From assembly GCA_964501095.1 (NCBI GenBank), contig CAZCRQ010000001.1, forward strand, positions 1 to 30,664: 30,664 nt of DNA, in the 5' to 3' direction. The notes beneath the pieces are model-generated. The model was not told the origin of the DNA, ran no database searches, and saw nothing but the letters and a program-made list of their open reading frames with translations. The translations under genes were made by a program, and so were the position numbers. Below, one piece after another: positions 1-30,664 of the stretch. Numbering within the stretch: the first letter of the stretch is position 1; each line of letters starts with the position of its first letter. The stretch comes from an uncultured bacterium (lineage in GTDB: Bacteria > Electryoneota > Electryoneia > Electryoneales > Electryoneaceae).

Positions 1-85
1 CTCGCATGAACTGAGATATATCCCATCAAATCATCTGACATGGATTACTAACAGCTCATGTCAGAAGAATCGCTTAGTTTCCATC

Positions 86-212
86 GTAGCACGGGCGTCC
101 CGCCCGTGACATGGACATCCCGCCCGTAGCACAGGCGTCCCGCCCGTGACATGGACATCCCGCCCGTAGCACGGGCGTCCCGCCCGTGACATGGACGAGA
201 CGTCCATGCTAC
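86..212. repeat. GTAG-type REP cluster (40-bp tandem unit x~2.8 ending in an inverted REP)
   Basis: GTAG-CACGGGCG-TCC-CGCCCGTG at 86-108, 126-148 (one mismatch) and 166-188, with 40-bp period. Inverted GTAG-CATGGACG-TCT-CGTCCATG at 212-190. It ends 5 nt past the ABC gene stop at 218. Confidence 0.9.
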
Positions 213-217
213 GGAGA

Positions 218-2005
218 TCACGCTGCATATTTATACTGCAAATGATACAACCGGTGATAGATGCCGTGCAGCGCTAGAAGTTCCTTGTGAGTGCCGGTTT
301 CGCAGATTTTCCCCTTGTGCATAACGAGGATTAGGTCTGCTTTCTGGATCGTCGCCAACCGGTGGGCGATGATGATCGAGGTGCGACCTTGCAATAATTT
401 CTGCATGGCGTCCTGAATAAGCGCTTCCGTCCCCGGATCGACAGAACTGGTGGCTTCATCCAGAACAAGTATCCGAGGTTTACGTATCAACGCTCGGGCG
501 AAGGAGAGGAGTTGACGCTGCCCGGTCGAAAGTGTCGATCCGCGTTCAGTCAAAACCTCGTCATAACCATGCGGGAGAGCCCGGATAAATTGATCCGCAT
601 GGACAGTCTTGGCGGCTCTCTCCAATTCTTCAACGTTGAAATCATCGCCCAAGGTGATATTCTCCCGCACCGATCCGCTAAAAAGGAAGATGTCCTGATT
701 GACATAGCAGATATTTTGTAAGAGTTCATTCTGTTTCTGCTGACGGACATCGATGCCGTTTACCAACACCTGCCCGGAATCCACTTCGTAAAACCTGCCG
801 ATCAAATTGGCGATGGTGCTCTTTCCCGCGCCGGTCGCCCCGACTATCGCTACCATTTGCCCCGGCTTGACTTGGAACGAAATTCCATGTAGAACTTCGT
901 CTGTTTTACTATAACTGAAACGAACATCCCTGAACTCGACAGAACCGCCTCCATCCCGCGAAGGTTGAGGTTGAAGTTGAGGTTGAACCGGATCATTCAA
1001 TAAGGGTTTAGTATCCAGCAGGTCAAACACTCTTTCTGCCGACGCCATCGAGGCTTGAAAGACATTATATTTCTCCGCGATGTCACGAATCGGGCGGAAA
1101 AACCGTTCGCCATACTGGAAAAACGCAACCAACGCTCCCAGAGTCAAGGCTTCATCGAGTATCAAGTATCCCCCGCGCACCAGGATGAGAGCCACAGACA
1201 GCGCATTGACCAATTCTACCAGAGGAAAGAAAATGCTGAACAGGGCAACTGTTTTCAAATGTGATTTTCGAGCGTCGTTGTTGGTTTCGGCGAACTTTTT
1301 GTCGGCATAGTCTTCTCGGTTGAACAATTGAATGATCCGCATCCCGGACAGGTGTTCCTGCAGAAAAGAGTTGATCGCAGCGATACGGATGCGAACCTCA
1401 CGAAAGACATCACGCAGCCGAGTCCGGAAAAACATGCTGACTGCCAACAGCAATGGGACGACAGTAAATGCCACCAATGCCAATTTCGCATTCAACATCA
1501 ACATCGCGGCGATGATCCAGATCAAGGTGATCAAATCGCCGAAGAGCAAGACAATCCCGCTGGAGAAAATCTCGTTCAAGGTCTCGATATCACTGGTCGT
1601 CCGCGTTACCAGACGTCCAACCGGATTTCGGTCGAAAAATGAGACCGAAAGTCGATGGAGATGATTAAAGAGTTCGCGTCGCAGATCATACATCACCCTT
1701 TCCCCGACCCATCCGGTGAGCACCGCCTGCCCAATCTTCGAGAACGTGATCGTTGACGAAAGGATGATATATAGAAAAACAATTCGCACCAAACCGGAGA
1801 AATCACCTTTGAGGATGTGTTGATCGATCGCCAGCTTGGTCAGATAGGGACCTATCTGCTCCAAACCAGCGACCAGGAGTAATAAAACGACACAGATCGA
1901 CACTTTGAATCTGTATGGCTTCAAGTATTTAATCAGACGTGTGACGAGATGGCGTTCGAATGTTTTCGTCAGTGTCGCCTCTTCGTGAATCGAAGCGCCG
2001 TTCAT
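218..2005 (-). CDS. ABC exporter, fused TMD+NBD subunit (MdlB/YheH/TM288-like half of a heterodimer)
   Basis: 595 aa with six-TM N-terminal half. Walker A GATGAGKS, degenerate signature LSTGQ, canonical Walker B ILVLDE, D-loop ATSSVD, switch AHR. Confidence 0.95.
   Translation of the reverse strand: MNGASIHEEATLTKTFERHLVTRLIKYLKPYRFKVSICVVLLLLVAGLEQIGPYLTKLAIDQHILKGDFSGLVRIVFLYIILSSTITFSKIGQAVLTGWVGERVMYDLRRELFNHLHRLSVSFFDRNPVGRLVTRTTSDIETLNEIFSSGIVLLFGDLITLIWIIAAMLMLNAKLALVAFTVVPLLLAVSMFFRTRLRDVFREVRIRIAAINSFLQEHLSGMRIIQLFNREDYADKKFAETNNDARKSHLKTVALFSIFFPLVELVNALSVALILVRGGYLILDEALTLGALVAFFQYGERFFRPIRDIAEKYNVFQASMASAERVFDLLDTKPLLNDPVQPQLQPQPSRDGGGSVEFRDVRFSYSKTDEVLHGISFQVKPGQMVAIVGATGAGKSTIANLIGRFYEVDSGQVLVNGIDVRQQKQNELLQNICYVNQDIFLFSGSVRENITLGDDFNVEELERAAKTVHADQFIRALPHGYDEVLTERGSTLSTGQRQLLSFARALIRKPRILVLDEATSSVDPGTEALIQDAMQKLLQGRTSIIIAHRLATIQKADLILVMHKGKICETGTHKELLALHGIYHRLYHLQYKYAA
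963..986. repeat. In-frame hexamer tandem repeat (GGTTGA)x4 in the ABC TMD-NBD linker
   Basis: ggttga ggttga agttga ggttga; encodes QPQLQPQP on the minus strand. Confidence 0.8.
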
Positions 2006-3747
2006 GCGACATCCTCCAATTCACGAGCTAGTCTTTCACGATAAAACAAGTCTGCATATTCACCATTCAATTTCAATAGTGTTTCGTGCCGACCACGTTC
2101 GACAACAGCGCTATCTTTCATCACCAGGATTTCATCCGCATCGCGAACAGTGGAAGCCCTGTTGCTGACAAGAATTGCGCTTCTATCTTTAAGGTAATGC
2201 TTTAAGTTTGCCAGGATGGCTGATTCAGTAACGGCGTCCACGGCGCTCAGGGGATCATCGAGGAGAATCAACGGCGGCTTGCGGATCACCGCCCGGGCAA
2301 TCGCCACACGCTGCTTTTGTCCACCGGAAAGTGTAATCCCCCGCTCACCCACCTCAGTCTGCAAGCCAGCGGGAAAGTCTTTCAAATCCTGAACCAGCCG
2401 GCTCACTTCAACCGCCTCATTGATTTCCGCCTGTGTATAACAGGTCTCCCCCAGTGTGATATTTTCAAGGATACTCGTGCTGAAGAGCAGGGCGTCTTGC
2501 GGAACAACTCCAAGATTGGCGCGCCATAATTCCACCGGAATATCGGAGACGCTTATACCATCTATAAAAATCTGTCCTTTATATCCTTCATAGAATCGGG
2601 AAATCAGTGCGATAATGCTGCTTTTCCCGCATCCCACCTTACCGACGATACCCAGCGTTTTCCCCGCGGGGAGATCGAATGAGATCGAAGTCAAAGCATT
2701 TCGTTCAGACTTCGGATAAGCGAACGAGACATCCTGGAATGTAATTCTTCCGGAAAGAGGAATTGCACGCGACGTTTTTATTATCGTTCGCGCTTCAGGT
2801 TTACGGTCGAGCAGGGCATTGATCCGAATCAGAGATGCGCTGCCGCGTTGGAAGAGATTCACCACCCATCCGACTGAGATCATGGGCCAAGTAAGGATCA
2901 TCAGGTAACTGGTAAAAGCGACAAAATCGCCGATCAATAGGACGCCATCGATGATCAGCTTCCCTCCCATTAAGAGTATCCCCGCTATTGCGCCGCCGAA
3001 GATCATCATGATCAAGGGGATGAAGATGCTGTCCTGGATGATCAGGTAGATGCTGCGTTTCATATAATTCAGGCTGCCGCGGTCGAATCTCATTTTCTGA
3101 AACGCTTGTTGACGGAAGGCTTTGATCACGCGAATTCCGGCGAAGTTCTCCTGGGCGATTGACGAGATGTCCGAAAAGGCTTCCTGGGTGCGAGTCGACG
3201 CCACATGGATGCGTTCTCCCAAGTGATACACGACGAAGGAGACAATCGGAAAGACAAATGCCACAAACAAGGTTAATTTCACACTGATCATCAGCATCAG
3301 CGTAATCCCGAAAATCAGCCCGAACACCGTATTGACCAAATACATCAATGCCGGACCGACGACCATTCTCACCTGCTCGACATCGGAGGTGGAGCGGGTC
3401 ATCAGGTCGCCGATTCGGGAATGATCATAGAACGATGGTTCAAGTTTGCTCAGGTGTCGAAAAATCGACTGGCGGAGGTCATATTCGATATGACGGCTGA
3501 CTGTAATCAGGGTGCGACGCATTAAAAAACGGAAGATTCCCGACCCGATCGCCACCCCAATAATGAGTGCAGCGTATTTCCAGAGCTGGAGATAAGTGAT
3601 GGATGCGGACAGCCCGTTGATGGCAAGGCGCAGAACCCAGGGAGAAGCGGCTTGAAAGGCATTCGCGATCAGAATAAAAATTAAACCGATGATCACATGC
3701 TGCTTATAAGGGCGAAAATAGGGAATGATTCGTTTGATGAAATTCAA
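2002..3747 (-). CDS. ABC exporter, fused TMD+NBD subunit (MdlA/YheI/TM287-like half with degenerate site)
   Basis: 581 aa, TTG start. Walker A GKVGCGKS, canonical LSGGQ, Walker B LILLDD (E to D), switch SNR (H to N). ATGA overlap with the next gene at 2002-2005. Confidence 0.95.
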   Translation of the reverse strand: MNFIKRIIPYFRPYKQHVIIGLIFILIANAFQAASPWVLRLAINGLSASITYLQLWKYAALIIGVAIGSGIFRFLMRRTLITVSRHIEYDLRQSIFRHLSKLEPSFYDHSRIGDLMTRSTSDVEQVRMVVGPALMYLVNTVFGLIFGITLMLMISVKLTLFVAFVFPIVSFVVYHLGERIHVASTRTQEAFSDISSIAQENFAGIRVIKAFRQQAFQKMRFDRGSLNYMKRSIYLIIQDSIFIPLIMMIFGGAIAGILLMGGKLIIDGVLLIGDFVAFTSYLMILTWPMISVGWVVNLFQRGSASLIRINALLDRKPEARTIIKTSRAIPLSGRITFQDVSFAYPKSERNALTSISFDLPAGKTLGIVGKVGCGKSSIIALISRFYEGYKGQIFIDGISVSDIPVELWRANLGVVPQDALLFSTSILENITLGETCYTQAEINEAVEVSRLVQDLKDFPAGLQTEVGERGITLSGGQKQRVAIARAVIRKPPLILLDDPLSAVDAVTESAILANLKHYLKDRSAILVSNRASTVRDADEILVMKDSAVVERGRHETLLKLNGEYADLFYRERLARELEDVA

Positions 3748-3852
3748 CGTATTTCCGGGCTTCTTTTCTTATTGTTTTCGGTGAATCTGAATGAATAATG
3801 TCATTATGACTAAGATTGTATTACTATACCCAGAAGCGCAAGCAATGGAGAT

Positions 3853-3976
3853 AAAATCGGGAGTTTCCTTAAAATGTCATTCCCGCTTGAAATTCCTGGA
3901 TTCCCGCTTTCGCGGGAATGACACCTCAGGAGACTTCCCTACATTTTCGGACAGCCTGATATTCTCGGACAGCCTG
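3853..3976. repeat. Imperfect long palindromic element (GTCATTCCCGC...GCGGGAATGAC type) with duplicated CGGACAGCCTG end
   Basis: tgtcattcccgc at 3875-3886 and gcgggaatgaca at 3912-3923, with an internal ttcccgctttcgcgggaa hairpin. Its reverse complement aligns with 20052-20105. Confidence 0.75.
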
Positions 3977-3991
3977 TACCGCTGGTCTTTC

Positions 3992-4020
3992 TTGAAGGAT
4001 TGGCTGAGAGGCTGTATATT
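3992..4020 (+). promoter_or_regulatory. Candidate sigma70 promoter of the glycosyltransferase operon
   Basis: TTGAAG (3992-3997), 17-bp spacer, TATATT (4015-4020), about 30 bp upstream of the GTG start at 4050. Confidence 0.5.
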
Positions 4021-4049
4021 TGTTGCGGTTGCAGAAACAGGATATTAAA

Positions 4050-5189
4050 GTGCCGACGATATTCTTCAAATGGTTTAGAACTCTTTACGGTCTCCTGGCA
4101 GTGTCGATGACACTGGGAGTTTTTTGCATTCGCAAGCGAAAACTGCGCATTCCGGAATCGGAACTCCCCACCGTCGCGGTAATTATAGCCTGTCGAAATG
4201 AAGCGAAAAACCTTCCCGAACTACTTGCTTCCCTCGCAGTTCAGGATTATCCGGCGAATAAAGTGTCATTTTGGATTGTCGACGACGAATCTACCGATCA
4301 GAGCGCTCAAATCGTTTCGCAGATGGCGCAGCGTGACTCTAGGTTTCAGGCGATCCGCAGCGATCCCTCTTTCAGCATTCCAAGTCCGAAAAAACGTGCG
4401 CTGCACCAGGCAATTCAACTGACAGATGCGGAATGGATAGTCACCACCGATGCCGATTGCACCCCTCCTTCCGGATGGCTGAAATCGCTGATGAATTATA
4501 CTCGTCCCGAAATCGGCGTGATCGTGGGATATTCGCCCTTGAAGGGAGCGAAGGATCCGATACAATGGTTGATTGTTGGGGAATCCTGGTCAGCGGCGGC
4601 ATTGGCGGCGGCGGGGATCGGTCTCGGCTTCCCTTTCAACGCCGTCGGCAGGAATTTCGCCTTTAGAAGACAAATCTTCCACGATGTCGAGGGGTATGGC
4701 AGAGATGCTCTCCTGGCATCCGGCGATGACGATCTCTTCATGCAGCGAGTGGTCTCGCGCACCGATTGGCGGGTCGCCTTTGCCGATGATCCACATTCTT
4801 ATGTCCCCGCGAAAGTCCCCCAGAGAAGAGAGAGCATCGAGGCGAAGATACGTCATATATCCGTCGGAACCCATTACGCACCGGGATGGGTGCTGATTGG
4901 CACGATCGGAAGCGTCCTCTTCATGGGATTGGCGCTTTATACAGTACTGAGTTGGCTGGGCTTGGCGGATCGGAGAACGGCAAAAAAAGCCTGGGGTTGG
5001 AAGTGGCTGTTTGATTTAGGGATGATGTTCGCCGCCTTGAGAATTATTCCGGATGCCCCGCGAGCACTGACAGCTCTAGCAACTATGACAATCGCACCCT
5101 TCGCCTTTTGGTACTTATGGTATAAAGCGCTCTTTGGAACGGTTGTCTGGAAGGGTAGGACGTTTAGAAGAGGCAGGGCGATATTGTGA
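4050..5189 (+). CDS. Membrane-bound glycosyltransferase family 2
   Basis: IACRNE, IVDDESTD, DxD motif TTDADC, GRNFAFR, ASGDDDLF, C-terminal TM helices and WKGR end. GTG at 4050 preceded by AGGA is preferred over TTG at 4020. QxxRW is replaced by AKIRH. Confidence 0.9.
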   Translation: MPTIFFKWFRTLYGLLAVSMTLGVFCIRKRKLRIPESELPTVAVIIACRNEAKNLPELLASLAVQDYPANKVSFWIVDDESTDQSAQIVSQMAQRDSRFQAIRSDPSFSIPSPKKRALHQAIQLTDAEWIVTTDADCTPPSGWLKSLMNYTRPEIGVIVGYSPLKGAKDPIQWLIVGESWSAAALAAAGIGLGFPFNAVGRNFAFRRQIFHDVEGYGRDALLASGDDDLFMQRVVSRTDWRVAFADDPHSYVPAKVPQRRESIEAKIRHISVGTHYAPGWVLIGTIGSVLFMGLALYTVLSWLGLADRRTAKKAWGWKWLFDLGMMFAALRIIPDAPRALTALATMTIAPFAFWYLWYKALFGTVVWKGRTFRRGRAIL

Positions 5190-6169
5190 AATCCCCGAAG
5201 ATCAAATGGATCGTTCTTTTAGTGAAGGCGATTGTCTCGGTTGGATTGCTGATCATCCTCATCCGGTATATTCAACCCGCACGTCTTCAGGCAACGTTGC
5301 GAGAGGCGAAATTCATCTACCTGATTTTCGCCGGATTGCTGATGCCATTTAATTTGCTGGCGCAAGTCCTGCGCTGGAGGTTGCTAGCCTCGACTGAAGT
5401 TAGCAATATCCCGCTCTCACGTTACTGGTTCAGCCTTCTCGGCGGTTTCACCTTCGGTCTCATCACTCCTGGGAGGATGGGCGAAATCGGACGGGTGTTT
5501 TTATTGAAAGCGCCCTCAAGATTACGTCTCGCCGGACTGCATATCATGGACAAGCTGTTTTTCGTCGGAGCAGTTGCCCTGCTGGGACCGCTGATGCTTT
5601 TCCTGATGCCGGGATTCAGCCAGAATCTACCAGGGAATCTTAGAATCGGGATCGGTGTGATTGTCTCGCTTCTTCCCCTTCTCTACTTCTACCTCGCTTT
5701 CGATCTTCGACCGTTGAAGAGTTTATTGTTGGGTGTCCAGCTCACTTTCCCCGCCAAACCTCGCATCCTGGAACTTTTACGCGCCTTTGAGGGATTGAAA
5801 TCGCGCCATTGCCTGGGAGCGGTCGGATTGACCACAATCCAATTTCTTATCGTCTTGACGCAGTTTCAATTGACGACTCTCGCATTTCAACCGGTGAAAT
5901 GGATTTACGCCGCACATACTTATTGGGCAGTGCTTTTTGTTAAAACCATCCTGCCGATCTCGCTGGGATCGCTGGGGATCGGTGAATGGGCGTCAGTATC
6001 ATTCTACCAGCATTATGGCATTGCGGAGCAAAATGCATTCAGCGCCTCCCTCCTGCTCTTCGGGATGAATGTCCTCCTGCCAGGTTTATTGGGATTGATC
6101 GCGATACTGCATGCGCGAACAAACGCCATAGTTCAAACAATAGCTTCCGAATCCGAGGAAGCGGCATGA
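5186..6169 (+). CDS. Lysylphosphatidylglycerol-synthase TM-region / UPF0104 flippase-like membrane protein
   Basis: About 8 TM helices; motifs RWRLL, GFTFGLITPGRMGEIGRV and PISLGSLGIGEW. GTGA and ATGA overlaps with the flanking GT2 genes. Confidence 0.85.
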   Translation: MKSPKIKWIVLLVKAIVSVGLLIILIRYIQPARLQATLREAKFIYLIFAGLLMPFNLLAQVLRWRLLASTEVSNIPLSRYWFSLLGGFTFGLITPGRMGEIGRVFLLKAPSRLRLAGLHIMDKLFFVGAVALLGPLMLFLMPGFSQNLPGNLRIGIGVIVSLLPLLYFYLAFDLRPLKSLLLGVQLTFPAKPRILELLRAFEGLKSRHCLGAVGLTTIQFLIVLTQFQLTTLAFQPVKWIYAAHTYWAVLFVKTILPISLGSLGIGEWASVSFYQHYGIAEQNAFSASLLLFGMNVLLPGLLGLIAILHARTNAIVQTIASESEEAA

Positions 6170-7356
6170 TCATCTTTCTCTTCGCCGCTTGGTGCACTGG
6201 GCTGATCTACCTGGTTTTCCTGATCATTGTCCTTGTCGGTTTGAGAAAGATGCCAGATTCCCGTTTCGAGGAAGATGACGCGAAATTGCCGACAGTTTCA
6301 ATTGTAGTTGCCGCCCGCGATGAAGAGACACGAATCAGACGTCTGCTCGACAGCTTGGAGGCGCAGGATTATCCCAGGGAAAAATTTGAGGTTATCGTGG
6401 TGGATGATCGCAGCCGGGATAATACCTCGGATTTAGTAAAAAGTCGCCGCGGCAAAGGTGTGAAATTTCAGGTGTTACGCATTCGTGAGGGTGAAACTCC
6501 GACTGGACGTTCGCCAAAAAAATACGCCCTTTCACGCGGGATCGCTCAAGCGTCGGGCGAGATCATTGTGACCACGGACGCCGATTGCTGGATGGGTTCG
6601 CGTTGGCTGCGCGCGCTGGTTTCACCGTTTATAGATTCCAAGGTTCAGGGCGCTACCGGGGTGAGTCGTTTCGTTCGACCGCCTGGTTCACCTCGACCTT
6701 GGTGGTCGGAATTCGAGAGCCTGGAACATTTCTCTTATTCCGTCGCGGCGGCGGGATTTATCGGCGCCGGGCAGGTCTTCAACGCGCACGGCAGTAATCT
6801 CGCTATCAGGAAGAATGTCTATGATCGCATCGGCGGGTACCGCAGCAACGAACGAGTCGCATCCGGTGATGATGTGTTTCTGCTCCAGGATGTGGCGGAA
6901 CATGGCGGGAAAGTCGTTTTCATCAACCGAAAGGAGGGTTTTGTCTACAGTCAGCCGGTGGATACCTTACGGGAATGGGTAAATCAGCGGGCGCGATGGA
7001 GTTCCAAGGGTTTCTATTATCCGCCTTTCCTTCGACTGCTGGTGGTCGGCACTTTCGCTTTCTATGCGACGATTCTAGCGTCTTTCGCTCTTCTCTTACT
7101 CGGTAGAGTCAAGGCGAGAATTCCGTTATTCCTTCTTATCGGTAAATTGCTGGCGGAATCTTTGATCATGCAGCTTGGCGCGCGACGTTTTGATGAACCG
7201 GTTCCTCTCGGGAAGTTTCTTCTCACACAAATTCTGCATCCACCGGCGATTTTATTCGCCGGCATTCGCGGACAGTTTTTCTCCTTTACTTGGAAGGGAC
7301 AGCGATTCAGTGGAATGAATGGCATCCTTGGGCTGTTCTGTAGCACCTTGCTTTAG
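6166..7356 (+). CDS. Membrane-bound glycosyltransferase family 2
   Basis: VAARDEE, VVDDRSRD, TTDADC, GSNLAIR, ASGDDVF, QRARW. True start is likely the ATG at 6166 (ATGA overlap) rather than 5986. The last residues are encoded by a REP hairpin. Confidence 0.9.
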   Translation: MIIFLFAAWCTGLIYLVFLIIVLVGLRKMPDSRFEEDDAKLPTVSIVVAARDEETRIRRLLDSLEAQDYPREKFEVIVVDDRSRDNTSDLVKSRRGKGVKFQVLRIREGETPTGRSPKKYALSRGIAQASGEIIVTTDADCWMGSRWLRALVSPFIDSKVQGATGVSRFVRPPGSPRPWWSEFESLEHFSYSVAAAGFIGAGQVFNAHGSNLAIRKNVYDRIGGYRSNERVASGDDVFLLQDVAEHGGKVVFINRKEGFVYSQPVDTLREWVNQRARWSSKGFYYPPFLRLLVVGTFAFYATILASFALLLLGRVKARIPLFLLIGKLLAESLIMQLGARRFDEPVPLGKFLLTQILHPPAILFAGIRGQFFSFTWKGQRFSGMNGILGLFCSTLL

Positions 7357-7404
7357 CAAGGGTGTACGAAACGATACAATTTGCTCAGCACGCTTCAGCG
7401 TGCT
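7340..7404 (+). repeat. GTAG-type REP hairpin overlapping the GT2 stop, plus a second hairpin
   Basis: GTAG-CACCTTGC-TTTA-GCAAGGGTG at 7340-7364 (one bulge) contains the TAG stop at 7354-7356. AGCACGC-TTCA-GCGTGCT at 7387-7404. Confidence 0.65.
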
Positions 7405-7476
7405 TCTGAATATCTATATACTGTTTCTTTTGCAACTAGATACTAGTAGTGACAAATTCTGTTTTTAGAAGGAATC

Positions 7477-8148
7477 ATGAATTTCAGAGTAAATCGCACA
7501 CCACTTTTCCTGGAATCTCTCTTTCCTTCGATCATTTGGGGAGGTGCAGACCGACAGAATGGGGCGATCTATCTCACCTTCGATGATGGACCTGATCCTC
7601 TGACTACACCCTTAATCCTGGATTTTTTAAACGCCAATCGCATTCCCGCTGCCTTTTTCTTTCGTGGAGATCGAATAGAAGCGCATCACGACCTAATGAG
7701 TCAGTTGGATTTCCGGCTTCACCTCATCGGTTATCACGGATTTACCCATCGCGCCTGGTGTTTTTTATCAAAGAATCAGCGTGAAAAGGAGATGAATCCA
7801 TTTTCCCACGAGGAGTCAATTTTAACTGAAACCTACCGTAATCAGAATCACCCTCTTCTCCTCCGCCCACCTTATGGCAGATTTACCTTGACCACACTTC
7901 GACAGATAAAGATGCTTAAAGGTCGTCTGGTTCTCTGGAGGCTGGTTCTGAATGATTGGCTTTCTGGAAAGATCGAAGACCAAATTGCAGATGACTTTAT
8001 CTCGCAGGTTTGTCCGGGAGATATTGTCGTGTTTCACGATGGAGGGAAAAACGGGCATCTTCTTCAGAGAGTATTGGAAAAGTCGATTCCCTGCTTACTT
8101 CAATCGGGACTTCATTTTGGAAGTCTAGCTGAATTGTGCGGACAATAG
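7477..8148 (+). CDS. Polysaccharide deacetylase (CE4/NodB family), no signal peptide
   Basis: All five NodB motifs are present: TFDDGP, HGFTH, RPPYG, DW, VFHD. Confidence 0.92.
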   Translation: MNFRVNRTPLFLESLFPSIIWGGADRQNGAIYLTFDDGPDPLTTPLILDFLNANRIPAAFFFRGDRIEAHHDLMSQLDFRLHLIGYHGFTHRAWCFLSKNQREKEMNPFSHEESILTETYRNQNHPLLLRPPYGRFTLTTLRQIKMLKGRLVLWRLVLNDWLSGKIEDQIADDFISQVCPGDIVVFHDGGKNGHLLQRVLEKSIPCLLQSGLHFGSLAELCGQ

Positions 8149-8154
8149 TCAAAG

Positions 8155-9375
8155 ATGCTTCCCCTGACTCTGCAAACCTTCTACCCCTTACTCATCGGCG
8201 GTGTAATTTTTCTTGTGTTGCTGTCGATCTCCCTGGGTACAACCTGGAAATGGAAGAGGGTCAAGAACTTGCCTCAAGTGACGGTGGTAGTCTGTGCTCG
8301 TGACGAAGAAGAGACCATCTTTGACTGCATGATGTCCCTGGCGACTCAAGACTATCCTGTCGACCTATATCGTGTGTTGTTGGTAGACCATCTCTCGAAG
8401 GATCGAACCGGAGAGTTGATGGATAAATTTATCGAATCCGCTCCAATCAATGCTGAAGTAAATCATATTACTAAACCGGACTCGTTATATGTCGGGAAAA
8501 TTCAAGGTTTGATGGCTGCCTTGGATCAGGTAAAAAGCGAGATCGTTCTTTTGACCGATGCGGATTGTATCGTGCCGGAAAGTTGGATCCGTACGATTGT
8601 TTCCTACTTCAGCAATGATGTCGTGGCAGTAGGCGGATTGGTCGCTACAGGTGAAGATGGAATAGAACCGACACGTGTGACACGATTACAGAATGTCGAT
8701 CACCGTTATTACTTGGGGATTCAAGCGGGATTGGCGGGGATTGCCGGCTGGCTCTATAACCTGAAACCTTTTCGTGGATCAAAACGCCCTATATATCGTC
8801 CGGCATTTTGCAGCGGTAACAACCTAGCGTTTCGACTAGCGGCATATAAAGAGGTCGGTGGATTCCGTGCGGTTGGTCCATCGCTGGTGGAAGATCATGC
8901 CCTGATAAAGAAAATGTTGCGAGCTACCGGAAAGCGGATCGTCATCACTCTGGATCCGGAAGCGAGGGTGCAGACAATCCCTCAAACCAGCTATCGTGGA
9001 TTATGGCATCAGAAAAGAAGATGGGGCGAGGCGATGCGAAAAGTCAGTTTGTTGGATTATACAATGTATCTCTTTGTTTTTTCTTCAAAAATTCTTCTTC
9101 CCTGGCTGCTATTGTTTCATCCCATGGCAAGCTTCAGCGCGCTGGTTTTGGTGGCGATCGGGTCGTTCATGGTTATTCAGACCGTGAGTTCCAAAACAAG
9201 CGATCATATCCAATGGCGCGATATTCTGTTCCACGAGATTTATCAGGTGCTCTTGAACCACTCATTACTGATCGCAGTTTTAATCGGATCGCCGGTCTTC
9301 TGGAAAGGACAGCGTTATGGACGAGGTTCTTCCCCGACCGGTCGAGAGCGAAACAAACCTTCGGCTTGCTCTTAA
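8155..9375 (+). CDS. Membrane-bound glycosyltransferase family 2
   Basis: N-terminal TM, VCARDEE, LTDADC, GNNLAFR, LVED, QKRRW, C-terminal TMs and FWKG. Confidence 0.9.
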   Translation: MLPLTLQTFYPLLIGGVIFLVLLSISLGTTWKWKRVKNLPQVTVVVCARDEEETIFDCMMSLATQDYPVDLYRVLLVDHLSKDRTGELMDKFIESAPINAEVNHITKPDSLYVGKIQGLMAALDQVKSEIVLLTDADCIVPESWIRTIVSYFSNDVVAVGGLVATGEDGIEPTRVTRLQNVDHRYYLGIQAGLAGIAGWLYNLKPFRGSKRPIYRPAFCSGNNLAFRLAAYKEVGGFRAVGPSLVEDHALIKKMLRATGKRIVITLDPEARVQTIPQTSYRGLWHQKRRWGEAMRKVSLLDYTMYLFVFSSKILLPWLLLFHPMASFSALVLVAIGSFMVIQTVSSKTSDHIQWRDILFHEIYQVLLNHSLLIAVLIGSPVFWKGQRYGRGSSPTGRERNKPSACS

Positions 9376-9442
9376 ATTCACAAGAGGATTATATTTTTAC
9401 TGGAATTTGCTACTTTAAACTAATCGACACAGAGTACACACC

Positions 9443-10357
9443 ATGAGTCTTCTGGATAAAGCCATTGTCGCCGTGCTGCCGATGGCGCCCAAATCGTTGA
9501 TCCGCCACTTTGCCAATTCTTACATCGCCGGAGAACGGCTAACCGATGCCGTCCAGACCGTGAAACAGCTCAATCGTCAGGGAATTAGGGCGACGATAGA
9601 TGTATTGGGTGAATCTGCGGTCACCGCCGAACAGACCAAAGCGCCGGTAAAAAAATACCTACAGGTGCTGGATACGATAAAAACCGAATGTCTCGAGGCG
9701 AACATCTCGATGAAACCCACCCAGATGGGTCTTTCTTTCAATCCCGATCTATGCCTCAAGAATTATCTCACTATCGTTGAAAAGCTGAAGGAAACAGGCA
9801 ATTTTGTTCGTGTCGATATGGAAGACAGCCCTTATACGACGTTGACCTTCGACCTTTATAAATCTCTGCGTAAGGAATATGATAAGGTAGGCGTTGTCAT
9901 ACAATCCTACCTGCGGCGCAGCTTTAAAGACCTGGAAACCTTCCTGATTCCGGCAAAAGCGAATATCCGACTTTGCAAGGGCATCTATCGGGAACCGCTT
10001 CAGATCGCATATAAAGGTTACGATGTAGTTCGGAACAACTATATCCGCTTGTTGGATAAAGCGTTAAAGGCGGGATTGTATGTCGGCATTGCCACGCATG
10101 ACGAATTACTGGTTTGGGAAGCCTATCGAATCATTGAAGAATTACAACTTGCCCCAGAGCAGTATGAATTTCAAATGTTATTGGGGGTGACGGAGACTCT
10201 ACGCCACCAGATCGTTCAGGATGGTCATCGAATGCGGGTATATGTTCCCTTCGGCAAAGACTGGTACGCTTATTCGACCCGACGTTTGAAGGAAAATCCC
10301 AAGATCGCCGGGTATGTCTTTCGTGATATTATTAAGGGAGCCACGAATAGACACTAA
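9443..10357 (+). CDS. Monofunctional proline dehydrogenase (ProDH/PutB type)
   Basis: YIAGE, SMKPTQMG, RVDMED, RLCKGIY, IATHD, EFQMLLG, VYVPFGKDWYAYSTRRLKENP; 304 aa with no P5CDH domain. Confidence 0.95.
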   Translation: MSLLDKAIVAVLPMAPKSLIRHFANSYIAGERLTDAVQTVKQLNRQGIRATIDVLGESAVTAEQTKAPVKKYLQVLDTIKTECLEANISMKPTQMGLSFNPDLCLKNYLTIVEKLKETGNFVRVDMEDSPYTTLTFDLYKSLRKEYDKVGVVIQSYLRRSFKDLETFLIPAKANIRLCKGIYREPLQIAYKGYDVVRNNYIRLLDKALKAGLYVGIATHDELLVWEAYRIIEELQLAPEQYEFQMLLGVTETLRHQIVQDGHRMRVYVPFGKDWYAYSTRRLKENPKIAGYVFRDIIKGATNRH

Positions 10358-10388
10358 TAGACACCAATAGACACTAATAAACACGAAT
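10346..10388. repeat. 10-bp tandem repeat (AATAGACACT)x4 filling the gap between convergent genes
   Basis: aatagacact aatagacacc aatagacact aataaacacg aat. The first unit encodes the last ProDH codons; the TAA stop (10355-10357) straddles the junction of units 1 and 2. Confidence 0.85.
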
Positions 10389-13300
10389 TTATTTCATCGC
10401 CTGATATTCTTCATAAATACCTCCCCAGGTGGGGGTATTCGCTGGATATTCACGTATCCATCTCGCCATCACATTCGGTGCCGAACCGAGGGTAAAATCA
10501 AATCGATTCTCACCCGGGAGAACATCCACGTCCTGATCCTGGTAGGTGAAATAACCAACTGCACGCACAGTGACATTGTACTGTCCGGAAAATACACCTT
10601 CGATGAGATAGGAGCCATCCGCAGTAGTAGTGGCGCCAAATCCGCCGAACTGCACATAAGCACCCTCAATCGGATCGTTGGTCTGGCTATCGGTAACCAT
10701 ACCGACAATTGAAGCGTCAGGAGTCGAATGTAAAATTATAATGGCTAACTGGGCATACGGATAGTTTGCTGGAGTGTTCTGATAAGAGATCTGCAGCCCG
10801 ATCGTGCCATCGGCATTCTCGATCCCGATGCTCTCATTGGCGATATCGATATTATTGTTGAAGGACTCGTATTGGAAAAGGATGGTATTATCCGGGAAAA
10901 GTATGACTTCGGCAGTCAAATACCCTCTGGGAGGCATATTTCTGTATTCTCGAATATCATTGAATTGACATACCCAGCGTCCCAGCGGATCGACACCATA
11001 TATGATGTTTCCACCCTGGGTTGGATCAAGATCATCCCGGAAAAGACAGATGATGTTATTAGGATCAGCCGGATTCGGAATGTTGCTATTTCTCCAGGCT
11101 CCGCTTCCCCCGCCAAACATGATATAACCGTTGGAACAGATAAAGACATGGTCATAATCATTGCCATAAAAATTGAAGTTGAAGGGCAAGGGAAATGGTC
11201 CTTGAAAATTATCATCCGGCATGTTGTTGATAATCGTTCCAACTCCTTCCATCTCCACCCATTCATACGTCGGTCCCTGCGCTTCTTCATTGTCAATCCA
11301 ATAGTAACCAAAGGCATCGGGTCCGCCCTGACGATCCAGCTCATCACGCCGAGGATTGTTGCCACCATGATCCGCTGCTTGTGGTGGAACGTTAGTGCGA
11401 ATCTGAGCAAAGCGAAAACCGCTGACATAAGGGACATCGATACCATTATCAGCATCGACTTCCACCCAATCCCGCCATTCGATGAACGACAGATGATCGA
11501 ACCAGGCTTGGGCAGTTCCTGTCGTAGGTCGGCTTTGAGCTAAACGAACATTGACATAGTTTCGATTTCCCTGGAGATTGTCAAAATCGGTGAAAGCTGG
11601 TGTCCAGTTATTGGTGCCGCTCAAAGTCAAAGGCGTGGATGTTTCATTTGCATTATTATCATCTCGTCCATTATAAAGCAACACCTGGATTTTGGCTTCA
11701 TCTGCCTCAACCGTGTACATCCAACCGAGAAAGCTGTGATCATAACTGTTGTTGAGAGCCACTTTTCTTTCAAATTCCGTCGTGTAACTGCCATTGGGAG
11801 CGTTAAAAGGGATGTTCAATTTGATACTACGTTCACCTTCGATTGCATGCTCACTATCGTAGAATTCATAGTTGGAATTCAGATTCCAACATTGTGAGCC
11901 TTCATCCTCCATGTTAGCCCAGATTAAAATGTCTCGTCCGTAGCGGATTTCCACAGTTCCCCCGGGTGGATCGATCACTTCCACTCGCGTAGGATAACCC
12001 TCCCCATCCAATCTGAAGGGACGGGTTCTGTATTCTTCATCGACAAACTCCCACTCGAAAGTACTCTGTGCGGATTCCGAGAGCCGGGCATAAGTTGTAT
12101 CCCACATCACATGCCCGATTTCTTCGTTAGGCATTCTGACCACCTGGGTGTTCATCAACCAGGAGTAATAAGTGATATAGTCGAGGAGATTTGAAGCGAA
12201 TCCGCCGCGCGCAATTTGTGGTCGGTTGGCTTCAATCCAGGCAGGGCGGAGAACGGCATTGTCGATGCTGTCCGCTCCGACATGGAGTTCCGCAATCATC
12301 GAGTACATGGTCTCATTTTGACTCAGATCGAAGAGGAAATTCCCCAAGGAATGAACGATCAAACGACCGTGATAAATCTCTACACCTTGAATGACATGCG
12401 GATGATGGCAGACAACGACACTGGCTCCCATATCGATAGCATAATGCCTTAAAGCGACTTCCCCGGAGTCCGGGTGCAATTCAAACACGACCCAGGGTTC
12501 GTCAGGTTCGATTTCGTTAACTGTGACGAGAGAAGATTTCTCTCCGTCCACGGGATAGAGCGAGTATTCGCTTCCGCAGTGTACCTGCGCCATGACGAGG
12601 TCGTTGTTTGCCGCTGCGGCAGGGATGGTCTCTTCGATGCCGGTACGGTTCCACATGGCAAAGCCGGGGCGATTACGGGCGGCATCAAGAAACGGAACCG
12701 GTCCCCACGGAGGATTCGCCGTGTTGTAATGACCATCACGGTTACACATACAGATTACCGCCAGGCTTTTGCCGCCATAAGAAAGATGGGTCACCTGGCG
12801 CGCCTGAATATCGTTATCACCCATACCGCCCCAGAGAATTCCGAAATTATCTAGCGCCTCCATTGTCTCATGCATCCCATCGACGAGATAATCAAAAGTG
12901 TGATTATTCGCGATGGAGACAAGATCATAACCCGCATTTCTCAGAGCCTGGGTATGTTGCGGAGCGCCGCGAAAGACAATGCCTTTAGTCGGATGCGGAG
13001 TATTTGCAGTGGTCATTGGATTTTCCAGGTTGCAGATCGCCAGATCGGCGGGGCGAATGTAATCGGCGACAAATTCCAAAGGATAATCCATCCCATAGTT
13101 GTTGATCATATCACCATAAGTGCCCTTAAAAACGACATCGCCCATATTGGAAATAGTAAAATCCGATTGCAGTGTAAGAGGGCTGTCGACAACCTCGGCG
13201 ACGGTGTATGCCCAATCGGTTCCATCGTCATTGGCGGTCAATGTTACATGCCATCTGCCGCCCCGTGGGAAAGTATGACATGGCTGTTCCTCGCGCGACA

Positions 13301-14324
13301 TCGTTCCATCACCAAAACTCCAACGAAACTCCAACACATCACTGTCGGGATCTCGACTCAGGTTATAGAATTGGTAAGTGATGGAGTCCTGCGCAATAGC
13401 TTCGGCAGTCCATTGAAAAGCGGCATCCGGGGAGAGAGTCCAGGCATTGGTGACATCACGGACATTGTCGAAGTACATGATTCCGGGTTGGGCGAATCCA
13501 TCGCTGTCATTCACATAAAAGATGCGGTCGATCGGACCATAGTTGGCGAATCGTCCATGCCAGTCGGCACCAACAGGCATATATATAGTCACCCATTCAT
13601 AGTCAGAATACCAACCCAGATATGGAGTGATCCAGGGATCGGTTCCCCTTGGTTGGAGGGTATGTCCCCAAAGCAGGTAGTACATGATATCTTCGCCATC
13701 ACCAATCCCGATCATTTGATGTCTGCCCATACGTTCATGAAAGACATCAACAGCCCAAACCGTCTCTTGATCCAGTTCAATGGGATCGATATTTTGGAAT
13801 TTCCATGAGTTGCCATTCATCCGAAGCATCCACTGGGAATCATCAGGACCGCCTTCGATCACTTGCGCTCCATTCGGTTGGACATCTTCATTGGCGTAAC
13901 TGTTGAGTTCCACCTCACCCGTCTCGAAATCCTCGATTATAATTTCGTCATCGGGGGTTTCTCCAGGAATCCAGGGTTGAATGCTGTAAAAGAGATGATC
14001 GGCATTTCGCCCCAGGATGTCGCGATCCAGCCAGAAATTATTCGAGGTCAAGGCAATCGTATCCGGAGTCAGCATCAAGGGATCCTCAGAACGAAGCACC
14101 ATCCATCGTGTCTGTCCCAGTGGTATTTCCCAATCAAGACGAATTCCCTGATCGGTGGGAGTGATGGTTATATGAGGCGCTTCTTGAGCCGAGGTGGAGA
14201 CATAGAGTAGCAGTATCGAGGCAATCACTCCAAAAAGGAGTAGATTGATTTTATAGAATTTAGCCGCTCGTTTTTGCCAGAAGCGGATTAAACTGCATGC
14301 GAAGATCGAATTTAAGTCAGTCAT
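10389..14324 (-). CDS. Secreted multidomain CapA (PGA_cap metallophosphatase-fold) protein with PKD, CBM-like, GGPDAFGY and carboxypeptidase-regulatory-like domains
   Basis: CapA motifs GDV, CNLENP, ANNHTFDY, HCGSEY, HHPHVIQG, SLGNFLFD. PKD core FRWSFGDG...HTFPRGG. C-terminal SIVGMVTDSQTNDPIEGA...TTADGSY. Start at 14324 has a GGAG RBS (the ORF is open from 14366). Confidence 0.85.
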   Translation of the reverse strand: MTDLNSIFACSLIRFWQKRAAKFYKINLLLFGVIASILLLYVSTSAQEAPHITITPTDQGIRLDWEIPLGQTRWMVLRSEDPLMLTPDTIALTSNNFWLDRDILGRNADHLFYSIQPWIPGETPDDEIIIEDFETGEVELNSYANEDVQPNGAQVIEGGPDDSQWMLRMNGNSWKFQNIDPIELDQETVWAVDVFHERMGRHQMIGIGDGEDIMYYLLWGHTLQPRGTDPWITPYLGWYSDYEWVTIYMPVGADWHGRFANYGPIDRIFYVNDSDGFAQPGIMYFDNVRDVTNAWTLSPDAAFQWTAEAIAQDSITYQFYNLSRDPDSDVLEFRWSFGDGTMSREEQPCHTFPRGGRWHVTLTANDDGTDWAYTVAEVVDSPLTLQSDFTISNMGDVVFKGTYGDMINNYGMDYPLEFVADYIRPADLAICNLENPMTTANTPHPTKGIVFRGAPQHTQALRNAGYDLVSIANNHTFDYLVDGMHETMEALDNFGILWGGMGDNDIQARQVTHLSYGGKSLAVICMCNRDGHYNTANPPWGPVPFLDAARNRPGFAMWNRTGIEETIPAAAANNDLVMAQVHCGSEYSLYPVDGEKSSLVTVNEIEPDEPWVVFELHPDSGEVALRHYAIDMGASVVVCHHPHVIQGVEIYHGRLIVHSLGNFLFDLSQNETMYSMIAELHVGADSIDNAVLRPAWIEANRPQIARGGFASNLLDYITYYSWLMNTQVVRMPNEEIGHVMWDTTYARLSESAQSTFEWEFVDEEYRTRPFRLDGEGYPTRVEVIDPPGGTVEIRYGRDILIWANMEDEGSQCWNLNSNYEFYDSEHAIEGERSIKLNIPFNAPNGSYTTEFERKVALNNSYDHSFLGWMYTVEADEAKIQVLLYNGRDDNNANETSTPLTLSGTNNWTPAFTDFDNLQGNRNYVNVRLAQSRPTTGTAQAWFDHLSFIEWRDWVEVDADNGIDVPYVSGFRFAQIRTNVPPQAADHGGNNPRRDELDRQGGPDAFGYYWIDNEEAQGPTYEWVEMEGVGTIINNMPDDNFQGPFPLPFNFNFYGNDYDHVFICSNGYIMFGGGSGAWRNSNIPNPADPNNIICLFRDDLDPTQGGNIIYGVDPLGRWVCQFNDIREYRNMPPRGYLTAEVILFPDNTILFQYESFNNNIDIANESIGIENADGTIGLQISYQNTPANYPYAQLAIIILHSTPDASIVGMVTDSQTNDPIEGAYVQFGGFGATTTADGSYLIEGVFSGQYNVTVRAVGYFTYQDQDVDVLPGENRFDFTLGSAPNVMARWIREYPANTPTWGGIYEEYQAMK

Positions 14325-14604
14325 CAGAAACTCCATAGCTGTTTGCTGGAACAGTCTGGGAAACATGATTCTTAAATGAAATATAATTCATCAGTAAACG
14401 CAATTCTATCCCTTTAAGAGAAAACCTGAGAAGAATTCAAAACCAGGGGTCGGTGAAAGGGCTTTTAAAATTGGATTCTCCGAAGTCGGGAACTAATCTC
14501 CATATTTATATCTTACAGGAGGTATATTATGGGATTGGAAAGCAAATGCTGATATTATTACTATCCCAAGGATATTCTCAAACAAGTTCATTATTCCGGA
14601 AAAT

Positions 14605-16404
14605 ATGGCAAAATCATCGGAAAAAGGATTATTCAACATCATTTCTTACCGTGCAGATCGATGGTTGATCGAAACGGTTTTTCATGATCAGGAGCTGGAT
14701 GAAGAAACGATGCTTGAGCGATTCCGCGAAATAAAAAATGATCTCTCCCATCAGGTCAATGTCCCTCCCGCCCTTCTATTTTTTGCCAACCTGATTGAGA
14801 AAAAACGTATCTCAAATGGATACAAAGTCAAATTCGACATCATTCGGAAGCGAGTAAAAGGCGGTCGTCCAGTGATTAAAACACAAGCGATAGTATCGCC
14901 TCAGGGGATTATTTTCCCGAATATGAAAGCTACCATAGATCTCTTCTATGTCGATCCTTTCGATAACCAGATCAAGGTGGAAAATCTTACCGAAATCATT
15001 GAGAAATCAATCATCCAGAAGGAACTTGTTCGTTTTGAACAACTAAAGGAGACATTCGAGATACTTTTAAAAGACCAGCAGCCTCAACCCGATTTTCTTC
15101 TCGCTGAAGGTAAGTTGCCTGACATCGGGGAGGACTCCGAGATTGAATTTATGTTCAACGCTGAGCAGATCGAATCGAAAATGAACAAATTGATGGGGGC
15201 GACAAAAGTATTCTCGGGCGATCTGCTCTGTTCTCTTCAACCACCAAAATATGGCAAAGAAAAAGGGTATGACATCACGGGGAAGGTAATTCCTCCCCTC
15301 TCCGGGACTCCAGTAGAATTGGTTTCGGGAAATCACACCAGGCTCTCGGAAGATGGATTGGCATGTTATGCTTTAAATGACGGTGTTGCGATCATAGAAC
15401 GCGAAACCATCACGAAAGAAGATAGACATGGATTCAAACGACCTCACATCATCTTTAAAATTTCGATTGAACCACTTCGCATCGTGGATGGCGCCACTGT
15501 AACAGAGTTAATTACCGATGATCATTTGGAAGTCAGCGGGAAACTCGCCAAAGGGGCGAAGATTATTTCAAAAGGGAAAATTTTAATCGATGGCGAGGTC
15601 TCCGATGGTTCGCGCATCGAATCAAAGGATAATCTCTATATCACCGGTAAAATTCTCAATAGTGTTATAACCTCGGTTCGGGATTTGACTGCTGAAGGGG
15701 ATGTGGAGCAGTGCAAACTCTCCAGCGAAGAGATGTTGAAGCTGAAAGGGAAAGCGATTCTTTCCGATCTTCGCGGTCGAATCGTCATTGCCAAAGAAGT
15801 ACAGGCGAGCAACGTCAAGGCGATCGAGAAAGTCGAGATTGGGAAAATTGCTGCTTTGGAAAAAACAGACAAATCTAAAATCACCAAAATTGAAGTGGAA
15901 GCAAAGGAATTTTTTATCAAACAGGTGGATGACAACACAGAAATTATACAGAAAGCGGCAAGATCGCTATTTCAAATTCTTGAATTACTTGGTCCTGATC
16001 TTGCGGAGCAAGTGGGCTCCTTGCCGGCGTCAATCATCTTGCTGCGGTTTATAGGGCAGGAAAAGAGACGCGGGAGAGAACAATTCACCCGTGATCAAAT
16101 CGACGCCATCAAACGGTTGGTCGAAACTGCGGAACCTTTATCCCATTACATCGATGCCAAGCAAAAAATAATTGAGGATTACAAGAAAAGGATCGAACGG
16201 ACAGGATCGGGAAAATCAATTGTCAAAATCAAAGAAAAGATCAGCTCTGATGTAGAAGTAACAATCGGCGATCAGATAATCAAGCTGGAAAAAAGCATAA
16301 CGCCGTTGGAAATCAGTTATAATCCAGATCAAACAAGCACGATACCCTTTATCGTCCCGTCAGATCCGGAGAAACCCGGTGATATTATGACAACGATGAA
16401 ATGA
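14605..16404 (+). CDS. FapA family / DUF342 protein (flagellar assembly-associated)
   Basis: GDLLCSLQPPKYGKEKGYDITGKVIPP...SEDGLACYALNDG, followed by beta-helix-like repeats and a coiled-coil tail. The true start may be upstream (see findings). Confidence 0.8.
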   Translation: MAKSSEKGLFNIISYRADRWLIETVFHDQELDEETMLERFREIKNDLSHQVNVPPALLFFANLIEKKRISNGYKVKFDIIRKRVKGGRPVIKTQAIVSPQGIIFPNMKATIDLFYVDPFDNQIKVENLTEIIEKSIIQKELVRFEQLKETFEILLKDQQPQPDFLLAEGKLPDIGEDSEIEFMFNAEQIESKMNKLMGATKVFSGDLLCSLQPPKYGKEKGYDITGKVIPPLSGTPVELVSGNHTRLSEDGLACYALNDGVAIIERETITKEDRHGFKRPHIIFKISIEPLRIVDGATVTELITDDHLEVSGKLAKGAKIISKGKILIDGEVSDGSRIESKDNLYITGKILNSVITSVRDLTAEGDVEQCKLSSEEMLKLKGKAILSDLRGRIVIAKEVQASNVKAIEKVEIGKIAALEKTDKSKITKIEVEAKEFFIKQVDDNTEIIQKAARSLFQILELLGPDLAEQVGSLPASIILLRFIGQEKRRGREQFTRDQIDAIKRLVETAEPLSHYIDAKQKIIEDYKKRIERTGSGKSIVKIKEKISSDVEVTIGDQIIKLEKSITPLEISYNPDQTSTIPFIVPSDPEKPGDIMTTMK

Positions 16405-16464
16405 TGATGCGGGTAAATGATGATGCGGGTAAATGATGATGCGGGTATATGATGATGCGGGTAA
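16401..16464. repeat. 16-bp tandem repeat (ATGATGATGCGGGTAA)x4 beginning at the fapA stop codon
   Basis: Units at 16401, 16417, 16433 and 16449 (one mismatch in unit 3). The fapA TGA (16402-16404) lies in unit 1. Confidence 0.9.
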
Positions 16465-16465
16465 A

Positions 16466-16784
16466 AGTGGTGTCAGTCGTCCTCGGCTTGAGTGGTGTCA
16501 GTCGTCCTCGGCTGACACCAAATTGGTTAGATTCCGTCAGCCGAGGACGGCTGACGGCACGTTACAAGGACGATTTGAGTGGTGTCAGCCGTCCTCGGCT
16601 TGAGTGGTGTCAGTCGTCCTCGGCTGACACCAAATTGGTTAGATTCCGTCAGCCGAGGACGGCTGACGGCACGTTACAAGGACGGCTGACGGCGCGTTAT
16701 AAGGATGGTTCCGTCAGCCGAGGACGGCTGACGGCACATTAACGAGGACGGCTGACGGCACGTTACAAGGACGGCTGACGGCAC
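16466..16784. repeat. BIME-like cluster of a second REP family (GTGG/GTGC + GTCAGCCG-TCCT-CGGCTGAC hairpin)
   Basis: 112-bp direct duplication (16466 and 16578). Perfect 10-bp stems CCGTCAGCCG-AGGA-CGGCTGACGG at 16534, 16646 and 16711, followed by ~23-bp half-site repeats AGGACGGCTGACGGCACGTTACA. Confidence 0.9.
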
Positions 16785-16802
16785 ATAATTTGAGGTTAAA
16801 CC

Positions 16803-17186
16803 ATGCGGAAGGTAGTTTCGACCGATAAAGCACCCCAAGCGATTGGGCAGTACAGCCAAGGTATTATTACACAAGGCGCGCTGCTCTTCACCGCCGGGCA
16901 GATTCCCCTCGATCCCAAAACCGGGAAAATCGTTGGCGTCGACATTCAAACCCAGACGAAACGGGTCTTGGAAAATATCGGCGCCATCCTCAAAGCAGCC
17001 GGAAGCGGATTTGAGCATGTAATAAAAGTTACTGTTTTTATTACGGATATGAATTTATTCGCCGGGATGAATGAAGTCTATTTGAATTATTTCAAAGAGA
17101 ATCCACCCGCGAGAAGCACAGTGTCTGTGTCGCGTCTACCCAAAGAGGTCTTGATCGAGATCGAATGCATCGCCCTCATCCCTTAA
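16803..17186 (+). CDS. ridA: RidA family enamine/imine deaminase
   Basis: [52 protein letters not shown], with the conserved catalytic Arg. Confidence 0.93.
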
Positions 17187-17755
17187 TATACCTGTTGATT
17201 CCAATCCCGGGAATTTTTTTTATCCTGAATCTCAACCAATCTTTTTCACAAGATCTCAAACAGATTGAAACGGTCGAGCAGGATACTGTGGTTTCAGTAT
17301 CACCGACGAATCAATCCCAGGTTGTTCATAAGAAGAGTCCCACCGGCGCTCTGTTTCGCAGCATGATCATTCCAGGCTGGGGGCAGGCATACACGGGAAA
17401 ATGGCTCAAGGCTTTGATCTATTTCGGTTCGGATGTAGGAATGATATATGGCGCCTACCACCAGAACCGATTGTATCAGGAGAATCTCGATTACTCCAAA
17501 CATCAGAAATCGGAATATATCCGGCTTCAATATGAAGATGCCGCCGATTTTTACCGCGACGATCGGAATCGATTGATTTGGTGGACAGCCGGTTTGACAC
17601 TGCTCTCAATGTTTGACGCTTATGTCGAGGGGCATCTCTATGATTATCGCATCGATCCCACTGTTGGGATTACTCAAGGTAGCCAATCAATTACCTTAGG
17701 AATTAGTTTAACTATTCCATTATCTGTCAGCCGAGGACGGCTGACAGCACAGTAA
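17165..17755 (+). CDS. DUF5683-like membrane protein
   Basis: [21 protein letters not shown] motif and SMFDAYV motif. The C-terminus ([10 protein letters not shown]) is encoded by a REP hairpin. Confidence 0.75.
17724..17750 (-). repeat. Solo copy of the second REP family inside the DUF5683 3' end
   Basis: CTGTCAGCCG-AGGA-CGGCTGACAG-CAC; 10-bp perfect stem, with compensatory changes relative to the 16534 copy. Confidence 0.85.
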
Positions 17756-17769
17756 ACTAAGGTGGTATA

Positions 17770-18321
17770 ATGATAACGCGCGATGAAGCATTAGTATTAG
17801 TGAAAAAGCATTTGAAAAACAAGAATTTGCGAAAACATGTGCTGGCGGTCGAAGCGTTGATGCGTAAGCTCGCCGTACGTCTTGACGGCAATCCGGATGT
17901 TTGGGGACTGGCGGGATTGCTGCATGATCTGGATTATGAACTGACGTTGGATAAACCTGCCGAGCATACTCAATTAACGATTCAATGGCTGAAGGAACAT
18001 GGCGGGGTAAGTGAGGAGATTTTAAATACTATTCGGGCGCATGTAGGCACCACGCCGCGCACTACGACAATGGAGCAAGCGATCTATTGCTCGGATCCAA
18101 CTTCAGGTTTCCTGGTCGCCTGCGCCTTGATGCACCCGGAAAAACGCTTGGCGGCAGTGGATTTGGACTTTATAAAAAACCGTTTTAAGGAAAAACGTTT
18201 TGCCGCAGGTGCAGATCGCGAACAGATGAAATCTTGCGCTGAATTGGGACTGGAATTGGATGAATTTCTTCTGCTGGCTCGGGAGGCTATGGTCGAGATA
18301 TCCGATGAGTTAGGACTTTGA
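17770..18321 (+). CDS. HD/HDIG-domain metal-dependent phosphohydrolase
   Basis: RKHVLAVE, GLLHDLDY, RAH, CSD and FKEKRFAAGADRE motifs; 183 aa. Confidence 0.88.
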   Translation: MITRDEALVLVKKHLKNKNLRKHVLAVEALMRKLAVRLDGNPDVWGLAGLLHDLDYELTLDKPAEHTQLTIQWLKEHGGVSEEILNTIRAHVGTTPRTTTMEQAIYCSDPTSGFLVACALMHPEKRLAAVDLDFIKNRFKEKRFAAGADREQMKSCAELGLELDEFLLLAREAMVEISDELGL

Positions 18322-19406
18322 TGAATCCAATAGAGGGAAGCTGGATTCCTGGACCGAAATTATATGAGTCCGTGGGGGTGATTCACATCCACTCAGTCTA
18401 TTCCGACGGTGCCTGCTCAGTTTCTGAAATCGCTGAATTTGCTGATCAGAAGAAGCTTGACTGGATCATGCTTACCGACCACTGCACGTTAAAAGCGAAA
18501 GAGAAAGGTGAGGAGGGCAAACATGGGTCGGTCAATGTTCTGGTCGGTTCGGAACTTGATAATGAAGATGGACAGAATCATTACCTGGCGTTCGGGCTCG
18601 ATCAGCTTCCCAGGTATGAAGATCCTGTAGAGATGGTACGTGCGGTGAGAGAGGCGGGCGGGTTTGGCGCCATTGCCCATCCCCATGAAAAACGTGATGA
18701 ATTCCCCGATATGCCTCCCTACCCCTGGACAGCTTGGGAAGCCGAATTTGATGGAATTGAGATCTGGAATCAGCTTTCACAATGGGTGGAGGGATTGACA
18801 CGAAACAATCGTCTCTATCGTTTTCTTCATCCGTTGAAATCTCTAACCCGCCCCGATCCGGAAACAATGGCGGTGTGGGATCGTGTGAATTTAAAACGCG
18901 AGGTGGTGGGATATGTCGGAGTCGACGCCCATGCGCTCAATTACCCGCTATTCTACGGTTTGTTTCATGTAAAAGTTTTTCATTACAAGGTTCAATTTCG
19001 CAGCCTGCTGACTCATCTGCTCTTGGAGGAACCTCTTGATAGTGAGAATTTTAAAAAAGCCAAGTCTCAAATTTTAAAAGCGTTGCGTGAAGGCAGGCAC
19101 TTCGGCGCGAACCATCGGCTCGGTAATCCTCAAGGATTTCGTTTCCAAGCACTGGTGGACAATCAACCAATTTTACCGTTAAGCCGAATCGATCCTGGGT
19201 GTAAAGTTGAATTTTTTGCCCAGGCGCCGGCTGAAGCCGAGCTGGTGCTCTTGAGAAATGGTAAGGAAATCGTTCGAGTAAAAGGGAGAATTTTACGTCA
19301 TACAACCGAAAAGGATGGCATCTGGAGAGTGGAAGTTCATCAAAAACGAAAGGGATGGATTTATTCCAATCCAATTCGGATAGTCGAATCGGATTCAAAT
19401 CACTGA
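18321..19406 (+). CDS. PHP-domain metallohydrolase (CehA/McbA-like)
   Basis: GVIHIHSVYSDG, LTDH, IAHP, EIWN and GVDAH motifs with a C-terminal beta domain. TGATG overlap with the HD gene. Confidence 0.85.
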   Translation: MNPIEGSWIPGPKLYESVGVIHIHSVYSDGACSVSEIAEFADQKKLDWIMLTDHCTLKAKEKGEEGKHGSVNVLVGSELDNEDGQNHYLAFGLDQLPRYEDPVEMVRAVREAGGFGAIAHPHEKRDEFPDMPPYPWTAWEAEFDGIEIWNQLSQWVEGLTRNNRLYRFLHPLKSLTRPDPETMAVWDRVNLKREVVGYVGVDAHALNYPLFYGLFHVKVFHYKVQFRSLLTHLLLEEPLDSENFKKAKSQILKALREGRHFGANHRLGNPQGFRFQALVDNQPILPLSRIDPGCKVEFFAQAPAEAELVLLRNGKEIVRVKGRILRHTTEKDGIWRVEVHQKRKGWIYSNPIRIVESDSNH

Positions 19407-19433
19407 ATTTCTATTGGATAAGCGGTTTTTCCT

Positions 19434-19964
19434 ATGTTTGCCTCTATTCTTAATATCTGTTTTATGCAAATGAATAATTACATCCGATTGCCAAAACCTA
19501 AACCGATAGAACTTATTGGTCTGGTAATCTGGATTTTATTTCTCTTAGGTCTTTTTTATCTGGGAACAAAGAAAAAAGATAAAGTCATAGTATTTGCTGA
19601 GAAATTGAGCAAAAAGATGAAACGCCGCGGGCACCTGCGCGTTTCCCTGGAGATGGAGGCAAAACTGGTGAACTTGGAGGATCAACTCAGCTATCCAATC
19701 AAGATCCTTGATTTATCCACGGGGGGATTAAAAGTTGAAGGGCTGAGCTATCCACTTTTACAAGTGGAAAAATTTAAAATACTTTCCCCGGAGTCGCCCT
19801 GGAATAGATTGAATTTTCCTCGAATATATGTAAAACGGGCGAGATACAACCAGCGAAAGAAAACTGTCATCCTCAATTGCAAATTTCATAAACTGACCGA
19901 TGAACAACGTCGAATCCTAGCAGAAGAAGTGCAAACTCGCATCAAAGAATTTTATAATCGTTGA
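19434..19964 (+). CDS. Membrane-anchored PilZ-domain protein (c-di-GMP receptor candidate)
   Basis: One N-terminal TM helix; intact RxxxR (RGHLR) and DxSxxG (DLSTGG) motifs. Start codon uncertain. Confidence 0.8.
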   Translation: MFASILNICFMQMNNYIRLPKPKPIELIGLVIWILFLLGLFYLGTKKKDKVIVFAEKLSKKMKRRGHLRVSLEMEAKLVNLEDQLSYPIKILDLSTGGLKVEGLSYPLLQVEKFKILSPESPWNRLNFPRIYVKRARYNQRKKTVILNCKFHKLTDEQRRILAEEVQTRIKEFYNR

Positions 19965-20051
19965 AATTATTATCAAATTAGAAATTTTATTGGTTTATTT
20001 CAGTAAATCTCAAAAATGGCGGGAAGTTACCACAGGTGTCAATCCGGCAAA

Positions 20052-20116
20052 GCAGACTGTCCGAAATTGTAGGGACGTCACCCGGAGTGTCATTCCCACG
20101 AAGCAGGCTGTCCGAT
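20052..20116. repeat. Partial copy of the 3853-3976 palindromic element
   Basis: ctgtccgaaattgtagggacgtcacccggagtgtcattcccacgaa aligns with the reverse complement of 3905-3956. gcagRctgtccga is directly repeated at 20052 and 20103. Confidence 0.7.
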
Positions 20117-20144
20117 TTAAGTCACTATACAACTATTTGAGATC

Positions 20145-21503
20145 ATGATGTCATTTATTCCATCTGAATTCATTTCCCAAAAACAGCGAAAACTACCTCA
20201 TTCAGAGGGTGAGATATATGAATTTATTGCTCGTTTTATGGATGGAAGCATCCCCGACTATCAAATGGCAGCCTGGTTGATGGCGGTTTATTTTCAAGGC
20301 ATGACTATCGATGAGACAGTGGCTTTGACAAAGGCATTTATCAAATCGGGTCATCAGGCGACACATTCCGGCATTAAAATTCCCATTGGGGATAAGCACA
20401 GCACCGGCGGCGTGGGTGATAAAATTTCACTTCATCTGGCTCCTTTGCTGGCGGCAGCGGGGATGGCAATTCCCACCATCACCGGACGGGGACTGGGATT
20501 TACCGGCGGGACACTGGATAAGTTGGAGTCCATACCCGGATTTCGCACCGACCTTAGTTTAAAAGAATTCGAGGAATTTACCGTTGAACATGGTCTGGCG
20601 TTCGGAGCGCAAACCGAGGAGATTGTTCCGGCGGATAAACGAATCTACGCCCTGCGTGATGTCACTTCCACGGTCAAATCATATCCCTTGATCGTCTCCT
20701 CCATTTTGTCCAAGAAAGTCGCCGAGGGGATTCAGTCGATCGTGTTTGATGTCAAATGCGGCAGTGGAGCGTACATGGAAACACTGGAGGAAGCGAAGGA
20801 ACTCTCGACCTGGCTGGTACAAACAGCGTCCAGGTTCAACCTAAATGCTGCCGCCCTGATTACTGCAATGGATCAACCCCTTGGCTTTACTATCGGCAAC
20901 TGGCTCGAAATGGAAGAGAGTATCAAGTATCTTAAAAGAGAAGTGGCTATCCCTGACGTTCATGAATTGACTTTGGCGATCGGAGGAGTTTTGCTGCACC
21001 TCGCTGGTCTGGCTGAAACTCCCGAGAACGGCGAATGTCATATAACTGAAGTGTTAAACACCGGCAGCGGTTTAAAGAAATTACGCGAGATCATGGGACA
21101 ACAGGACGGCGATGTTTCCATCCTGGATGGCGTCAATCCCTACTCGTTGGATTCACAGTGGACGATATACTCACAGTCCGAGGGGTATATTTGCGAAATC
21201 AATGCTCGGGAGATTGGCATAAGTTCAATGCTGCTCGGTGCGGGACGAATGAACGCCAAAGATACAGTCAAACCGGAAGCCGGCATTCGGCTGCTGGTCA
21301 AGGTGGGTGATCCGGTAAAGAAAAATCAACCCTTGGCAATTCTATATTCCGACAAGGAAACACTGTTCCGATCATTACAGAAACGTGTGCTCAGAGCATT
21401 TTATATCTCGGAAATACCGCCTGAGAAACTGCCGCTTGTCCGTATGGTGATCACATCCTCAGGTGAGTCGCGGTGGGATGATTTTAGACACACCGGGCTT
21501 TAA
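20145..21503 (+). CDS. pdp: Pyrimidine-nucleoside / thymidine phosphorylase
   Basis: DKHSTGGVGDK, GRGLGFTGGTLDKLESIPG, ADKRIYALRDVT, SILSKK, DVKCGSGAYM, LGAGR. Confidence 0.93.
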   Translation: MMSFIPSEFISQKQRKLPHSEGEIYEFIARFMDGSIPDYQMAAWLMAVYFQGMTIDETVALTKAFIKSGHQATHSGIKIPIGDKHSTGGVGDKISLHLAPLLAAAGMAIPTITGRGLGFTGGTLDKLESIPGFRTDLSLKEFEEFTVEHGLAFGAQTEEIVPADKRIYALRDVTSTVKSYPLIVSSILSKKVAEGIQSIVFDVKCGSGAYMETLEEAKELSTWLVQTASRFNLNAAALITAMDQPLGFTIGNWLEMEESIKYLKREVAIPDVHELTLAIGGVLLHLAGLAETPENGECHITEVLNTGSGLKKLREIMGQQDGDVSILDGVNPYSLDSQWTIYSQSEGYICEINAREIGISSMLLGAGRMNAKDTVKPEAGIRLLVKVGDPVKKNQPLAILYSDKETLFRSLQKRVLRAFYISEIPPEKLPLVRMVITSSGESRWDDFRHTGL

Positions 21504-21507
21504 TTCT

Positions 21508-21801
21508 TTACGCATAAGTATCGATATTCTTCCCTAACTCTTCTCGTACTCTACTTTTCTCCGCAGGAATTATTTTGCCAATTTCACCCTTTCGCACCAT
21601 CCCTCCCATTTTCTGAATCTGCCCATAGAGAGCATGTCCCGTGGAGACAAATAGGTTGGTGATTGGCGGCGTGGGAGGCGAGGAATTCTCGGTGTAGCTG
21701 TCAGAAACATCCATTGCCTTCTGAGAGGGAGCATTATCACGCTGCGCTTGTACCGGCTGCGAGGGGAGAACCGATGGAATTGGGATGACGCTATGGGGCA
21801 T
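21508..21801 (-). CDS. Small hypothetical protein with C-terminal GxxIDxxA motif (YjfB-like, sigma28-regulon type)
   Basis: 97 aa, Pro/Ser-rich N-terminal half, ends LGKNIDTYA; directly preceded by a sigma28-type promoter. Confidence 0.7.
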   Translation of the reverse strand: MPHSVIPIPSVLPSQPVQAQRDNAPSQKAMDVSDSYTENSSPPTPPITNLFVSTGHALYGQIQKMGGMVRKGEIGKIIPAEKSRVREELGKNIDTYA

Positions 21802-21834
21802 TGAATCGCTCTGTTGGAGCCATATCCTAATCTA

Positions 21835-21861
21835 TCATCGGCTGTTTTACAGAATCCTTGA
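21835..21861 (-). promoter_or_regulatory. sigma28 (FliA)-type promoter
   Basis: Minus strand TCAA-N15-GCCGATGA, 34 bp upstream of the ATG at 21801. Confidence 0.75.
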
Positions 21862-22082
21862 ATGACAACTCGAATAATTCGGAGGTATTTTCGGACTGCT
21901 TGATCGGAGACGGTTATAATCGAGACTTTAGGTGAGACTGCTACAAAATTGACAGTTATCCAACTGACGGAAAATCAAGATGATGCGATTGAATTGTGGA
22001 GAATAGCTGCTACGAAAAAGTGCCATTATGGGCTGTTCGGTTGGAGTCAACTTAGAGGCGAGAAAGTCCACTAATCATTAAA

Positions 22083-22095
22083 AATCAATGTATTA
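22083..22095 (+). promoter_or_regulatory. IHF consensus site
   Basis: AATCAA-TGTA-TTA matches WATCAANNNNTTR, 30 bp upstream of the sigma54 -24 element. Confidence 0.6.
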
Positions 22096-22124
22096 CCTTG
22101 TTATAGTGAGTAATCCTCCCGGAA

Positions 22125-22140
22125 TGGCATGGTCATTGCT
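22125..22140 (+). promoter_or_regulatory. sigma54 (RpoN) -24/-12 promoter
   Basis: TGGCATG-GTCA-TTGCT matches TGGCAYG-N4-TTGCW with exact spacing. Confidence 0.75.
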
Positions 22141-22175
22141 GATCGATTAAATCAGCGATTCCAGTCCTAATCATA

Positions 22176-22202
22176 TTATCGGCAGTTCTCGGATATTCTT
22201 TA
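22176..22202 (-). promoter_or_regulatory. sigma28 (FliA) promoter, perfect consensus
   Basis: Minus strand TAAA-N15-GCCGATAA (TAAAG at the -35). Confidence 0.8.
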
Positions 22203-22279
22203 GTTTCTCTGGGAGATATGAATCCCGAATTCGATACGTAAAACTCCGCACCCTCTTCAACCTTGAAGAACCCTTGCCC

Positions 22280-22334
22280 AGCTCAGCAATGATTTCGATG
22301 GCAGTTGAAAGCCATTGCTGAGCTATTTTATTAT
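22280..22334 (+). terminator. Strong hairpin with T-rich tail (possible intrinsic terminator)
   Basis: AGCTCAGCAATG (22280-22291) and CATTGCTGAGCT (22313-22324) form a perfect 12-bp stem with a partly paired interior, followed by ATTTTATTAT. Confidence 0.5.
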
Positions 22335-22359
22335 CTGACCTGGAGGTTTATGATACCTT

Positions 22360-22464
22360 GGGTAGCGTAGGCGTCTCTGCCTGCGAGGGGGATCGCAAAC
22401 AATGATCGCAAGCACGGAGGCTTACGCTACCCCTGTATTTCGCAAGCACGGAGGCTTACGCGAC
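22360..22464. repeat. GTAG-type REP doublet plus a third copy
   Basis: GTAG-CGTAGGC-GTCTCT-GCCTGCG at 22362-22385. Inverted GTAG-CGTAAGC-CTCCGT-GCTTGCG at 22430-22407, repeated at 22464-22441 with a GTCG foot. Confidence 0.75.
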
Positions 22465-22511
22465 CATTTTTGAAAAAGGGGGATCATTTACATCAACCCC
22501 AGATTGCAATA

Positions 22512-22568
22512 TTGAGGACATTTAACCTAAATTGGTAAAATGTATTAATAGGAAAATGTATTAATAGG
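22512..22568 (+). promoter_or_regulatory. Candidate sigma70 promoter of add, overlapped by a 16-bp direct repeat
   Basis: TTGAGG (22512), 18-bp spacer, extended -10 TGn-TAAAAT (22533-22541). AAAATGTATTAATAGG occurs twice, at 22537 and 22553. Confidence 0.45.
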
Positions 22569-22598
22569 ATAAATCTCCATATTCGATAAATAGGATGA

Positions 22599-23648
22599 AT
22601 GCCTTTGGAACCGATGACCCTCGAGATCATTAGAGGTCTCCCTAAAACTGATCTTCATTGCCATCTGGATGGATCGATACGAATATCGACTCTCATTGAG
22701 TTGGCAAAAAAGCGCAAAGTGGAATTACCCACAACCGATGAAGAACAACTTAAACTGATTCTGCAAGCGGGACCTCAAGTAAAGAATCTGAAGGATTATT
22801 TAAGAGCGTTTGATATAACTTTATCCGTGATGCAGGATGATGAAGACATCTTCCGTGTTGCGAGAGAACTTTGTGAAGATGCCTGGGATGATGGAGTCTG
22901 GTACTTGGAGGTTCGCTTCTCCCCCATCCTGCACCAACAAAAAGGTCTAACCCTTACTCGAGTGATGGAAGCAGTTCTCTCAGGATTACGCGAAGGAGAA
23001 GACAAAACAGGCATTCATGCCAGGGTGATAGTCTGCGGCATCCGACAGATTGAACCCTCTGTATCAGTAAAACTCGCCGAAGTGGCTGCCGCTTTTAAAG
23101 AGCAAGGGGTGGTGGGATTCGATCTAGCGGGAAACGAGGATCATTATCCGGCAAAGGATCATGCGGCAGCCTTTTATCTGATCCGCAGCAACAACATCCC
23201 GTGCACAGTGCACGCCGGAGAAGCCTGGGGACCGGGATCGATCAAGCAAGCCCTTCATGATTTGAACGCTCATCGTATCGGACACGGCACCCGTCTTAAG
23301 GAGGATGGCGGATTATTGAATTATGTCAACAACCATCGTATCCCTTTGGAATGCTGCATCTCCTCCAACATCCATGTCGGCACTATCAAATCTATCGAAG
23401 AGCACCCGATAAAATTCTACTACGATTTCGGCTTGCGGGTGACGGTCAACACAGATAACCGTCTGATGAGCGCGACCAGTGTAAGTAATGAACTATTCCT
23501 AGCGCATAAAAAGTTGAATTTTGACCGTTCGGCGATTGAAGATGTCATAATCATGGGATTCAAATCGGCATTCCTTCCCTACCAGGAGCGGAAACATCTA
23601 TTGAAGAAGGCGCTTACAGCGATGGGGCGTGTACATGTACCATTTTAA
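22599..23648 (+). CDS. add: Adenosine deaminase
   Basis: DLHCHLDGS, YLEVRFSP, GFDLAG, HAGEA, RIGHG and NTDN metal-binding motifs. Confidence 0.93.
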   Translation: MPLEPMTLEIIRGLPKTDLHCHLDGSIRISTLIELAKKRKVELPTTDEEQLKLILQAGPQVKNLKDYLRAFDITLSVMQDDEDIFRVARELCEDAWDDGVWYLEVRFSPILHQQKGLTLTRVMEAVLSGLREGEDKTGIHARVIVCGIRQIEPSVSVKLAEVAAAFKEQGVVGFDLAGNEDHYPAKDHAAAFYLIRSNNIPCTVHAGEAWGPGSIKQALHDLNAHRIGHGTRLKEDGGLLNYVNNHRIPLECCISSNIHVGTIKSIEEHPIKFYYDFGLRVTVNTDNRLMSATSVSNELFLAHKKLNFDRSAIEDVIIMGFKSAFLPYQERKHLLKKALTAMGRVHVPF

Positions 23649-24288
23649 ATCGATAATTGCGTTAGGTTTAGCATTGATTTTCGGCTTTTATGTCAGTTGT
23701 GTCAAGAACAATATCGAACCTCAACCTGAAAATTGGGAATATGATTACACTCCAGATTATTCCTATTTTCCTATGGAACTTGGAACCACTTGGGAATATG
23801 CAGCATTGTATGATAATAATATTCTATGTAATTATATTGATGCTATAATTGAAAGACACGAAAAACAAGAGGGCGATTCAGTTATTATCGCAGAATATCT
23901 TAATAATGATACTATGGGTTATAATTATTCAGCATATTGGAAAAACGGTGGTTTATACTTCCATCATCTCGATGCCGAGCCGAATCGAATTCTCGACGCT
24001 CCTGTTGAACTCGGGCGAAAATGGGAAGTCTACAATCTCTCCACTGATTATATCATCAATTACATGGAAGCTGCTTACGCGGCGGTCGATTCCCCTTATG
24101 TCTATGCCAATAACCAATATGACGCGGTCTATGTTCGCAATATCCTCTACGACCGTGGGATGGATGATCAGTTCATCAGTCAGGATACGCTGTGGATCGC
24201 CTTTGTTCGCGACATCGGACAGGTTTACTGGTACATGAACGGTTTGGAGTATCGATTGGTTAATTTTATACGGGGAGAAGGAAACTAA
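23635..24288 (+). CDS. Hypothetical lipoprotein
   Basis: Signal peptide with lipobox-like FYVSC; YFPMELGTTWEY and LDAPVELGRKW motifs; AT-rich. Alternative GTG start at 23629. Confidence 0.75.
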   Translation: MYHFKSIIALGLALIFGFYVSCVKNNIEPQPENWEYDYTPDYSYFPMELGTTWEYAALYDNNILCNYIDAIIERHEKQEGDSVIIAEYLNNDTMGYNYSAYWKNGGLYFHHLDAEPNRILDAPVELGRKWEVYNLSTDYIINYMEAAYAAVDSPYVYANNQYDAVYVRNILYDRGMDDQFISQDTLWIAFVRDIGQVYWYMNGLEYRLVNFIRGEGN

Positions 24289-24402
24289 TCAAACAGAGCT
24301 TCGTATAAAGGACATTAGCGGAAATAAGATTTTAATTGGTCTTACGAGTCCAATGGATCTGATGGATTACAGAATTATTATTGAAACATCGGGAATTAAA
24401 AA

Positions 24403-25110
24403 ATGAATCGAATCCTCTTCAATCAAAGTCGATTTCTTCTGTATGTTGTCTCAGTCGTTTTATTATGGATTCTCAGCGCCGCTGTTCCGGTTTTGGGGGG
24501 GAAATTTGCAATTGCTCGGGTGAAATACAACGGCGGAGGCGACTGGTATTCCGATCCCACATCATTAGTCAACCTCCAGCGTTTTTTACGGGAGGAAACC
24601 GGCTTGGACACTGAAGAACGGGAAGATGTAGTAACGATATTGGATGATGATCTGTTTTCTCACCCGTATCTTTACTTGACCGGTCATGGTAATATCTTCT
24701 TTTCCCAGGAGGAAGCGGAACGGTTACACGATTACCTTCTCGGTGGCGGATTTCTCCATTGCGACGATAATTATGGACTAAATCAATTCTTTCGCCGTGA
24801 GATGAAAAAAGTGTTTCCAGACCGTGAACTGGTCGAAATTCCTTTCACTCATCCCATTTATCATATAGCCTACGATTTTCCAAACGGTCTTCCAAAGATC
24901 CATGAACACGACAACCTCCCGCCTCAGGGCTTGGCGATCGTGGTCGATGGTCGGATCGTGGTTTTTTTCACCTACGAATGCGACCTGGGTGACGGTTGGG
25001 AGGATCCTGAGGTTCACAATGATCCTCCGGAAAAACGGCTGGCGGCGTTGAAAATGGGGGCGAATATCGTGCTTTTCGCCCTCTCTGGTCAACCGATAAA
25101 CCTGCCTTAA
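24403..25110 (+). CDS. DUF4159 domain protein (exported)
   Basis: IARVKYNGGGDWY, YLYLTGHG, GGFLHCDDNYG, ECDLGDGWED, KMGANI. Confidence 0.88.
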   Translation: MNRILFNQSRFLLYVVSVVLLWILSAAVPVLGGKFAIARVKYNGGGDWYSDPTSLVNLQRFLREETGLDTEEREDVVTILDDDLFSHPYLYLTGHGNIFFSQEEAERLHDYLLGGGFLHCDDNYGLNQFFRREMKKVFPDRELVEIPFTHPIYHIAYDFPNGLPKIHEHDNLPPQGLAIVVDGRIVVFFTYECDLGDGWEDPEVHNDPPEKRLAALKMGANIVLFALSGQPINLP

Positions 25111-25143
25111 AACAATCTGACTACAAAGTGTGCAAAATCATTA

Positions 25144-25623
25144 TCAGGACATTATTTTAATTCCTTTGGGATTCAAATAATAAACCGGCATAGGGCAGGT
25201 ATGTCCTTCCTCCAGTTCGCCCTCGGTATGTTTTAAGGTATCTTTAGTTTCAACTTCGGGATTCTGAACCTGGAATTCACCTTCGATCCGGACTGTTTTA
25301 TTCACACAATCTGCAGGGAATAGGAAGGAGTGGTCTGGGCTCTTGGCATAAAATGGTTGATCGGGATTTCCGGAGTCAAGTGAGACCCAGCAGCCAGTTC
25401 CGCTGCATCTGCCGGTTACTTTTCCTTCAATCAATACCGTCTTGCCGATATATTCGGCAGGTTTTTCCAATAGCGTCGCCAGAGGCGTCACTTCCAGCAA
25501 AGTAATCGTGCCTGCTGATACCTCAGCTTTCTCAACAACAGCTTCCTCTAGTTTCTTTTGCATCGCGCAGGTAAGTAGTAGAACAGAAAACAAGAACACT
25601 AATAGAATTTGAAAATACTTCAT
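25144..25623 (-). CDS. DUF4920-like OB-fold lipoprotein
   Basis: Lipobox LLTC; GKTVLIEGKVTGRCSGTGCWV motif. Ends in three tandem stops, TGA TAA TGA. Confidence 0.7.
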   Translation of the reverse strand: MKYFQILLVFLFSVLLLTCAMQKKLEEAVVEKAEVSAGTITLLEVTPLATLLEKPAEYIGKTVLIEGKVTGRCSGTGCWVSLDSGNPDQPFYAKSPDHSFLFPADCVNKTVRIEGEFQVQNPEVETKDTLKHTEGELEEGHTCPMPVYYLNPKGIKIMS

Positions 25624-25660
25624 CCTTCTCTCCTCTTTTGAAAATCTTTTTTAAACGTTC

Positions 25661-25857
25661 TTATAAGTAAAAATGCAGGTCCTGCCCGGTGTCAGCTTTC
25701 ATCATCGCGATGATCTGCCCAGTATGGTACAAAAATGCTCGATTACATGAACAATCGTGGCGAGAAGCTTCCAGAACCAAAGCCAGCGCTGCCTTCAGCC
25801 AAGGGATATAGGTCTCGTATAGCTTTCCGATAGCTTCTTTCACCAGTTCTTCTTTTA
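25661..25857 (-). pseudogene. Frameshifted 3' remnant of a DinB/DUF1572-like gene
   Basis: Frame +1 reads ATIVHVIEHF and frame 0 continues YHTGQIIAMMKADTGQDLHFY, giving the DinB HxxxHxxYHxGQI motif split at a T5 run (25731-25735). The 5' end is replaced by REPs. Confidence 0.7.
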
Positions 25858-25934
25858 GTAGCACGGGGACCCCGCCCGTGACAGGGACGCAACGTTCATG
25901 GACGAGACGTTCATGGACGAGACGTCCATGCTAC
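25858..25934. repeat. GTAG REP doublet (REPIN-like)
   Basis: GTAG-CACGGGGA-CCC-CGCCCGTG at 25858-25880. Inverted copy at 25934-25912 is identical to 212-190. Internal 15-bp duplication. Confidence 0.88.
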
Positions 25935-26002
25935 ATAAAGTGAGGGAAGCTCCATCTTATTAAATCCATTATTTATCTAAACTGTAGAAAATCTGGAATC
26001 GT

Positions 26003-26998
26003 TTATCCCACTTTTCGGATTGAGTCAAGGTAACTCTCTTCCGGAAGCGATCGCGGCGAACCAAGATACGATTGTTCTTCTTTTATCAGCGATTCCTGCA
26101 AGGCAGCCAGGGCGACTTCCAACTGCTCACCAGATGGCTCGCGCGTGGTGATGCGCTGTAGAAGAAATCCGGGAAGTACCAAGGGATGCCAGGCTGGTTT
26201 ATCCGAATGTCTTTCGATCAAACGAAGAGCTTCATAAGAAACACCGGCGACAAGCGGAAGAAGAGGCAAGTGAATGAGAATTCGATGAATGACGCCCTTG
26301 TAAGATCCAAGAAGATGAACCAAAAAACTATCGATCAGCATAAATCCCAACATGGTCAGAATCGCTGCGAGGAGAAGGAAACTGGTTCCACAACGGGGGT
26401 GAAATCGACTTTGAGATAGAGCATTTTCTATCGTCAGCTGGAGCTTTTTTTCAAAAGCGAAGATGCTTTTATGTTCAGAGCCGTGATAACGAAAGACTTG
26501 ATTGATCTCTGGGAGTAGCGAGATTGCTCCCATGTAACCGATCAGGAGGAGAATGCGGATACAACCTGCGAGGAGGTGAAAGTAAACCTGATTGGTAGAG
26601 AAGGAAGGGATGCCGGCGAGGGCATACGGCACAGCCATGAAGAGTCCGATCCCCATTGCGAAAGCGACCAGCATGATCAGGACATTTACCAGTCTTCCCC
26701 ATCCAGTTGCCGGTTTTATCTCCTCTGCTTCGCTGGCAATTTCCGCTGACCAATTCAAGGATTGAATGCCGATCCGCAGGGCTTCATACAATCCCACCAC
26801 ACCGCGTACAACCGGCAGAGCGATCCAGCGGTGGCGTTTGGAGAGGCTAATGAACGGGAAGGCTTTGACCAGAATAGAGCCGTCAGGGTGACGCACTGCA
26901 GTAGCGATACGCCAGGGACTGCGCATCATCACCCCTTCGATTACCGCTTGCCCGCCTACAGTCAAAGGAGAGCTTTTTTTCTCGGGCTTGTCGGGCAG
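26003..26998 (-). CDS. DUF1385 family membrane protein
   Basis: VGGQAVIEGVMMRS, YHGSEHK, SRFHPRCGTSF, LQRITTREP. Likely CTG start at 26998 (the track uses TTG at 26965). Confidence 0.9.
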   Translation of the reverse strand: MPDKPEKKSSPLTVGGQAVIEGVMMRSPWRIATAVRHPDGSILVKAFPFISLSKRHRWIALPVVRGVVGLYEALRIGIQSLNWSAEIASEAEEIKPATGWGRLVNVLIMLVAFAMGIGLFMAVPYALAGIPSFSTNQVYFHLLAGCIRILLLIGYMGAISLLPEINQVFRYHGSEHKSIFAFEKKLQLTIENALSQSRFHPRCGTSFLLLAAILTMLGFMLIDSFLVHLLGSYKGVIHRILIHLPLLPLVAGVSYEALRLIERHSDKPAWHPLVLPGFLLQRITTREPSGEQLEVALAALQESLIKEEQSYLGSPRSLPEESYLDSIRKVG

Positions 26999-27000
26999 AA

Positions 27001-27213
27001 TCAGGCTCCCTGCTTGATTCCGTATTTCTTGTAGAATTTGTCAACTCTACCCGCAGTGTCAACAAGCTTCTGCCGTCCGGTGAAAAACGGATGGCAGTTG
27101 GAGCAAATTTCAACCTTGATCCCGCCTTTCTGGGTGCTTCGAGTCATCCAGCTCGCTCCGCAAGCGCAACTGACTTCCACGTAATAATAAGGCGGATGCA
27201 AATCTTTTTTCAT
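27001..27213 (-). CDS. rpmE: 50S ribosomal protein L31 (zinc-binding type A)
   Basis: MKKDLHP, CACG and [10 protein letters not shown] motifs, [10 protein letters not shown]; AGGTGG RBS. Confidence 0.97.
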
Positions 27214-27253
27214 CGTTAGCCACCTATCTCATCGTTTTCATTCAAGAGGTTTA

Positions 27254-27282
27254 AAAGTATGGAATTCACCTAATACTGTCAA
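27254..27282 (-). promoter_or_regulatory. sigma70 promoter of rpmE
   Basis: Minus strand TTGACA-N17-TACTTT. Confidence 0.7.
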
Positions 27283-27378
27283 GGTGGACGCTTTCAGACA
27301 GGAGAAACAGACTTGTGCTGAATCGGCAGATTGCTTTAATTAAGGCGACATCTTTCCAACTTTTCACCAGGTATCTTT

Positions 27379-29436
27379 ATGCCGCGAATCCTTTTCTACT
27401 TTTACAATTCAGTTCATGTTCCCGTGCTTCTGCCGGTCTTTGAAGCGATGCAGCAGGACAGTACGCTGGAGATCGCCTTTGCTGTCCATTCAACTCAAGA
27501 AGAGATTAAAGCGGGTCTTTGTCTGCGCGAAGAAGGGAAACTAAGGAAACTTACCATCCCAATGATAAAAACTCCGCAATCATGGGGGGCGGAGGTTACA
27601 ATAGTTGGCGACATTTTTCCGGAAGTGCTGCATGGATGCGGTCGGATTGTGAACATCGGACATGGATTGCTCTCGAAAGGGGTGTACTTCACCAATACGA
27701 AATATATTCATCGCGAGAATCTGGCGAGTCTGCTCTGTGTTCCGGGGGATTATCATAAAAAACGGCTGGAGAAAAGCGGGAAAATCTTTGTACCGGTGGT
27801 GGTCACAGGATTTCCGAAACTTGATCGTCTGTTCCACTCCAGCTATCCCTCGCGTGAGGAGCTAATGCGCCGCGGACGGTTGGATCAGACGAAAAAGGTA
27901 ATCCTCTTCGCCCCAACTTACAATTGGGAACTTTCAGCAATTCCGATCCTCTGGACTCGTGTGAAAGTCCTCGCCACACCGGAGCGTTACCTGTTGATCA
28001 AACTGCATGAAGCGACTAATCCGGAGTTTCTGAAAATCTATAAAAAACTTGCCCAATCGCAGGAAAACATCATCCTGGTCAATGACGCTGACATCACCCC
28101 ATACTTGCAAATCGCCGATGTGATGCTCTCCGATGTCTCCTCGGCATTTTTTGAATTCGCCTCACTAAACAAACCGGTAGTGCTGTTTAACAATCCAAAT
28201 ATCAGGGAGTTTCCCCAGTACGACTCGAATGATCCCGAGTATGCCTGGCGTGACATCGGGATACAGACTTCGACTTTGGAAGAGGTTCAAGCGGCGATCG
28301 ATCGCAGCCTTGAAAATCCCGGGGAGTTCGCCGAGAAGCGTGCAATATACACCAGGCAGCTTCTGGGCGATCTTGATGGCAACGCGGGATTGAGGGTAAA
28401 AGCAGAAATCATGAAGCTGCTGGCAAGAAAGGTGCCCTCTCCAAGAACAGTCCAGGAGTTATTGACGGTTATTCTTCCCTTTAAGACGCAAGATGTCTCG
28501 CTTATAGAACCGACAATCCAGAGCATTCAAGCTGGGGGTGTACAAAATCTGCAATTTATCTTTCTGAACATCTCTCGTGATCCACAAGTCATTTCGGCGC
28601 TCGAGCAACATCAATGGAAAGCAAGAATTATATTTCCCGAAGGACTGGCATTCATCGCAGCGGAGGAATCATTGTCAAAGTCGGCTTTCATAGCCTGGAT
28701 TTCACCTGGAGTAACGGGCGAGGATCGCTGGCTGTTCAGACTGGTGAACCATCTGCGGCGTTCGCCCGATCTGGAGGGGATTGTTCCTCTGGCGACTCAC
28801 GGCGCGCCGGTGCAAGATGCTCCTCGTCGATTGGGAATCGAATCCGAAACTCTTGACGACTGGGCGTCGCTGGATCGTTATGTGCGTCTGGCGAATGCGG
28901 GAAATCATATACGTTTGGCGGCATCTCCCCGAACATCTTGTTGGCTGATGCGGAATAATACCCAGACTTCAAGACTCGCTTTACAAACCGCAGGAAAAAC
29001 CATGAGGATACCGGAGTCGATTTTACCCTTCTCTTCCCTGGCTTTGGATGTTGTCGTCGGATTCCCAGATTTGGGTTTGGAGACTATCCATAAGATGTTG
29101 CCTCCCCTCAATTTTCAACAGCAAGAACTGGCGGAAGCGAGAATTGCAGAATTGGCGGATTGGATTGGCAGTATTTTCAGGACACCAGAACATCTCGCTC
29201 CATCCGAACGAGAAACGACTACAACAGATTCTGCCCCCGAGTCGGGCGATGACAAGATTATTCCTCTTACGGAAACAAATCCTCATCTTCATCTAGCCCT
29301 GCATTTTGAACGACGGGGAAAACGTAAGGAGGCGATCAAGCATCTTCGGTTGGTTTTAAAGAGTGATCCCGATCTTCCTGAGGTTCAGGCGGCGGCAAAA
29401 AGATTAGGATTAACCGGTGATTGCAACGACACATAA
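27379..29436 (+). CDS. CDP-glycerol glycerophosphotransferase (TagF-like) fused to a degenerate GT2-like domain and a C-terminal TPR
   Basis: GHGLLSKG, TGFPKLD, LFAPT, IKLH, SDVSS, KPVVLF. The second domain LLTVILP...RWLFRLVNHL lacks DxD. TPR-like HLHLALHFERRGKRKEAIKHLRLVLKSDP. Confidence 0.82.
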   Translation: MPRILFYFYNSVHVPVLLPVFEAMQQDSTLEIAFAVHSTQEEIKAGLCLREEGKLRKLTIPMIKTPQSWGAEVTIVGDIFPEVLHGCGRIVNIGHGLLSKGVYFTNTKYIHRENLASLLCVPGDYHKKRLEKSGKIFVPVVVTGFPKLDRLFHSSYPSREELMRRGRLDQTKKVILFAPTYNWELSAIPILWTRVKVLATPERYLLIKLHEATNPEFLKIYKKLAQSQENIILVNDADITPYLQIADVMLSDVSSAFFEFASLNKPVVLFNNPNIREFPQYDSNDPEYAWRDIGIQTSTLEEVQAAIDRSLENPGEFAEKRAIYTRQLLGDLDGNAGLRVKAEIMKLLARKVPSPRTVQELLTVILPFKTQDVSLIEPTIQSIQAGGVQNLQFIFLNISRDPQVISALEQHQWKARIIFPEGLAFIAAEESLSKSAFIAWISPGVTGEDRWLFRLVNHLRRSPDLEGIVPLATHGAPVQDAPRRLGIESETLDDWASLDRYVRLANAGNHIRLAASPRTSCWLMRNNTQTSRLALQTAGKTMRIPESILPFSSLALDVVVGFPDLGLETIHKMLPPLNFQQQELAEARIAELADWIGSIFRTPEHLAPSERETTTTDSAPESGDDKIIPLTETNPHLHLALHFERRGKRKEAIKHLRLVLKSDPDLPEVQAAAKRLGLTGDCNDT

Positions 29437-29438
29437 GG

Positions 29439-29494
29439 TTGTAGTACAAAATGTCATTCAGACTATCTCACTACAAAGGCACCAAGTCACCAAG
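29439..29494. repeat. Weak inverted repeat plus 8-bp tandem (CACCAAG) just after the stop codon
   Basis: TTGTAGT (29439-29445) and ACTACAA (29470-29476) flank AAAATGTCATTC (shared with 3871-3882). CACCAAG at 29480 and 29488. Confidence 0.4.
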
Positions 29495-29514
29495 GCTGTT
29501 CAAGCTATCCGAAA

Positions 29515-30567
29515 ATGAAGATTCTATTCTACGCTAAACGGAACCTGCATCTCCCCCATCTCGAACCCATTCGCCAATGGTTCGTGAAACATCACCCGGA
29601 GGTGGAATGTGTCTACTCTTCCCCACCTTATTCACCTTCACTGGAAGGATTTCCCGGACAGGGATTGACGACTGAGCAGATCAGCGGTTTGGTGAGTACA
29701 GGTGTGAACTGGATTCCGGAAGCCTCGATCAACAGTTGGAAACCGGAGGTGACGGTTCTGGCGGATGCGGATTTCGGCGGGATTTCCTGGGGCGGGAAAA
29801 TTGTCAATGTAAACCATGGATTGATCAGCAAAGGGACTTTTTATACGCACTCGCCGGTTGTCCAGCGTGAACATGGCGCTGATCTGATCTGTGTTCCCGG
29901 TCCATATCATTATGAAATCTTGAAGGATGTAATACATCGCAAGATAGTAGTCACCGGTTTGGTTAAATTCGATTCTTATTTCCGCAGGGAGATGACAAAA
30001 GCTTCGACTCGTGCTGCTTTGGGAATAGAGGGATTGGAGAAGGTTGTTCTTTTCGCGCCGACCTACAATATTGAACTCTCCGCCATACCTGTGGTGACGG
30101 ATAAAATCAGGAGAATCACTGAGAATAGCGCTCATCTTCTGATCAAACTGCATGGCATGTCTCCGCCCGCCTGGCGGGAGCTTTACAAACTGCTAAGTCT
30201 GGTCGATGAACACATTCACTATATTCAGGATACAGATCTTACAACTGGTTTGATTGCGGCGGATGTTGTCATCTCCGATGTCTCCTCAGCCTTCATGGAA
30301 GCGATGGCAATTGACCGTCCGGTAGTTCTGGTGAATAATCCTCTGCAAACGTTGTTCGCGCATTATGATCCCTGTGATATAGAGTATGCCTGGCGGGATG
30401 TGGGTTTGCAGGCGAACACGGTGGAAGAAATGCTGGCGGCGGTAAAAAGGAGCCTGCGATTCCCGGAGGAAAAAGCCGCCCTGCGCAGACATTATGGACC
30501 CCAACTGATTGGTTCAGGCGATGGGAAAGCCGCGGAGAGGATAGGAAAAGCTATTCTGGCGATGTAG
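29515..30567 (+). CDS. CDP-glycerol glycerophosphotransferase (TagF-like), single domain
   Basis: NHGLISKG, TGLVKFD, LFAPT, IKLH, SDVSS, RPVVLV; paralog of the upstream gene (EYAWRD shared). Confidence 0.85.
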   Translation: MKILFYAKRNLHLPHLEPIRQWFVKHHPEVECVYSSPPYSPSLEGFPGQGLTTEQISGLVSTGVNWIPEASINSWKPEVTVLADADFGGISWGGKIVNVNHGLISKGTFYTHSPVVQREHGADLICVPGPYHYEILKDVIHRKIVVTGLVKFDSYFRREMTKASTRAALGIEGLEKVVLFAPTYNIELSAIPVVTDKIRRITENSAHLLIKLHGMSPPAWRELYKLLSLVDEHIHYIQDTDLTTGLIAADVVISDVSSAFMEAMAIDRPVVLVNNPLQTLFAHYDPCDIEYAWRDVGLQANTVEEMLAAVKRSLRFPEEKAALRRHYGPQLIGSGDGKAAERIGKAILAM

Positions 30568-30664
30568 CATGGGCGTCTCGCCCATGTTACGGGTGAAATA
30601 CCCATATCACGGGCGGGACGCCCGTGCTACAAAGTGGGTGAACAAAGTGAGTGAAATACCCATA
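30564..30664. repeat. GTAG REP doublet whose foot contains the TAG stop codon
   Basis: GTAG-CATGGGCG-TCT-CGCCCATG at 30564-30586 and inverted GTAG-CACGGGCG-TCC-CGCCCGTG at 30630-30608. GTGAAATACCCATA repeats in the spacer and at the window end. Confidence 0.9.

Follow-up and report, generated by a model that had tools for sequence, protein, structure and literature searches.

The stretch of DNA analysed here (the window; 30,664 nucleotides) is contig 1 of a freshwater metagenome-assembled genome (MAG) that comprises 3.1 Mb in 447 contigs and is 87% complete. Within it, a non-coding stretch of ~800 bp separates a small minus-strand ORF from the gene encoding adenosine deaminase (Add; 22599-23648, assigned with Pfam), and in this stretch a sigma54 promoter and a sigma28 promoter stand face to face (Table 1). 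An earlier sequence-only reading had described the two facing elements, the sigma28 site as a perfect consensus, and the motif check finds both in place; the start sites it gave are likewise reproduced, as predictions from the usual promoter spacings, and lie ~19 bp apart. In the sigma54 element, GG (-24, 22126-27) and GC (-12, 22138-39) are separated by exactly the 10 nt expected within TGGCAC-N5-TTGCW. The sigma28 site, called distal here to tell it from a proximal one nearer the small gene, reads TAAA (22202-22199), N15 and GCCGATAA (22183-22176) on the minus strand and fits TAAA(GTTT)-N11/15-GCCGATAA at its fixed spacing. Its predicted transcript crosses the -12 and -24 boxes and the upstream enhancer, heading towards the small gene. 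A scan of the whole window against Rfam matched no family.

Table 1 Features of the control region and related sites elsewhere in the genome (G000); positions are those of the window unless a contig is named
Feature	Position	Strand	Remarks
Gene for 97-aa predicted disordered protein	21508..21801	-	Only gene downstream of both sigma28 promoters
Proximal sigma28 promoter, TCAAGGAT-N11-GCCGATGA	21835..21861	-	~34 nt upstream of small-gene ATG
Upstream activator (enhancer) site, CTGCTACGAAAAAGTGCC, imperfect dyad	22007-22024		~115 bp upstream of -24 element
IHF-consensus match, AATCAATGTATTA	22083-22095	+	Between enhancer and -24 element; weak part
Sigma54 -24/-12 promoter, TGGCAT-GGTCA-TTGCT	22125-22140	+	Motif match; predicted start ~22151
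Predicted transcript 5' overlap, ~19 nt	22151-22169		Computed from motif positions and usual spacings
Distal sigma28 promoter, TAAAGAAT-N11-GCCGATAA	22202-22176	-	Motif match; predicted start ~22169
Seven-codon ORF behind GGGAGA Shine-Dalgarno-like motif	22218..22241	+	Position of the STAS-A start in relatives
Long hairpin (12 + 7 bp) then ATTTTATTAT, probable intrinsic terminator	22280..22335	+	Ends predicted ~185-nt sigma54-driven RNA
Two REP-like repeat units	22357..22465		Right-hand module edge, outside the proposed switch
STAS-B	G000 C150:270-650	-	Taken with 15 other class-B loci (L042-L063)
Flagellar-operon sigma54 promoter	G000 C15:15797-15812	-	Near-consensus motif
Flagellar-operon sigma54 promoter	G000 C4:12093-12108	+	Near-consensus motif
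Flagellar-operon sigma54 promoter	G000 C4:26339-26354	+	Near-consensus motif

The reading had made its case depend on the genome's having both fliA and rpoN. Both genes are present, their products matching FliA_WhiG (258.8 bits) and Sigma54_DBD (177.9 bits), respectively, and the genome also encodes at least 14 sigma54 activators (Sigma54_activat proteins). Two flagellin genes (on C40 and C137) carry TAAAGTAT-N11-ACCGATAT and TAAAGTTT-N12-TCCGATAA, that is, the same TAAAGT-N..-CCGATA motif as the distal sigma28 site, which is as good a version of it as theirs or better. Near-consensus sigma54 sites lie immediately 5' of rod, hook and export operons, which suggests that a middle class of flagellar genes depends on sigma54 in this lineage; with sigma54 before the rod and hook operons and sigma28 before the flagellins, a sigma54-to-sigma28 flagellar hierarchy becomes plausible. 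In the hierarchies of Vibrio, Pseudomonas and Campylobacter, which likewise combine sigma54 (rod/hook) with sigma28 (flagellin) promoters, the two sigma factors act at separate promoters and in succession.

Loose sigma54-like 16-mers are enriched between genes (20 of 67, against an intergenic share of ~12% of the genome), and beyond the flagellar clusters intergenic matches precede genes for HSP20, Yip1, GT2 and T9SS-tail proteins. Intergenic sigma28-like matches elsewhere likewise precede non-flagellar genes (MerR, sulfotransferase, OPT transporter and others), and thus neither help nor harm the case for the promoter pair. Very good sigma28 promoters (TAAAGTTT-N11-xCCGATA) are found at C78:5325-5350 and C150:3131-3156 (+), with genes for a MerR-family regulator and a sulfotransferase behind them, and the sigma28 regulon may extend past the flagellar genes here. 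The strict sigma28 pattern itself occurs twice in 6.2 Mb (both strands of the genome); the second copy, on C25, lies antisense inside a gene and was judged to be a chance match.

The small gene to the left has orthologues in 10 of the 16 family genomes, with two recognisable motifs in the encoded protein (W-x-T-A-x-G-x-x-L-Y-x-x-V-Q and, C-terminally, G-R/K-x-I/V-D-x-Y/W-A). A profile search of 1.84 billion representatives returned 19 matches, three of them spurious long proteins (fn3 and repeat proteins); a word-based search found nothing, and there was no match to Pfam at E values up to 10. The FlgM profile does not match the small protein, YjfB_motility (PF14070) has no match in the genome, and 14 of 16 genomes have a separate, weakly FlgM-like gene amid their flagellar genes. 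The ESM Atlas did not identify the small protein, and its model there has a pLDDT of 0.34, consistent with the predicted disorder. Every one of the 10 genomes with the gene has a proximal sigma28-like promoter ~35 nt 5' of the start codon; the distal sigma28 promoter follows 340-470 bp further upstream. No terminator separates the distal promoter from the gene, and the fold of the minus-strand leader is unremarkable (z = +0.98). What the reading had called a late (sigma28) RNA is most likely the long-leader mRNA of a small gene that also has its own proximal sigma28 promoter.

To look for the facing pair elsewhere, we searched 79 genomes of the phylum with a strict composite pattern (a sigma54 element and, after 28-44 nt, TTATCGGC). 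It matched in three further genomes of this family, with one chance-like hit besides, and the reversed control pattern gave no match among the same 79 genomes. The chance-like hit, in G029, is without a -35 element, falls in a coding-looking region and was set aside. In each of the three family genomes an ORF for a STAS-domain protein begins some 90-115 nt downstream of the -24 element, and a second search was seeded with that protein, so that the motif itself was not selected on. The STAS family was present in 15/15 other family genomes and in 0/63 other genomes of the phylum, and consists of two paralogues: class A (STAS-A), a separate, fast-evolving clade (97/97 support), and class B (STAS-B), which evolves more slowly, is present in 16/16 family genomes and has a sigma54 promoter of the form xGGCAY-N5-TTGC with a short leader. 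Taking both classes together, 24 of 25 loci have a sigma54 promoter upstream.

STAS-A is always divergent from the orthologue of the 97-aa ORF, with 90-125 nt between the -24 element and its ATG; roughly half of the family's genera no longer have it. The relatives' STAS-A proteins and the STAS-B protein of this genome match Pfam STAS and STAS_2, as expected of the STAS fold. The position of the phosphorylatable serine (F-L-H-x) is occupied by S, A, H or Y across the family and is not conserved, and no kinase or phosphatase gene is found among the syntenic neighbours (PilZ, DeoA, Add) in the Pfam-annotated contigs. Gene adjacency is the one hint that STAS-A may be connected with sigma28 or with the small protein.

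The two classes differ sharply in what faces their sigma54 promoters. Both the sigma54 and the antisense sigma28 promoter are present at class-A loci in 8/8 genomes (seven genera); an antisense sigma28 site is absent from all 16 class-B genome loci, and from all 18 when two further class-B loci on metagenome contigs are included. A metagenome scan with STAS yielded three loci, and on metagenome contigs L108, L120 and L121 both facing promoters are present; at a further metagenome locus (L119) the distal -10 reads ACCGAAAG. In all 11 STAS-A loci examined the distal sigma28 promoter lies antisense inside the STAS-A leader. Across nine genomes its -35 (T-[A/C]-A-A-G) and -10 (CCGATA) are invariant, with a spacer that is 11-12 nt long and variable in sequence. 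Invariant hexamers around a free spacer are the signature of a promoter, rather than of an RNA or a protein-binding element.

The geometry of the pair is also conserved. The reading had proposed a search of related genomes for the same convergent motifs and spacing, and the arrangement is indeed present in 13 loci; the predicted starts overlap by 14-36 nt and the overlap is positive in every one of the nine genomes measured, with 18 nt in a metagenome locus, L117. This is so in a region of 400-530 bp that has diverged beyond alignment outside the promoter elements; DNA similarity to the intergenic region in 40 relatives amounted to REP-like units only. Considering 14 loci, both promoters are present in 13 and both are absent in one (G007), regardless of whether STAS-A coding sequence is there. 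In G007, the small gene with its proximal promoter alone sits beside add, and STAS-A, the sigma54 promoter and the distal sigma28 promoter have all gone. On this comparison the facing pair behaves as a unit that is gained, kept or lost together, as would be expected if interaction between the promoters matters. At least 10 lineages of genus rank share the arrangement; the compared genomes are all MAGs from one uncultured family and, being related, do not count as independent samples.

Upstream of the sigma54 promoter the reading had pointed to two enhancer repeats and an IHF site. One of the repeats, the dyad listed in Table 1, has stood up: a conserved activator site ~100-150 bp upstream in orthologous loci is a mark of sigma54 promoters, and the dyad (consensus GTGCTACGAAAAGGTGcC; a perfect palindrome in G008) is present, in either orientation, at 8/8 class-A genome loci as well as in this window, with variants in L119 and L120. 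The other repeat, at 21938, is not conserved. The dyad has a single intergenic copy in this genome and is found at no class-B locus; class-B promoters have a different inverted repeat, with TGCCG/CGGCA-type repeats upstream at many loci. The IHF site is a perfect consensus match in the window and is not conserved (2 of 13 loci have a strict match), although the spacer between enhancer and promoter is mildly AT-rich in all 13. An enhancer that is unique and unlike that of STAS-B points to a private activator, and this weakens the idea, put forward in the reading, that the promoter belongs to an early flagellar tier. Whilst a flagellar hierarchy of sigma54 and sigma28 tiers is credible in this genome, the promoter studied here, unlike those of the known hierarchies, probably answers a dedicated activator and its signal instead.

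In this genome the sigma54 promoter has no STAS-A gene to drive. A tblastn search with STAS-A proteins found the class-B copy on C150 only, and no remnant of STAS-A is detectable in any frame in 22200-22360, where a seven-codon ORF now stands. Logan contigs from two runs of different studies pass unbroken over 22050-22333 and 22094-22334, so the absence of STAS-A is not a misassembly; the second (run X3) is a strain variant with four substitutions that retains TGGCAT-N5-TTGC. The segment from the predicted start to the end of the terminator hairpin (22151-22336) folds at -45.9 kcal/mol (z = -2.4). Beyond the hairpin come the REP-like repeats and then add. The repeats belong to a family of ~70-nt units (core TCGCAAGCACGGAGGCTTACGC) with ~18 further copies in the genome; in the source metagenomes their word depth is raised several-hundred-fold and short-read contigs break there.

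A second locus of this kind, L117, has the same synteny and likewise no STAS-A, its sigma54 promoter facing TTAAGTTT-N11-GCCGATAA. It is as far from this genome as any other genus (73% identity in Add, 55% in DeoA), and in the equivalent place it has a predicted RNA of ~190 nt that ends in a strong intrinsic terminator, stronger than the one here (the region lies on the reverse complement, about 290-500 nt beyond the start of the small gene). The two RNAs share short colinear words and are otherwise only weakly similar. We regard 22151-22336 (+) as a candidate sigma54-dependent small RNA that would derive from the leader of a lost STAS gene. The early (sigma54) RNA of the reading would thus be non-coding here and in L117 only; in the relatives it is the mRNA of a STAS-domain protein.

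Taken together, these results make it very likely, in our view, that both promoters are genuine and that their arrangement is under selection. The conservation of the facing arrangement in 13 related loci points further, to a built-in switch that works by mutual interference, and we put the probability that interference is the selected function of the pair at about 0.45. The locus governs a divergent pair of genes restricted to the family, with the sigma28-dependent small gene on the left and on the right a sigma54 promoter that, served by its dedicated enhancer-binding activator, would drive STAS-A (in relatives) or a terminated RNA of ~185 nt (here). The open-complex footprints of the two promoters are predicted to overlap at ~22149-22174, so that both could not be productively occupied together. 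A sigma54 holoenzyme waits in its closed complex for the activator, which makes it a classic 'sitting duck' for a sigma28 polymerase coming the other way. With sigma28 active, polymerase from the distal promoter would pass the sigma54 closed complex, itself slow to fire, and then traverse the enhancer; sitting-duck interference and occlusion would shut off sigma54 output, and a long-leader mRNA of the small gene would be added. The logic for STAS-A or the RNA would be 'activator signal AND NOT sigma28 activity'.

Convergent promoters are known to interfere with one another (PMC5001618, PMC5423467), to a degree that depends on the relative strengths of the two. In E. coli, sigma54 closed complexes let an elongating polymerase pass (PMC4591121), which makes read-through from the distal sigma28 promoter into the small gene plausible. 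In the opposite direction, sigma54 transcription could occlude the distal sigma28 promoter, the small gene being buffered by its proximal one. For this reason any exclusion is probably asymmetric, and the symmetric mutual-exclusion toggle put forward in the reading is the less likely form. A more ambitious version, in which the locus is a self-contained switch, built solely from two alternative-sigma promoters, that gives output only with the dedicated activator on and sigma28 off and that has been kept after its cargo was lost, is conceivable and on the whole doubtful. Were it true, the persistence of the switch without coding cargo would mean that the small protein, itself linked to motility, is regulated by the RNA or by transcription as such.

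The same observations can be read in other ways. Both promoters may be real and without cross-talk: the distal sigma28 site would simply give the small gene an additional, upstream promoter, its place opposite the sigma54 promoter following from the compactness of a divergent control region. On this account the result would come to little beyond a helpful annotation of such a region. Promoters in tandem are frequent, a proximal sigma28 promoter already serves the small gene, this gene is the sole one downstream of the distal promoter with no terminator intervening, and the two sigma28 sites in the window share the start-region word GATTAGGA. We nevertheless think this unlikely, since the distal site never occurs without the sigma54 promoter (in G007 the two have gone together and the proximal promoter has stayed), its start always remains 14-36 bp from the sigma54 start in a region otherwise beyond alignment, and two lineages devoid of STAS-A have kept it along with the sigma54 promoter. 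Control at the level of RNA, either through pairing of the 5' ends over their 14-36 nt, as in RNA-IN/RNA-OUT of IS10, or through a trans-acting small RNA of ~185 nt, seems to us a shade less probable again. It would suit a sigma54 transcript that is predicted to be non-coding and terminator-ended both here and in L117, with short colinear words in common; it sits poorly with an overlap segment whose sequence is not conserved outside the promoter elements, with the lack of an Rfam match and the weak similarity of the two RNAs, and with a sigma54 transcript that is an mRNA in most lineages.

A bleaker possibility is that the site in this genome is an inactive, decaying relic of the deletion of STAS-A, a gene that about half of the family's genera have lost, and the REP-like elements at the edge of the region are in keeping with this. 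The enhancer, the -24/-12 and -35/-10 elements and the terminator are, however, intact and close to consensus, the strain variant from another study has the same structure, and L117, distant at genus level, is STAS-less with its promoters intact; where decay is complete, as in G007, both promoters have vanished. We consider a relic quite improbable. Chance co-occurrence of two consensus motifs might be entertained for the window by itself, given that sigma54-like 16-mers of this site's stringency are expected ~12 times by chance in the genome and 18 are seen, but it is refuted by the conservation in 13 loci, the empty reversed-pattern control and the strict tie to one paralogue clade. Interference between the facing promoters remains the reading that we prefer.

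Opposed promoters over a short distance are also found in coliphage 186 (pR/pL), IS10 (pIN/pOUT) and Enterococcus pCF10 (prgQ/prgX), where a polymerase sitting at one promoter, or travelling from it, reduces transcription from the opposite one. The 5' overlap of ~35 nt between the IS10 RNAs resembles the 14-36 nt predicted here. Those systems depend on the housekeeping sigma factor and on repressors, whereas two different alternative sigma factors oppose one another at the present locus, and the stable sigma54 closed complex, with its need for an enhancer-bound ATPase, would offer an unusually exposed target. The general mechanism of face-to-face interference is set out in PMC5001618, PMC5423467 and PMC4519249. 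Full-text literature searches returned no description of opposed sigma54 and sigma28 promoters.

Two further comparisons concern motility. In the excludon of Listeria monocytogenes, as outlined in a review (PMC7154746), a long 5' UTR of mogR is set against flagellar genes. The likeness lies in the divergent pair, the long leader from a distal alternative-sigma promoter running antisense to the neighbour and the link to motility; according to the same review, the mogR leader both encodes a protein and represses its neighbour. An excludon has a leader antisense to the neighbour's coding region or operon; the leader predicted here covers only the neighbour's promoter and enhancer and the opening 14-36 nt of its transcript. 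With the overlap outside the coding region of the neighbour, any effect would fall on initiation and would not be exerted through a long RNA duplex. The second comparison is with Pseudomonas HsbA, a STAS-only anti-sigma antagonist that binds FlgM in the control of sigma28 (PMC8256260, PMC6482189); like it, the product of the relatives' sigma54 side is a single-domain STAS protein. Unlike in partner-switching STAS proteins, the phospho-serine is not conserved in STAS-A or STAS-B, and a link of STAS-A to sigma28 is conjecture.

Sigma54 promoters are usually seen as isolated and tightly off until an activator fires, and their closed complex is the most stable one known. If the interference reading is true, a sigma28 polymerase aimed at that complex would provide a natural test of sitting-duck interference, and two sigma regulons would be wired into a NOT gate without a repressor. 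For this uncultured lineage the work further yields a protein of the sigma28 regulon and two sigma54-driven STAS paralogues, all restricted to the family, as well as a candidate small RNA dependent on sigma54.

Two minor observations concern the surroundings of the small gene. The word GATTAGGA noted above lies 2-3 nt after each of the two sigma28 promoters (21825-21832 and 22165-22172, minus strand) and likewise after the distal one in G002; it may be a conserved element of the transcript 5' end, for example a GGA site of the CsrA type. Further to the left, at 19434-19964 (+), the window encodes a 176-aa protein with a weak match to PilZ, and the gene order PHP, PilZ-like, DeoA and small sigma28 gene recurs in the distant relatives L117, L119 and L120, making a link between c-di-GMP and the motility-associated small gene possible.
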